Assembly: GCA_963821525.1 (NCBI GenBank) | Contig: CAWGED010000005.1 | Span: forward strand, 960,001 to 1,024,000 | Source of the DNA: an uncultured Gemmatimonadales bacterium | GTDB lineage: Bacteria > Gemmatimonadota > Gemmatimonadetes > Gemmatimonadales > GWC2-71-9 | Reading direction: 5' to 3' | DNA length: 64,000 nt | Shown here: piece after piece, positions 1-64,000 of the stretch | Numbering within the stretch: the first letter of the stretch is position 1 | Layout of the letters: each line of letters starts with the position of its first letter | Made by a program: the position numbers and the translations under genes | Notes under the pieces: generated by a model | What the model was told of the DNA's origin: nothing | Databases searched by the model: none | The model's input: the letters and a program-made list of their open reading frames with translations, nothing else

Positions 1-897
1 GACCTGGGGCTGGACCGGCCCATTCCCGACTCGGAGGTCGCGAGCCCCGGCCTGGCGCTGGCCGGTTACACCACCCGTTTCGCCCCGCGCCGGCTGCACG
101 TCCTGGGCGAAACCGAAATCAGTTACCTGAATTCGCTCACTCCCGAAGAGAGACGCCAGCGGCTCGAGGCGTTCTTCAACTTCGACCTGCCCTGCGTCTT
201 CGTGACCAAGGGGCAGGAGGTTCCCCGCGAGCTGCTCGATCTCGCCCGGGTTCGCGGGGTGCCGTTGCTGTTGAGCCAGCTCAAGACGGCGGAGTTCTAC
301 CGCCGCATCAAGCCGCTGCTCGAAGAGGCGTTCGCTCCGCGCACCACTCTGCACGGCTCCCTCGCGGATGTGTACGGGGTTGGACTCCTGTTTGTCGGCC
401 GTTCCGGTATCGGCAAGAGCGAATGCGTACTGGACCTGGTCGAGCGCGGACATCGTCTGGTGGCGGACGACGTGGTGCAGGTGACTCGCCGGGGCAGCGA
501 TATCCTGATCGGCCAGGGTCATGAGCTGGCCGGCCACCACATGGAGATCCGCGGGATCGGCCTCATCGACATCCCCGCCTTGTTCGGCGTGCGGGCGGTC
601 CGGCAGCAGAAGCGGATCGAAGTGGTGGTCCAGCTGGAAGACTGGGAGTCGGCCCAGGACGCCGACCGGACCGGCCTCGCCCAGCTCGAGACCACGATTC
701 TCGAAGTTACGATTCCCAAGGTGATGATCCCGCTCAACCCGGGGAAGAACATCACCGTCATTTCCGAAGTGATCGCGATGATGCTCCTGCTCCGGTATTC
801 CGGCGTGGATGTGGCCGCGGCATTCAACGAACGGTTGATCCGCCGGATGAAGGAGAAGCAGGGCGTGCGCGAGTATCTGGCCGAAGACTATGAGTGA
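1..897 (+). CDS. hprK: HPr(Ser) kinase/phosphorylase (5' end outside window)
   Basis: Frame open from base 1 (DLGLDRPIPDSEVASPGLALAGY...); Walker A GRSGIGKSE, LVADD and HHMEIRGIG motifs; upstream of PTS genes. Confidence 0.95.
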   Translation, partial: DLGLDRPIPDSEVASPGLALAGYTTRFAPRRLHVLGETEISYLNSLTPEERRQRLEAFFNFDLPCVFVTKGQEVPRELLDLARVRGVPLLLSQLKTAEFYRRIKPLLEEAFAPRTTLHGSLADVYGVGLLFVGRSGIGKSECVLDLVERGHRLVADDVVQVTRRGSDILIGQGHELAGHHMEIRGIGLIDIPALFGVRAVRQQKRIEVVVQLEDWESAQDADRTGLAQLETTILEVTIPKVMIPLNPGKNITVISEVIAMMLLLRYSGVDVAAAFNERLIRRMKEKQGVREYLAEDYE

Positions 898-1264
898 AGG
901 GTTACGAGGAGTGGTGGTCTCTCACGGCGGGCTGGCTGCTGCCATGGTCCAGGCCGTCGAGCAGATCAGCGGCGTGACCGGGGTGCTGTTTCCGGTCTCC
1001 AACACCGGGTGCGATCCCGAGTCGATCGAGCGCAGGCTGTCTGAAGCGATCGGAGAAGGCCCGGCGGTGGTGTTCGTGGACCTGCCCAGCGGTTCCTGCT
1101 TCTTCGCGGCGATGCGGGCCCACAAGTCACAGACGGAGATTCCGGTGGTCACCGGCGTCAACCTGCCCATGCTGGTGGATTTCGTGTTCCATCGCGGCGC
1201 TACCGCCGAGGAAGCCGCGCGGCGCGCCGCTGCCAAGGGCGGCGAGGCGATCCGGACCCGCTGA
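890..1264 (+). CDS. PTS mannose/fructose-family EIIA
   Basis: VVVSHG phospho-His motif, FVDLPSGS, TGVNLPML. Confidence 0.9.
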   Translation: MSEGLRGVVVSHGGLAAAMVQAVEQISGVTGVLFPVSNTGCDPESIERRLSEAIGEGPAVVFVDLPSGSCFFAAMRAHKSQTEIPVVTGVNLPMLVDFVFHRGATAEEAARRAAAKGGEAIRTR

Positions 1265-1737
1265 TGTCCCTCATGCTGTATCGCATCGATGACCGGCTGA
1301 TCCATGGTCAGGTGGTCATAGGATGGGGCCGCCCGCTCGACGTGGGGTTCATCGCGCTGGTGGATGATCAGGTGGCCGCCAGCGACTGGGAGCAGGACCT
1401 CTACCGCATGGGAGTGCCACCCGAAGTCGAGGTGTTCTTCGCGAGTGTGATCGATGCGGCGCGTCTCGCCCCGGAATGGCGCAGCGATCCTCGACCCGGC
1501 ATCCTGCTCACGGCCGACATCGCGACGATGGTCGCTTTCCGGCAGAAGGCTCCGCCGGTGGAGGAGGTCAACCTGGGCGGACTGCATCACAAGCCGGGCC
1601 GAAGCCCGCGGCTCCCGTTTGTCTACCTCACCGACGATGAGTTCAAATCGCTGGAGGCGCTTCAGGCGTCCGGCACCCGGGTGACCGCGCAGGATCTGCC
1701 GACCGCCGCGGCCGTGCCGCTCGAGGCGCTCCGGTGA
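1264..1737 (+). CDS. PTS mannose/sorbose-family EIIB
   Basis: RIDDRLIHGQV signature; VNLGG. Confidence 0.92.
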   Translation: MSLMLYRIDDRLIHGQVVIGWGRPLDVGFIALVDDQVAASDWEQDLYRMGVPPEVEVFFASVIDAARLAPEWRSDPRPGILLTADIATMVAFRQKAPPVEEVNLGGLHHKPGRSPRLPFVYLTDDEFKSLEALQASGTRVTAQDLPTAAAVPLEALR

Positions 1738-2413
1738 TCTCGCTGCACGGAGCGACCCTCGCGTTCCTGCTGGCCTGGGGCACGGCTGTCGGAGTGGATC
1801 TCGTGAGCTGGCCGCAGGCGATGATCTCGCGCCCGCTCATCGCCGGCGCGGTGACGGCAGCCTTGATGGGAGACCTGGAGGGAGGACTGCGGGTCGCGCT
1901 CGTCATGGAGCTGTTCGCGCTCGACGTACTGCCGGTCGGAGCCTCGCGCTATCCCGACTACGGACCGGCGACTGTCGGTGCGGTTGCACTTCGCCGCGGG
2001 TCAGCCGTGGCAGGCGGCACTGGGGCCCGCGGTGCTGGTGGGGCTGCTCGCCGCGGTGCTGGGCGGCTGGAGCCTGCAATGGATCCGGGAAGACAACGCT
2101 CGCTCGATCCAGCGCAACGCCGCCGGGCTCGCCGCGGGAGAGACCAGTGACCATCGCGCGGCTACAATACGCCGGTCTGGCGCGGGATGTGTTGCGCAGC
2201 TTCGGGCTCACCGCCGTTTCGCTGGCGGCGGCCGCCGCCGTGGGAGCGCGCATGCCGATGCTGCCGAGCCTTCGAATCGTTACCGCGGTTGCGATCGGCG
2301 CCGGACTCGCCGCGGCAGCGGGAGGCGCACTGCGTAGCGCAGGCCGCGGTGCCCGGATGAGATGGCTCGCCGCCGGCGCAGGACTTGGTCTCCTGATAAC
2401 GCTGGTCCGATGA
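1734..2413 (+). CDS. PTS mannose-family EIIC (split by about 2 frameshifts)
   Basis: QAMISRPLIAG and ELFALDVLPVGASRYPD motifs; hydrophobic; continues in ORFs 1978-2337 and 2147-2413. Confidence 0.82.
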
Positions 2414-3144
2414 CCGGGAAACTGCGCGCCTTCCTGAGGCTGCTCGCGGTCCAGGGAGCCTGGAGTTACGAGCGCATGCTCGGCGTCGGAGTGGGGTTCG
2501 CCGCGACACCGATCCTCGAGGATCTCAAGGCGGCGGATCCTTCCCGATACTCCGAGGCTGTGGTCCGCTCCGCGGAATACTTCAACAGCCATCCCTACAT
2601 CGCGGGGTTAGCGTTGGGAGCCAGCGTGCGGGCAGAGTACGAATTGGTGCCGGGACATCAGATCAGCCGGCTGCGTACCGCACTCTGCGGTCCGCTGGGC
2701 TCGCTGGGAGACCGGTTCTTCTGGGCCGGCGTGCTGCCGGCACTGATCGGCGTGGCCATTGTCGGGGTGGCACTAGGCCATCCTCTCCTGGCGACCGCCA
2801 CGTTTCTGCTGGTCTACAACGGCATTCGCCTCGTGACCAGCGCATGGGCACTCCGGACCGGCCTCGCCTCCGGCATCAGAGTTGGGACGGCGATCGGCGC
2901 GTCGTGGTTGCCGGCCGCGGCAGACCGCGCTGGCCTCGCAGCCGGGGGTGCCATCGGAATGGCGCTCGCGGTCGCCGGGGGGTGGCTGCTGGAACCGATG
3001 CCGCTTCCCGAGGTTCTGCTTGCGCTCGGGGTAATGCTCTTCGGACTGCTGGGCGCCTGGCGGTTTGGATCCCGGTTACCGGCGGTCCGCTTTGCGTTGC
3101 TGACGTTGAGTCTCGCGGCAATCTGGGCCTGGAGGGTAGGTTGA
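2410..3144 (+). CDS. PTS mannose-family EIID
   Basis: QGAWSYERM, YFNSHPY and GPLGSLGDRFFW motifs; ATG at 2410 overlaps the EIIC stop. Confidence 0.9.
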   Translation: MTGKLRAFLRLLAVQGAWSYERMLGVGVGFAATPILEDLKAADPSRYSEAVVRSAEYFNSHPYIAGLALGASVRAEYELVPGHQISRLRTALCGPLGSLGDRFFWAGVLPALIGVAIVGVALGHPLLATATFLLVYNGIRLVTSAWALRTGLASGIRVGTAIGASWLPAAADRAGLAAGGAIGMALAVAGGWLLEPMPLPEVLLALGVMLFGLLGAWRFGSRLPAVRFALLTLSLAAIWAWRVG

Positions 3145-3407
3145 CGACTCGCGATGCGACCGTGGTCAATCCACTGGGATTGCATGCCCGCCCCGCGGCG
3201 GCGCTGGTGAAGCTCGCCAGTACCTTCCAGTCGCATATCGAAGTCGCCCGAGACGACGTCTCGGTGAACGGCAAGAGCATCATGGGTGTCATGATGCTCG
3301 CGGCTGAGTGCGGCAGCGTCCTCACCTTCAAGGCCGACGGGCCGGATGAAGAGAAGGCGGTGGAAGCGCTCGCCGCCCTGGTAGCGACCGGATTTGGTGA
3401 ACAGTGA
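3141..3407 (+). CDS. ptsH: Phosphocarrier protein HPr
   Basis: GLHARP (His15) and NGKSIMGVM (Ser46); TTG start at 3141 after GGAGG. Confidence 0.95.
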   Translation: MTTRDATVVNPLGLHARPAAALVKLASTFQSHIEVARDDVSVNGKSIMGVMMLAAECGSVLTFKADGPDEEKAVEALAALVATGFGEQ

Positions 3408-5165
3408 CCGAAGAGAGCCGCACCCTGCAGGGAATCGGGGTCTCGCCCGGAGTCGCCTTCGGGCCGGCTCTCATCGTGCGGCTCGATGTGCCGGATGTGC
3501 CCAACCGCGGTATCACTCCCGACCAGGCCGACGCCGAAGTCGCCCGGCTGCACGAAGCGGTGGCCGCCGTGGTGGAAACCCTGAGCTCCCTGCGCGACCG
3601 GGTCCTGCAGCGTGCCGGCCGGGAAGAGTCGCACATCTTCGATGCCCAGATCCTGATGGTACAGGACGCGGAGGTGCTGGATGATGTCGAGCGGTTGATC
3701 CGGCAGAACCAGCTCAGCGCGGAAACGGCCTACGAATTCAAGGCCCTGGAGACTCGAGCGCTGTGGGTCAATTCCGGGGAAGCGATGCTGCGGGATCGTC
3801 TCGCCGATCTCGCGGCAATTCAGATCCGGGTGCTGCAGCGACTGCTGGGGAAGCAGGCGGACGACATGCTCCAGTTACCCGCCGGTGAACAAGTCATCGT
3901 GGTGGCGCGGGAGCTGGCTCCCGGGCCTTACGGTGCAGCTGGACCGCGACCACGTCCTGGCGCTGGTGAGTGAGGAAGGCACCCGGACCTCTCACGCGGC
4001 CATCCTCGCACACTCACTGGGCCTTCCCGCCGTCATGGGCGCCGCTGGTGCGCTGGACCTGATCGAGAGCGGCACCACGCTCCTTCTGGACGGACAGAGC
4101 GGCACGATCCTGATCGATCCAACCCGCTCCGAGCTGGAGCAGGCCCGGGCCCAGCTTTCGCGGCGGCAGAAGCTGCAGTTCGAGCTCGACGCCGCGGTGT
4201 CCCAGCCCGCGATCACGCCGGACGGCGTTGCGCTGATCCTCATGGGCAACGTGGATTTGCCGGATGAGATCATCGCCGCGGCACGCAACGACGCGCAGGG
4301 TGTTGGCCTGCTCCGCACCGAGTTCCTGATTACCGGGCGCACCTCGCTCCCTACCGAAGACGAGCAGACCGACTACTTCCTCCGGGTGAGCGATTCCTTC
4401 CCGGGGCTCCCCGTAGTGATCCGGAGCTTCGACCTGGGTGGCGACAAGTTCCCGGCCGCCTTCCGCGCTCCCCCGGAAGCCAATCCCTTCCTCGGCTGGC
4501 GCTCCATCCGGGTCTGCCTCGATCACCCGGAAATCTTCCGCCCACAACTGCGGGCCGTGCTGCGAGCCGCCGCGACCCGCAAGCTGCAGCTCATGCTGCC
4601 GCTGGTGACCCGGCTGGAGGAACTGCTCGAGAGCAAGGACATGATGCTCGAGGAGGCGCTGGCTCTCGCCCGCTCCGGGGTGCGGGCGGCTGCCTCGGTT
4701 CCGATCGGTGTGATGATCGAGACACCGGCGGCCGTACTCATAGCCGATCAGCTCGCCGCCCACAGCGCCTTCTTCAGTGTCGGCAGCAACGACCTGGTCC
4801 AGTACACCCTGGCGGTGGACCGGGGGAACGCCCGGCTCGCCGAGCGCTTCACGCCGCACCATCCGGCGATTCTGCGGCAGCTCAAGATGATTCTCGACGC
4901 GGGCCGGGAGCACGACATCACGGTCAGTGTCTGCGGCGAGATGGCGTCCGACCCACTCTCCGCCGTCCTGCTGATGGGTCTGGGCTATCGGATCCTCAGC
5001 GTGGCGCCGCCTTCGCTTCCACTGCTCAAGTGGGTCGTGCGGACGGTACCGGTCAACGTCGCCGAGGAGGCGGCCAGGACCGCACTCCTGGCCGACAGGC
5101 CGGCTGCGATCACGGCAGCCCTGCGGGATGCGGTCAAGGATTACATCGATGTACGGTTGCTCTAG
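3404..5165 (+). CDS. ptsI: PEP-protein phosphotransferase (Enzyme I), frameshift near 3925
   Basis: GIGVSPGVAFG N-terminus; RTSHAAI phospho-His, GVGLLRTEF, EANPFLGWRSIR, SVGSNDLVQY, VCGEMA. Confidence 0.93.
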
Positions 5166-5259
5166 TCCCGCGCATGTTGCCGCGAGTGGACCGAAAGACT
5201 AGCTTGCCGTTCTGACGACCGAGCTCTACCAGGACTCTCAAAGCGAGGAGCTTTTCCGC

Positions 5260-6468
<1,209 letters not shown>

Positions 6469-6474
6469 CAAACG

Positions 6475-6966
6475 ATGATTGAAGTCACCGTCGCGCACCT
6501 CGGCCTGGACCGCACCACCAATACTCCGGTGGTCATCCTGAGGGAAAAGGACGGCGAGCGGGTGTTACCGATCTGGATCGGGCCTGCCGAGGCCAGCGCC
6601 ATCGCGATGGAGCTGCAGGGACTCAAGCCTCCCCGGCCGATGACCCACGACCTGCTGAAGCAGATCATCGTCGGTCTCGGCGCCGGGGTGGGCAAGGTGG
6701 TCATCAGCTCCCTCAAGGACAAGACCTACTTCGCAGAGCTGCTGCTGGTGCGGGACGGCCAGATCTACCAGGTGGACGCGAGGCCGTCGGACAGCATCGC
6801 GCTCGCCTTGCGGCTCAATGCACCCATCTTCACCGATGCCTCGCTGCTGGAGCAGGGCAGCGTCGAATCGTCCGACCAGCCACCCGATCCGGGCCTCGAT
6901 GCCGAACGGTTGCGCGCCTACCTCGAGAAGATGGATCCCCAGGATTTCGGCAAGTTCAATCCGTAA
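6475..6966 (+). CDS. Bifunctional nuclease family protein (DUF151)
   Basis: LPIWIGPAEA, RPMTHDL, DARPSDSIALA. Confidence 0.92.
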   Translation: MIEVTVAHLGLDRTTNTPVVILREKDGERVLPIWIGPAEASAIAMELQGLKPPRPMTHDLLKQIIVGLGAGVGKVVISSLKDKTYFAELLLVRDGQIYQVDARPSDSIALALRLNAPIFTDASLLEQGSVESSDQPPDPGLDAERLRAYLEKMDPQDFGKFNP

Positions 6967-8070
6967 GCTGCCGCTGGTCTGCAGTCTCATCCTGGCACCG
7001 GCTGGGCTCGCGGCCCAGGCGAACGCTCGCGCCGGCGGGCGGGTGATCCAGGTTCGCGGCTCGGACTCGATTCCCGCGCCGCGGACCAATGTCGTGCTGC
7101 ATCGGATCGGCCGGGACGTGCAGGGGCCGATCGATTCCACGCTGACCGACTCCCGCGGTGCCTTTCATTTCCGCTTCTCGGCCGATACCTCGGCCATCTT
7201 CCTGGTGAGTGCCCGGTTCGCGGGCATCGAATACTTCTCTCCCCCGGTACACACCGATCCGGCGTTGCCCGACACGGCAATGGTCCTGATCGTCTCCGAC
7301 ACCTCCTCCTCGGTCCCCGTGGCAACGGGGTCGCGCCATATCGTAGTGAGCCGGCCAGGCCAGTCAGGCGGCCGGGCGGTGCTGGACATAGTCGTGCTGG
7401 AGAATCGGCACCGATCGGACCCGGGTGGCTGGGGACTCGCTCGCGTCGTCATGGAGTGCGCCGACGCCGAAGGGTGCGGTAGGATTTCAGCCGGGGAACG
7501 GAGACTTCTCACCCGAGGCGATGCGGTTTTCTCACGACAGCGTCGACGCTCGACGCGCCGATCGCGCCGGGTGAAAAGCGGGTGATCTTCTCGTACTTAC
7601 TGCCGACCGGGGAGAACCGGGTCAGCTTTCCGATCTCGGATTCCATCGAAGTCCTGAATCTGCTGGTCGAGGAATCGACAGCGGACATGCACGGCGTGCT
7701 GACCCCCGCCGACACCGAACGGATCGAGGGCCGTGTTTTCAGGCGCTGGACCGGATCGGTCATACCCGGGTCGAAGGTCGAGCTGGTGTTCGCCTCAAAC
7801 CAGGCGCAATGGCTGCTGCCGGTATTGGTGGGGTTCGTGGGGACCGCGTTCCTCGTCGGATTCCTCATTCTCAGGCGGAGAAGCGCTCCGATTCCTGTCC
7901 GCGTCGCTCTCACCGATCCATTGGTTGATTCGCTGGCCAGGCTGGATGCGCGTTATGCGGGACGCGAAAACGACGTCCCGGCCGAGGAGTGGGCGACTTA
8001 CGTTGCGGAACGAGCCCGGCTCAAACGCGAGTTGGAAGCCCATCTTGCGGGCGGTGGGGGATCGACCTAA
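6960..8070 (+). CDS. Exported/membrane-anchored hypothetical protein (frameshifted; start uncertain)
   Basis: Signal-like LPLVCSLILAPAGLAAQ, beta-sandwich-like TDSRGAFHF region, C-terminal TM helix and LARLDARY...ERARLK tail; pieces in ORFs 6818-7585 and 7582-8070. Confidence 0.55.
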
Positions 8071-8091
8071 GATTGCCCGTCCAACAATTGC

Positions 8092-8235
8092 TCACCCTGC
8101 GAGCGCAGATGCTCGGAAGCCGGTGTAAATCCGGCGCGGCCCCGCCACTGTAACGGGCACGACTTTCCTCACTCAGATGCCACTGGGATTTTCCCGGGAA
8201 GGCGAGTGAGGGCCCGAAGCCAGGAGACCTCTGTG
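8092..8235 (+). promoter_or_regulatory. Cobalamin (B12) riboswitch
   Basis: GGAAGCCGGTGTAAATCCGGCGCGGCCCCGCCACTGTAA ... GCCACTGGGA ... GGGAAGGC ... AGCCAGGAGACCT consensus blocks directly upstream of a B12 ABC transporter. Confidence 0.95.
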
Positions 8236-8323
8236 TTCGTGCCACCCGTAACACCCTCGGGGGAGGGAACGGTGGCGCGACGACCCGATTTTCGGAACGT
8301 CCGCCCATGTCTTCCTCTGAGAC

Positions 8324-9232
8324 ATGGGCGAATTTTTTATGCACCTCTGGCGACGAGTCAGCATCCTGCGATCCACGGCCTTCGCGGCCGCGGTGCTCGT
8401 CGCCTGCGCTTCTCCCCAGGCCTCAGCGGGACGCATCCACGTTGTAGATGACGCGGGCGACACCGTGCGCCTCGCGGAGCCGGCGCGCCGCATCGTCTCG
8501 CTGATCCCCGCCACAACCGAGCTGCTCTTCGCCATCGGCGCGGGTCCCAACCTCGTCGGGCGCACCGCCTGGTGCGACTATCCCCCCGCGGCGGCCCAGG
8601 TCCCCAATCTGGGAGACGGGATCCGCCCCAACCTGGAAGCCATCGTCGCCCAGCACCCTGATCTGGTCGTCCTCTATCGCTCGGCGCAGAACACCGAAGC
8701 GGCGTCGGGATTGCGCGCTCTGAAGATCCCGGTGATCCAGATGAGTGTCGATCGCCTCGCCGATGTGGACCGGGTCTCCGCCGTGCTGGGGCGGCTCACC
8801 GGACGGGTCTTCTCCGCCGACTCTCTCGCCACTGCCTTCGATTCCGCGCTGGCACGGGCAACGGTCAGCGCCGATTCTGCCTCACGACCGAAGGTGTTGA
8901 TCCTGGTCTGGGACCAGCCGCCGATGACGGTTGGGGCCGGAAGTTTTCTTACCGAGTTGGTGGAACGGGCGGGTGGTCGCAATCTCTTCGCCGACGTTCA
9001 GGCGTCATCGGCCCAGGTCAGCGTGGAAGCAGTGGTCAAGCGAGATCCCGACCTGGTGTTTGTCACCACGGAAGGGACTCCTGCCTTTGCGGAGCGGCCC
9101 GAGTGGCAGACGGTCCGCGCCATCCGGGAAAAGCGATTCCTTCGGGTGACCAATTCGTCGTACAACCGGCCGAGCCCTCGCGCGCCCGAAGCAATCACTC
9201 AGCTCTCCTCACTCCTTCATCGCGGCCCATGA
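8324..9232 (+). CDS. btuF: Cobalamin ABC transporter substrate-binding protein
   Basis: RIVSLIPATTELLFAIG, VGRTAWCDYP, PNLEAIVAQHPDLV, RPSPR; lipobox-like LVAC; riboswitch upstream. Confidence 0.9.
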   Translation: MGEFFMHLWRRVSILRSTAFAAAVLVACASPQASAGRIHVVDDAGDTVRLAEPARRIVSLIPATTELLFAIGAGPNLVGRTAWCDYPPAAAQVPNLGDGIRPNLEAIVAQHPDLVVLYRSAQNTEAASGLRALKIPVIQMSVDRLADVDRVSAVLGRLTGRVFSADSLATAFDSALARATVSADSASRPKVLILVWDQPPMTVGAGSFLTELVERAGGRNLFADVQASSAQVSVEAVVKRDPDLVFVTTEGTPAFAERPEWQTVRAIREKRFLRVTNSSYNRPSPRAPEAITQLSSLLHRGP

Positions 9233-10200
9233 GTTCCCGCGCATTCTGGCTCGGTGGAGGAGTCCTGGCCGCCTTCGCTGTCGGCATCCTGACAGGGGCG
9301 GTGTCGATCAGACCGGCCGAGGTATGGGAGGGCTTGGTGAATCCCGCCTCTCCCTCTGCTTCCATCGTGCGCGAACTGCGCCTACCCCGGGTACTGCTCG
9401 CGTTCGCCGTGGGAGGAAGTCTTGGTGTCTGCGGCGGCGCCTTGCAGGCGATGATCAGGAATCCGCTCGCCGATCCATATCTGCTGGGCCTCTCCGGCGG
9501 ATCGGGACTCGGCGCCGTGATCGCGATCTCGCTGGGCGGCGGAGGCCGGCTCAGTGTCCCGCTCGCCGCGTTCGCTGGAGCGATGCTTGCCATCGCCCTC
9601 GTCTACCGCCTGAGCCTGGTCGAGGGCCGGCGAATGGATGTGAGGGTGCTGCTTCTCGCGGGCGTCGTAGTCGGAGCCTTCGCGGTGGCGGTGATGAGTG
9701 CCGTGATCGCGTTGTCCGACTCCAGCCAGCTGCGCAACGCCTTCCTCTGGTTGCTGGGCGGGTTCGGCGGCGCCTCGTGGCAAGGCCTCGGCACCTTCGC
9801 GCTCTACGCGACGATTCCCCTGGCGCTCCTGTTCGCCAATGCGCGAGCGCTGGATCTCCTGGCGCTCGGCGAAGACTCGGCCCAGCACCTCGGGGTCGAG
9901 CTGGAGCGCACCAAGCGCGTGGTTTATCTGTCGACAGGCCTCCTCACCGCAGTTGGTGTTGCCACCTGCGGAATCATTGGATTCGTCGGTCTCGTCGTCC
10001 CGCACGCCGTGCGCCGGCTCTGGGGACCGCTGCATCGCACGCTTCTCCCGATCACGTTTTTCGTCGGCGGCGCGTTTCTGGTACTGGCCGACGCGCTGGC
10101 TCGCACGGTCGTCCGCCCTCTCGAGTTGCCGGTCGGGGTGGTGACGGCGCTCGTGGGTGTCCCGCTCTTCGCGCTGCTGCTTCGCCGGACCCTCGCATGA
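9229..10200 (+). CDS. btuC: Cobalamin ABC transporter permease (FecCD family)
   Basis: LRLPRVLLA, RNPLADPYLLG, GIIGFVGLVVPH, ELPVGVVTALVG. Confidence 0.9.
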   Translation: MSSRAFWLGGGVLAAFAVGILTGAVSIRPAEVWEGLVNPASPSASIVRELRLPRVLLAFAVGGSLGVCGGALQAMIRNPLADPYLLGLSGGSGLGAVIAISLGGGGRLSVPLAAFAGAMLAIALVYRLSLVEGRRMDVRVLLLAGVVVGAFAVAVMSAVIALSDSSQLRNAFLWLLGGFGGASWQGLGTFALYATIPLALLFANARALDLLALGEDSAQHLGVELERTKRVVYLSTGLLTAVGVATCGIIGFVGLVVPHAVRRLWGPLHRTLLPITFFVGGAFLVLADALARTVVRPLELPVGVVTALVGVPLFALLLRRTLA

Positions 10201-10989
10201 TCATCGCCGCCGACCACCTCACCGTGCGCTATCCGGCAGCGCCGCGGCGTGCTCTCGATGGGGTGAGTCTCACCCTCGCCAAGGGCGAGCTGGTTGCGGT
10301 GGTAGGACCCAATGGAAGCGGCAAGACCACGTTGCTCCAGGCATTGCTCGGCGTAGTGCCTCACGAGTCCGGCACGGTAAGCGATCAACGGGAGACCAAT
10401 CGGCGAGTGGCGCAGGCCGGAATTGGCTCGGGTGATCGGTGTGGTGACTCAGCGGGAGGAGCCGGCCTTTTCGCTCAGGGTGCGAGAGTCGGTTTTCCTG
10501 GGCCGCTATCCCCATCTCGGTCCGATCGCGCCTCCGCGTCCTCAGGACTGGGCCGCGGTGGAGCGCGCGCTGCAGCGCGCCGACGTGCTTCGTCTCGCCG
10601 ATCGGCGGATCGACACGCTCTCGGGCGGGGAATGGCAGCGTACCCGGGTCGCCCGTGCGCTGGCCCAGGAGCCCGAGGCCCTGGTGCTGGATGAGCCGAC
10701 TGCAGCACTCGATGTCCGCCATGAGATGGAAGTCTTCGAGCTGATCCGGGAGCTGGTGGGAACTGGTCTGGGGGCGATCGTCGTCACCCATCATTTGAAT
10801 CTCGCCGCCCGCTACGCCGATCGGATGCTGCTGCTCGAGGAGGGGAGGGTTGCTGCCGAGGGTCGGCCGGATGCGGTGTTGACCGAGGCCGTCGTTGCCC
10901 GGGTGTTCGACTGGCCGGTCGCGGTGATTCCGTGGAGCGATGGATCACCTCAAGTGGTGCCGCTCCGGCCGGCGGAGAAACGCCGATGA
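10197..10989 (+). CDS. btuD: ABC transporter ATP-binding protein (frameshift near 10385)
   Basis: GPNGSGKTT Walker A, LSGGEWQR signature, LDEPT. Confidence 0.88.
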
Positions 10990-13033
10990 AGCGCCTCGCG
11001 ATGGTCGGCATGCTTGCGCTCTTGTCTCGAGTGCTGCTCGCTCAGGCGCCCTCGGAGGTGCGGGGCCGGGTGCTGGATGCCGAGTCGGGTGACCCGCTCT
11101 CCGGTGCCGATGTGTCGATCGGTGGGTTCCTCGTCACCACAGGGCGGGACGGGACCTTCCTGTTCGGTTCGCTGGATGCCGGTCGCTATGAATTGCGAGT
11201 GAGACGAGTCGGGTACGCGCCGAACATGCGAGGCATCGAGGTGCTGCCCGGGCAGTCGCAACAAGATCGAAATCCGTCTGGTGGCGCAGCCGGTCGAGTT
11301 GGACACCATCACCGTCATGGCCGCGAAAGCTGCCGGTCTCACCGCCAGCGGTGAGTTCCTGCGCCACCGGGGCAGCAACCTGGGCCAGGCGCTCGACGGA
11401 TGGGAGGGCATTGCGATCCGCCGCGGCGCGGGCGGTGCGGCCGAGCCTCAGGTGCGCGGGGGAGCACCCGACGAAGTACTGGTCCTGCTCGATGGATTCC
11501 CGGTGAACGATCCATTTACCGGTCGTGCCGACTTGAGCCGGATTCCCACCGCTGGAGTGGAGCGCGTGACGCTGGTGCCCGGCGCCCAGGGCCCCAGAGA
11601 AGGGAATCGGGCGATTTCGGGTGTCATCAATGTGGAGACCAAGCGGCACTTCGCTCCCCAGGTCTCCGGCAGCGTCTCCTCGTACAGCGCGGCAAATCTC
11701 TCCGGCGCGGGCAGTGCCGGCCCGGCGACGCTTATTCGTGGCGCATGAGTGGCTCCCCGATGGATACGCCTACGATGTGCCGCCGGTGCGAGGGTCGGGA
11801 GAAGCGGACCGGCAGAACGCGGGCGGCGGCATCTGGAGCTTCAACGGCAGGTTGTCTCTCGGAGCGGATTTCACGCTCCGTGGCACCGCGTCGGATCGAG
11901 GCCTCCCGGGTCCGGTCACCAACCCGACGCCAACGGCTCAAGCCGTTGATCGTTCCGTCCTGTTGGGATTCCGAACGACCAAGGCCATCGAGCTCCGCGG
12001 CTCATTCCAGTGGTTATCCAGCAGCTATCGTGACGCTTCGCCTCCGGTCGGCGCTCCCTATGATGCCTCGACCAGTGGAATCGGAGTCTCGGCTGGTTTG
12101 GGAACCAGCTGGCAGGTGAAGCTGGCGGGGCTCTCGGGCGACGTGGGCACCAGGATCGAAGGACGCCATGATCGGTTCTCCGGCGACCGGATCGCCGACG
12201 ACGCCCGGTTCACCTCGGGCGCGATTCGCCTCGATGCCCGACTGCGCCCTCGGGGAGCGGAGTCATTCAGCATCTCGCCGGTCGTCCGTATGGACATGTG
12301 GACGGATCTATCGTCTCCGGTCGTCTCCGCGCGCGCCGATCTCGCCTGGCAGCATGCGGGAACGGAAATCACCGCGGGTTTCGGCAACGGCGTCACGGTC
12401 CCGGTGCTCGCGGATCTCTTCTTCCGGGAAGGGAATGGGGTCCGGCTCAATCCCGACCTCCGGCCGGAGCGGGTGCGCTGGGAAATCGAAGGCGGCGTTC
12501 GTCAGGAGCTGGGAATCCTCGCCGGTGCCTCGTTATCGGTACGGGGCTTCAAGGGCGAGGTGGGCGACATGGTCCTCTGGGGCCTGAGCCCGGCCTACGG
12601 CTTCGTGTGGACCCCTCGCAACTTCGACGTGCGGCGTGAGGGAGGCGAGTTCAGTCTATCCGTGCGGCCATTCCACCAACTTGCGATCACGGGTTCCGGT
12701 ACCATTGCCTCGGTGACTCGCGATGTGCCGAACGGGTCACAGGTGCTCTATCGCCCGCTGGGCACCGCCGAGGCTGGAGTTCTCTGGCAACCGGGGCCTT
12801 GGTCGTTCGATGCTCGCTGGCATTACATCGGGATCCGCTATCCCAACAGCTCCGGCATCAATCCGCTCCCAGCGTTCGGCCTCCTCGACGCCGCGATCGA
12901 GCGCCGCATCACCCAGTTCCTTCTCTTGCGTGGCGAAGTCCACGATATCACGGATCGCCGCGCGGAATTCATCGCCGGGTTTCCCAGCCCCGGCCGCAGC
13001 TTCACCCTCTCGCTCACAGCAGGAACGCCATGA
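10986..13033 (+). CDS. TonB-dependent receptor, probable B12 receptor (frameshifts near 11270 and 11740)
   Basis: Signal peptide, carboxypeptidase-regulatory-like N-domain, plug motif VRGG...VLVLLDGFPVN...VERVTLVPG, barrel NPDLRPE and PGRSFTLSL. Confidence 0.85.
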
Positions 13034-14076
13034 AACGTCTTGCCTGTCTTGTCGCCGTCCTTGCAGCCATATCCGCCTGTGCCGATACCACCGCTCCGGC
13101 GCCGCCGGCCACCGAGGTTCTTCTGGTCGTGAACAGCACCGAGGTGAGCCTCAGCGTCGTCCCGGTGGATGACCCCGCCGCGGCAATCACGATCCCGCTC
13201 GGCGGTGTCAGTGCGACACCGGTCAACGTCAGCGCGCTCAACGGCGTTGCGATCGTGCCGATGGGGCTCGACAATGCGGTTGCCGTGGTGGATCTCATCA
13301 CCGGCACCGTGGCCCGCACGATTCCCCTCGAGGCGAATTCCGGCGCCACCGGCTCCGCCATCGTGGACGACTCGATCGCCTACGTGGCGAATCCCAATCT
13401 CAACACGGTCACCAAGGTCAATTATCTGACCGGCGACACCGCGAGCGTGGACGTTGGCGTGTACCCGCAAGGGGTGGTGTACACTCGCGGGCGTATCTTC
13501 GTGATCAACGGCAACCTGGTGAACTTTGCCGTGGCGGGTGAGAGCTGGATTACCGTCATCGATCCCACCACCAATGCGAGGGCTCCTGGCATCGATTCCA
13601 TCCCACTACCGGGGCCGGGCAATGCGGGACTTGGTGCCACGGTGTCTCCGGACGGATTGATCTACGTCATGAATACCGGTGGGTACGCCAGCGCGGACCG
13701 GGGACGCCTCTCGGTCATCGATCCGGTGGACCGTGTCGAGCTGGGCAACTTCGGTGGATTCGGCCGCGCTCCCGGCCCGCTCACCGCGATTACCGGCCGG
13801 GTATACATCAGCTCCTATGACGAAGGGGTCATGACCTTCGATACCCAGAACAGCCGTGTCCTCCACGGAGCGGGAGATGGGGTACCGATTCCGTCGAACT
13901 CCACGGTGCAGGTGGACAGCAAAGGCCGGATCTACGCCCTGGAGACTGGTCCCTGCGCCGGCGGCACGCCGGGAGTCGCCCACGTACTCCGTCAGGATCT
14001 AACCGAAAGCGGAACCATCACGCTGGGTGAATGCCCGGTCGGCGCCACCACGAGCCAGATTCCGCCCTCGCCCTAG
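13030..14076 (+). CDS. Beta-propeller lipoprotein (YncE/BtuG-like)
   Basis: Lipobox ISAC; repeats AYVAN...VTKVN, VGVYPQGV, IFVING, TVIDP; overlaps the TonB receptor stop. Confidence 0.75.
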   Translation: MKRLACLVAVLAAISACADTTAPAPPATEVLLVVNSTEVSLSVVPVDDPAAAITIPLGGVSATPVNVSALNGVAIVPMGLDNAVAVVDLITGTVARTIPLEANSGATGSAIVDDSIAYVANPNLNTVTKVNYLTGDTASVDVGVYPQGVVYTRGRIFVINGNLVNFAVAGESWITVIDPTTNARAPGIDSIPLPGPGNAGLGATVSPDGLIYVMNTGGYASADRGRLSVIDPVDRVELGNFGGFGRAPGPLTAITGRVYISSYDEGVMTFDTQNSRVLHGAGDGVPIPSNSTVQVDSKGRIYALETGPCAGGTPGVAHVLRQDLTESGTITLGECPVGATTSQIPPSP

Positions 14077-14115
14077 CGCGGGCGGGGGCGAGGCATCGGC
14101 TGTTAGTTTCCCTGC

Positions 14116-14878
14116 ATGCCTCTGGTCTCTACTCCCGCCGTGGTGCTTTCGACGATCCGCTACGGCGAGACCTCGAAAATCGTCCGGCTGGCTACCCGGG
14201 ACTACGGCGTGCAGTCGGTGATCGCCAAAGGCGCCCTGCGTCCCCGGAGCCGCTTCGGCGCCGCGATGCAGTTGTTGAGCCTGGGGCAGGCTCACATCAT
14301 CATCTCCGAGCGGCGCGATCTTCAGATCCTGACCGCCTTCGACCTGCAGCGGCTCCATGTCGCCTTGGCGCGGGACATGGACCGCTACGCCGCCGCGTCG
14401 GCGCTCGCCGAAGTGACGATGCGGTTTGCACCTGCAGATCCCCATCCCGAGATCTACCAGTTTCTCCAACTCGCCCTGGCGCAGCTGGAAGAGGCTCCCG
14501 AGCATGAGATCCCGGCGGTGGGGATCAAACTGCTTTGGGGTCTGGCCGGCATTCTTGGCTTCGCGCCTTCGCTCGAGGACTGTGCCCGCGACGGCGCTCC
14601 GGTCGGAGCCGAGGGACCCATGGCATTCAGCGCCGAGGACGGCGGCGCTCTTTGCGCCCGTTGTGCCGGAGAGACGACAGTCTGCCCGGCTCCCCGTATC
14701 GGATCGTGCGGACCTCGAGGTTCTGCTCTCGGACGAGGACGCCGTACCCAGCCTCGATGAACGCCACGCCGCCGCCCACCGCAGGCTGGTAACCCGATAC
14801 ATCAGGTATCACCTCGGCGAAGGTGCCGAGTTGCCCGGCCTCGAGTTCTGGTGTGCCCGGAGCTGGAGCGCCGCATGA
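14116..14878 (+). CDS. recO: DNA repair protein RecO (frameshift near 14680)
   Basis: YGETSKIVRLATRDYG..SVIAKGA.RPRSRFG; CARDG...CARC zinc site. Confidence 0.9.
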
Positions 14879-16714
14879 TATCGGAACCGCTGGGCACATC
14901 GATCACGGCAAGACTACCCTGCTCGAAGCGCTCACCGGGCGCCGCATGGATCCTCTCGCGGAAGAACAGCGGCGTGGCATCACCCTCGACCTTCACTTCA
15001 CATCACTCGACCTGGGCGACGGAATCACCGCCGGGGTAGTGGATGTCCCAGGCCACGAGGATCTGGTGCGCACCATGGTTGCCGGCGCGGCCGGGATCGA
15101 CCTCGTCCTGCTCGTGGTAGCGGCGGATGAGGGCATCATGCCCCAGACCAGGGAACACCTGGCGGTCGTCCAACAACTCGGCATTCCAGCCGGCATTCCA
15201 GTGATCACCAAGGTGGATACGGTCGAACGCGAGTGGGCCGAGATGGTGGCACTCGAGGTGAGCGAGTGGCTTTCGGAGGGCCCGGTCTCCTTTTCTTCAC
15301 CGATACTTGTTTCGGCGACTCGTGGGTGATGGCATCACCGAGTTGCGCGAGCGGATCAGAGGAACTCGCGAAGGGTCTCCCGTCGCGTCCACTCGATGAC
15401 CTGTTTCGCCTTCCGATCGATCGCGCGCTCTCGGTTGCCGGTGTGGGAACCGTTGTGACAGGGACCGCATGGTCGGGGAGCCTCGCCCGGGGTGAGACGG
15501 TGCGCGTCCTTCCCTCCGGCCGTGTAGGCCGAGTGCGGACCATCCAGAACCACGGCAGCGATCTCGAGCGAAGCGTCCCGGGCGCCCGCACGGCGGTCGG
15601 CATTGCGGGAATCGAGCGCGAAGACATTCACCGGGGCGACGTGCTGGTCCGGGAAAATGAACCCTGGGCCGCGACGACAGTACTCGATGCCGTGGTGACC
15701 TTGATCCCGTCCGCGCCACGCCAACTCTCCCACCGTGGCAGGGTGCGGGTCCATCTGGGGTCTGCCGAGGTTCTGGCAAGGGTGCGTCTCAAGTCTCCCT
15801 TAGCTCCCGGGGCAAACGGGTGCGATTCGCCTGTTGCTGGAAACGCCCACGGTGGCGCGGGGAGGAGACCGGTTCGTGTTGCGCAGCTACAGTCCGGTGG
15901 AGACGATTGGAGGTGGATGGGTCACCGACCCTGATCCTCCCCGCCGCTCTTCGGCGCTCGAGCCCGGCCTGACGGAGCAGGACCCTGCGCGACGCGGGGA
16001 GGCGCTCGTGAGACGCAGGCCCGCCGGTCTCGAGAGTGGGCGACTTCCGCTCCTTCTTGGCATTACATCCGGCGCCTCCGGCCAGGTGGCGATCACGGGT
16101 GCGGCCCGGCTCCCGTCCAATTGGATCGTGCCGGAGGACCAACTCGAGCTGGTTCAGTCACAGTTGATGACTGCGGTCGCGAACTACCAACGCGGGCATC
16201 CTGCGGAGCAGGGAGCCCCTCAGGAAACGTTACGCCACGGCGTCCGGCAACCGCCGCACCTGGTGGATGCGGCGCTGCAACGGCTGGTGGCAGCGAAACG
16301 ACTCGTGGCCGCGGAGGGGTTCGTTCACACCCCCGACTTCAAGCCCGGAGTCGAGGGCGGGTCCGCCCTCATCGGTCGCCTGGTCGAGCTGGTACGAGCC
16401 GGAGGGTTGACCCCGCCGGATCTCGCCGAGTTGGAGCAAGCCGCCGGGGCGAAGGGGGTGCGGGACGCCCTGCGTCTCGCCGCGCGGAGCGGTGCGATCT
16501 CTCAAGTGGAGCCGGAGCGATACTACTCGGCGGAAGCTCTGGGACAGTTTCGCGCGGCCCTGCTTGAGCTCGGCTCCAAGGGTCCGATTACGCCACCGGC
16601 CCTCCGGGAGCGTCTGGGCCTGAGCCGGAAATACCTGATCCCCTTATTGGAGTGGGCTGATCGCGAACGAGTCACCGTCCGCTCGGGGACGCCCGCCGGC
16701 TGGTGGGCCAGTGA
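14875..16714 (+). CDS. selB: Selenocysteine-specific elongation factor (several frameshifts)
   Basis: GTAGHIDHGKT, EEQRRGITLDL, DVPGHEDLVRTM, FRLPIDR, GDRFVLRSYSP, C-terminal GLSRKYLIPLLEW winged helix. Confidence 0.92.
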
Positions 16715-16778
16715 GCCCGCCTTGCCTGCGGTCTCCCAGCCGGACATTTTTGCCTGTAAAGCAATGATGAGGTGACCC

Positions 16779-17198
16779 ATGGTCAGTTTGCGCTGGCCGG
16801 GGTGGAGCCTTGCAATCCTGGCGCTGGCAACTAGTCCAATAGCCGCCCAGGAGCGCGGCCCACCGCCGCCCATAGAGCTGCGTGACAATTTCCCAAATCC
16901 CTTTTTCCCTTCGACGACGATTCCGTTCGTCATTCATCCCGAAGTCTGTGAGCGAGGCCATCAGCCCCTGGTTAGTCTGAAGATCTACAACGTGCTGGTG
17001 CAGGCAGTGGCAGTACCGGTCTTACACAATCTGAACGGAGAACCAATAAACGATATCCATCTGAGCTGCGGGGCTTATGAGGCCTTTTGGGACGGGAAGT
17101 TTGCTGATGGCAAGCGTGAAGTGACGCCCGGGGTCTACTACGCACAGCTCTCGGTGGATGGCCAGAGGTTTACGCTAAAGCTGATCGCGAGGAAGTAG
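16779..17198 (+). CDS. Secreted protein made almost entirely of a FlgD-Ig/T9SS-sorting-like domain
   Basis: Signal peptide; NFPNPFFPSTTIPF, VSLKIYNVL, WDGK, GVYY motifs. Confidence 0.65.
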   Translation: MVSLRWPGWSLAILALATSPIAAQERGPPPPIELRDNFPNPFFPSTTIPFVIHPEVCERGHQPLVSLKIYNVLVQAVAVPVLHNLNGEPINDIHLSCGAYEAFWDGKFADGKREVTPGVYYAQLSVDGQRFTLKLIARK

Positions 17199-17388
17199 CG
17201 GACGGGCGGACGAAAAGCGCGGACAAAAAGAGCGGACCGGCGGACGGACGGGCGAGGACGGACACACAGCGCGGCACGGCAGCGGAGGGTGGGCTTAGTC
17301 GTCGGCCAGCCCGGTCTCCGCCGCGGCCCTGGTCCGCTCAGTTAGTCCGCCGGTCCGCTCAGTTGGTCCGCTCCGTTCGCCCGCCCTG
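17199..17388. repeat. Inverted GCGGAC/GTCCGC micro-repeat element
   Basis: Left arm has many (G)CGGAC copies; right arm has many GTCCGC copies; intergenic before clpB. Confidence 0.7.
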
Positions 17389-17454
17389 TCAATTCGGCAG
17401 GGAAATCGGGTACACCGCTTGCGATCGCGGGGCCCGATAGAGAAAATCCCCCAA

Positions 17455-20086
17455 ATGATCCGACCTGAACGTCTGACCATGAAGGCCCAGGAGGCCTTCC
17501 GCGATGCCGGCGAGGATGCGCGCCGGCGGGGAAACCCCGTGTCAACGACGCCCATCTGCTGGCCGCGCTGCTGCCAGGATGAGGGGTCGTGCAGCCCTGC
17601 TCCAGAAGGCGGGGGTGAACGTCACGGCGCTGCGGGAGGAGGTCGAGCGGGAACTGGCCGGTTCCCACCGCAGGCCGGGGCGACCGCCGAGCCGACCCTG
17701 AGCCGGGAGCTCACCCGGGTCTTCGATCGCGCCGAGAAGGAGGCCAAGACGCTCGACGACGCCTACGTCTCGACCGAGCACCTGCTCCTGGCGCTGGTCG
17801 ATGAGAAGGGCACCACGGCCCGCGCGCTGCTCAGCGCGCAGGGGGTCACGGCCGAGGACGCTGCGGGACGCGCTCGAGGGGGTGCGGGGCGCCCACCGGG
17901 TGACCGACCAGTCCCCCGAGGAGAAGTACCAGTCGCTGGAGCGCTTCACGCGGAACCTCACCGAGCAGGCCCGCAAGGGAAAGCTGGATCCCGTCATCGG
18001 TCGTGACGAGGAGGTGCGCCGGGTGATGCAGGTGCTTTCCCGCCGCACCAAGAACAATCCGGTCCTGATCGGCGAGCCCGGCGTCGGCAAGACCGCGATC
18101 GTCGAAGGGCTGGCCCAGCGCATCGTCAACGGGGACGTGCCGGAGTCGCTGCGCAGCAAGCAGATCGTGGCGCTCGACATCGGCCTGCTGCTGGCCGGCG
18201 CCAAGTATCGTGGCGAATTCGAGGAGCGGCTCAAGTCGGTGGTCAAGGAGCTGACCGAGACCGAGGGGCGGTACATCGTCTTCATCGACGAGCTGCACAC
18301 GATCGTGGGCGCGGGGGCGGCGGAGGGGGCGGTGGATGCGAGCAACCTGCTCAAGCCGGCGCTCGCCCGGGGCGAGCTGCACGTGATCGGTGCCACCACG
18401 CTCGACGAATACCGGAAGCACGTCGAGAAGGATGCCGCGCTCGAGCGCCGCTTCCAGCCGGTCCTGGTCGGCGAGACCGAGCGTCGCGGACACCATCGCC
18501 ATTCTCCGCGGCCTCAAGGAGAAGTACGAGGTCCACCACGGCGTCCGGATCACCGACAACGCGCTGGTGGCCGCCGCGACGCTCTCGGACCGCTACATCG
18601 GCGACCGGTTCCTGCCCGACAAGGCGATCGATCTGGTGGACGAGGCGGCGAGCCGGCTGCGGATCGAGATCGACAGCGCTGCCCCAGGAGATCGACGAAG
18701 TCGAGCGCCGGATGGTGCAGCTCGAGATCGAGCGCCAGGCGTTGCTGAAGGAGAAGGACAAGGCCGCCGAAGAGCGCCGTCGAGCAGCGGTCGAGCAGGA
18801 GATCTGCGCGAGCTGCGCGAGAAGAGCGCGGGGATGAAGGCGCAGTGGCAGGCGGAGAAGAGCGCCATTCAGGAGATCCAGGCCGGAAGGCGGAACTGGA
18901 AACGTTGCGCACGGAAGTGGATCTGGCCACCCGGCGGGGAGACCTGCAGAAGGCGGCCGAGCTGCAGTACGGCCGCATTCCCGAGCTGGAGCGAGATCGG
19001 GGCCAGGACGAAGCCGCCTGCAGGAGGTGCAGCGGAAGGCCCGCTATCTCAAGGAGGAAGTGGACGCGGAGGATATCGCGGAGATCGTCGCCAAGTGGAC
19101 CGGCATTCCGGTGACCAAGATGCTGGAGTCGCGAGCGCGAGCGGCTGACCCGGCTGGAGGCAGGAGCTGCGCCGCCGCGTGGTCGGGCCAGGAGGCGGCG
19201 GTCAGCGCAGTGGCCAACGCGGTGCGGCGGAGCCGGGCGGGCCTGGGCAGATCCGAACCGGCCGACCGGCTCGTTCATCTTCCTCGGCCCCACCGGGGTC
19301 GGCAAGACGGAGACCGCGCGCGCCCTCGCCGAGTTCCTGTTCGACGACGAGCGCGCCATGGTGCGCCTGGACATGTCGGAGTACATGGAGAAGCATGCGG
19401 TGGCCCGGATGATCGGCGCGCCGCCCGGATATATCGGGTACGAAGAGGGGGGTCAGCTCACCGAGGCGGTGCGGCGCCGGCCCTACAGCGTCGTGCTGTT
19501 CGACGAGATCGAAAAGGCGCACCCCGACGTCTTCAACGTGCTGCTGCAGATCCTGGACGACGGGCGGCTCACCGACAGCCAGGGCCGGGTGGTGGACTTC
19601 CGGAACACGGTCATCATCATGACGTCGAATCTCGGGGGCCACCTCATCGTCGAGGCGGGCGATGTGCCGATGCGACGGCCTGGTCGCGGTCGAGCGGAGC
19701 GTGCTGGAGCGAGCTGCGGCAACACTTCCGGCCGGAGTTCCTCAACCGGGTCGACGAGATCATCGTCTTCCGCCCGCTGACCCGGGAGGATCTGGCGCAG
19801 ATCGTGGATCTGCAACTGACCGGGCTGGAGCGCTTGCTGGCGCAGCGGAAGATCGGGCTGGACGTGACGCCCGAGGCGCGGGAGCTGCTGGCGCATCCAG
19901 GGGTACGATCCGGTGTACGGCGCGCGGCCGCTCAAGCGGGTGATTCAGCGCCGGCTGCAGAATCCGATCGCCCTGGAGCTGCTCGAGGGCGACTATCCCG
20001 AGGGAGACACGATCATGGTGGATGTGCAGGGCGGAGCGCTCCGGTTCACCCGCAAGGGCCGGGCACCCGAGGCAGCGAGTGCGTGA
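17455..20086 (+). CDS. clpB: ATP-dependent chaperone ClpB (many frameshifts)
   Basis: [52 protein letters not shown] middle domain, [20 protein letters not shown]. Confidence 0.95.
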
Positions 20087-20554
20087 GTGGCCGCTCCGGC
20101 CGAAGATCGTGCCGGGCTGGAGCGGCGCTCGCCTGGCCGGGGCGGCGGTGCGCAGGAGGTGCCGGTCGGCGCTGTTATAGTGCCGGAGGGAGTGATTCTC
20201 GGCGAGGCTCACAACGAAACGGTCGCTCGGCGGGATCCGACCGCCCATGCCGAGTTTCTCGCGATTCAGCGCGCCCTCTCCCACACGGGCGAGGATCGTC
20301 TTCCCGGCGCCACGCTCTACATCACGCTTGAACCTTGCGCCCAGTGCGCCGGCGCCATCGTGCTCGCGAAGGTGGGTCGCGTGGTCTTCGGGGCGTGGGA
20401 CGAACGGGCCGGAATGGCGGGATCGGTCGACGACCTGCTGCGACATCCCAGGCTCAATCATCGGCCCGAGGTGAGGGGTGGAGTGATGGAGGAGGAATGC
20501 GGCGCGTTGCTGCGGCACTTCTTCGAACAGCAGCGTCGCGCTACCCCTGACTGA
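20087..20554 (+). CDS. tadA: tRNA adenosine(34) deaminase (N-terminus frameshifted)
   Basis: EVPVGAV, DPTAHAE, TLEPCAQCAGA, LNHRPEVRGG. Confidence 0.9.
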   Translation: MAAPAEDRAGLERRSPGRGGGAQEVPVGAVIVPEGVILGEAHNETVARRDPTAHAEFLAIQRALSHTGEDRLPGATLYITLEPCAQCAGAIVLAKVGRVVFGAWDERAGMAGSVDDLLRHPRLNHRPEVRGGVMEEECGALLRHFFEQQRRATPD

Positions 20555-20561
20555 AGGGTTC

Positions 20562-20598
20562 CGTCATTGCGAGCCAGCGAAGCTGGCGAAGCAATCCC
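20562..20598 (+). repeat. REP-like short palindrome (GTCATTGCGAG...GAAGCAATC), single copy
   Basis: GTCATTGCGAGCCAGCGAAGCTGGCGAAGCAATCC: inner GCCAGC-GAA-GCTGGC hairpin inside ATTGC/GCAAT, between convergent genes. Confidence 0.5.
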
Positions 20599-20721
20599 AC
20601 CCGCCATCCATACCACGAAAAACGGAGGGAGGCGGCCCTGCACCAAGCTGTCAGAAGCAGTAGCCACCATCCCTCCGTCTATGGCGGCCGACCGCGCCCG
20701 TCATGCTTGCCCGAATTCGCC

Positions 20722-21240
20722 TTACGGCTTCGGCGCCGTCGTATCGCGCGCCGCCGGCGATGTCGTCTGACCCGAAGGCTCGAGCTTACCGCAGGCGATG
20801 ACCGCCCTGTCCGACTTCGACTTCAGGACGCTCACCGAATACTCTCCTCCCGCTTTGGGCTGGAAGGGAACATTGGCCCGTGCGGTACCACGGCCTTCGG
20901 CGTCCACCTTGATGGGCGGATAGGTGCCCTCGACCGACATCGCCTCGGTGCCGCAGCGGCCGGAGCCGATCTTCCAGGGATACTCACCCGGTGTGGCGCC
21001 GTTGATCGAGATGGCGGCCCACGATCCTCCGGTCGCCTTCGCGGTATCACCCGGCACCTTGGTGGTGTCCGGTTTCTGCATGCTCGGCGCAGCCGCATCG
21101 CTGACGTCTACCGTCGCCGTCCCGGTAATATTCGACCCACCGACCGAGCTGAGAGTCGCCATCCAGGTTGTGTTGAACGGCGTAGCCAGAGCCCATAGAA
21201 CACCGGCTCCGGCACAGAGCGTGAGTTTGCGTACCAACAT
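20722..21240 (-). CDS. Secreted Cu/Zn-SOD-fold-like protein, paralog 1 (no metal His)
   Basis: Signal peptide; YPWKIGSGRCG...YSVSVLKS...VIACGKL; paralog of the next two genes. Confidence 0.65.
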   Translation of the reverse strand: MLVRKLTLCAGAGVLWALATPFNTTWMATLSSVGGSNITGTATVDVSDAAAPSMQKPDTTKVPGDTAKATGGSWAAISINGATPGEYPWKIGSGRCGTEAMSVEGTYPPIKVDAEGRGTARANVPFQPKAGGEYSVSVLKSKSDRAVIACGKLEPSGQTTSPAARDTTAPKP

Positions 21241-21291
21241 GTGCTTCTCCGGCTGAGATGAGAGTCCCGTCAGGCCTTCCTGGCTACCCGC

Positions 21292-21832
21292 TTACGGCTT
21301 GGGTGCAGTCGTATCGCGCGGGGGCATTCTGCATCTGCTCGCCGCCGCCCTTCAGATCGCCGCAGGAAATGACGGCCTTGTCCGTCATGGACTTGTGCAC
21401 GTTCACCGAATAGTCGGTGCCGGGCGTCGGCTTGAAGCTGATGCTGGCCTGGGAAGTGCCCTTGCCATCCGCCGAGACCTTGATCGGTTTATACGGGCTT
21501 TCGCCGCCAACCGGGGGCCCTGCCGAGCCACACTTGCCCGTGTGTACATGCCAGGGATACTCGCCTTCTTTCGCTCCACTGATCGTGACGCTCGCCTTAG
21601 CGGTCTCGCCAGCGGGGGCCGGAGCGGCCTTCTTGGCGGAATCGTAGGCGCCCGCAGGCGGAGCCTGATCGGGTTTGGCCATGCCGGCGTCCGGAACGTC
21701 AACCGTCGCTGTCCCGCTGACGGCCGAGCCGCCGACGGGCGAGAGGGTGGCCGTCCAGCTGGTGGCGATGGGCTTGGCCAGCACGAACAGGAGTCCTACA
21801 CCTGCGCATAGCGTGAGTTTGCGTGACAGCAT
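21292..21832 (-). CDS. Secreted Cu/Zn-SOD-fold-like protein, paralog 2 (HxH retained; 1-nt indel near C-terminus)
   Basis: YPWHVHTGKCG...YSVNVHKS...VISCGDL; shares the RDTTAPKP-stop DNA with its neighbours. Confidence 0.7.
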
Positions 21833-22019
21833 TTTCCTTCCTCCTACTGAGATTCTACGTTCACCTCAGGCACACACTCCGGGATTTACGCCTTCCTGGC
21901 CTGATGGGGCGGTGGCGGAGGAATGCGGCGCCTGCTCCTGCATTGCTTGAGCGCCGGCGTCACAAACCTCCGCCTGACATGAAGCGCGGGAGCGCCCCGC
22001 TCCCGGTCCTGCTACGCGC

Positions 22020-22553
22020 TTACGGCTTGGGTGCAGTCGTATCGCGCGGGGGCATCTGCATCTGGTCGCCACCACCCTGCAGATCGCCGCAGGAGATGAC
22101 TGCCTTGTCCTTGTTCTGCACGTTCACCGAATAGTCGGTGCCGGGCGTCGGCTTGAAGCCGATGTTGGCCTGCGCCGTGCCCTTGCCATCCGCCGAGACC
22201 TTGATCGGTGAATAGGCGCTCTCGGACCCTACGGCCGGCCCATTCGAGCCGCACTTGCCCGAGGTCACACGCCAGGGATACTCCCCTTCTTTCGCTCCAC
22301 TGATCGTGATGCTGGCGCGAGCCGATTCGCCGCCGGGGGCCGGAGTGGCCTTCTTGGCGGAATCGTAGGCGCCCGCAGGCGGAGCCTGATCGGGCTTGGC
22401 CATGCCGGCGTCTGGAACGTCAACCGTCGCCGTCCCGCTGACGGCCGAGCCGCCGACGGGGGAGAGGGTGGCCGTCCAGCTGGTAGCGATGGGCTTGGCC
22501 AGCGCGAACAGGAGTCCTACTCCTGCGCACAGCGTGAGTTTGCGTGACAGCAT
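22020..22553 (-). CDS. Secreted Cu/Zn-SOD-fold-like protein, paralog 3 (no metal His)
   Basis: Nearly identical N-half to paralog 2; YPWRVTSGKCG...YSVNVQNK...VISCGDL. Confidence 0.65.
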   Translation of the reverse strand: MLSRKLTLCAGVGLLFALAKPIATSWTATLSPVGGSAVSGTATVDVPDAGMAKPDQAPPAGAYDSAKKATPAPGGESARASITISGAKEGEYPWRVTSGKCGSNGPAVGSESAYSPIKVSADGKGTAQANIGFKPTPGTDYSVNVQNKDKAVISCGDLQGGGDQMQMPPRDTTAPKP

Positions 22554-22742
22554 TTTGCCTTCCTCCTGCTAGAGTATGGATCTGGAAGTCGAAGACTCCC
22601 GGTTCATGTCGTGGCGCGGGATCTGGTTCCGGCGGCCCCGCACCACCATTCCTGCCTGCCGCCGTAAGTGCCTGAGTACGAGTCGTACTCCTTCCTTGCC
22701 TCCGGCCGCCTGAAGGCGGCGGCGTCTTGCAGCGCCGGCCAC

Positions 22743-23174
22743 TCAGGCACTGGCGCTATCCTCCTCGGCGGGCATTGCCCGCAGCGAGCGTCCACCGACA
22801 CCACGGCGCCGGAACTGCTCGGCGAGACGAGTGTATTCGGTGCGGATCTTCTCCTGGGCATCCTCGTCCAGCTCCTCCAGGTCGAGCAACAGATTGCGCG
22901 CAGCGGGGAGCACCCGAATCAACTCGTCGAGCTTGATCTGGAGCGCCATCGTGTCCCGGTTCTGGGTGTTCTGAATCAGGAACACCATGAGGAACGTGAT
23001 GATCGTGGTTCCGGTGTTGATGACCAGCTGCCAGGTATCGCTGAACCCGAACAGCGGCCCGGTCACCGCCCAAATCAGCACGATGGTGACCGCGATACCG
23101 AATGCCACAGGCCGCCCAGTCCAGCGGGCGCCGTGTTTGGCGAATCGTCCAAACCACGTGTCGTTATCCGTCAT
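22743..23174 (-). CDS. Low-affinity iron permease (Fet4-like) family protein
   Basis: FSDTWQLVINTGTTIITFLMVFLIQNTQNRD..ALQIKLDELI signature. Confidence 0.88.
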   Translation of the reverse strand: MTDNDTWFGRFAKHGARWTGRPVAFGIAVTIVLIWAVTGPLFGFSDTWQLVINTGTTIITFLMVFLIQNTQNRDTMALQIKLDELIRVLPAARNLLLDLEELDEDAQEKIRTEYTRLAEQFRRRGVGGRSLRAMPAEEDSASA

Positions 23175-23216
23175 GGAATCCTCGGTGCCAGGAACCGGTT
23201 CCACCCGATTGCCGTC

Positions 23217-23444
23217 TTATCGACCCGCCTTGATGTCACGCTCCGTTTGATACTGCTCCCGAAATTCCTTCACCTGACGCTCGGCCTCTTCCTTGGCCTC
23301 ACCGTAATGAGTCTGGATCAAGCCGGTCAGGCGATCCCAGTTACCGCTCACGATGTCGAGCTGATCGTCGGTCAGCTGACCCCAACGCTGTTTGATCTTC
23401 CCTTTGAGTTGCTTCCAGGTGCCTTCGATCTGGTCCGAATTCAT
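23217..23444 (-). CDS. CsbD family general stress protein
   Basis: MNSDQIEGTWKQLKGKIKQRWGQLTDDQL...G.IQ.HYG. Confidence 0.9.
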   Translation of the reverse strand: MNSDQIEGTWKQLKGKIKQRWGQLTDDQLDIVSGNWDRLTGLIQTHYGEAKEEAERQVKEFREQYQTERDIKAGR

Positions 23445-23546
23445 GCAATCGACTCCCTTCAAAGGATCACGGTGGATGTCCACCGATGTAATGCATTTGT
23501 TAACTGGCCAGACAAATGAAATGGCGCGAACCCGTCCACCGACGGA

Positions 23547-23597
23547 ATCCGCGCCTTCGACTGAAGGGGCCAACTCCCCTTCCGACCAGGCGGCTTG
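23547..23597. repeat. Structured 50-bp repeat, copy 1
   Basis: ATCCGCGCCTTCGACTGAAGGGG-CCAACT-CCCCTTCCGACCAGGCGGCTTG; matches 24037-24086. Confidence 0.85.
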
Positions 23598-24036
23598 GCC
23601 CGATGCCAAGCCATCATTGTTCCAACGTTGACAGTTTACCAAGCGGCGTGATCACTCGAAGTGCCGAGGATCACATTTATTTCACGACTTTACTCCGCAC
23701 CCCGCATAGCCTCGGCGTTGATGCGCCGTTCGGCGCCGTACAATTCACATGGCGAGCCGCGTCATGCGTCGCAGAGTCCAAGCGCGTCTCGGACCGAGCG
23801 ATGGGAGTCTAGGACGTCGGCGTGGATGACTCCTTCGTCCTGCAGCGACGATCATATCCGGCACGAAGCAAGACTGCGATCACTGACTGCGAGCAGTTCA
23901 TTCCTGAGCGAACACCGCAGCCATGATCGCCAAGACCAGGAACGCCAGTGCAGTACGAAACACGAGACCTCCAGAAGCGCCTGAGCGCCAAGAGGTTGAA
24001 AACACTGAAGGCGCGGGCGACCCCAACAGGGCCAGC

Positions 24037-24086
24037 ATCCGCGCCTTCGACTGAAGGGACTCTATCCCTTCCGACCAGGCGGCTTG
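24037..24086. repeat. Structured 50-bp repeat, copy 2
   Basis: ATCCGCGCCTTCGACTGAAGGGA-CTCTA-TCCCTTCCGACCAGGCGGCTTG. Confidence 0.85.
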
Positions 24087-24234
24087 ACCTTGAGTCAAGC
24101 CTGCACCGTTTGATCCTTTCGCAGGTTAGGGATATCGTGGGGTCCGCGTCAAGGGGGCCGCACACATATTGATGACGGGTGCTTCCCAGCTTGCGAGCCT
24201 GCATTACTTTTCGTCCTCGCTTTTTCGTTTCAAT

Positions 24235-24271
24235 GGACAGGTGTCCGAGTGGCTGAAGGAGCCGGTCTCGA
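24235..24271 (+). repeat. Exact copy of the tRNA-Ser(CGA) 5' half (37 bp, ends at the anticodon)
   Basis: GGACAGGTGTCCGAGTGGCTGAAGGAGCCGGTCTCGA is identical to 24365-24401. Confidence 0.92.
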
Positions 24272-24364
24272 CCGGGGCTCAAGCCCCGGCTCGGCAGTTG
24301 TCGCTGAAGCGACATTCAACGATGCTGATGGCTGACGGCTGATGGCTGATGGCTTGCAATAGCA

Positions 24365-24451
24365 GGACAGGTGTCCGAGTGGCTGAAGGAGCCGGTCTCG
24401 AAAACCGGTAAACCCGTAAGGGTTTCGAGGGTTCGAATCCCTCCCTGTCCG
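24365..24451 (+). tRNA. tRNA-Ser(CGA)
   Basis: Acceptor GGACAGG/CCTGTCC, anticodon arm CCGGT-CTCGAAA-ACCGG, long variable arm, GGTTCGAATCC; CCA not encoded. Confidence 0.96.
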
Positions 24452-24645
24452 TGTTCTCCTCTCACTGAAATTTTCTTCAGCGTCCCCATCTTCTTCTCAA
24501 TGCCTCCCTGTAGCATCGCTTACCACCCTCGCCTGTGGCGGCCTTACCACTCTTACGGAGAGTTCGCCGAGCGGTAAGTTGGCGCCCGTTCCTCCGGCGG
24601 TCCCGGTGAGGTCCGGCCGGATCTTGCAGGTCCCTTTAATAGGAG

Positions 24646-25383
24646 ATGAACAGGATGCGCCTCCCCTCCTAATCACACGTTGGGCCGCGGTCGATCAGGT
24701 CCATGGCGGTTCTCTCGGGATTCATCGCGCTGGGACTCGGAGCCTGCAGTTCCGACGATAACGGCGGCGGCGGTGGTGGCGCGGGGACGTCATCCTTCGT
24801 CGGCACCGTGGTAGGCGGAACCAACAACGACGAAAGCGGATCGCTCACCTTCGATATTGCGGGAGCCGCTCTCGCGCCCCCGGCCTCGTTCACCACGATG
24901 TCGTCGGCAACACTCACGGTGACGGGCACCCTGACCCTGGTGAGTCCCGGCGGCGGGCACCATCCCCTCACCGGAACGTATGATCCGCGACCAACGTACT
25001 CGAGCTTTCGGGCGGCGGCTATACGTTCACCGGCCTCTTCGACGGCAACAGCCGTTTGGAGGGGACCTACAACAGGCAACAACGGCCCCGGATTGTTCGT
25101 ACCGCGCTGATCTCGGCACGCAGTCGCCTTCTGCGGTACCTTCGCGGGGACGACGACGGGACTTGGAATTTCGTAGTGAATGGGACGGTGCTTTCCGGAA
25201 GAGCCCTGAATTCGTCCGGCAGCCCTCCCCTGGACGGGACAGTAGCCGGCGCGGGTCAGATCGTCAACCCGGGCAATCCTGCCGGGCCACCCTGGCTACC
25301 GGTACCATCACCGGTACCAGCGCGACCGGAACCTGGGATACCGGGCAGGTCAAGCGGAACCTGGGCCGGCAACGGCTGCTGAA
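24646..25383 (+). CDS. Gly/Thr-rich beta-rich lipoprotein (frameshifted)
   Basis: AGGAG RBS before ATG at 24646; lipobox LGAC followed by SSDDNGGGGG; GTY/GTW repeats across frames. Confidence 0.55.
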
Positions 25384-25396
25384 CTCCAGATTGCAG

Positions 25397-25450
25397 CGCG
25401 GCGCGGGGGCCTGAGATCTTCCAACAGGCTTTCCGCGCCGCGTTTTTTTT
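25397..25450 (+). terminator. Rho-independent terminator
   Basis: CGCGGCGCGG...CCGCGCCGCG stem followed by T8. Confidence 0.8.
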
Positions 25451-25659
25451 GCCGCAGATGAACGCAGATAAACGCAGAGTTCGCGATCATATTAGCCAAT
25501 GCCTCTTATTCAGAGGCAATTTATCGATCGGCAACAGGCTTCATCTCGGAGAGTTTGGTAGAGGCCGCGGATCAACGCGGATGAAGAAGCTCGGTTGATT
25601 CAATAGGTGGGGCCAGTACCCCTGCAGGTTATCTGCGTTTATCTGCGTTTATCTGCGGC
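25451..25659. repeat. Inverted 9-mer tandem repeat element
   Basis: GCCGCAGATGAACGCAGATAAACGCAGA ... ATCTGCGTTTATCTGCGTTTATCTGCGGC. Confidence 0.85.
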
Positions 25660-25698
25660 TGAATCAAGGCCTCCTATTCACGCGGCAATTCGGTAAGA

Positions 25699-26692
25699 AT
25701 GCAGGGCATCGATCGTTTCGTCGGATCCTTCCTCGGTCTCTGTCTGGGCGACGCGCTCGGAGCCCCAGTCGAGGCCGCCTCACCCGATGTCGCACGTCTC
25801 TACGTCGATCAGGAATGCGGGCCGGAAGAGCGGGCCATCGCGGCCGCGGCGAGTTCCCCTTCGGTCAGGTCACCGACGACTCACAACTCGCGCGCGAGCT
25901 GCTGATCTCCATCGCCGAGCGAAGGGAAGCCGATCCGGCGCACTTCGCAGTCGCGCCTCGGCGATCTGGTCGCCACGAACCGGGTGATCGGGGCAGGGCC
26001 GGGCACTATCGCGACTGGAGGGCGACTGCAGCAGGGCATCCCCTGGAATCAGGCGGGAGAGCCCGCACCATACTGCGGCAATGGCGCCGCCATGCGCGTG
26101 GCACCGCTCGGCGTGCTCTGGGCCGACGATTCGTCGCGCCTCATGCGAGCAGTGGTGGAGCAGGCTCGGGTGACTCACCACGATCCCCGTTGTGCCGCGG
26201 GCGCGGTTGCGATTGCCGCGGCCAGCATGGTCGCCTGCCGGTCCGACCGGCTCGACCCTCACGAGGTGTGTACCGAACTCGCTCGCCTTGCGGGTCAGGT
26301 GGACACGGGGATGGCCGCCGCAATCGAGAAGGTGGAGCGTTTGGTGGCGATGGATCCGGAAGCAGGCCACAGCACTCGTTCATCGCGAACGTCCGGAGGC
26401 CGACTCAGGCAGTACGTGGCGCGGGGTGTCGAGCGAGGTTACCGGCAGCGTGTGCTGGAGTCTCTACGCCTTTCTCCGGTCTCCGGACGATTACTGGGAA
26501 ACGGTCTGTACCGCGATCGGCGCCGGCGGCGACACCGATACCACCGCCGCGATGGCCGGCGGAATCGTCGGTGCGCGTGTTGGCTTGAAGGGTCTGCCGC
26601 AGGAACTTCTCGCCCGGCTGAATGACCAGGGAGAATGGAGGGTCGCCGAGCTTACCAGGCTGGCCCAGCGCTGCTACGAGGCGTGCCGGTGA
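25699..26692 (+). CDS. ADP-ribosylglycohydrolase (DraG/ARH family), frameshifted
   Basis: GLCLGDALGAPVE, GQVTDDSQL, GNGAAMRVAPLG, VTHHDP, GGDTDTTAAMAG. Confidence 0.9.
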
Positions 26693-26731
26693 AGGGCGGC
26701 GATGTCGCCGCCCTCATCCCGGCTACGAGTA

Positions 26732-27643
26732 TCACTGCTTGAGATTCGATTTGAGCTTGGCGATATCGAGAAGCGGTAGCCCACCTTCGGTAGGAACCAG
26801 CACGACCAAATTGTTCGATGACTTCATGTCGTGCAGCACCTCGAGGTATTGCTTGGTCAGGGCCTCGGCGGTCAGGGTCTGATTCAGCAGCCGCTGCTGG
26901 TCGCTCTGCAGCCGCGCGACCTCGACCCGGTGACGCTCGGTCTCGATCTGCTGTTCCTGCGCGATCTTGTTGTTGATGGCCTGGACGACCTGCTCGGGCG
27001 GCTGCAGGTCACGGAGAAAGAACGCCGTCACCTCGGCGATCCGGAACGGCTCCCCGCCCGCCCGGGCTGGGTAATGAGAGCGGAATCGACCAGGGCCTGC
27101 ATCGCCTCCGCGATCTTGGTTCGCTGGGAAATGTCGTTGATCGAGAACCGCACCATCCCGTCCCGCACGCCTTTGCGGATCGCGTTGCGCACGATCGAAT
27201 GGATCTGCTCCTCGGTCCCGATCTCGTTGAAGATCTTCGGGGCGCCTGGGGGTTGATCTGCCAGCGGAGCCCGCATCCACCGTCATTCCCATCTGTTCGC
27301 TGGAGAGGGCGGCGATGGTTTCCACCTGCTCGCCCTCCGCCGGGTATTGCTCCTCGCGGGCGGAGTAGCGCTCGATGGACGACCACGGCGCCACCATGTG
27401 AATGCCGGGCAGCAGCGGCTGGGGATCCACGGTGCCGAAGGCGTGCTTGACTCCGACCTGGCCCGGGTCGACGACCACCACCAATGCCGCGAGAATGATC
27501 AGGATTCCGAACGTCGCGAATGCCAGGGAAAAGATCCGGAGCAGGCCTGCCACCGGGCGCCCGGCCGTGGTCGAGCCGGAGCGGGCCAGCATGAGGAAGA
27601 ACGCGATAAGCAGCAGCAGACCGCCGAAGATCAGCTTACCCAT
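26732..27643 (-). CDS. SPFH/prohibitin-family membrane protein (frameshifted)
   Basis: Two N-terminal TM helices, VVVDPGQVGV..FG...LPGIH..PW, LRDLQPPEQVVQAINNKI coiled coil. Confidence 0.82.
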   Translation of the reverse strand: MGKLIFGGLLLLIAFFLMLARSGSTTAGRPVAGLLRIFSLAFATFGILIILAALVVVVDPGQVGVKHAFGTVDPQPLLPGIHMVAPWSSIERYSAREEQYPAEGEQVETIAALSSEQMGMTVDAGSAGRSTPRRPEDLQRDRDRGADPFDRAQRDPQRRAGRDGAVLDQRHFPANQDRGGDAGPGRFRSHYPARAGGEPFRIAEVTAFFLRDLQPPEQVVQAINNKIAQEQQIETERHRVEVARLQSDQQRLLNQTLTAEALTKQYLEVLHDMKSSNNLVVLVPTEGGLPLLDIAKLKSNLKQ

Positions 27644-27683
27644 GGATGGCTCTGGTTGGGGGTGCGGGGAGTATAGGGGGAAA

Positions 27684-27811
27684 GGGTCGAAAGTCGATAG
27701 TCGATGGTCAGTGGTCCTTGGTCTTAGACCTCGCGTCCCTATCCTCGGTTTGGGCTTTGCGCGGACCCAACACCCATGACCTATGACCATCGACCATTGA
27801 CCATCGACCAC
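27684..27811. repeat. Inverted 7-mer tandem repeat element
   Basis: GTCGAAA GTCGATA GTCGATG GTCAGTG GTC ... GACCTAT GACCATC GACCATT GACCATC GACC. Confidence 0.8.
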
Positions 27812-27826
27812 CTTCGATCGTCTTCA

Positions 27827-27856
27827 TTGACGTTCCCCGGCCGCCACCGCTAATTT
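27827..27856 (+). promoter_or_regulatory. Putative sigma70 promoter of tRNA-Ser(GGA)
   Basis: TTGACG-N18-TAATTT followed by a GC-rich discriminator. Confidence 0.55.
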
Positions 27857-27874
27857 GCCCGCCCCGATCCACCA

Positions 27875-27962
27875 GGACAGATGGCCGAGTGGTTTAAGGC
27901 GCACGCCTGGAGAGCGTGTATACGTCAAAAGCGTATCGAGGGTTCGAATCCCTCTCTGTCCG
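27875..27962 (+). tRNA. tRNA-Ser(GGA)
   Basis: Acceptor GGACAGA/TCTGTCC, anticodon arm CACGC-CTGGAGA-GCGTG, long variable arm, GGTTCGAATCC. Confidence 0.96.
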
Positions 27963-28472
27963 TTGGCGGCGCAATGACTTCCTGGTCGGTGCGCCGTTCG
28001 CTTTCAGGGAGCCGGGCGAGTCGGTCGGGGCCAAATCGGGGCGTTTTCCCCGGGGAGTGTGGGCCCCGGGATGCGATTTCGTGCTCGGCGGGAGCCAGAG
28101 CGGCCGTCGTCGCCCGGGCCGACGCGGGACTGTGGGTTTGCGGGCCGCACTCGACTATTTTTATGATGCTCCTGCACCCCAAGTCTCGCGAAAGGATTCG
28201 CTGTGTTTCTGCCACTCGCCGTGCCCCACTCCCGAGCCCCAGCGCTCGGCGTACTACCAGCCGCTTGATGTTCGCCATGAATTCCCGCACCCCGACGACC
28301 GCCACGAGGAGGATTACACACCCATCTTCGTAATCGGCGGAAGTGCCATCACGTCCACGGCCACGCCCGAGAGTATCGCGCCGCTGCCCTACCAGATTAT
28401 CGGCCTCGATGGCCAGTACTCCTCGAACACCACGGACGGCCGGTTCGATTAGCACGCGGGGGGCACACCGGG

Positions 28473-29095
28473 ATGGATAGCGACACGTTCTACAAGCACC
28501 CGTTCGCCAGCGCTGTCTTCACGGACATGGGGCCATACTTATCCGCGAGCGTAGAGCACACGTATACCACCTACGAAAAGACCGGAGCGTTCCCGCCCAA
28601 GGTTACGGAACCCGTCGACGCCATATATGGATGGGAGGTCGTGCTGCGGCTCTCTCGCTCAACGTACGCCTCGATCGGCTGAATGAGGCGGTGCGGCTGA
28701 TTGGCTACGCGCCGCCGCCGCCGCTGCTGGCGACATTGCAGGGCGATTGGGGAGCATGGCTGTCCTACCACTACGCGTGCTACACAGTGGCCCTCGCGGG
28801 CGTGGGGACTTGTCGCTCATGATCACCAACGATGTGTTCGCGTTGGGGCTGGCGACGAAGCACTGCCGCGCGGACATCGTCAAGAACCACCGGCGAGCTG
28901 AAGGGCACCCCCGTCAAGGCCGCCCTGGATGAACTAGAGGGCGTGGTGAAGACCCACCGCTCGGCGAAAAATCTGTACTATCACCAAGGGAAAGGACCCG
29001 ATCTCGCCGAGGTTCGCAGAAGGGCGCTTACCCGTACCTTGAGAAGCTCGCCGTTTACAATCGGCTCGCCCCCAAAGCTTCCCGCACTCGCATGA
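28473..29095 (+). CDS. Putative HEPN-domain protein (Cthe_2314-like), frameshifted
   Basis: Reconstructed across frames: WLSYHYACY...DLSLMITNDVFALGL...C...VKAALDEL...HRSAKNLYYH; family assignment from recalled pattern only. Confidence 0.45.
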
Positions 29096-29413
29096 TCCGG
29101 CGGGGCTATCGTGCGGAAGCCGCAGCGCTCGTCGCGCGCCTGGAGCCAGAGATGGGCACCCTCCCTCGCCGCGTTGCATCACCTGTTCGATGCGTGGCAG
29201 CCGGAGTACCTCAACGCCGCACATCCGCCGGGGGCGGCTCTCCGCCAACACTCCAAGTACTCCGCCGCCTCGTACACCAGCGCAATCTCCGCCACTGGGC
29301 GGCCAGCAAGGATCAGGTCGAACACGATGGAAGCAGCGAGGTGGTTGGCGCGAGTGAGCATCAAGCCATGTTTGCTGGCTACCGTCGACCGAGCGTCAAA
29401 TCAGGCGTAGGCT

Positions 29414-30306
29414 ATGATTTGTCCGATTTGCAATGTCGAGGGGGCAACCGTCACTAGCGCGCATCCTACGAAGGATCAGGACGAGCTCGACGCCCGCGCT
29501 GCGGTAGGTTCTGGCTGGATCGGCTTGTTTCGGCCGTGATCGCGCAGTCCTGGAATGCAAAGCGGTATCTCCTCTCCGACGCGATTTGAAGGGCGTCAGA
29601 CAAGGGTGAAAAGCCAGAGGTGTCCGCGGCCACTCTCGAGGCTCTGGCTGATACCGTACGGGCACCTAGAAGCCTCATGGAGGGCGTCGAGCGCGCGCTG
29701 GAGGTCCTGGCTTCAAAGGCGGGACGGTACAACGCACGCGTGAACTTTAACAATGAGGTGGACTACCCACTCATTGTCGCCAGCAGTCCTACCCAGCTCA
29801 ACGAGTTTGTTCACTTTGCCCGCGAGCTCTGGCCTTTACGACAATGAGAGCCGCATCACCTTTAACGGCTGGCAGCGGGTTGAGGAATTACGGGCGCGCC
29901 GTCCCTCTTCGCCTCAAGCGTTCGTCGCGATGTGGTTTCACGCGTCGCTGGAGGACGCTTGGGAAAATGGGTTGAGAAGCCCGGAATAGAGGCCTCCTGG
30001 CTCGATTTACAGCCCTGCGGATCGACAAGTAAAGAACACAACAATAAGATCGATGACGAGATTGTCGCGGAGATTCGACGGAGTGGCCTTGTCGTTGCTG
30101 ACTTCACGGGCGATAGGGGCGGGGTGTATTTCGAAGCCGGGTTGGCTCAGGGCTTGGGAATTCCGGTGATCTGGACATGCAGGGCGGACGGGATAGCTGA
30201 AGTTCATTTCGACACGCGACAGTACAGCCACATTGTTTGGGAAACGCCTGCCGAGCTTCAGAGGTCACTCGACCAACGAATCCGCGCCACGGTACTCCTC
30301 AAGTAG
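29414..30306 (+). CDS. Zn-ribbon plus nucleoside-2-deoxyribosyltransferase-like domain protein, frameshifted
   Basis: MICPIC...(C)PRCG N-terminus; C-terminal QAFVAMWF, HNNKIDDEIVAEIRRS, VVADFTGDRGGVYFEAG, IPVIWTC, HFDTRQY. Confidence 0.72.
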
Positions 30307-30325
30307 CCTCAGCGTTATCGCATCT

Positions 30326-30703
30326 TCATCGTTTTACGCCCGGCCCCTCGGCCGCCTCGAAGTGGTGGGTAAAAACGAACCGCCGGTTCGGATTCAGGAA
30401 CGGGTCGCCCGGCGCCTCGATCCACAGCCCCCAGTCCTCTAACGTGTCCAGCACCTTGAACGTCGCACCGCGTTCGAGTGAGGGATACTGCCGAGGGAAC
30501 TGCGCGCGGAGGCGGACGTAGCGGTCATGGCCGAACCTACCACGGCGGACGGATGGGAGCGCAACAGGTCGCCTCAGCCCGGATGCTCGGGGGATGGGCG
30601 CGATCTCGTCCGTCAGGCGGCCGTCCAGCTCGTCGTAGACGCGGTGGAGAAACCAATCGACCGATGTAGATGCCGAATGCCTCATTGAGAGCGGGATCGT
30701 CAT
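30326..30703 (-). CDS. Hypothetical protein
   Basis: 125-aa ORF starting 3 nt after the MBL hydrolase stop; no recognised motif. Confidence 0.35.
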   Translation of the reverse strand: MTIPLSMRHSASTSVDWFLHRVYDELDGRLTDEIAPIPRASGLRRPVALPSVRRGRFGHDRYVRLRAQFPRQYPSLERGATFKVLDTLEDWGLWIEAPGDPFLNPNRRFVFTHHFEAAEGPGVKR

Positions 30704-30706
30704 GGG

Positions 30707-31675
30707 TCAGCTGAGCATCAAACCACGCACGCTGTCGGCGGCGACCGCCCGGGCCTGCTCCACGTCCAGTCCCTCCGCTTTCGCCGCCCGTCCCACGCGA
30801 AGCAGCGACTCCATTAGGGCGATATTGGTCCGCAACAGGGCCTTGTCCCGCAGCGGCTCCCCGTGGCCGGGAATAAGGACGGTGGCATCCAGGGTGTCGA
30901 TCCCCTTGAGCGTGCGAGGAGCCAGCCGGTTGGATAACATCCGAGCGCGAAGGAAATCGGGTTGACCAGCAGATCTCCGGTCACGACGATCTTCTCCTGG
31001 GGGAGATAGAGAAAGGCGTCGCCGGGGGTGACCGCGCGATCGTAGTGGAGCACCCGGATTTCGCGCTCGCCGAGATAGATCGTCAGCGTCTCGGTGAAGG
31101 TGACGTTCGAGACGGTGTGGTGGACTCCCCGTTTCTGGTCGAGGAAGAACTGGTCATCGCGCAAATGGTGCTGCAGCTGCTCGACCCGCGCCGAGGCGGA
31201 GTCCTTGGCCCTCGCTTCATCAAGCGCCGCGGCAACCGCGCCGATGTGACCGGGAAGCTGCTCGTCGAGTCCCGGTTGGTTGAAGGCCAGGGCGGGCCCA
31301 GCATCATCTCCCGGGTCTTCTCGTGGGTGATGATCTGAATATCGGAAACGCCTCCCGGTAGACTTCCGCGCCGTACCAGTGATCCCAGTGCCAGTGCGAG
31401 ATGACGAGGTAGCGGACCGGCTGGGGGGTGAGACGGCGAATCTCCACGAGGACGGCCGCGGCGCTGCTGCTGGTGTTCCATTAGCGTCGAACACGAGCAC
31501 CCCGTCTCGCGAAACGATCGCGATCGCATTTCCATCGAGCCCACATCGCTGTAGGGCGAGGTCATGAAGAGGTAGATCCCCTCTGCGACCTGGGTCGTTT
31601 GGGCGGCGAGAAGGTTTGCGCGCCGAGTGGTAGGGGCAAAACCAATAGGACCAGGATCCACGCTGGCTTGAGCAT
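30707..31675 (-). CDS. Secreted MBL-fold metallo-hydrolase (frameshifted)
   Basis: Signal MLKPAWILVLLVLPLPLGAQ; ISHWHWDHWYG (HxHxDH), TPGD, VVTGDL, LIPGHG. Confidence 0.82.
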
Positions 31676-31906
31676 TCCGAACCTGTGTTCTCAGTGGATT
31701 TGAGGTGCCCTGCGGGTAGCATTTGGGACGAGTCGGCGCACCGAAAGGATTCACACCCTGGCCGTGCGTCAGGGTGGCGCGAGACGTACCGTGATCCGAA
31801 GTTCGGGATCTGGCGATACTGGCCGCGCCGGGCTGGGGTGGTCATGCGTGGAGTCGGCGCCCTTCTAATCTTTGCCATTCGTTACGGCATCACTTCCTCT
31901 GATTGC

Positions 31907-32674
31907 TCAGGGATTGATGATCCTCGTCAATCCGGTGTTGACGGTCCCACCTTTCACATCCAGCTCGTTGACGATCCCAACGCCCGGGCAGTAGTACTTG
32001 TTCTCGAGTGCGTCAGGCTCGAGCGGCGTGAATTCTTCCTGTTTCAGGCAGTGGGTGAAGGTGCCGTAGGGAACGGTGATCGTCGCGTTCAGATCGATCA
32101 CTCGCGCCTTGTCCTCGGCAACCCCCGGGGCGAACTCCTGCGGCGTGACCTGGCCCAGCTTGGGATGGACCCGCATCAAGATGCCGGCCTTGGCGCCGTT
32201 CTTCCCGGCCTCGAACGATCCGGCGGTACTCACGACTTTGCCGTTGTCGTACTCCTTGGTATCCTCGCCGAAATACCAGACATTGCCTTCCTTGTCCTGG
32301 GCATACCAATCGAAGGTCTTCTCCTTGAGCTCACCATTGAGGAAGACCCGATCGAGGACGACGGTCACGGCCACGCCCAGAATAGTCTTGTGACCCAGGG
32401 TGATATCGGTAACGACCGTTTCGGGCAGGTCATCTTCGGTTCCGCGGTAGATCAGCCTTCGGCCAAGCGGTAGAGGGAACAGCGGGTTGGTCACCCCCGG
32501 CACGAAGGCGTTGGGATCGAACACGGGAAGGTCGGCGACGCCGGCGGGGAAGTGAGGGGTCAGGACCGGTGCCTGATCGCTGCCCATTGCGGAGGGATCG
32601 GTCAAATCCTGGGAATGACAAGCCAGGGCAACAGTGGATACCAGCACGATTCGAGAAAGCGATCGGGTACGCAT
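31907..32674 (-). CDS. Conserved hypothetical lipoprotein
   Basis: Lipobox ALAC; GGAG RBS; DWYAQDKEGNVWYFGE and KYYCPGVG motifs. Confidence 0.7.
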   Translation of the reverse strand: MRTRSLSRIVLVSTVALACHSQDLTDPSAMGSDQAPVLTPHFPAGVADLPVFDPNAFVPGVTNPLFPLPLGRRLIYRGTEDDLPETVVTDITLGHKTILGVAVTVVLDRVFLNGELKEKTFDWYAQDKEGNVWYFGEDTKEYDNGKVVSTAGSFEAGKNGAKAGILMRVHPKLGQVTPQEFAPGVAEDKARVIDLNATITVPYGTFTHCLKQEEFTPLEPDALENKYYCPGVGIVNELDVKGGTVNTGLTRIINP

Positions 32675-32796
32675 GAGGCGGTCTCCTGGGGATGTGGGTT
32701 CGCCTCAGCCCTGCTGCCTGGGCGGGCGTCATCTCAGGAACCGGGGAGAACTCGCCTTGTGACACCACCTCCTCCTTGCTAGCTTCCCGGCTCAGC

Positions 32797-33336
32797 ATGC
32801 CCACCCGCACGCCCCTCCTCGATGCCCGGGCGGTTACCCGCGCCCTCAATCGCATGGCTTCCGAGATCGTGGAGAAGTGCCACGGGACGGACGACCTCGT
32901 CCTGGTGGGAATCCAGCGCCGCGGTGTGCAGCTCGCCGAACGACTCGCCAAACTCATCGAATCCACCGAAGGCCATCCGATTGTCTCCGGCAAGCTGGAT
33001 ATCACCCTCTACAGGGACGATCTCCAGGCGGTCGGCCCCCGGCCGGTCGTGGGGGAGACCAAGCTGCCCGCGGACCTCGATGGCAAGACGGTCGTCATCG
33101 TGGACGACGTGCTCTACACCGGCCGGACCATCCGCGCGGCACTCGACGAGTTCGCCGACTTCGGTCGCCCGCGGCGGACCCTGCTCTGCGTGCTGGTGGA
33201 CCGGGGTGGTCGTGAGCTTCCTATCCAACCCGACATCGCGGGGACGACCATCAACACCACGCCGAACGACCGGGTGGACGTACTAGTCACCGAGCTGGAC
33301 GGTCGCGACGCGGTAGAGCTGGTGCGCGGCGATTGA
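32797..33336 (+). CDS. pyrR: Bifunctional pyr operon regulator / uracil phosphoribosyltransferase
   Basis: LDITLYRDD, VDDVLYTGRTIRAALD, VDRGGRELPIQPD. Confidence 0.95.
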   Translation: MPTRTPLLDARAVTRALNRMASEIVEKCHGTDDLVLVGIQRRGVQLAERLAKLIESTEGHPIVSGKLDITLYRDDLQAVGPRPVVGETKLPADLDGKTVVIVDDVLYTGRTIRAALDEFADFGRPRRTLLCVLVDRGGRELPIQPDIAGTTINTTPNDRVDVLVTELDGRDAVELVRGD

Positions 33337-33865
33337 ACTGCAAACTCAAACGCAGAGGCGCAGAGAACGCAGAGGCTTGATTTGATTACGAAGACACAAA
33401 GAACACGAGGAGCACAAACTCGAAACTGATTGAAGAAGCGAACGAACCATGCGCGCACGTGACGCAGGCTACCGGTCCGGAGAGCCCTTTGTGAACTTCG
33501 TGTCTTCGCGTTTGAACGGTAGTCCTCGACGCCCTCTGCGCCTCCGCGTTTCTCCTTGGGGGATACCTCAAGCGGAATCCTCCATGGCCGCTGCGTGACG
33601 ACCTCCCGCCTGGATGGGGAGACGCGGTTGAGCTGGCGCGAGGTGATTGAACTGCAAATCAAACGCAGAGGCGCAGAGAACGCAGAGGGCTTGATTCGAG
33701 CATGATGACAGAAGAACAAAGAATACAAAACACAAAAACCTGATTGAATAGTCGAATGAACCATGCGCGCACGTGACGGAGGCTACCGATCCGGAGAGCC
33801 CTTTGTGAACTTCGTGTCTTCGTGTTTGAACGGTAGCCCTCGGCGTCCTCTGCGCCTCCGCGTTT
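33295..33865. repeat. Two tandem diverged copies (314-bp period) of a nested inverted-repeat unit that includes the pyrR 3' end
   Basis: 33295-33551 vs 33610-33865; outer AAACGCAGAGGCGCAGAG/CTCTGCGCCTCCGCGTTT, inner CGAAGACACAAAG/CTTCGTGTCTTCG. Confidence 0.9.
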
Positions 33866-33899
33866 CGGCTGTTGGCCGCGAGGTGTGTGAGGAGTCTTC

Positions 33900-34865
33900 A
33901 TGGGGTCAACGGTGACCGCCTCCCTCGGGAAAGACCTGGTCGGGCTCGAGCACCTCTCGGCCGATCAGATCCGGCTCATCCTCGACACGGCCGAACCGTT
34001 CAAGGAAGTGAGCGAGCGGCCGATCAAGAAGGTGCCGGCTCTCCGCGGGAAGACCATCGTCAACCTCTTCTTCGAAGCCTCGACCCGAACCCGGATCTCC
34101 TTCGAGTTCGCCGAGAAGCGCCTCTCGGCCGACACGGTCAACGTGGCGGCCTCGGGAAGCTCGGTCTCCAAGGGCGAGACCCTGGTGGACACGGCCCGGA
34201 ACCTCGAAGCGATGCGGATCGACATGGTGGTGATCCGCCACCACGCTTCGGGCTCCGCCGAGTTCCTGGGGAAGCGGATCCGGTCGAACGTGATCAATGC
34301 GGGGGACGGGAAGCACGAGCATCCGACCCAGGCGCTGCTCGATCTTCTTACGCTGCGCGACAAGTTCGGCAAGATCGAGGGGCTCAAGGTCGCGATCTGT
34401 GGCGACATCCTCCACAGCCGTGTCGCCCGAAGCAACATCTGGGGTCTCACCAAGCTGGGTGCGCAGGTCGGCGTGTGCGGGCCCGCCAGCCTCATGCCGC
34501 GGGGCATCGACGAGCTCGAGGTCACCCGTCTCCCCCGAATCGAAGACGCGATTCAATGGGCCGACGCCCTCAACATTCTCCGGCTCCAGCTGGAGAGAAT
34601 GACGGCGGGATTCATTCCTTCGCTCCGCGAATACAACCGGGTCTTCGGGGTGACCACTGAGCGGCTCTCCAAGGCCTCAAAGAATCTGGTGATCATGCAT
34701 CCGGGCCCGATGAATCGCGGGGTCGAGATCGACAGCGATGTGGCCGACGGTCCTCACAGCGTCATTCTCCCCCAGGTCACCAACGGCGTCGCGGTACGCA
34801 TGGCCGTGCTCTACCTGCTGGCCGGGGGATCTCCCGACTGGCAGCACAGTGGAGGAGCCGAGTGA
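33900..34865 (+). CDS. pyrB: Aspartate carbamoyltransferase catalytic subunit
   Basis: [32 protein letters not shown]. Confidence 0.97.
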
Positions 34866-36154
34866 TTCGTCCCATCCTGATCCAGGGCGGCAGAGTCATC
34901 GATCCCTCCCGGGGGACCGACGGGGTGGCCGACGTGTATCTGACCGACGGCAAGGTCGCGGCGGTGGGAAGCAACATCGTCGGCGAGGAAGGAACGCTGG
35001 TCATTCCCGCCGCCGGGAAAGTGGTGGCCCCTGGCCTGATCGACCTGCACGTGCACCTGCGCGAGCCGGGGCAGGAGGACCAGGAAACCGTGGCGACCGG
35101 GGCCATGGCGGCCGCGGCGGGAGGGTTCACGGCGGTGTGCGCGATGCCCAACACCGATCCGGTAGTGGACAATCAGGGCACCGTCGGGTTCATCGTGAGC
35201 CAGGCGCAGCGTGCCGCGAAAGCGAGAGTGTATCCGATCGGCGCTATCTCCCTGGGACAACGGGGAGAGAAACTGGCGGAGTTCGGAGAGCTGGTCGGAG
35301 CCGGCGCTGTCGCGGTGAGCGACGATGGGAAGCCGGTGATGTCGAGTCACCTGATGCGCACCGCCCTCGAGTATGCGCGGACCTTCAGTATCCCGGTCGC
35401 CGATCACTGCGAAGATCTGGCGCTGGCGGAAGGTGGCGCCATGCACGAGGGCATCGTGGCGACTCGCCTCGGACTCAAGGGCATTCCCGCGGCCGCGGAA
35501 GAAATCATGGTCGCGCGCGACATCATCCTGGCCGAGCTCACCGGGGGCCATGTCCACCTGTGCCACATGTCGACTCGTGGCTCGGTCGAACTGATCCGGC
35601 GGGGGAAGGAGCGTGGGATCCGGGTGACGGCGGAGGCGACACCGCACCACTTCACGCTGACGCACGACGCGTGCGAGGGGTACAACACGAACGCGAAGAT
35701 GAATCCGCCGCTTCGGGAGAACGCCGATCGCGAGGCGATCCGGCAGGGGCTGCGTGACGGCACGCTCGATGTGATCGCGAGCGATCACGCTCCGCACCAC
35801 TACGATGCCAAGGAGCGCGAGTTCGACGACGCGCCGAATGGAATCCTCGGTCTGGAGACGGCCTTGGGTCTGGCGATTTCGGAACTGGTGGAGACCGGCT
35901 TGATGAGTCTGTCCGACCTTCTGCTGCGAATGAGCACCCAGCCGGCGCGGATCTTCAATCTCCCGGGTGGCAGTCTCGGGATTGGAGCACCGGCGGATGT
36001 GGTGGTGTTCGATCCCAAGGCCCGCTGGACGGTGGACCCTTCGCGATTCCACTCCCGGAGCCGCAACACTCCCTTCGGCGGGAGGTCCCTGACCGGCCGG
36101 GCCGAAGTGACGATCGTCCGGGGCAGGGTGGTCTACCAGGCCTGGGAGGACTGA
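34862..36154 (+). CDS. pyrC: Dihydroorotase
   Basis: [29 protein letters not shown]. Confidence 0.96.
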
Positions 36155-36247
36155 ATCCGCCTCCGGATGGCTTTCCGCAAACCCGCGAGGCTTATAGATT
36201 TGCAGAAGGTTTTCTCCCTCCGGACCGGCTGAGAGGAAGCACTGGAC

Positions 36248-37278
36248 ATGGCCAAGCCGACCCACCGCAACGATGCGATCGACAAGCTACTCCAGGACCG
36301 GGCCCAGTTCATTTCCTGGATAACCCGGCTCACAGGTCCCTCCAACTCGAGCCCGCCAGTGCCTGAGGCGGTACGGCACCGGGTGCGAGCCGACTATGAA
36401 GGACGGCTGCAGTCGGTCGTCGAAGCGCTGCGGTCGCACCAAAACGACCTTGAGCAGCAGATGTCGGAGTTCCAGGCTCGGCGAGACACGCTTTCCACTC
36501 GGGAGAGCGAGGCAAAGGAGCGGCTCTCCGAGGCCGAGGTCCGCCACATGGTCGGCGAGTACGACGACGGCCGGTGGCAGACGATTCGCGCCGACCTGAC
36601 TCGTGAAGTCGTGAGCGTTCAGGAGGAGCTGAGTCGCACCACCGCCGAGATCGATCGCCTCGACGAGGTGCTCACCACGATCCGGGCGCCGCTTCCAAGC
36701 ATGGAGTCGGAGCCGGAACCGGAACCGGAGCCTGCGCCTCAGCCGGTCGCCGCCGCGCCCCCACCGGCACCCGCTCCGCCGCCACCGGTCCACCGGAATT
36801 CCCGGGATCATGACGGAATTCACAGCCCCGACCGACCAGCGGCCGGCTGTGGCGGCTCAAGGCAATGAGATTCCCTTCAAGGCTCCGGCCGCTCCCAAGC
36901 CGCAGCCCAAGCCGCCTGCCGCGAAGCCGAAGGAAGATTCTGCCGGCAGGACCCTTTGGTTCCCCTCCGGCAAGCCTGGTGAGGCCCCAGCCGGGAAGAT
37001 GGATGAGCTGGCCTTCCTCAAGTCGGTGACCGGCAATGAGGGCGCCACCGCACCGGCCCAACCGGGCAAGCGTCCCAGCGGAAGCCTCACCAAGCCGGTC
37101 GAGACCGCTGCTCCTTCCGCTCCGGCCGCTCCCACCGGCACCTGCAGCGGAAGCGGCGAAGGATCGCGCCAGCGGCGGAACCGCCCCCAAGACGCTCAAG
37201 TGCGGTGAGTGCGGGACCATGAACCGGCCCACCGAGTGGTATTGCGAGCGGTGTGGGGCAGAGCTGGCGGCGTTGTGA
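36248..37278 (+). CDS. Coiled-coil / Pro-rich / C-terminal Zn-ribbon hypothetical protein (frameshifted)
   Basis: Helical N-half, PEPEP linker, MDELAFLKSV, CGECG...WYCERCG. Confidence 0.65.
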
Positions 37279-37283
37279 TTCGA

Positions 37284-37406
37284 AGCCGTCAGCCATAGCC
37301 GTTAGCCGTCAGCAGTTCAAAGAACAAAAAACCCTCCGACTCGATCGTTCGGAGGGTTCTTTCTTTTGGAGCGGCTAACGGCTAATCGGCTGATGGCTGA
37401 CGGCCG
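37284..37406. terminator. Bidirectional terminator hairpin flanked by inverted 7-mer repeats
   Basis: AACCCTCCGA...TCGGAGGGTT with A-rich and T-rich flanks, between AGCCGTC/AGCCGTT and GCTAACG/GCTGATG/GCTGACG arrays; convergent genes. Confidence 0.8.
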
Positions 37407-37409
37407 ACC

Positions 37410-37664
37410 CTACTTCTTCCCCGCCACGGCCTTCGCCAGCCGGCTCTTCTGCCGGGCTGCGGCGTTCTTGTGAATGAGGTTCTTCCGGCCTGCGCGGTCC
37501 AGCAACTGCGCCGCGCGCTTGTAGGCAGCCGAAGCTTCGGCTGCGGTCGTGGCCGACCGGACTTTCTTCAGGGCGGTGCGCAGCTCACTGCGGCGCGTCC
37601 GGTTCCGGGCATGGGCCGCCTTTGACTTCCGCATGGCCTTCGCCGCGGATTTGATTCGGGGCAC
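37410..37664 (-). CDS. rpsT: 30S ribosomal protein S20
   Basis: PRIKSAAKAMRKS...NLIHKNAAARQKSRL. Confidence 0.96.
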   Translation of the reverse strand: MPRIKSAAKAMRKSKAAHARNRTRRSELRTALKKVRSATTAAEASAAYKRAAQLLDRAGRKNLIHKNAAARQKSRLAKAVAGKK

Positions 37665-37723
37665 GGCAACCTCAGATTCAGGGCAGTTTCGAGGTCGGCC
37701 AGGGTGGCCGACGAGAGGCGCGA

Positions 37724-37752
37724 ATTGTAGGCCCCGGGTGGGCCAAGGTCAA
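37724..37752 (-). promoter_or_regulatory. sigma70 promoter of rpsT
   Basis: TTGACC-N17-TACAAT on the minus strand. Confidence 0.7.
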
Positions 37753-37859
37753 GCCGCAGGCGGCTTTCGAGGGGAGGACGGCCGGGTTTAAATTTCGGTC
37801 AGATTCCCACCTCCGCTGGCCACCCTCACCCGGTTCCTGACCTGAGCGAATTCATCCTG

Positions 37860-38523
37860 GTGCTCCCCGTGCTGGTGTTCTCCATCGTGGCTCATGAATA
37901 CGCCCATGGAGCCGCCGCCTACGCCCAGGGAGACGACACGGCCTACATGCTCGGCCGGCTCACCTTCAACCCGATTCCCCACATCGACCCGTGGATGAGC
38001 ATCCTGTTTCCCGCTCTCCTGTGGTTTGGATCGGCCCATCTTCGGATCGCCGTTTACCTTCGGAGCGGCGAAACCAGTACCGGTCAATCCTCGGAAGTAC
38101 CGGAACTACAGGAAGGGCGACATCATCGTCTCGTCCGCCGGTGTCGTGATCAACCTGGGACTGAGCGTGGTGTTCACCATTCTCTTCGCATTGGTGGGGC
38201 TGCTGGGCCGAGCGGCGCCTCCGCTCCAGCCGGGTCTCATGATTCTGCAGCAGATGACGGCGTACGGAGTGCTGCTCAACCTGGTACTCTGCTTCTTCAA
38301 CCTGATTCCGATTCCCCCGCTCGACGGGTCGCACCTGTTCTATTACGTGCTGCCTCCCGAACTCGGGGCGCGCTACCGTTCGCTGCAGCGGTTCGGGTTT
38401 CTGCTTCTGTTCGCGTTGTTGTTCCTGTTGCCCGGGGTCCTCAACGTGTTTCTGATTCCGGCTCACTGGATCGGCTCCCGGCTCCTCGGCCTGGTTGCCC
38501 CCTACAGCCTGAGCTTCCTCTAA
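37860..38523 (+). CDS. Site-2 protease (M50) family protein (frameshift; start approximate)
   Basis: HEYAH, GRLTFNPIPHIDP, FNLIPIPPLDG. Confidence 0.88.
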
Positions 38524-38539
38524 GCGATACTTATCGGGA

Positions 38540-39289
38540 ATGACGGCATCCGCTGCTCCGCCCACTACCGCGCTCGGCGCCGAACCCGGGTTCGTCGTCC
38601 AGCTCGACGCCTTCGCGGGACCGCTCGATCTGCTGCTGCACCTCCTCCGCGAAGAACAGATCGACATCGCGGACATCCCGATAGCGCGCATCGCCGATCA
38701 ATTCCTGAGCGTCATCCACGACCTGGGACTCAACCAGGCTGCGGATTACCTGGAAATGGCGGGCCGTCTGCTGCGGCTCAAAGCGCAGACCCTGCTGCCT
38801 CGCCGGTCGGAAGAGGAGGGCTGGGAAGATCCGCGGCACGAGCTGGTCCGGCGACTGCTCGAGTATCAGCTGATCCGCGAAATCGCCTCCTGGCTCGACA
38901 AGTCATCCGAGCGACGGGCCGGACAATTTGCCCGGGGCTATCTCCCGCCGCCGCCCGAATTGCCGCCGCAGCCGCTCGCCATCGACCTGCTGCAGCTGCT
39001 TGAGGCGGTGGAGAAGGTGATCAGCGAGATCCTGGTTCCGGTTCTGCACCGGGTCGTGGCGCGTCCGCTCGACGTCGAAGGCGCCACCAAGCGGATTGAG
39101 GCATTGCTCGAGGAGCGCGGTGAGATTGGCTGGCTCGATGCATTGGGTCCCGAGCGCGGGATCGCCCAAGTCCTTTCCACTCTGCTGGCACTCCTCGAAC
39201 TCGCCAAGCGGGGCACCCTTCACCTCTTCCAACGCGCAGCGTTTGCGCCGATGGTGATCAGCCGTGACGCCCCTCGCCCAGCTGCTTGA
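38540..39289 (+). CDS. scpA: Segregation/condensation protein A
   Basis: FAGPLDLLLHL, DPRHELVRRLLEY, LLALLEL. Confidence 0.92.
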   Translation: MTASAAPPTTALGAEPGFVVQLDAFAGPLDLLLHLLREEQIDIADIPIARIADQFLSVIHDLGLNQAADYLEMAGRLLRLKAQTLLPRRSEEEGWEDPRHELVRRLLEYQLIREIASWLDKSSERRAGQFARGYLPPPPELPPQPLAIDLLQLLEAVEKVISEILVPVLHRVVARPLDVEGATKRIEALLEERGEIGWLDALGPERGIAQVLSTLLALLELAKRGTLHLFQRAAFAPMVISRDAPRPAA

Positions 39290-39854
39290 GGCCGCGCTGT
39301 TCTCCGCCGCCCGTCCGGTGACGGTGGAGGAGCTGCAGACCCTCGATCCCGAAGCATCACTCGCCGATGTACGCGCAGCGCTGGAGCAGTTGCGCGAGCA
39401 TTACGATTTCGACGGCCATGCGGTGGAGGTCGTCGAGTTGGCCGGCGGCTACCAGATACTCACCCGGCGGGCCTTCGCTGCGGCGATCGAGCAGGCTCAG
39501 CTCTCGGTACGAATTCCCAAGCTGACCGGCGCCGCGCTGGAGACGCTCGCGGTAATCTCCTATCGCCAGCCGGTCGGCCGCGCGGAGATCGAGGACATCC
39601 GTGGGGTGTCGGCTGGTGGCGTGCTGAGAACCCTGCAGGAACGTGGGCTCATCGAGGTGGTAGGACGGAGCGATGCGATGGGCCGGCCTCTGCTTTACGG
39701 AACGACCTCGCTCTTCCTGGAGACGCTGGGCCTCAGAGATCTGGCCGAATTGCCCCGGGCCGACGAATTCACTGTCGCTCTCCAGCCTCCCCGCCCGCCC
39801 ATGGCGGCGGAAGGAGAGGAAGACGCCGCGGCGTCGGTACCCGCGGAATCGTGA
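39264..39854 (+). CDS. scpB: Segregation/condensation protein B
   Basis: LEAALF, ALETLAVISYRQP, IRGVS, GRPLLYGTT. Confidence 0.94.
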   Translation: MTPLAQLLEAALFSAARPVTVEELQTLDPEASLADVRAALEQLREHYDFDGHAVEVVELAGGYQILTRRAFAAAIEQAQLSVRIPKLTGAALETLAVISYRQPVGRAEIEDIRGVSAGGVLRTLQERGLIEVVGRSDAMGRPLLYGTTSLFLETLGLRDLAELPRADEFTVALQPPRPPMAAEGEEDAAASVPAES

Positions 39855-40585
39855 CCGAGATGCGCCTCCAGCGGGCGCTGGCGCGGGCGGGAATCGCAAG
39901 TCGTCGCGCCGCGGAATCGCTGATCACGGATGGCCGGGTCAAGATCGACGGGAAGATCGCGACGAAGCTCGGCACCAAGGTCGATCCGGATCGCCATCGG
40001 ATTACCGTCGGCGGCAAGCTCATCCCCCGAGTCCGCCACCGCTGGCTCGCCTTCCACAAGCCGCTCGGTGTTGTCACTACCGCCCAGGATGAAGAGGGCA
40101 GGCGTACGGTCTTCGACTTCATTCGAGACCGGACCGGACTGGCCTACGTGGGTCGGCTCGATGTGATGACCACCGGCCTCCTCCTGCTCACCAGTGACGG
40201 AGACGCGATTCACCGGCTCACCCATCCCCGGTATCGCATCCCCCGCAGCTACACCGCCCTGGTGCACGGCCGGTCGCCCGCGGAAATCTCCCAGGCGCTC
40301 CGCGAAACCACGATGATCGACGGCAGGCCGGTGGTCGCGACCGCGACCAAGGTCCGGCCCGGCACCAGCGGCCGGAGCATCATCGACGTGACACTCACCG
40401 AGGGACGCAATCGTATCGTGCGGCGGTGGTGTGAGGCGATGGGACTCAAAGTGGAACGCCTGGCACGGCTCTCCTACGGCCCCGTTCGGCTGGGGGACCT
40501 CAAACCAGGCGAATCCCGGCTGCTAACTCCGAAGGAAGAGGCCGCTATCTACTCCGCAATCGGGCTCGCCCCGCGAAAGCCATGA
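39851..40585 (+). CDS. rRNA pseudouridine synthase (RluB/RsuA family)
   Basis: S4 domain RLQRALARAGIASRR, VGRLD, EGRNRIVRR. Confidence 0.92.
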   Translation: MTEMRLQRALARAGIASRRAAESLITDGRVKIDGKIATKLGTKVDPDRHRITVGGKLIPRVRHRWLAFHKPLGVVTTAQDEEGRRTVFDFIRDRTGLAYVGRLDVMTTGLLLLTSDGDAIHRLTHPRYRIPRSYTALVHGRSPAEISQALRETTMIDGRPVVATATKVRPGTSGRSIIDVTLTEGRNRIVRRWCEAMGLKVERLARLSYGPVRLGDLKPGESRLLTPKEEAAIYSAIGLAPRKP

Positions 40586-41565
40586 CGGCCAAAGCCTCTC
40601 CGTCCCCCCGCGCCGTTGATGCCAGCCCAATTCGCGGCGTCACCGCTGAAGTCGCCAAGCGCATCGTAGGACAGGATGTCATGGTCGAGCGGCTGCTGGT
40701 GGGACTCCTCACCGGCGGTCATATCCTGATCGAGGGAGTACCAGGACTGGCCAAGACGCTCGCGGTGAGGACGCTCGCGGAAATCATTCACGCGTCCTTC
40801 TCCCGCATTCAGTTTACGCCTGACCTGCTTCCGGCCGACGTCATCGGCACCATGGTCTTCGATCCCAAGACCCAGGAATTCAAGGTGAAGCGCGGTCCCC
40901 TCTTCGCCCAGATCATCCTGGCCGACGAGATCAACCGCGCGCCGGCCAAGGTCCAGGCCGCGCTGCTCGAGGCGATGCAGGAGAAGCAGGTCACGATCGG
41001 AGGAACGACTTTCCCGCTGGAGGAGCCGTTCCTGGTGCTCGCGACCCAGAATCCCATCGAGCACGAAGGAACCTATCCGCTACCGGAGGCGCAGCTCGAC
41101 CGGTTCATGCTCAAAGTGCGCGTGGGCTATCCCTCGCGAGACGAAGAGAAGGAAGTCCTGCTCAGGATGAGCTCCGGCCACGAGATCCCGGTCGAACGCC
41201 TGTTGGATCCGGCTCACATCCTCTCGCTCCGTGAATCCATCGCGGCCTTGTACGTCGATCAGAAGGTGGTGGATTACATCGTGGATCTGGTCCGGGCCAC
41301 CCGGGACCCGTCGAGTGTCGGGCTCGCCGCGCTGAAACCGCTGGTGGCGTTCGGAGCGTCGCCCCGGGCCTCGATCGCTCTGGCCCAGGCCGCCCGCGCT
41401 CACGCGTTTCTTCGCGGCCGGGCTTACGTCGTCCCCGAGGATGTCCGCGCCCTCGCCCTCGAAGTCCTTCGGCATCGCGTGGTGCTGACGTTCGAGGCCG
41501 AGGCGGAAGAGCTCGACAGTGATGCGGTGATTACTCGGATCTTGGATGCCCTTCCGGTTCCGTGA
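40582..41565 (+). CDS. MoxR-family AAA+ ATPase
   Basis: EGVPGLAKT, RIQFTPDLLP, DEINRAPAK, ATQNPIE, EAQLDRF. Confidence 0.96.
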   Translation: MTAKASPSPRAVDASPIRGVTAEVAKRIVGQDVMVERLLVGLLTGGHILIEGVPGLAKTLAVRTLAEIIHASFSRIQFTPDLLPADVIGTMVFDPKTQEFKVKRGPLFAQIILADEINRAPAKVQAALLEAMQEKQVTIGGTTFPLEEPFLVLATQNPIEHEGTYPLPEAQLDRFMLKVRVGYPSRDEEKEVLLRMSSGHEIPVERLLDPAHILSLRESIAALYVDQKVVDYIVDLVRATRDPSSVGLAALKPLVAFGASPRASIALAQAARAHAFLRGRAYVVPEDVRALALEVLRHRVVLTFEAEAEELDSDAVITRILDALPVP

Positions 41566-41566
41566 G

Positions 41567-41690
41567 AGTACCGAGTACCTAGTACCGAGTACCTAGTACT
41601 GCACACCGGCTAATCAAATGATTGAATTCTTGATCCCCTGATCTCCTCCCGCTCACTGTACTCGGTACTCGGTACTCGGTACTAAGTACT
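41567..41690. repeat. Inverted 7-mer tandem repeat element
   Basis: AGTACCG AGTACCT AGTACCG AGTACCT AGTAC ... GTACTCG GTACTCG GTACTCG GTACTAA GTACT inside an operon. Confidence 0.88.
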
Positions 41691-41698
41691 TTCTAACC

Positions 41699-42583
41699 AT
41701 GGCATCCATCTCTCCCTATGTATTGAAGCAGGTCAAGAACATCGAGCTCCGCACCCGGGGCCTGGTGGGATCCCTGTTTGCCGGGGAGTACCGCTCGGTG
41801 TTTCGGGGACAGGGGATGGAGTTTGCCGAAGTGCGGGCCTACGAACAGGGTGACGACTACCGCGCGATCGACTGGAACGTCTCGGCGCGACTGGGCACTC
41901 CTTACGTCAAGACCTTCACCGAAGAGCGCGAGCTGACGGTGTTGCTCGTGGTGGATCAATCGGGATCCACTCATTTCGGGGAACCCCGTACCAAGGCCGC
42001 CCTTGGCGTCGAGATCGGATCCGTCCTCGCCCTGGCGGCGGCGTACCACAATGACAGGGTGGGAGCCCTGCTGTTTACCGAGACGGTAGAGCGAGTGATC
42101 CCTCCGTCTAAGGGAAGACGGCATGCCTTGCGGGTGATCCGCGACCTGGTCGCGTTCGCCCCGCAGACCCGTCGCACCAATCTCGCCGGTGCCCTTCACT
42201 ACGCCGCGGAGTTACTCGGTCACAGGAGCATCGTGGCCGTGATCTCGGATTTCCTGGCCAAGGACTGGTCCCAGCCGCTCCGCCGTCTCGCGGCCCGCCA
42301 TGACGTCGTTGCGATCACGGTCGAGGACCCGCGCGAGTCGGAGTTGCCCGACGCCGGCTGGATTGATCTGGAGGACGCGGAGACTGGCGAGCGGGTCCTG
42401 GTAGACGCCGGATCCCGGGCAGCGAGAGGACGGCTCCACCTGCTGGCCGAACGCCGCCGGGAGGAGCGCGACCGGTTGCTGGCCGCGGCTGGAGTTGATC
42501 AAGTGCTCCTCAGCACCGCATCCGACTACGCCATTCCACTGCGGCGCGCCTTCGCTCAGCGGGCGCGCCGCCTGCATAGATGA
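41699..42583 (+). CDS. DUF58 domain protein
   Basis: GMEFAEVRAYEQGDD.RAIDWNVSAR, EERE, ISDF. Confidence 0.93.
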   Translation: MASISPYVLKQVKNIELRTRGLVGSLFAGEYRSVFRGQGMEFAEVRAYEQGDDYRAIDWNVSARLGTPYVKTFTEERELTVLLVVDQSGSTHFGEPRTKAALGVEIGSVLALAAAYHNDRVGALLFTETVERVIPPSKGRRHALRVIRDLVAFAPQTRRTNLAGALHYAAELLGHRSIVAVISDFLAKDWSQPLRRLAARHDVVAITVEDPRESELPDAGWIDLEDAETGERVLVDAGSRAARGRLHLLAERRREERDRLLAAAGVDQVLLSTASDYAIPLRRAFAQRARRLHR

Positions 42584-43386
42584 TCCTGCTGCTCGTAGCG
42601 CTCCAGGCAACTCCGCCGACGGTGGGCGACACCATCTGGCTCGCCCGCCGGGTTACCGTACCTCCAGGTGCCGAGGTGCGGGCGACTCCCTGGACCCCAA
42701 CAGGAGAGGTGGAACTCCTGGGCCGCCCGGTCGTGATTCGCAGCAACGGCGACGCGGTGATCAGATATCCCGCGGTCGCCTGGCTCGCGGGGACCCATGA
42801 TGTGACGGTGCCGGGACCGGTGATCGTCCTGGCCGACGGGCATACCGACTCGCTCCCTCCACAGACATTTCATCTGCAGGTTGCCAGCGTCCTGCCTCCC
42901 GACACTCCGGATTCGTCCATCGCGATCCAGCCGGAGGCCGGATCCGCTGCTGCAGCCGGTGGTGAGTCCCTGCGCCGTTGATCGTGGCACTGCTGGTGGC
43001 GCTGGTGGGAGTGTTGCTACTGGCTCGCGTGGTGGCGACGGCCTGGTCCGCCGCTAGCGGGCATCGCACCGCCGGGAGCGCCGAGCGCTCCTCCGGTGGA
43101 TCGATGGGTCGCGTCAGGGGAGGGTCGGGCCGTTGCGGCGGCCGCGGTGGAGTTTCTCCGCCGCAGCATCGCCCACGCGTTACCGGAGGCACACACCGGC
43201 CTCGACCTTGAGCGCTGTCTCGCGGTGATTGCCGAGCTGCGGCCGGCCTGGCCCCAGGAAGAAATCAACAACTTGCTCCGCGCGCTCGATATGGCCCGGT
43301 TCGCCCCGCTCGCAACGGCGGAACCGGGCGAGCTCTACACCCGCGCGATGGCGCTGGGCGCGCGTCTTCCCGCGAGGCGGTCGTGA
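42580..43386 (+). CDS. Membrane-anchored hypothetical protein of the MoxR/Bat operon (frameshifted)
   Basis: Signal peptide, TVGD, TM segment, LDMARFAP tail; overlaps neighbouring start and stop codons. Confidence 0.6.
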
Positions 43387-44357
43387 TCTTCACCCGCCCC
43401 TGGCTCCTGCTTCTCCTGCTCGCCCTGCCGGCCTGGTGGTGGTGGCGGCGAAGAACCCCGCGGCCCGGCGCGGTCTACAGCGATGTCAGGCTCGCTCGGG
43501 CGCTGCCCCGTTCCAACTGGCTGGCGCGGATTCCTCCGGGAGCGCGGGCCCTGGCGCTCGCCGCCTGGATCATTGCCGCCGCCGGTCCCCGAATCGGCGG
43601 AACGACGGTCGAGGAAAAGCGCGAAGGCATCTCGATCGTGATCGCGATCGATATCTCGAGCAGCATGCTGGCCGAAGACTTCGCTCCTTCCAACCGGATG
43701 GAAGTGGCGAAGATGCAGGCGGTGTCGTTCATCCGCGGGCGCACCGCCGACCGGATTGGCATCGTTGCGTTCGCGGGTGAGGCGCTCACCCAGGTCCCGA
43801 TCACCACGGATTACTCGGTGCTCGAGCGCGCGGTGATGGACCTCAAGATCGGCATGCTGGAGGATGGCACGGCGATCGGCAGCGGGCTCGCCACCGCGGT
43901 GAGCCGCCTCCGCAAGACGCCGGGGAAGACCAAGGTCATTCTCCTTCTCACCGATGGGGTCAACAACCGCGGCACGGTGGATCCCCGGACCGCCGCCGCG
44001 GCGGCGCAGGCACTCGGTATCCGAGTCTACACCATCGGCGTCGGAACCGAGGGTGAAGCTCCGATCCCCACCGGCCGCGGCCTGTCCGGCTTCCGCTATG
44101 AGATTCTGCCGGTCGAGATCGACGAAGTTCTACTGAACGACATCGCCACGACCACCGGCGGACGATACTTCCGCGCCAAGGACAGCGAGGCGCTGAAGCG
44201 CATCCTGACGACGATCGATGGCCTGGAGAAGTCTCCGGTGCGGATGATCCGTTACGTCCACTACGACGAGCTGACTCGCCCGCTGGTGCTCCTGGGAATG
44301 GCCGCGCTCGCGGTCGAGTTGCTCTTGAGTGCGACGCTGGTGGTTCGAATACCATGA
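43383..44357 (+). CDS. vWA domain protein, BatA-like
   Basis: FTRPWLLLLL N-terminus, MIDAS DISSSM, DGTAIG, LLTDG. Confidence 0.9.
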   Translation: MIFTRPWLLLLLLALPAWWWWRRRTPRPGAVYSDVRLARALPRSNWLARIPPGARALALAAWIIAAAGPRIGGTTVEEKREGISIVIAIDISSSMLAEDFAPSNRMEVAKMQAVSFIRGRTADRIGIVAFAGEALTQVPITTDYSVLERAVMDLKIGMLEDGTAIGSGLATAVSRLRKTPGKTKVILLLTDGVNNRGTVDPRTAAAAAQALGIRVYTIGVGTEGEAPIPTGRGLSGFRYEILPVEIDEVLLNDIATTTGGRYFRAKDSEALKRILTTIDGLEKSPVRMIRYVHYDELTRPLVLLGMAALAVELLLSATLVVRIP

Positions 44358-45980
44358 TCTTCGACTACCCGCTGCTGCTGCTCCTGGCCCCGGTCGTAGC
44401 ACTGGCCCTCGGGCTGATTGCGACTCTGGCTCGCCGCCGGCGCGTGACGAGGGCCATGGCCTGGTCTGCCGACCACGGGAGCAGCGGCGAGAAGATCCGG
44501 GCGCTGGGCTCCGCTCCTGTTCGCGATCGTGGGACTGCTCGCGATGGTCGCGGTCGCCGGGCCCCGCGGCGGGAGCGCGAATGTGACGACCGAGAGTCGT
44601 GCCCTGAGTGTCGCGATCGCTATGGACATCAGCCGCTCGATGCTCGCGGAGGATGCCGCACCAAGCCGGCTGCAGCGAGCGACTCGCGAGGCTCGTCGGC
44701 TGATCCAGGACCTGGGCGGCGACCGGATCGGTCTGCTGGCCTTTGCCGGCCGCAGCTACATCCTGAGTCCCCTGACGGTGGATGGGGCGGCACTGATGCT
44801 CTTCCTCGATGCTCTGAGTCCGGATCTGGCCAGCCAGGGTGGAACCGGCCTCGCCGGAGCGCTGCGACAGGGCGGGGAACTGCTGAGCGCTTCCGATGAA
44901 GCGGCGGATCGGGTGCTCATCGTGTTCACCGACGGAGAAGGGCACGACAGCCTCTCGGACGTCATCGCGCAGAGCCGGCAGCTCAAACAGCTCCGCATTC
45001 GCCTGGTGCTGGTTGCCGAAGGCGGCACCAAGCCGGCCCGAATCCCGGTGCGGGACAGCACCGGCGCCATCACCGAATACCAGACCGATGATGAAGGCCA
45101 CGAGATCCTGACCACCCGGCGCGACGACATCCTCCAGGCGATCTCCGACGCGGCCGAAGGGTCGATGGTGCCGGCCCAGCTGCCCGACCAGGCGGGGGCT
45201 GTGCGAGACCTCCTCTCCGCCTTTGCGAGGGCGCCGTCGCGGGAGACTCGCACGGCCGATCTGTTACCGCTCGCCTGGATCCCAGTCGCCGCGGCACTCC
45301 TGCTCCTGGGTCTGCACACCGTGTTTCGGCGCACAGCGGCTCTGGTAGCCCTCGCTGGACTGCTGCTGGCTCCGCGCGCGCACGCGCAACGACTCTCTCC
45401 CGGCGAACGCGCGCTGGCCGGAGGTCGCAGCGCGGTAGCCGCCGATCTCCTGCTCAAGGGTCTTTCCAAAGGCGCGTCCGACACCGCGGCGTACAATGCC
45501 GGCACCGCGGCACTCTTGGCTGGACGGCACGATGAGGCGCGCCTTGTCCTCGAGCGGGCGACCCACGCGCTCGATCCGGAGCTTCGGTATCGCGCCCTGT
45601 ACAACCTGGGTGTGAATGCCCTGGCCGCGGCCAAGGCCGACAGCTCCGCGCGCGACTCGTTGTATGCCGAGGCAGCGGAACACCTCAAGGAAGCGCTGGT
45701 CCTGTCTCCCCGGTCGGACCGGGCCAAGTGGAACCTGGAGCTGGCCCAGCGGCATCGCCCTCCGCCGTCCGGCGGCAATTCTCCCAATCAGCCCCCGCCT
45801 CAAGGGGGACAGCAGCCCCCGCCTCCCAAGTCCGGCCAGAGTAGTGGGGGCGAGCGGCCCAACCTCTCGCAGTCGCAGGCGGATGAGATCCTCGGCTCGG
45901 TCGAGCGCGAGGAGCGCAACACGCGCGAGCGGCACATGGCCCGGAACAAGAGCAACGCTCACGCGGTGAAAGACTGGTGA
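44354..45980 (+). CDS. vWA plus TPR protein, BatB/BatC-like (frameshift near N-terminus)
   Basis: DISRSM, FTDGEGH, YNAG/YNLG TPR, AKWNLELA, KDW C-terminus. Confidence 0.85.
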
Positions 45981-48317
45981 TCGGCCTTCTCCTGGCCCTC
46001 GCCCTGGTCCAGCAGCACCCCGCGCCTCAAGTGATGAGCGCGGTGGATCGGGACCACGTGGTCGTGGGTGACGTAGTGGAGCTGACGGTACGCATCACCA
46101 GCCAGACTCCGGAGGCGGTCCAGGTAAGCCTGCCGCCTCTGCTCGGTTTCGAGCTGGTAGGCCGGAGCGAGCGCAGTGAAGTGAGCTACGGCAACGCCAA
46201 GGGCCGGATTACGACAGTAACACTGCAGCTCCGCGCTACTACCAAGGGCCATTGGCGGATCGGGAAGATCCAGATCCGCCAGGGATCCCACCTCGAGGAG
46301 GCGGAACCGGTCGATGTGTATGTCGATCGCGGCAGCGCCGCGACGGCGTCCGCTCTCCCGAGCCGAATCCGCCGGGTGCTGGAGCAGGCGCCTCGCGCCC
46401 AGGGGTTCACCACCTGCCGCGATCAGCGTGGTCGTGTCCGACCCCTCGGTCGTCGTCGGCCAACAGGTGGATGTGGTGACCATCGCCTGGTTCCAGCGGG
46501 ATCTCCGGCAGCAGCTTCGCCGTTCTCCGACGGTCGAGGCGCCACGAATCGAAGGCGTCTGGAGCTATCCCCAGCAGGTTCCTTCAGGAATCGCCGCGAG
46601 CAGGCTGATTGGAGGCCGCTGGTATGACCTCTTCATCCTCCACCAGATCATTTTTCCACTGACACCGGGAACCGTGAAGGTTTCCGCCGCGCGGCTGCAC
46701 TACAGCGTGCCGCTCGCCTTCCAGTTCTTCAGCCAGGAAGAGCGTTACTCGCTGGCGAGCGGCACCAGCGGTCTCGAGGTGACCCCGCTTCCCACCGCGG
46801 GGCGGCCGGCCGATTTCACCGGAGCGGTGGCGCGCAATCTCACGGTCACAGATTCGATTTCGCCTCCGGTGGCGCAACAGGGGGAAGCGGTGACCGCCAG
46901 CCTGGTGCTGCGCGGAGAAGGGAACGTCGCTCTGTGGCCGGCGCCGGCCGTCACCTGGCCTCCGGGGTTCCGGGCCTACCCCGATGCGACGGAAGAGCGG
47001 GTCTCGACCACCGATGGCCGTCTGGGTGGCACCAAGACGTTCCGGTACCTCCTGGTCGCGGACAGCGCAGGCACCACGGCAATTCCTGCCGTTCGCTATT
47101 CCTATTTTGATCCCGGCACCGGGACCTATGCCTCCACCCGCATGGGGAGCGTGAGCCTGACCGTGGCGCCACGATCCGGAGGTGCTCTGCTCCGGGCGAC
47201 ACCGCCTCCGCTCATACTCGATGCACGCCCGGGGCTCGCCCGCGAGATCCGGGAGACTTTTTTCCCCTGGGTCTGGTGGGTCGCGCTCCTGATCGGACCT
47301 CTGGTCTTCGCCGGGCGGGTGATCCATCTGCCCCGTCGCGCGAAGCGCACCGAGCCACCGCGCGCCGACAGCCTGGCCGCCGTGGAGCGGGAGCTGTCCC
47401 GAATGGTCGCGGCCCTGGCCGCAGGACAGGATCGCAATGGCCCGGAGTCGTTGCAGGCGTCGTTGCGTCGAAGCGGACTGAGCGAACCGGACGCGCAAAA
47501 GGTGATCGAAGTGCGCGAACGACTCCGTGCCGCTCGGTTCGGGGGATCGGGAATCGATCCCGCAGTGCTGGCCGAGGCCAGGGCGCTGATTCTGCGGATT
47601 CGGCCTGAACGGGCGCGGAGCGGGCCGCGCTGGAGAAGCGGGACCGCAGCGATGCTGTTATTCGCTTGCGCCACGACGCTTCGAGGGCAATCGACCTCTC
47701 CCGAGCAGCTTTACGAAGCCGGCGCCCTTGGTTCTGCAGCGGCCGGCTTTCAGGCCCGCGTGCAAGCCGCGCCCGAAGTGGGCGCCTACTGGTACAACAT
47801 GGGCGCCGCGCGATTCCGGCTTGGAGAAGACGCCGCGGCACTGGGCGCCTGGACTCGGGCGGCGCGGCTCCTTCCCCGGAATCGAAATGTTCAGCGGGCA
47901 CTGGTGCTGGTCCCCGCGGCCAACGGCGCCTCCGCCAGCGAGCTGGCAGTCTCGCCGCTCACTCCGGACGAATTGTGGTTGATCGGCTTCATCGTGTGGA
48001 CGCTCGGATGGGCTGGTCTCGCGGTTTCTCGCCGAGTGCGGGGTCGCTGGCTCATCATGCTCGGCTGTGCCGCAGCGTTTATCGGCGCCGCCGAAGGGCT
48101 GCGATGGTGGTACGCTCGCCCGGTGGCCGTGGTGATCAACGAAGGGGCCATGCTCGTCTCGCCCAGCGAGCGTGCTCCGAGAGTGACCACGCTCCCCAAG
48201 GAGACCAGCGTGCTGATTCGGGAAACCCGGGCCGGCTGGGCGCTGGTCGAGGATGGATCGGGGAACCGCGGCTGGACTGAACGGTCGGGTCTTATCCCGC
48301 TCGCCGGGCAGTATTGA
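45977..48317 (+). CDS. BatD-like protein with C-terminal TPR/SH3-like region (frameshift near 46400)
   Basis: VDRDHVVVGD, FTGAV, LRGEGNV, YFDP, WYNMG, GNRGW. Confidence 0.8.
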
Positions 48318-48348
48318 ATTCCTTCCGATCCTCCTGTCTCTTTCCGCC

Positions 48349-50079
48349 ATGCCCCGTCGCATCGCCATTCTTCCCGATGCCGTCGCCGATCAGATCGCGG
48401 CCGGTGAGGTGGTCGAGCGTCCCGGGTCTGCGGTCAAGGAACTGGTGGAGAACGCCCTCGACGCTGGTGCGCGCCACGTCCGGGTAGATCTGGAACAAGG
48501 GGGCAAGACGCTGATCGAGGTCAGCGACGATGGGTGCGGGATGGGCCGGGAGGACGCGGTACTCGCTCTCGATCGTCACGCGACCAGCAAGATCCGGAGC
48601 GCAGCCGATCTGGTGGGCATTCGCAGTTTCGGTTTCCGCGGCGAGGCACTACCCGCCATTGCTTCGGTGTCCCGCTTCCGGCTGGTGACTTCGGAGGACG
48701 GGAATGAAGGCACCGAGATCGGTGTCACGGGCGGGCGAGTGGATGGCGTGAAGAGCCTGGCACGGCAACGTGGCACAACCGTGACCGTTCGAGGTCTCTT
48801 CTTCAATACGCCGGCGCGACGGAAATTTCTCCGCTCGGTGCCGAGCGAGGCGCGGGCGGCTCATGACGCCCTGGCGACCCTGGCGCTGACCCATCCCGAA
48901 GTTGGATTCGAGCTGCACATCGATGGCCGATCCCGCCTCGCGGTTCCGCCCGATCAATCTCCCGATGAGCGACTGGCCGCGATCTGGGGTCACGATCTGG
49001 TGAAGACGTTGATCCCCCTCGACCACGCCGTCGGCAGCTTCCGGGTAACCGGATTTATTCAGCGGCCGGGCGACGCCGCCCCGAGTGGCCGCCGCACCCA
49101 GCTCTTCATCAATGACCGCCCGTTCCGTGATCCCTTCCTGGTGCGGGCCGCCGAGGCCGGCTATCGCTCCGCGATCCATCCCGGCGACCGGCCATCACTC
49201 TTTCTCAAGCTCGAGACCGCGCCCGAGGAAGTCGATGTGAACGTGCATCCCGCCAAACTCGAAGTGCGCTTTCGCGACCGGCTCGGCGCCGAGCGTGCGG
49301 TGGAGGAAGCGGTGAGAGAGGCGCTGGGTCGGATATCCGCGGCGGCAGTGGTGTGGGCGAACGGGGCGGACAGGACGGACGGGGCGATCAGGGCGGACAG
49401 CACTCCGGACGTGTTGGGAATTCTGGATGAACTAAGGTCCGCTTCGCCCGCCTCGTCCGACTTGTCCGTCCTGACCGACCCCTCGCTTCCGCTCGGGGCA
49501 AGCTTGTCCGCCCCGCCCGCCCTGACCCAACTCTTCAACACCTACATCTTCTACGCCGAGTCCGACCGCCTCGTGCTCATCGACCAGCACTCGGCACACG
49601 AACGGGTGCTGTACGAAGAGGTCATGACCAGGATCCAGAGCGGAGGGTTACCCAGCCAGCGGCTGTTGCTCCCGTTCACGCTCGAATTCACCGACGAGGA
49701 GCTCGAAGCGATCGAGGCACACGGGGAACAGATCTCCCGCATCGGCTTCGAGGTCGAGGCCTTTGGAGGCCGGAGTGTCGTCGTGCACGCCGTGCCGGCG
49801 CCGCATCCCCGCTTCGATGCGGAGCGCTGCCTGCGCGAGCTGGTCTCCGATCTTGCTCGTGGCCGTTTCGGGGGATGGGCGAACCGGCTCGAACGCTTCG
49901 CCGCGACCTATGCCTGCCGGGCCGCGATCAAGGCCGGCGAAGCACTCACGGAGCAGGAAATGCGCGGGCTGGTGACGAGACTCTTCGCCTGCGCCCTGCC
50001 GCCGCACGACGTTCACGGACGCGCCAGCATGGTACAGCTCCCCCGCGAGGAGCTGGAGCGCCGGTTTGGCCGGCGCTAG
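48349..50079 (+). CDS. mutL: DNA mismatch repair protein MutL
   Basis: IAAGEVVERP, HATSKI, GFRGEAL, DVNVHPAK, DQHSAHER endonuclease motif. Confidence 0.96.
   Translation: MPRRIAILPDAVADQIAAGEVVERPGSAVKELVENALDAGARHVRVDLEQGGKTLIEVSDDGCGMGREDAVLALDRHATSKIRSAADLVGIRSFGFRGEALPAIASVSRFRLVTSEDGNEGTEIGVTGGRVDGVKSLARQRGTTVTVRGLFFNTPARRKFLRSVPSEARAAHDALATLALTHPEVGFELHIDGRSRLAVPPDQSPDERLAAIWGHDLVKTLIPLDHAVGSFRVTGFIQRPGDAAPSGRRTQLFINDRPFRDPFLVRAAEAGYRSAIHPGDRPSLFLKLETAPEEVDVNVHPAKLEVRFRDRLGAERAVEEAVREALGRISAAAVVWANGADRTDGAIRADSTPDVLGILDELRSASPASSDLSVLTDPSLPLGASLSAPPALTQLFNTYIFYAESDRLVLIDQHSAHERVLYEEVMTRIQSGGLPSQRLLLPFTLEFTDEELEAIEAHGEQISRIGFEVEAFGGRSVVVHAVPAPHPRFDAERCLRELVSDLARGRFGGWANRLERFAATYACRAAIKAGEALTEQEMRGLVTRLFACALPPHDVHGRASMVQLPREELERRFGRR
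49355..49527. repeat. In-frame inverted 9-mer repeat element in the mutL linker
   Basis: GGGCGAACG GGGCGGACA GGACGGACG GGGCGATCA GGGCGGACA ... TCCGCTTCG CCCGCCTCG TCCGACTTG TCCGTCCTG ... TCCGCCCCG CCCGCCCTG. Confidence 0.75.
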
Positions 50080-50992
50080 AACTCCCGTCATCGTCGGACC
50101 CACGGGCATCGGCAAGACGGCGGTCGCCCTCGCGTTGGCCGCGCACTGGCCGCTCGAGGTCATCTCCGCCGACTCGCGCCAGGTCTATCGCCGGCTCGAC
50201 GTTGGCACCGCCAAGCCTTCCCGGCGAACCCTCGCCCGCGTGCCACATCACGGGATCGATGTCGCGGAACCAGGGCATCGCTACAGCGCCGGTCTCTTCG
50301 CCCAGGAGGCCTCGGGATGGATCGAGGCGGTACGCGCGCGAGGCAAGATGCCGGTCGTGGTGGGAGGAACCGGGCTCTACGTGCGCGCCCTCGTGGATGG
50401 CCTCTTCATCGAGCCACCCATGGACTCGGAGACCCGGAAGGCGGTGGAGCGCTGGACTCGCGGATTGGCGGTCCCCGACCTCGTGCGGTACGCGCTCCGT
50501 CTCGATCCCGCGTTTCAGGGTGGCGGGAGGCAGCGCGCGGCACGCTCGGTAGAAGTGGCACTGCTCACCGGACGGCCGTTGAGCCATTGGCAGCGGGAAG
50601 GGAAGGCCCAGGGCGCCATCACTCCCTGGTACGTGGTACTCACTGCGCCACGGGCGGTGCTTCATCAGCGGATTGCCGCGCGCGCCCAGGAGATGGTCAC
50701 TCGCGGCATGATTGAAGAGACCGCCGCGGTGCTGGCCGAGGGGCTCTCGCCGAATGCGCCCGGTCTCGACGCCATCGGACCCCGTGAGGCGATTGAGTAC
50801 CTCCACGGCCAACGGGCGCGCGACACCGTCGCCGAGGCGGTCACTATCGCCACTCGGCAATACGCCAAACGGCAGGAAACCTGGTTCCGGCATCAGCTGG
50901 CGGGAGAGGTCCTGACGCTGGACGCGACGCGATCGCCTGAGTCGGTCGCCGACGAGATTGTTGCTGCATGGGAGACAGGGAGTAGGGAGTAG
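50066..50992 (+). CDS. miaA: tRNA dimethylallyltransferase
   Basis: GPTGIGKT, SADSRQVY, GTAKP, VGGTGLY, TRQYAKRQ.TW. Confidence 0.96.
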   Translation: MAGARTPVIVGPTGIGKTAVALALAAHWPLEVISADSRQVYRRLDVGTAKPSRRTLARVPHHGIDVAEPGHRYSAGLFAQEASGWIEAVRARGKMPVVVGGTGLYVRALVDGLFIEPPMDSETRKAVERWTRGLAVPDLVRYALRLDPAFQGGGRQRAARSVEVALLTGRPLSHWQREGKAQGAITPWYVVLTAPRAVLHQRIAARAQEMVTRGMIEETAAVLAEGLSPNAPGLDAIGPREAIEYLHGQRARDTVAEAVTIATRQYAKRQETWFRHQLAGEVLTLDATRSPESVADEIVAAWETGSRE

Positions 50993-51052
50993 GGAGAAAA
51001 ATAGGTGTTGGGGTTGTGGGGCCCTACTCCCCACCACCTACTCCCTACTACC
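50970..51052. repeat. Inverted 7-mer repeat element overlapping the miaA stop
   Basis: AGGGAGT AGGGAGT AGGGAG ... CCCTACT CCCCACC ACCTACT CCCTACT. Confidence 0.75.
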
Positions 51053-51079
51053 GTTTATCACCCCACACCGGTGCTGTAA

Positions 51080-52204
51080 ATGAAGATCGGCATCACCTGC
51101 TACCCGACATACGGCGGATCTGGAGCCGTGGCCACCGAACTCGGACTGGAACTGGCCCGGCGGGGTCACGAGGTGCACTTCATCTCCTACGCCTCACCGT
51201 TTCGCCTGCGGGGCTACGCGGAGGGGGTCTACTTCCACGAGGTGGATACCAAGGTGGGACGGTATCCATTGTTCGAGCACTACCCGTACACCCTGGCGCT
51301 TGCCTCCAAGCAATACGAGGTGGTGAAGCGGGAGAATCTGGATCTGCTCCACGTGCACTACGCGATCCCCCATGCGACGACCGCCTACCTGGCGAAGGAG
51401 ATGCTGAAAGGGGAGCGCTCGCTCAAGTTCATCACCACCCTGCATGGCACCGACATCACGCTGGTCGGGCAGGAAGCGAGCTTCTACCAGATCACCAAGT
51501 TCTCCATCGAGACCTCGGATCGGGTCACGGCCGTCTCCGCCTTCCTCCGCGATGAGACGTATCGGGCGTTTGGCTGTGTCTCCTGCGACCTCAAGGTCAT
51601 TCCGAACTTCGTGAACCTCCAGGAATACCAGCCGGGTCCCGGCGGCGAGCGCGAGTCGCTGGCCCCGGCCGGCCACAAGATCATCACCCACGTCTCCAAT
51701 TTCCGTGAGGTCAAGCGGGTGAAGGACGTGGTGCGGGTGTTCGCCCGGATCCGCAAGGCGATGCCGGCGACACTCTTGATGATCGGCGATGGTCCGGATC
51801 GGAGCGACGCGGAGCGCGAAGCCGAGGAATTGTCCGTCACCGATGACGTGCTCTTCCTGGGCCGGCTCGACCGGGTCACCAGTATCCTCCAGGCGTCCGA
51901 CCTCTTCGTGTTGCCCTCGCAGACCGAGTCGTTCGGCCTCGCGGCGCTGGAAGCGATGGCGTGCGGGGTGCCGGTGGTGGCGACAAGAGCGGGCGGTCTC
52001 CCGGAGATCATAGACGACGGAGTCAATGGCATTCTCGAGCCGGTTGGTTCGGTCGAAGCGATGGGCCGCCGCGCCACCGATCTCCTGAGAAACGCCGCTG
52101 CCCATGGCGCCATGGCGAGCGCGGCGCTGGAAAAGGCGCGCACTTTCTCGGCCGACAGCATCGTCCCCATGTACGAGGCGTTGTACGCCGAGACGCTCAA
52201 GTGA
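51080..52204 (+). CDS. bshA: N-acetyl-alpha-D-glucosaminyl L-malate synthase (GT4)
   Basis: MKIGITCYPTYGGSG.VATELG, HVHYAIPHA, TTLHGTDITLVG, SNFREVKR, ESFGL. Confidence 0.92.
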   Translation: MKIGITCYPTYGGSGAVATELGLELARRGHEVHFISYASPFRLRGYAEGVYFHEVDTKVGRYPLFEHYPYTLALASKQYEVVKRENLDLLHVHYAIPHATTAYLAKEMLKGERSLKFITTLHGTDITLVGQEASFYQITKFSIETSDRVTAVSAFLRDETYRAFGCVSCDLKVIPNFVNLQEYQPGPGGERESLAPAGHKIITHVSNFREVKRVKDVVRVFARIRKAMPATLLMIGDGPDRSDAEREAEELSVTDDVLFLGRLDRVTSILQASDLFVLPSQTESFGLAALEAMACGVPVVATRAGGLPEIIDDGVNGILEPVGSVEAMGRRATDLLRNAAAHGAMASAALEKARTFSADSIVPMYEALYAETLK

Positions 52205-53019
52205 TGGTCGACGGCTACCTGATCGCCGCGATCCTCGGTTTGGTCGAAGGGATCACCGAGTTTCTTCCGATTTCATCCACGGGGCATCTGATCGTCGCCG
52301 GGTCTCTACTCGGCTTTGAGGGGGAACGGGCCAAGACCTTCGAGATCTTCATCCAGCTGGGCGCGATCCTGGCGATTCTCTGGATCTACCGGTCCCGCTT
52401 TCTGGAGCTGGTGCAAACCGCGGCCCGATCGGAGGAGAGCCGGCGATTCATCTGGAACCTCGCCATCGCTTTCCTCCCGGCCGCGGTCGCCGGCCTGATC
52501 TTCCACCGCCAGATCAAGCAATACCTCTTTGGCCCAATTCCAGTGGCGTGGGCCCTCATGGTGGGTGGCCTCGTGATGTTGCTCATCGAGCGGCTTAAGC
52601 CAGTCTCCAAGGTGTCCGACGCAACCGGGATCTCGCCTCGACAGGCACTCGGCGTGGGGCTGGCGCAGGTGCTGTCTCTGTTTCCCGGGGTCTCCCGGTC
52701 GGGCGCCACCATCATGGGCGGGTATGCGCTGGGGTTGTCCCGGACCGCCGCGACCGAGTTTTCCTTCTTCCTCTCCGTGCCGGTCATGATCGCCGCGACG
52801 GGCTTCGACCTGCTGAAGAGCAGGGAGGCCCTGAGCCTGGCGGACTTCCCAATTTTCGCAATTGGCTTCATCGTTTCCTTTGTCTCGGCGGTGGTGGTCG
52901 TCAGGGCATTTCTGAGGTATATCGGTCACCACAGCTTTACCGCCTTCGCCTGGTACCGGATCGTGCTCGGGGGCCTCCTGCTGTGGTGGTACCTCCATCC
53001 ATCCGCGCCTGGAGTCTGA
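52204..53019 (+). CDS. uppP: Undecaprenyl-diphosphatase
   Basis: EGITEFLPISSTGH, IQLGAILA, PGVSRSGAT. Confidence 0.96.
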   Translation: MVDGYLIAAILGLVEGITEFLPISSTGHLIVAGSLLGFEGERAKTFEIFIQLGAILAILWIYRSRFLELVQTAARSEESRRFIWNLAIAFLPAAVAGLIFHRQIKQYLFGPIPVAWALMVGGLVMLLIERLKPVSKVSDATGISPRQALGVGLAQVLSLFPGVSRSGATIMGGYALGLSRTAATEFSFFLSVPVMIAATGFDLLKSREALSLADFPIFAIGFIVSFVSAVVVVRAFLRYIGHHSFTAFAWYRIVLGGLLLWWYLHPSAPGV

Positions 53020-53735
53020 TGTCGGAACCTCGTATTCACTGGATGGACACCGTCGAGTCCACACTCGACGAGATTCACGCGTTGGCGGAAGCCGACGCGC
53101 CCGATGGCACTGTGGTCGTCGCAAAGGAGCAGACGCAAGGGCGGGGAAGTCGCGGCCGGTCCTGGCACTCCCCGGTCGGCGGATGCTGGTTCAGCATTCT
53201 CCAGCGGGGCGCCGTGACTTCGGGCAGCAGCGTACTGAGCATCCGGGTCGGCCTTGCTGTGGCCGACGTGATTTCCGCGCTGGGCGTGCGGCATCCTGTC
53301 CGACTCAAATGGCCCAACGATCTCATGTGGTGCGACAGGAAGCTGGGTGGGATCCTCTGTGAGGCGCAGTGGCTGGGGCCCACTCGGGAATGGGTCGCGA
53401 TCGGGATCGGGATCAACGTCAGGAACGAACTGCCGAAGGACGTGAAGCGCACCGCCATCTGCCTTGGCCACCTGTTGCCCGACATCACTCCCGAGGCGTT
53501 GGTCGAACCGCTGGCCACCCGGCTCCGGTCCATGAGCGAATCAGGCCCCATGCTGACCCTGGCCGAGGCGTCTGCCCTGACGTCACGGGACTATTTGTTC
53601 GGGCGGCGCCTCATCGAACCCATTCCCGGGGTGGCTCGCGGCGTGTCGAGGCAAGGCGAGCTGGTCGTGGAGATTCGAGAAGGCGTGATACAGGCGTTCC
53701 GCTCGGGTCACGTGGTTCTGGCGGGGCCGGCCTGA
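53019..53735 (+). CDS. birA: Biotin-[acetyl-CoA carboxylase] ligase (no HTH domain)
   Basis: QTQGRGSRGRSW, LKWPND, KLGGILCE, GIGINV. Confidence 0.9.
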   Translation: MSEPRIHWMDTVESTLDEIHALAEADAPDGTVVVAKEQTQGRGSRGRSWHSPVGGCWFSILQRGAVTSGSSVLSIRVGLAVADVISALGVRHPVRLKWPNDLMWCDRKLGGILCEAQWLGPTREWVAIGIGINVRNELPKDVKRTAICLGHLLPDITPEALVEPLATRLRSMSESGPMLTLAEASALTSRDYLFGRRLIEPIPGVARGVSRQGELVVEIREGVIQAFRSGHVVLAGPA

Positions 53736-53740
53736 TCCCC

Positions 53741-54520
53741 ATGCTCCTTGCTCTCGACGTAGGAAACACCGAGATCACCGCCGGGCTGTTCCACGGTCCC
53801 GAGCTTTCAGCACACTGGCGTCTCACCACCGCAACCGAGCGAACCCCCGACGAGTGGTCGGTCACCCTCAACGCGCTGCTGGTCCAGGCGGGGCATTCCC
53901 CGAACGAGGTCCGGGCCGCCGTGATGGCGTCGGTTGCACCCAGCGTGACGCAGAGCCTCATCGCGGGGGTGCGCTCCGCCACCGGCAGCGAAACCATCGC
54001 CGTGGACGCCGCGACCCCGCTGCCCATTCGGCTCGACGTGGATGAGCCGCTGACGGTCGGCGCCGATCGCATCATCAACACCCTGGCGGCGGTCACTCTC
54101 TATCAGGTCGATACTCTGGTGGTGGACTTCGGCACCGCGACGACCTTCGACTGCATAACGGGCGATGGCCGGTTCATCGGCGGAGTCATCATGCCGGGCC
54201 TCCGCACGTCGGCGGACCAGCTCACCCGTCGCGCGGCCAAGCTCCCGGCAACGGAGCTGACGCCGCCTGAGCGAGTCATCGGACGGCGTACCGAAGACTG
54301 TATTCGTGCCGGAGTCTTGTTCGGCGCGGCCGACGCCGTGGACGGCATCGTGAAGCGGATCATGAAGGAATGGCCCGGTGGCCGGCGGCCCAAGGTCGTG
54401 GGCACTGGCGGGCTCGCCACCATCGTTGCGCCGCTGACGACCACCATCGAGTTGGTAGACCCGGACCTCACTCTGCACGGCCTTCGCATCGCGGCCGGCC
54501 ATCTCGCCCTCAGGTGGTGA
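53741..54520 (+). CDS. coaX: Type III pantothenate kinase
   Basis: LDVGNT, VGADR, VDFGTATTFD, GTGG, LTLHGL. Confidence 0.95.
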   Translation: MLLALDVGNTEITAGLFHGPELSAHWRLTTATERTPDEWSVTLNALLVQAGHSPNEVRAAVMASVAPSVTQSLIAGVRSATGSETIAVDAATPLPIRLDVDEPLTVGADRIINTLAAVTLYQVDTLVVDFGTATTFDCITGDGRFIGGVIMPGLRTSADQLTRRAAKLPATELTPPERVIGRRTEDCIRAGVLFGAADAVDGIVKRIMKEWPGGRRPKVVGTGGLATIVAPLTTTIELVDPDLTLHGLRIAAGHLALRW

Positions 54521-55456
54521 GCGACGCCGCTTCCTCGGCCCGGGGCCGGACGCAGGCTCGGCTACCGACTGTTTGGGTCTTCTTTCGACTATCTCCTGCA
54601 TCTCCGTCCCGCCGAGTGGCCGATCATGGCGGCTCACACGGCGCTGGGATATTTCCTCGCGGTGGGTCTCTCGGGGGCAAGCGGCGGCGAGGCGTTGAAA
54701 CCGGCGTTGGCGGGCCTGGCACTGTGGGTCGTGTGTCTCAATGGCGGTACTCTGGCCCTCAACTCCGCCTTCGACAGGGACGAGGGTGACATCGGGTATC
54801 TCCGGTCGCCTCCACCGGTACCGCGACATCTCGCGATCTTCGCTCTATCGCTGATGGCCGTGGGACAGGCTCTCTCCCTGTTGCTTTCTCGCTCCTACAC
54901 GCTGGCGTACGCCACTTGCTTTGCCCTGTCGGTTGTCTACTCCATGCCTCCTTTTCGATTCAAGGCGATGGCCGGAGTGGACTGGCTCATCAACATGTGG
55001 GGATTCGGCACGATTACGCCGTACGCGGGTTATGTGGCCACCGGCCGCGCACCCGGGCTGGTACACGGCCTCGTCTTGCTGGCCTTCTGCCCGCTCTTCG
55101 CCGCGCTCTATCCACTTACTCAGCTCTACCAGTTCGAGGAGGATCGTCGCCGGGGCGATAAGACCTTTGCCTTGCTGCTTGGCATGGAGCGGAGCCTGCT
55201 GGTGGCACTCGGTGCGGCGATCGTCGCCTTTCTCTGGTTCGCAACAGCGGGGATCCTGGCCGGCTGGGAGCTTCAAGGCTGGGGACTCATACAGTGGGGG
55301 CTACTCGCTTTGGCAGCGGCCTGTTGGGGAGCTGTTCTGATCCGCTGGCTTTGGCGCTATCGGCGCATGAGTCCGGTGGACCATCAGCGCGGGATGTATC
55401 AGGCCCTCGCCGCCTGGGCGGTGACCGACCTCGTCATAGTGCTCTGCTGGGGCTGA
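54517..55456 (+). CDS. UbiA-family prenyltransferase (N-terminal frameshift)
   Basis: NSAFDRDEGD, YSMPPFRFK, YQFEEDRRRGDKT; multi-TM. Confidence 0.8.
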
Positions 55457-55542
55457 AGCATTCCAGCCCGCCACTTGGCCGGAAGCGGGTGGCGCAACTA
55501 TACTTAGGCGCGGTTGACTCAAGCCATTTCTTTGGAGTGACC

Positions 55543-56181
55543 ATGGGTTCAATGGCGCATCCGCAGGCGGGGTACGACACCACCGAAGTCCCCATCATTG
55601 TGCGCGGCTCGCTCAAACTTGGACTGGCCGAGGCACTCATCGTTGTCGCCATCGGACTCGTATCTCGCTTTCTGGACGGCCCGGTCGAAATAGCACTCGA
55701 GGGCGTGATTCTCGCCTTCGGAGTGCTGCTCGTTGTCGGCCTCCCCGGCATCTGGACCCGCGCGCGCACGATCGAAGGAATCGCCGGAGCCGCCGGGATC
55801 GGACTCGGCGCCACGGGCATCTTCCTGGTACTCGATCTTCTCTTCCTGCAAGGCAATCTCTTCCCCGCGCTCTACACCAATCGATGGAAAGAGATCGGTG
55901 GAGGGAGCAACTGGTGGTACCATCCAGTCTGGTGGATGGTCGGAACCTACCTGTCCTGGCTGGGAGGGTGGATCCTCGCGAATCAGACCCGCAAGTCCGG
56001 AGCGCCCTCGGTGCCCGGGCTTGCTGTTCTCCTCAGCATCTGCACGGTGGTCTGTGGCGTCATCGCCGTCGTGGTAGGCTTTCCCGGCGCGGGATGGAAT
56101 GTGCCCACGTTCGGGGTGGCGGTGTTGCCCGGCCTGGCACTCGCTACGACCATCTCGGTGCTGGGGGCCCGCAAAGCATAG
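55543..56181 (+). CDS. Hypothetical membrane protein
   Basis: GGAG RBS; about 6 TM helices; GGGSNWWYHPVWW. Confidence 0.7.
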   Translation: MGSMAHPQAGYDTTEVPIIVRGSLKLGLAEALIVVAIGLVSRFLDGPVEIALEGVILAFGVLLVVGLPGIWTRARTIEGIAGAAGIGLGATGIFLVLDLLFLQGNLFPALYTNRWKEIGGGSNWWYHPVWWMVGTYLSWLGGWILANQTRKSGAPSVPGLAVLLSICTVVCGVIAVVVGFPGAGWNVPTFGVAVLPGLALATTISVLGARKA

Positions 56182-56187
56182 AGGCGA

Positions 56188-56502
56188 ATGCGCTGGCTCG
56201 CCCTCTTCGCCCGCATCGTCGGCTGGCTGCTCACTCCACTGGTGGTGTGGGCAGCTTCGTTTTTGGGAGCCTGGCTCGCGACGTGGTTTGCTACCGGCAT
56301 CGCGGCGCCGCGCGCGGGACTCTATGCCACGCTGATCTCTGGACTCATCGCGGGATTGGTGATGACGCTGGTCTGGATGAAAGTCCTGCGACGCTCCCGC
56401 CGACTGCGGAAGTCGCTGCATGTCACAAGCGAAGGCTTGCCCATCCTCGAGGATGCGCTTCCTCCCGCGGAACCGCCGGCGGCGGAGGCGCCGCAGGCGT
56501 GA
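56188..56502 (+). CDS. Small membrane protein
   Basis: GAGG RBS; two TM helices. Confidence 0.6.
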   Translation: MRWLALFARIVGWLLTPLVVWAASFLGAWLATWFATGIAAPRAGLYATLISGLIAGLVMTLVWMKVLRRSRRLRKSLHVTSEGLPILEDALPPAEPPAAEAPQA

Positions 56503-56507
56503 GGGGC

Positions 56508-56888
56508 ATGAGCTGGATCGCTGGCGTGACGGCGGTTACCGCGTTCACCGGCTGCCAGGGCAATCATCAGGTGAGCAGGGACTCGGCCGCGTCGTCCGTC
56601 CCGTCCGACTCACCGGCAGATTCGCTGGCGTTGACTGCGGCCCCCGGAGTAGAGGTGTGGTTTACCGATGCCCGTCAGGCTCACGACAGCGCCGGGAATG
56701 CATGCGAGGAGCGAGTGCTTGAAATCCGACGTGACGGCCGCCGAATTCCTGTACCGCTCCTGTATACCGGAAGCCTTCCTCGGCTGATCAACGACTCTAC
56801 CATAGAAGCGCCGATCTGGCTCCATTGCCGGCCCGGCAACCTCTACCGAGTCAATCTCCACACCGGGTATCCCACGAGGGTGCAGTGA
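56508..56888 (+). CDS. Hypothetical lipoprotein
   Basis: Lipobox-like FTGC; IPVPLLYTG. Confidence 0.55.
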   Translation: MSWIAGVTAVTAFTGCQGNHQVSRDSAASSVPSDSPADSLALTAAPGVEVWFTDARQAHDSAGNACEERVLEIRRDGRRIPVPLLYTGSLPRLINDSTIEAPIWLHCRPGNLYRVNLHTGYPTRVQ

Positions 56889-57853
56889 GGAAGACTCTGC
56901 TCCTCATGGTGCTCATAGCCTCCCGGGCCGAGGCCCAGGGCCCGGGGTTCGAGCTGGGACGGTTGTTCACCGAGCCGGCGGCCACGACCTACCGGATTGG
57001 TTTCACGGCCCCGATCAGTGGACCCTTGAGCGGTGGGATCCATGGGACCTACATGGACGCCGAAGGGGCGATCGGAAACCTCTGGGGCGCCGGGGCCGAC
57101 CTCGCGCTGTTCAAAGGCGGGAAAGCCGGACTCTATCTGATCGGTGGAGTGTCGGGCGGGATGGTCACTCAAGGAAGCGAGACATTCTGGGGTTCGTGGT
57201 CAGGCGGACTCGGATACGAACTATTCCCGTTCAGAGCGCTCTCCCTCGGCGTCGAGGGCCGGTATCGTGCCCTCGGCCCCGGCGACTATCACGGCGTGGA
57301 GCTGGGCTTCCACCTCGGCGTGCAGAAACGGTCGCGCCAGCCAGAGCCGGAAACCAGGACCGCAACGGAACCGGTGCTGTCCTCACCTCCTACCACCGTA
57401 GCCACCCGCGCGACACTCGAGGGCGACGGCGTCTCCAAGGCTGACGCCTCGACCGTTGCATCCGTGGTTCAGACGGCACTCGATGTCATGGGTACCCCGT
57501 ATCAGTGGGGCGGGGACGGCGAAGGAGGATTCGACTGCTCCGGACTCATCCGCTACGCCTTCGCGAAGCACGGCGTCGAGCTCCCGCGCACCAGCGCCGA
57601 GCAGGCGAAAGAAGGTGTGATGGTTGACAAGGATTTCGATCGCATGCGCCCCGGAGATATCCTGACGTTCTCCAACCGCGGCGATCAGGGCATCACCCAT
57701 GTCGGTCTCTACATCGGCGACCACCGCTTCATTCACAGCGCATCGTCGGGAGTCCAGATCAGTGTGCTGGACCCTGGCGACACGTATGGCCGGTGGTGGT
57801 ATCGGCGCTGGATCGGGGTGCGGCGGGTGGTCGCATGGATCGGCGGGACGTAA
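56885..57853 (+). CDS. NlpC/P60 (C40) peptidase with N-terminal outer-membrane beta-barrel-like domain
   Basis: GTPYQWGG, FDCSG, LPRTS, HVGLY, FIHS; N-half has amphipathic beta strands (GGLGYELF, LGVEGRY, ELGFHLG). Confidence 0.88.
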   Translation: MRKTLLLMVLIASRAEAQGPGFELGRLFTEPAATTYRIGFTAPISGPLSGGIHGTYMDAEGAIGNLWGAGADLALFKGGKAGLYLIGGVSGGMVTQGSETFWGSWSGGLGYELFPFRALSLGVEGRYRALGPGDYHGVELGFHLGVQKRSRQPEPETRTATEPVLSSPPTTVATRATLEGDGVSKADASTVASVVQTALDVMGTPYQWGGDGEGGFDCSGLIRYAFAKHGVELPRTSAEQAKEGVMVDKDFDRMRPGDILTFSNRGDQGITHVGLYIGDHRFIHSASSGVQISVLDPGDTYGRWWYRRWIGVRRVVAWIGGT

Positions 57854-58023
57854 ATCAGTCATCACCCGATGGGGAAAGACGCGTTCTGGGCAGTTTTTCG
57901 CAGTACTAATTCTTAGCCTTCAAGACTTCAGACGAGCGGCGCACCGACGCTGGATTCAGTGTTGGCTCTGGTTTGGCGCGTCGTGGCCTGAAGTGGCATA
58001 CCTCAAATGAAAGGCAACCCCTG

Positions 58024-58671
58024 ATGCGTCGAATTCCAGATGGGCTTGCGTCACTTTGCTTCCTTGCGCTGCTTTCTGCCAGTTCGCCCTCGGTCCTGGT
58101 TGCGCAGATCAGTCTAGACGTTGGGCCCACCGTCGGGTTCTATGCCTCCTTGACCACAACCGAAGGGCCGAGGGCACCGGGCCTTCCCGCAGTCCCGGGG
58201 ACCGCCACCTGGAAGCAGGACGCCGCCGTCGCCTATGGAGGGGAGGCAACGGTCTGGCTCAATGGCCGAATCGGAATCGGGGGATCTTACCTCTACTCTC
58301 CCAGCAGGGTCTCCGTCACGGGGAATGGAGCGTTCGCGAGTAACGAGCAGCAGTCGGCTTCGGTCCAGGTCGCGACCGCCCGCGCCACCTTCTCCTTCGA
58401 TGTCGGCAAGAACCCGGTCTACCTGAGTGGTGGAGTTGGCCGGATCATTCGGGGAGGGCCCGCCTACGAGGATCTCGATGATCCTGCCAACACCGCGGCC
58501 GTGTTCGGAGTAGGCACGGGGCTGAAGATCGCCCGGCAGCTCCGCGTCAATCTCGGGATGGATGTGCTGTTCTATTCACTCCAACTCAAGACTTCGAGCG
58601 CGAGCTTTCCATCTCACACCCAGGCGGACGTTGTGGGGCGGGTGGGGTTGGTGTACCGAGTGGGCGGCTGA
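58024..58671 (+). CDS. Outer-membrane beta-barrel protein
   Basis: Signal peptide; YGGEATVW, PVYLSGGVG, FGVGTG, GRVGLVYR strands. Confidence 0.7.
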   Translation: MRRIPDGLASLCFLALLSASSPSVLVAQISLDVGPTVGFYASLTTTEGPRAPGLPAVPGTATWKQDAAVAYGGEATVWLNGRIGIGGSYLYSPSRVSVTGNGAFASNEQQSASVQVATARATFSFDVGKNPVYLSGGVGRIIRGGPAYEDLDDPANTAAVFGVGTGLKIARQLRVNLGMDVLFYSLQLKTSSASFPSHTQADVVGRVGLVYRVGG

Positions 58672-58690
58672 GCACAGCAGCAATGCAGCA

Positions 58691-59803
58691 ATGACTCAAG
58701 CACGAACCACTTCCATCTCCGCGGCGATCGTCGCCACGGTCGCGATCGGGTTCGCGCTGCATCTGGGCCGGGTGGTCTTCATCCCGATTGCCCTGGCCCT
58801 GGTTCTCGCCGCGCTGCTGGCGCCGCTGGTCGGTCGGCTCGAGCGGGCTCGAATTCCGGCGCCGGTCGGTGCCACTCTCCTCCTGCTGGGAACCGTGGCG
58901 CTCGTGGTCGGAACTGGGCTCGCGCTCTCGGGCCCGGTCCAGGACTGGGCTCACAAGACGCCCGAGGCAATTGCGGCCGCCGGGAAAAAGGTGCAGGCGT
59001 TCCGCCACCGGTTCGATCGACTCAATGCGCTCCTCACACCATCGGCAGGTACCTCCAGCCCCGTCGATTCGACTCGCGGGGCCGCCCCATCCGATAGTAC
59101 GCACGGAGCCCAGGGCTCCGAGCAGCCGGCCTCATCACCGCAATCCTCGCCCACTCAAACCGGCCTCACCCCAATCCTTGGCCGGGCGTTTGGCACCACA
59201 ACGCAAATCATCAGCGCGCTTACCGAGACAGTCCTGCTGCTGTTCTTCCTCTTGGCAGGCGGCCGCACCTGGCGGGACCGGCTTACTCAGACCGCAAGTT
59301 CGCCAGCCGCGGGCAAGAGGGTGGTCGGCATTCTCGGCGAGATGCAGCGGGTTGTCTCCCGATATTTGTTGGTCACCCTGCTGATCAATGTTGGGCAAGG
59401 AATACTGGTCGGAATCGCCATGGCACTTATCGGCATGCCGGCTCCATTGGTTTGGGGAGCGCTCACTGTAGTTGCGGAATTCGTTCCCTACGCGGGCGGC
59501 CTGGTCATGGTGGTGCTGCTGACTCTGACCGGCCTGGCCGGGTCGCAGAGCGCTGGGCATGTAGTCTTGGCGCCCGGACTCTATCTGCTCATCACCACGC
59601 TGCAGAACAACCTGGTGAGCCCCGTCGTTTACGGACAGGGCCTGCGCTTGAATCCGCTCGCGATTCTGCTCGGGGTGATCGTTTGGTATTTCCTCTGGGG
59701 CGTGCCGGGGGCTTTTCTTGCGGTGCCGATTCTTGCGGCGTTCAAGACTGTGTGCGAGCGGGTGGAGACGCTGAAACCGGTGTGTGTCTTTCTAGAGCAT
59801 TGA
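58691..59803 (+). CDS. AI-2E family transporter
   Basis: FVPYAG, NNLVSPVVYG, LNPLAIL, WGVPGAFLAVP. Confidence 0.9.
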   Translation: MTQARTTSISAAIVATVAIGFALHLGRVVFIPIALALVLAALLAPLVGRLERARIPAPVGATLLLLGTVALVVGTGLALSGPVQDWAHKTPEAIAAAGKKVQAFRHRFDRLNALLTPSAGTSSPVDSTRGAAPSDSTHGAQGSEQPASSPQSSPTQTGLTPILGRAFGTTTQIISALTETVLLLFFLLAGGRTWRDRLTQTASSPAAGKRVVGILGEMQRVVSRYLLVTLLINVGQGILVGIAMALIGMPAPLVWGALTVVAEFVPYAGGLVMVVLLTLTGLAGSQSAGHVVLAPGLYLLITTLQNNLVSPVVYGQGLRLNPLAILLGVIVWYFLWGVPGAFLAVPILAAFKTVCERVETLKPVCVFLEH

Positions 59804-59839
59804 GCGGGGAACGAGCGATAGGGAAGGGCGGAATCCGTC

Positions 59840-60874
59840 CTACTGCGAGTGCTGATGTTCGTGGTTCATCCCTTCCATAGGCGCCATCGAGTACCGGTCG
59901 CGCAGCGACTCCATCCAGGCGACGTCCCTCATCCACGCGGTATCGGTCGGCACGATCTTGGGCCAGTCGCTCAGGTTGTCCGGCACAAAGGCGACCCCCA
60001 CCGCTCCCATCGCCCCTCGGACCAGGTCTGCTCCGGTCGGGTTGTTGTACTGCGCCGAAACCCGGTAGCGCCGATTGGCCTTGAGGTGGATTCCGCGCCC
60101 GTAGATGCCGGGTAGCGTGCGTGCGACTCCGTGGATCTTTCCAGTTGAATCCAGGTTCGAATCCAGGTGCAGCACCGTCTTTCCCGTCTCCAGATCCACC
60201 AGCTCGAGAAACTCCCCGTAGTCGTGCATGTGCCCGCCGGCTCCCACGATTCGCCCGCCCACCGGCAAGGTGAATTCGAAGCTCTTGGTGGAAATGCCGG
60301 GCGGCGCGGTGTAAGGACCGGATTCACCCTTCCGTACCTCGAGTGCCACCGGGAGCACGCTCGTGGGCTGTGGGTTCATGTTCTTCGGCATCCAGTACAG
60401 CCGGACGTGCAGGTAGGTGCCGGACATGTCGTGCTCGGTGGTGTTGTTCCATGCCATGTACATCCCCATGTGGAATCCACTGGACATGGGGACACCCACC
60501 GTTTTGGGCACCATCACACTCTTGGTCTCGTTGCCGAAGGCGAACAGCCGCTCCACGTACGGGCTGATCAGCTGCCTGCGATCGAAGTTGAGGAGGGTGA
60601 TGTGATGCAGGAGGCGACGGTTGAGTTTCTGCCCGGTCGAGTCGTAGAGCTCGACGTCGAACCCGCGCACCCACCCATCAACCGGCCAGATGAACTTGTA
60701 GAGCGGGGTGTAGTGGCCCTTCATGTCGTGGCCGGCCATCAGCATCTCGGGCATGGCGGGCATCACGAACGGCCCCAGGACAACGGTCACTTGATGCTTC
60801 GAGGAATCGATCTCCACCCGCACCGTCGGAGTATCGACGGCGATGGCGGTGGCGAGGAGGAGGGCGGAGATCAT
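59840..60874 (-). CDS. Secreted PHM/DBH-like copper monooxygenase-fold protein, paralog A
   Basis: LLHHITL, GGHMHDYG, YNN...GAMG; Met/His-rich tail MEGMNHEHQH. Confidence 0.65.
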   Translation of the reverse strand: MISALLLATAIAVDTPTVRVEIDSSKHQVTVVLGPFVMPAMPEMLMAGHDMKGHYTPLYKFIWPVDGWVRGFDVELYDSTGQKLNRRLLHHITLLNFDRRQLISPYVERLFAFGNETKSVMVPKTVGVPMSSGFHMGMYMAWNNTTEHDMSGTYLHVRLYWMPKNMNPQPTSVLPVALEVRKGESGPYTAPPGISTKSFEFTLPVGGRIVGAGGHMHDYGEFLELVDLETGKTVLHLDSNLDSTGKIHGVARTLPGIYGRGIHLKANRRYRVSAQYNNPTGADLVRGAMGAVGVAFVPDNLSDWPKIVPTDTAWMRDVAWMESLRDRYSMAPMEGMNHEHQHSQ

Positions 60875-60888
60875 CGGGTGTCAGGAGG

Positions 60889-61971
60889 TCACTCGTTGTG
60901 CTCACTGCCCGAATGCTCATGGGCTCCGTGGTCATGCCCACCCTCGCCCATGTCCATCCCCCTCATCTCGAGCGAGGCCATGTCGCGCTGGAAGGTCGGG
61001 TTGGACAAGTCAATCGCGGGCCATTTCGACATGTCGTCCGGTGCGAACAGTCCGGCCATATGACCCATCGCGCCGTTCTTGATGAGTTCGCCGGTCGGGT
61101 TGTCGTAGTACGCGATGACCCGGTAGGGATGGTTGGCTTTGAGCTTGATGCCGGCTCCCTTGATGCCCGGCAGGCTGCGGCTCACCTTCAGCACGCCGCC
61201 CTTCTCGTCCCGGGTCGCGGTCACCTTGGCCAGCTCTTTCCCGTTCGCCGCGTCTTCCAGCCGAACCATTGTCCCGTAGTCGTGCAGGTGGCCGCCGTAT
61301 CCGATGATGCGTCCGTTCAGCGGCACCGAGAACTCATAAGACTTGCTGGACTTGCCCGGGGGAACGTCGAAGGTGTTGGTGCCGCCCACGGTCAGGTTCA
61401 CATCCATGTACAGCGGGAGGACATCCAGCGGCCGAGGATTCTGGTTCTTCGGCAGGTACTGCATCGTCATCCGGAGCCGCACCCCCTCCAGGTCCTTCCC
61501 GGTATCGTTGTGCCAGGCGACGTAGAAGCCGATCGTCATCCCCGAGCGCATCGGCACCCCGATGGTAGCCGGGACCGAGGCGTCTTCCGATTCCGTGCCA
61601 GTGCCGAAGAGTCGTTCGGCCGCCTGGTAGAGCAGTTGGCGGCGATCGTAGTTCACTACGATCAGGTGATGCATGATCCGTCGAGGCAGCAGGTTCCCGT
61701 CCTTGTCGATCACCTCGAGCTTGTAGCCGCGAAACCACCCATCCACCGGCCACTGGAAGGTCTGGACCGGCGTGTCATGCGAGGCCCCGTGATCCATCAT
61801 GCCGTGCATCTCCATCGGCGGCATGTTGGGCAGGTCGAAGCTCCCGGCGGTGACGATGACCTCGTGATCGGAGGAATCCACCTTCATCACCAGGCTGGGC
61901 TCGTCCTGAGGGGTCAGGGAGGGCGTCGCAACCGTGAACGAAGCGAGAAGCGCGAGGGTGACCAGCATCAT
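60889..61971 (-). CDS. Secreted PHM/DBH-like copper monooxygenase-fold protein, paralog B
   Basis: AGGAG RBS; signal peptide; IMHHLIV, AWHN, GGHLHDYG, YDN...GAMG; tail MDMGEGGHDHGAHEH. Confidence 0.65.
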   Translation of the reverse strand: MMLVTLALLASFTVATPSLTPQDEPSLVMKVDSSDHEVIVTAGSFDLPNMPPMEMHGMMDHGASHDTPVQTFQWPVDGWFRGYKLEVIDKDGNLLPRRIMHHLIVVNYDRRQLLYQAAERLFGTGTESEDASVPATIGVPMRSGMTIGFYVAWHNDTGKDLEGVRLRMTMQYLPKNQNPRPLDVLPLYMDVNLTVGGTNTFDVPPGKSSKSYEFSVPLNGRIIGYGGHLHDYGTMVRLEDAANGKELAKVTATRDEKGGVLKVSRSLPGIKGAGIKLKANHPYRVIAYYDNPTGELIKNGAMGHMAGLFAPDDMSKWPAIDLSNPTFQRDMASLEMRGMDMGEGGHDHGAHEHSGSEHNE

Positions 61972-62193
61972 GTGTCTCCTGAACGGAAAAACCCGATCCG
62001 GACTCGACGGGCGCCTGTACTGGTCGGGGAAAATCCTGAGGGGGAAGGGCAAAGTCAAGCGAGCCAAAGGGTAAGCGACGTGGCTCCATCGGCCTACTGG
62101 ACGAGATTGGCTTCGGCCCTAAAGTTAGTGCAGCAATTGTGGTATCCCGGCCTCCGTGTCGGGCGTCGGACTCAACCCCCTCGCAGCTTCTCC

Positions 62194-63111
62194 ATGGTCA
62201 GCGGCCTGCGGCTTTCAGCCCTGTTCGTCTGTACGGTAGCTGGCGCGGCAAACGCCCAGAACCTGTGCGTCGATCGGAACGGGCGCCCGATTTCCGAAAT
62301 CATCGACAATTCCCTGACCAGCGCGGGTGGGGCGGTACTTCGGAATGGAGAGCGGCTGATCCTGTGGAACCAGGCCGCTGCCTCCAAGTCATCCGAAACG
62401 GGTCGGCTTTTCCTCTATCTGCATGAATGCGCCCATCACGCTCTTGGCCACGTCTACAAGTCTCCCGACATGCGGTGGGAGCTGGAGGCGGACTGCTGGG
62501 CCTTCCAACTCCTCGCGGAGGGTGGGCTGGTCAAGAATCGCCGTCTCGTTGAGTTCGAGCGGGATCTGGCCGCGACGCCGGGAGACGCACTCCATCTGGG
62601 CGGCGAGGTCCTGCTCGACAGTCTCCAGCGATGTCTGAGTATCCGCACGGACCAGCAGGCGTGGGTAACCGCACTCAGGGCCTTCACCAGCGCCGCGCAG
62701 GAACGCTTCGCCTCGATACGGGGAGATAGCGTTCCAGACGCTGCATTCGGAACCTACGAATCCCTGATCGACGCCCCGGGCAGTTTCGACTGTGAGGTGC
62801 TCGATCCCGCCTCGCTCCGCTGCCTGCTGTTTGTCTCCCGGAAAGACGGCCCGGCGCGGTCGCGCTACGAGCAACTGGTCAAGATCTTCCGCCGCTGTCT
62901 CCCGTCGCACTGGACCTCCGCCGATCAGCGCGCGCCGTGGGTGGGGCCCGAAGTCCCTGCCGCGCGGCGGCCGGTGCGCCAGTTCCTCGCCCAGGACAGC
63001 GAGAACGGGACTCTCCTGGCCTTGGTGCTGACGCAGCAGGATCGGGTTTACCTGGTGATGCGATCGTCGGAGGATTGGCTGGCTACTGGACCCGGGACCT
63101 GCCAGGGCTAA
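62194..63111 (+). CDS. Secreted HEXXH zinc-metallopeptidase-like protein
   Basis: Signal peptide AANAQ; YLHECAHHALGH and ELEADCWA. Confidence 0.65.
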   Translation: MVSGLRLSALFVCTVAGAANAQNLCVDRNGRPISEIIDNSLTSAGGAVLRNGERLILWNQAAASKSSETGRLFLYLHECAHHALGHVYKSPDMRWELEADCWAFQLLAEGGLVKNRRLVEFERDLAATPGDALHLGGEVLLDSLQRCLSIRTDQQAWVTALRAFTSAAQERFASIRGDSVPDAAFGTYESLIDAPGSFDCEVLDPASLRCLLFVSRKDGPARSRYEQLVKIFRRCLPSHWTSADQRAPWVGPEVPAARRPVRQFLAQDSENGTLLALVLTQQDRVYLVMRSSEDWLATGPGTCQG

Positions 63112-63341
63112 TGCTCCGGTTGAGTCGGTGCGGGAATTGTTGCCGGTGACGGCTCCGTAGTCCGGAGGGCTGCGCATCTCGCCGAGTTTTGCACCACATT
63201 GCGTTATTCCGGTGGGATCTCGAGTCATCAACTCCGCGATTTTCCCCCCGAGGGGTGGGGGGACTGCTCGCGTTTTCTTGATCCGTCTCCGCGGGTTTGC
63301 GTCTGCCGGGGAGGCAGGGGGAAGGTTACTGAGGGGCTGGG

Positions 63342-64000
63342 CTACTGGTCGTGGTGCTCGTGATGCATGTGCATCGAGTCGGGTGCTGCGGTCGCCGCGG
63401 CGCTCTTCTTATCTCGCCCGATACTCTCCAGCATTGCCATGTCGGTGAGAATCCCTGGATCATCGGGATCCAGCTCGGGCCATTTCGCAGGATCATCTGG
63501 AACAAATGCCGCTACGATCAGCGCCATCGCTCCCTGCTTCAGGATGTCGCCCGTCGGATTATCGTAATCGGCCGTGACCCGGTAACGCCGGTTCGCTTTG
63601 AGTCGCAGTCCGTCTCCCTTAATACCCAGTAAACGCGTCGGCACTCCTTTGAGCTTGCCCAGCGAATCGGTCTTCGCCGGAAGGTCGAGCAGGACCTTGC
63701 CACTCTCCGCATCTTCCAGCCGCACGAACTTGGCGTAGTCGTGCAGGTGCCCACCCGCCGCGAGGATTCGACCACCGACCGGCAGGGTGAATTCATAGCT
63801 CTTTGAGGAGGGACCGCTGGGAAGGTTATAGGCGTCGGACTTCCCAACCGTGTACGACACGTCCATGTAGAGCAAATGAATATCCCGCGGCCTTGGCATC
63901 ATGTTCGGCGGCGTGTAGCGCATCCGAACGGTGAGCATGGCGCCGCGAATCTCTTCCGGCTTGCTGTTGTGCCAGCCGATGAAGGTCGCCAGCCGCATGC
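63342..64000 (-). CDS. PHM/DBH-like copper monooxygenase-fold protein, paralog C (5' end outside window)
   Basis: GWHN, GGHLHDYA, YDN...GAMA; tail SMHMHHEHHDQ. Confidence 0.65.
   Translation of the reverse strand, partial: MRLATFIGWHNSKPEEIRGAMLTVRMRYTPPNMMPRPRDIHLLYMDVSYTVGKSDAYNLPSGPSSKSYEFTLPVGGRILAAGGHLHDYAKFVRLEDAESGKVLLDLPAKTDSLGKLKGVPTRLLGIKGDGLRLKANRRYRVTADYDNPTGDILKQGAMALIVAAFVPDDPAKWPELDPDDPGILTDMAMLESIGRDKKSAAATAAPDSMHMHHEHHDQ

Follow-up and report, generated by a model that had tools for sequence, protein, structure and literature searches.

The window analysed in this study, a 64,000-nucleotide stretch of the genome of an uncultured Gemmatimonadales bacterium, carries three paralogous genes, A, B and C, on one strand (Table 1). 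Their products are about 46% identical to one another. As the initial annotation had described, all three share the motifs GGH(L/M)HDY and Y(D/N)N..GAM and have His-rich ends, and the His-His pair and hydrophobic N-terminus that it noted in A and B are also present in C when the gene is read past 64 kb. The Met/His loop quoted there, MEMHGMMDHGASH, belongs to B alone; A and C carry Met/His loops too, but different ones. Likewise, "cysteine-free" is correct for the mature A, B and C proteins, but C has one Cys in its signal (residue 4). Paralog C overruns the window by 445 nt. Reading beyond 64 kb, as had been advised, completed this gene but revealed no fourth copy adjoining the cluster; a fourth family copy, frameshifted, lies elsewhere in the genome (G000 C5:172450-173399). 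A six-frame reading of the 4.33 Mb genome shows the motif [GS]GH[LM]HDY four times, each time in a family copy, indicating that its sharing is not a matter of chance.

Between B and C lies a gene on the opposite strand, which had no match in Pfam or NCBIfam and shows no sign of belonging to the paralog system. The next genes after paralog C are groES-groEL, in divergent orientation. A copper-resistance operon was considered and rejected: among the 82 loci of close relatives, 56 have groES as a neighbour and 76 have an NlpC/P60 gene. Among the neighbour proteins scanned, neither a lyase nor a copper operon was found beside the A/B/C cluster. A plasmid search returned one match, to an IS gene, which was judged to be chance. 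Small portions of the 64-kb stretch are contained in 24 sequencing runs; in the four runs examined, the contigs were short and of low depth over family genes and neighbours alike, and are thus no proof of transcription.

Table 1. Genes and candidate copper-binding features of the locus, in window positions; fractions refer to 322 homologs.
Feature	Position	Strand	Remarks
Paralog A	59840..60874	-	344 aa; short hydrophobic signal, Met/His loop, His-His, His-x-His, Met; Ala at third-CuH-ligand position; tail ends in HEHQHSQ
Paralog B	60889..61971	-	360 aa; copy used for modelling; 14 nt gap from its end to the start of A
B His/Met-rich tail	60892..60981	-	predicted disordered; pLDDT <50 for residues 342-360
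B Met302, CuM methionine	61066..61068	-	318/322
B His228-x-His230, CuM histidines	61282..61290	-	322/322 and 321/322
B Ala152, third CuH His position (PHM H172, DBH H333)	61516..61518	-	assigned by profile alignment
B Glu127	61591..61593	-	invariant acid (Glu in 317/322, Asp in 5/322); possible metal ligand or part of the second sphere
B His101-His102, first two CuH ligands	61666..61671	-	each His in 320/322; aligned to canonical His-His
B Met/His-rich loop, residues 44-68	61768..61842	-	low model confidence; predicted copper-capture segment
Intervening gene	62194..63111 (about)	+	hydrophobic N-terminus; HECAH (HExxH) motif
Paralog C, 3' part	63342..64000	-	Gly at third-ligand position; complete gene (367 aa) begins at 64445, outside the window (G000 C5:1023342-1024445)

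Copper-ligand positions and predicted fold

In animals, the copper enzymes peptidylglycine alpha-hydroxylating monooxygenase (PHM) and dopamine beta-hydroxylase (DBH) produce amidated hormones and noradrenaline; their CuH ligands are residues 107/108/172 in PHM and 262/263/333 in DBH. The initial annotation had assigned both copper sites of these enzymes to the paralogs. The CuM set, His-x-His..Met, is upheld by the homologs (Table 1). For the CuH set HH...H, the His-His pair is kept, but the third His is found in none of the 322 homologs, where this position is Met in 161, Ala in 143 and Gly in 11. Residue 152 was assigned to it by hhalign (probability 96) together with a bridge through DBH, and its register is that of the best profile alignment, which weaker alignments move by one strand. 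Since no column in residues 103-227 exceeds 181 His in 322 sequences, the absence of the third His is independent of the alignment register. His154 was rejected as the third ligand, since only 181 of the 322 homologs have His there, A has Asn, and the residue aligns with the non-ligand His after DBH His333. In an alignment of 86 sequences, the only invariant columns are His101, His102, His228, His230 and Met302, which is the expectation for a two-site catalytic core and counts for a two-copper reading.

Met152 is at least 90% conserved in the Met-type alignment, and well-supported branches show at least six switches at position 152 between Met and a small residue. A loop with at least three His/Met is present in 136 of 143 Ala-type sequences versus 54 of 161 Met-type sequences. 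Independent pairs gave no association between loss of Met152 and a richer loop (six pairs, median p 1), so a replacement of the lost ligand by the loop is not claimed. The H172A variant of PHM keeps at most about 5% of its activity, with H abstraction slowed 12,000-fold (PMC12164859), which makes an Ala or Gly site hard to reconcile with PHM chemistry. PHM R240 anchors the substrate by binding the peptide carboxylate (PMC12164859). The equivalent residue, which by the PHM numbering R240/H242 precedes the first CuM His by two, is Gly (286), Ser (29), Ala (4) or Thr (3) in the 322 homologs. Gly-extended peptides, put forward earlier as substrates, are therefore unlikely ones.

The Pfam check that had been suggested, for Cu2_monooxygen and Cu2_monoox_C, gave no match to A, B or C and none to the 86 members at E 0.1; sequence searches of A, B and C against Pfam, NCBIfam and PDB were also negative, and rows for nanobodies and dehydrogenases, with E of 0.1-2, were judged to be chance. 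The structural check supported the annotation: the model of B (pLDDT 81, pTM 0.80) had PHM as its best Foldseek matches (E 3.3e-9). An unbiased structure search with B returned PHM at Z 15.4 (rmsd 4.2 Å, 240 aligned), DBH at 11.1, and then 8.6. A Met-type member model reached Z 17.9 to a PHM/DBH-fold match, and the overall range of the models against PHM and DBH was Z 15-18. PNGase F-like and viral double jelly-roll proteins are farther in fold than PHM (Z 6.5-8.1 versus 15.4). Family members are predicted to consist of two tandem jelly-roll subdomains, the PHM fold. Both models, computed metal-free, come nearest to closed conformers: the lowest rmsd values of B were 3.2 Å (6ala_C) and 3.8 Å (4zel_A), with 4.2-5.0 Å for other PHM rows at Z of at least 15, while its Z-scores were tied between closed and open forms (16.1 versus 15.0-15.9); the Met-type model was 3.1 and 3.6 Å from closed forms at Z 17.9 and 17.7, and open forms reached Z 16.0 at most.

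Distribution and gene context of the family

A, B, C and the frameshifted copy belong to an unnamed Gemmatimonadota family present in 153 of 301 genomes. In the taxonomic family of the host, an abundant soil lineage, a family gene is found in 110 of 125 genomes, so that it is near-core and unannotated there. Most relatives have a single copy. The amplification seen by the initial annotation is real but local, with two or three copies in nine of 80 related loci, and it is not recent: A and C are more distant from B than single-copy members in other genomes are, which indicates that the three are old paralogs. The family is under purifying selection, judging by dN/dS values of 0.047-0.171 in eight of eight ortholog pairs (0.047-0.114 for A with three orthologs, 0.059-0.171 for B, and 0.111-0.128 for C with two orthologs). 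A hydrophobic N-terminus was scored in 297 of 313 homologs and a Tat-like motif in none of the 313; the proteins are likely periplasmic or otherwise exported, in line with the earlier reading. One distant member, used as the query in a metagenome scan, gave no match. Among the matches listed in a search of the open-access literature, there was no paper on the family or on bacterial PHM homologs without the third His.

A Met-type sister clade, whose members share about 30% identity with B, provides a link to blue-copper proteins. In nine of the 14 Met-type loci examined, a co-oriented gene for a plastocyanin-like lipoprotein lies at most three genes upstream. The source genome itself encodes a plastocyanin-like gene (C19:161649-161981), and the 82 loci around close relatives contained no cupredoxin or spt match. 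The blue-copper linkage is that of one taxonomic family and may reflect inherited gene order.

Proposed function and alternatives

The third histidine required by the animal enzymes is missing in every examined member, which makes copper chemistry at a rebuilt site likely. The explanation that we prefer, and to which we give about an even chance, is that A, B and C are periplasmic dicopper oxygenases in which the CuH site has been rebuilt, with a substrate that is not a peptide and, likely, a blue-copper donor. The unfolded chain would be exported via Sec, as the hydrophobic N-terminus and lack of a Tat motif suggest, and the Met/His loop and tail may capture Cu(I) and pass it to the core. By analogy with PHM, the intact His-His-Met CuM site would activate O2. 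A second copper would sit on the His-His pair, with Met152 completing the site in about half of the family and nothing, Glu127 or a loop residue doing so in A, B and C; a closed hinge is weakly predicted to bring this copper near CuM. Electrons would come from a periplasmic blue-copper lipoprotein rather than ascorbate, as the sister-clade gene order suggests, and a substrate other than a Gly-extended peptide would be hydroxylated; the one hint that gene context offers to its nature is an envelope lipid.

Alternatively, the proteins may be a non-catalytic periplasmic copper buffer or chaperone on a PHM scaffold, whose sites, loop and tail merely bind Cu(I). The loss of the third CuH His throughout the family and the repeated switching of position 152 are consistent with this, as are the His-rich tails (at least two His) of 256 of the 322 homologs; in addition, the copper microRNA miR398 targets plant Nod19, which is structurally close (PMC3882225). 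However, copper-handling families were absent from the 38 neighbour proteins scanned at close loci, and copper proteins made up two of the 66 scanned at 20 distant loci. Five exact catalytic ligand positions and an invariant acid, kept at about 30% identity, probably go beyond what a buffer needs, and we consider this role unlikely.

The likeness of both models to closed PHM bears on another possibility, that of a merged site in which the hinge stays closed and the ligands of both domains hold one copper or another metal for oxidase, peroxygenase or other non-PHM chemistry. In the closed H108A PHM to which the models are nearest, the CuH and CuM ligands surround one Cu, and the invariant Glu127 could be a further ligand; that the closed PHM and DBH structures hold one copper and have been interpreted as loading intermediates (PMC6123673) counts against the dicopper reading that we prefer. 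Conservation of both the His-His pair and, in the Met-type alignment, Met152 means that the ligands exceed the need of one copper, which makes a merged site rather improbable.

It is also doubtful that all members, among them A, B and C, are periplasmic hydroxylases of sphingolipids, acting on ceramide or its head group. Among the matches listed, 23 of 97 genomes with both genes have the family gene within 12 kb of the GNAT-like gene of an spt-GNAT-reductase cluster, and linkage to spt was found in four of 20 loci chosen regardless of spt. It takes two arrangements, convergent in one taxonomic family and directly upstream and co-oriented in another, and in Caulobacter the late ceramide steps are periplasmic (PMC11087976). 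However, the linked copies all belong to the sister clade; none of the 82 close-relative loci is linked, the source genome's own spt cluster is without a family gene, and in one taxonomic family a GNAT-like match at E 1e-30 was missing from nine of the 12 genomes that carry a family gene. Moreover, the spt match is below the NCBIfam cut-off (535.7 versus 640), and the bCerS/CerR labels of the cluster genes are derived from gene order. Finally, a true bacterial peptidylglycine monooxygenase initiating peptide amidation, for which the best structural match to PHM would speak, is very improbable in view of the missing R240-equivalent Arg and third CuH His, and of the absence of a fused or adjacent NHL-type (PAL-type) lyase from the scanned neighbours (part of the ORFs) and of longer fused forms from 8000 scored candidates in a weak search.

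The rebuilt-site oxygenases that we prefer would bear on a dispute over the PHM/DBH mechanism, in which coppers 11 Å apart with long-range electron transfer are set against a transient closed binuclear site; H172 is central to it because of the 12,000-fold effect of its removal on H abstraction (PMC12164859). This large family under purifying selection offers natural Met, Ala and Gly at the H172 position, in some cases through tandem paralogs within a single genome. As A, B and C are small and their mature parts are without cysteine, expression should be easier than for the animal enzymes. If active, the family would show which ligand sets are sufficient and offer a new oxygenase scaffold. It also gives a clue to what this near-core gene, which lacks annotation, does in an abundant soil lineage, and to the role of its structural neighbour SURNod19. 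A bolder version, which we regard as quite unlikely, holds that "H172-less" PHM-fold oxygenases across the phylum form a closed binuclear site, are reduced by a periplasmic blue-copper lipoprotein and hydroxylate envelope lipids such as bacterial ceramides. If true, no bacterial branch of the PHM/DBH enzyme class would have been characterised before this one, and nature would have supplied a test of the open-to-closed mechanism.

Comparison with known systems

Rat PHM (PDB 1PHM, 1SDW and the closed mutant 6ALA) resembles the family in its two-domain jelly-roll, which is predicted here (Z 15.4; closed form Z 16.1, rmsd 3.2 Å), in the order of His-His, His-x-His and Met, and in export, which is likely for the family. 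Unlike PHM, with which identity is about 10%, the family is bacterial, has Ala, Gly or Met for the third CuH His and no R240 equivalent, lacks Cys in mature A, B and C, carries a Met/His loop and tail, and has no lyase among the scanned neighbours. Human DBH (PDB 4ZEL) shares the catalytic core fold (Z 15.5, rmsd 3.8 Å to the closed chain A), and the H-N-P after its ligand His333 is echoed as M-L-H-N-P in Met-type members, whereas its DOMON and dimerisation domains and a His333 equivalent are absent from the family. The heme c-fused bacterial Cu2_monoox_C (PF03712) proteins, one of which is encoded by the source genome at C12, have a homologous core (hhalign probability 96, E 4.7e-9); in contrast to the A/B/C family, they keep the third CuH His, and nine of 10 aligned proteins have a CxxCH heme domain. 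The nearest named family by predicted structure is SURNod19 (PF07712), comprising plant Nod19 and Actinomycetota homologs. The PF07712 cut-off is not reached, with one of 86 family members matching at E 0.0095, and a search for PF07712 in 151 Gemmatimonadota genomes gave no match, as did its positive control. A Met-type member nevertheless aligned to SURNod19 with TM 0.64/0.77 over 261 residues, using predicted models on both sides. SURNod19 proteins are exported, as is likely for the A/B/C family, and some are fused to a cupredoxin.

Gene array and predicted fold

The motifs that the initial annotation reported in A, B and C, three paralogs resembling peptidylglycine monooxygenase (PHM) and dopamine hydroxylase (DBH), are present. 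Across all six frames of the genome, [GS]GH[LM]HDY occurs four times: A, B and C each have it once, as does a further copy, D. The frameshift of D is plausibly an assembly error, because groEL and a cluster of spt-like genes (resembling bacterial ceramide synthesis genes) in the same assembly are also frameshifted. Several frameshifts (groEL, C5:1024895-1026740; spt cluster, C19:157356-159700) suggest that the assembly is indel-prone. Core identity was 46% in all three pairs of A, B and C; dN/dS was 0.047-0.171 in all eight pairs of these genes with orthologs from three related genomes. C starts without a Shine-Dalgarno sequence, and its transcript, judging from the sequence, is possibly leaderless. 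A sigma70-like site (TTGACA-16-TAGACT; L001:9453-9480, just past the window) ends 7 nt before its ATG, and a degenerate CIRCE-like repeat precedes groES, divergent from C.

Features of the array and related loci in the same genome (contig C5 contains the window; positions without a contig name are those of the window)
Feature	Position	Strand	Remark
Predicted outer-membrane-like N-terminal region with NlpC/P60 domain	56846-57853	+	present in 76/82 related loci
Paralog A	59840-60874	-	gene reading in window
Paralog B	60889-61971	-	gene reading in window
Gene with hydrophobic N-terminus and HExxH, between B and C	62194-63111	+	no family match; possible metallopeptidase
Paralog C	63342-64445	-	runs 445 nt past the window
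Copy D	C5:172450-173399		frameshifted; found by [GS]GH[LM]HDY match
spt-like, GNAT-like, reductase, PAP2, then plastocyanin-like lipoprotein	C19:157356-161981 (L159)		likely sphingolipid synthesis
Canonical PHM-like gene, 473 aa	C12:88867-92145 (L117)		all six ligands; N-terminal CxxCH heme domain

A, B and C had no sequence matches in Pfam, NCBIfam or PDB. Structure prediction supported the PHM-like fold expected by the initial annotation: the model of B (pLDDT 81) had PHM as its top Foldseek match (E 3.3e-9) and, against 48,161 chains, reached Z 15.4 with PHM, 11.1 with DBH and 8.6 with the next entry, and the model of a distant member (pLDDT 91) with Met at B position 152 (Met-type) likewise matched PHM/DBH. 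SURNod19 was the closest named family by predicted structure (TM 0.64/0.77).

At E 0.001, 1191 of 5187 candidates were homologs of B, and those with names were hypothetical proteins of Gemmatimonadota. An 86-member profile had matches in 153 of 301 Gemmatimonadota genomes, and in 110 of the 125 genomes from the taxonomic family to which the window belongs; a look-alike cluster, most commonly from Nitrospirota, was also returned by a language-model search. Searches of the open literature turned up no account of this family. One member, P0122 (677 aa), carries two complete Met-type domains in tandem. The label "gene-amplified" holds locally: two or three copies occur at 9 of 80 related loci (three at 3, two at 6, one visible at the remainder, many contigs being short), but by sequence comparison the array is one of old paralogs, retained in few lineages, since B clusters in a quick tree with single copies from other genomes, apart from A and C, and multi-copy loci are few.

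Copper ligands

The copper ligands of PHM are H107, H108, H172 and H242, H244, M314 (excerpts of PMC12164859), and those of DBH are His262, His263, His333 and His412, His414, Met487 (excerpts of PMC4846438). We aligned 326 of 391 family proteins (300-430 aa) and kept the 322 covering the key columns. In B numbering, the CuH pair His101 and His102 was each present in 320/322, and the CuM set was nearly invariant (His228, 322; His230, 321; Met302, 318); residue 127 was always Glu or Asp. To locate the third CuH ligand, the family profile was compared with ten canonical Cu2_monoox_C proteins from within the phylum. In the top-scoring alignment (probability 96, E 4.7e-9), Ala152 of B stands opposite the canonical histidine, which matches DBH His333 (E 8.7e-5; chain offset 39). 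Single-clade profiles aligned more weakly (probability 47-92) and placed the histidine one strand later; the Ala152 register was preferred because it scored highest and preserves the strand order of the model. At position 152, 161 proteins have Met, 143 Ala, 11 Gly and 7 some other residue, and no protein has His; A and B have Ala, C has Gly and D has Met. The absence of the third histidine is independent of register, because His reaches at most 181/322 in any column between residues 103 and 227. Of the HH...H and HxH...M sites originally proposed, the His-His, His-x-His and Met elements are thus kept, but the third histidine is not. Position 152 looks like an optional ligand; Met and small residues switched 12 times on a tree of 116 representatives, at least 6 of them on well-supported branches. 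Ala-type sequences carry a richer Met/His loop, but independent pairs gave no support for its compensating for a lost Met152.

The most likely reading, held at about even odds, is that A, B and C are exported two-copper oxygenases. CuM would be intact, and CuH would comprise two histidines, with Met152, Glu127 or a residue from the loop as an optional further ligand; a flexible loop and tail would capture copper, a blue-copper donor would supply electrons, and the substrate would be non-peptide. The main difficulty here is that PHM is crippled by H172A (PMC12164859, in part). Among rival readings, we regard a role as a copper buffer as unlikely, and a single merged site as somewhat less likely still. 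In closed 6ALA and DBH chain A, two ligand sets lie ~4-5 Å apart with one copper, and their authors consider these loading intermediates (sections of PMC6123673); a later review presents an open-to-closed binuclear mechanism alongside the canonical one (sections of PMC12164859). The metal-free B model had its lowest rmsd to closed forms (3.2 Å, 6ala_C; 3.6 Å, 5wja_D; 3.8 Å, 4zel_A) versus 4.2-5.0 Å to the other PHM structures scoring Z 15 or higher, whose Z scores tied with those of the closed forms. The metal-free Met-type model also had its lowest rmsd to closed forms, with Z 17.9 and 17.7 versus at most 16.0 for open ones. These fits hint at a closed hinge.

Gene neighbourhood, substrate and relation to PHM/DBH

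Neighbors of close relatives are housekeeping genes (groES at 56/82 loci, the NlpC/P60 gene at 76/82), and neither a cupredoxin nor spt was found near them in these 82 loci. Distant members are more informative: in 4 of 20 loci selected to span the taxonomy, the gene adjoins a cluster of spt-like, GNAT-like and reductase genes; spt, bCerS and cerR cluster together in bacterial ceramide synthesis (PMC11334938, in part). Among the matches listed, coordinates place the family gene and the GNAT-like gene at most 12 kb apart in 23/97 genomes, with a further 107 and 57 matches outside that comparison; the GNAT-like gene is present in 188/301 Gemmatimonadota genomes. In the 14 spt-linked loci examined, every family gene was Met-type, and 9 had a co-oriented plastocyanin-like lipoprotein gene (directly upstream in 6, one or two genes off in 3), although these loci were selected for the spt link within one taxonomic family and shared ancestry may account for part of this. 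In the window's genome, no family gene lies beside the C19 spt cluster or cupredoxin. Since the linked copies are Met-type and C19 is unlinked, this context is a lead for the Met-type sister clade (~30% identical to B) and bears on A, B and C only indirectly; that the whole family is a sphingolipid hydroxylase is improbable.

At four spt-linked loci (L148, L149, L157, L158), the Met-type gene comes first in a co-oriented run encoding a HAD hydrolase, nucleotidyltransferase, class III aminotransferase, CDP-alcohol phosphotransferase, Gfo/Idh/MocA oxidoreductase and LPG-synthase-like protein, a candidate lipid head-group pathway. At L128, L130 and L131, Met-type genes lie inside a seemingly pterin-linked C1 cluster (PTPS-like, RimK-like and formyltransferase-like, labeled mostly by eye).

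R240 of PHM anchors the peptide carboxylate (PMC12164859, in part), and its position is never Arg among the 322 aligned proteins. Peptide amidation, and with it the peptide substrate first suggested, is therefore unlikely, and a true PHM is highly improbable. A, B and C are similar in build to PHM and DBH but lack their defining three-His CuH; we therefore file them, on predicted features, as a variant of the PHM/DBH type rather than as members.
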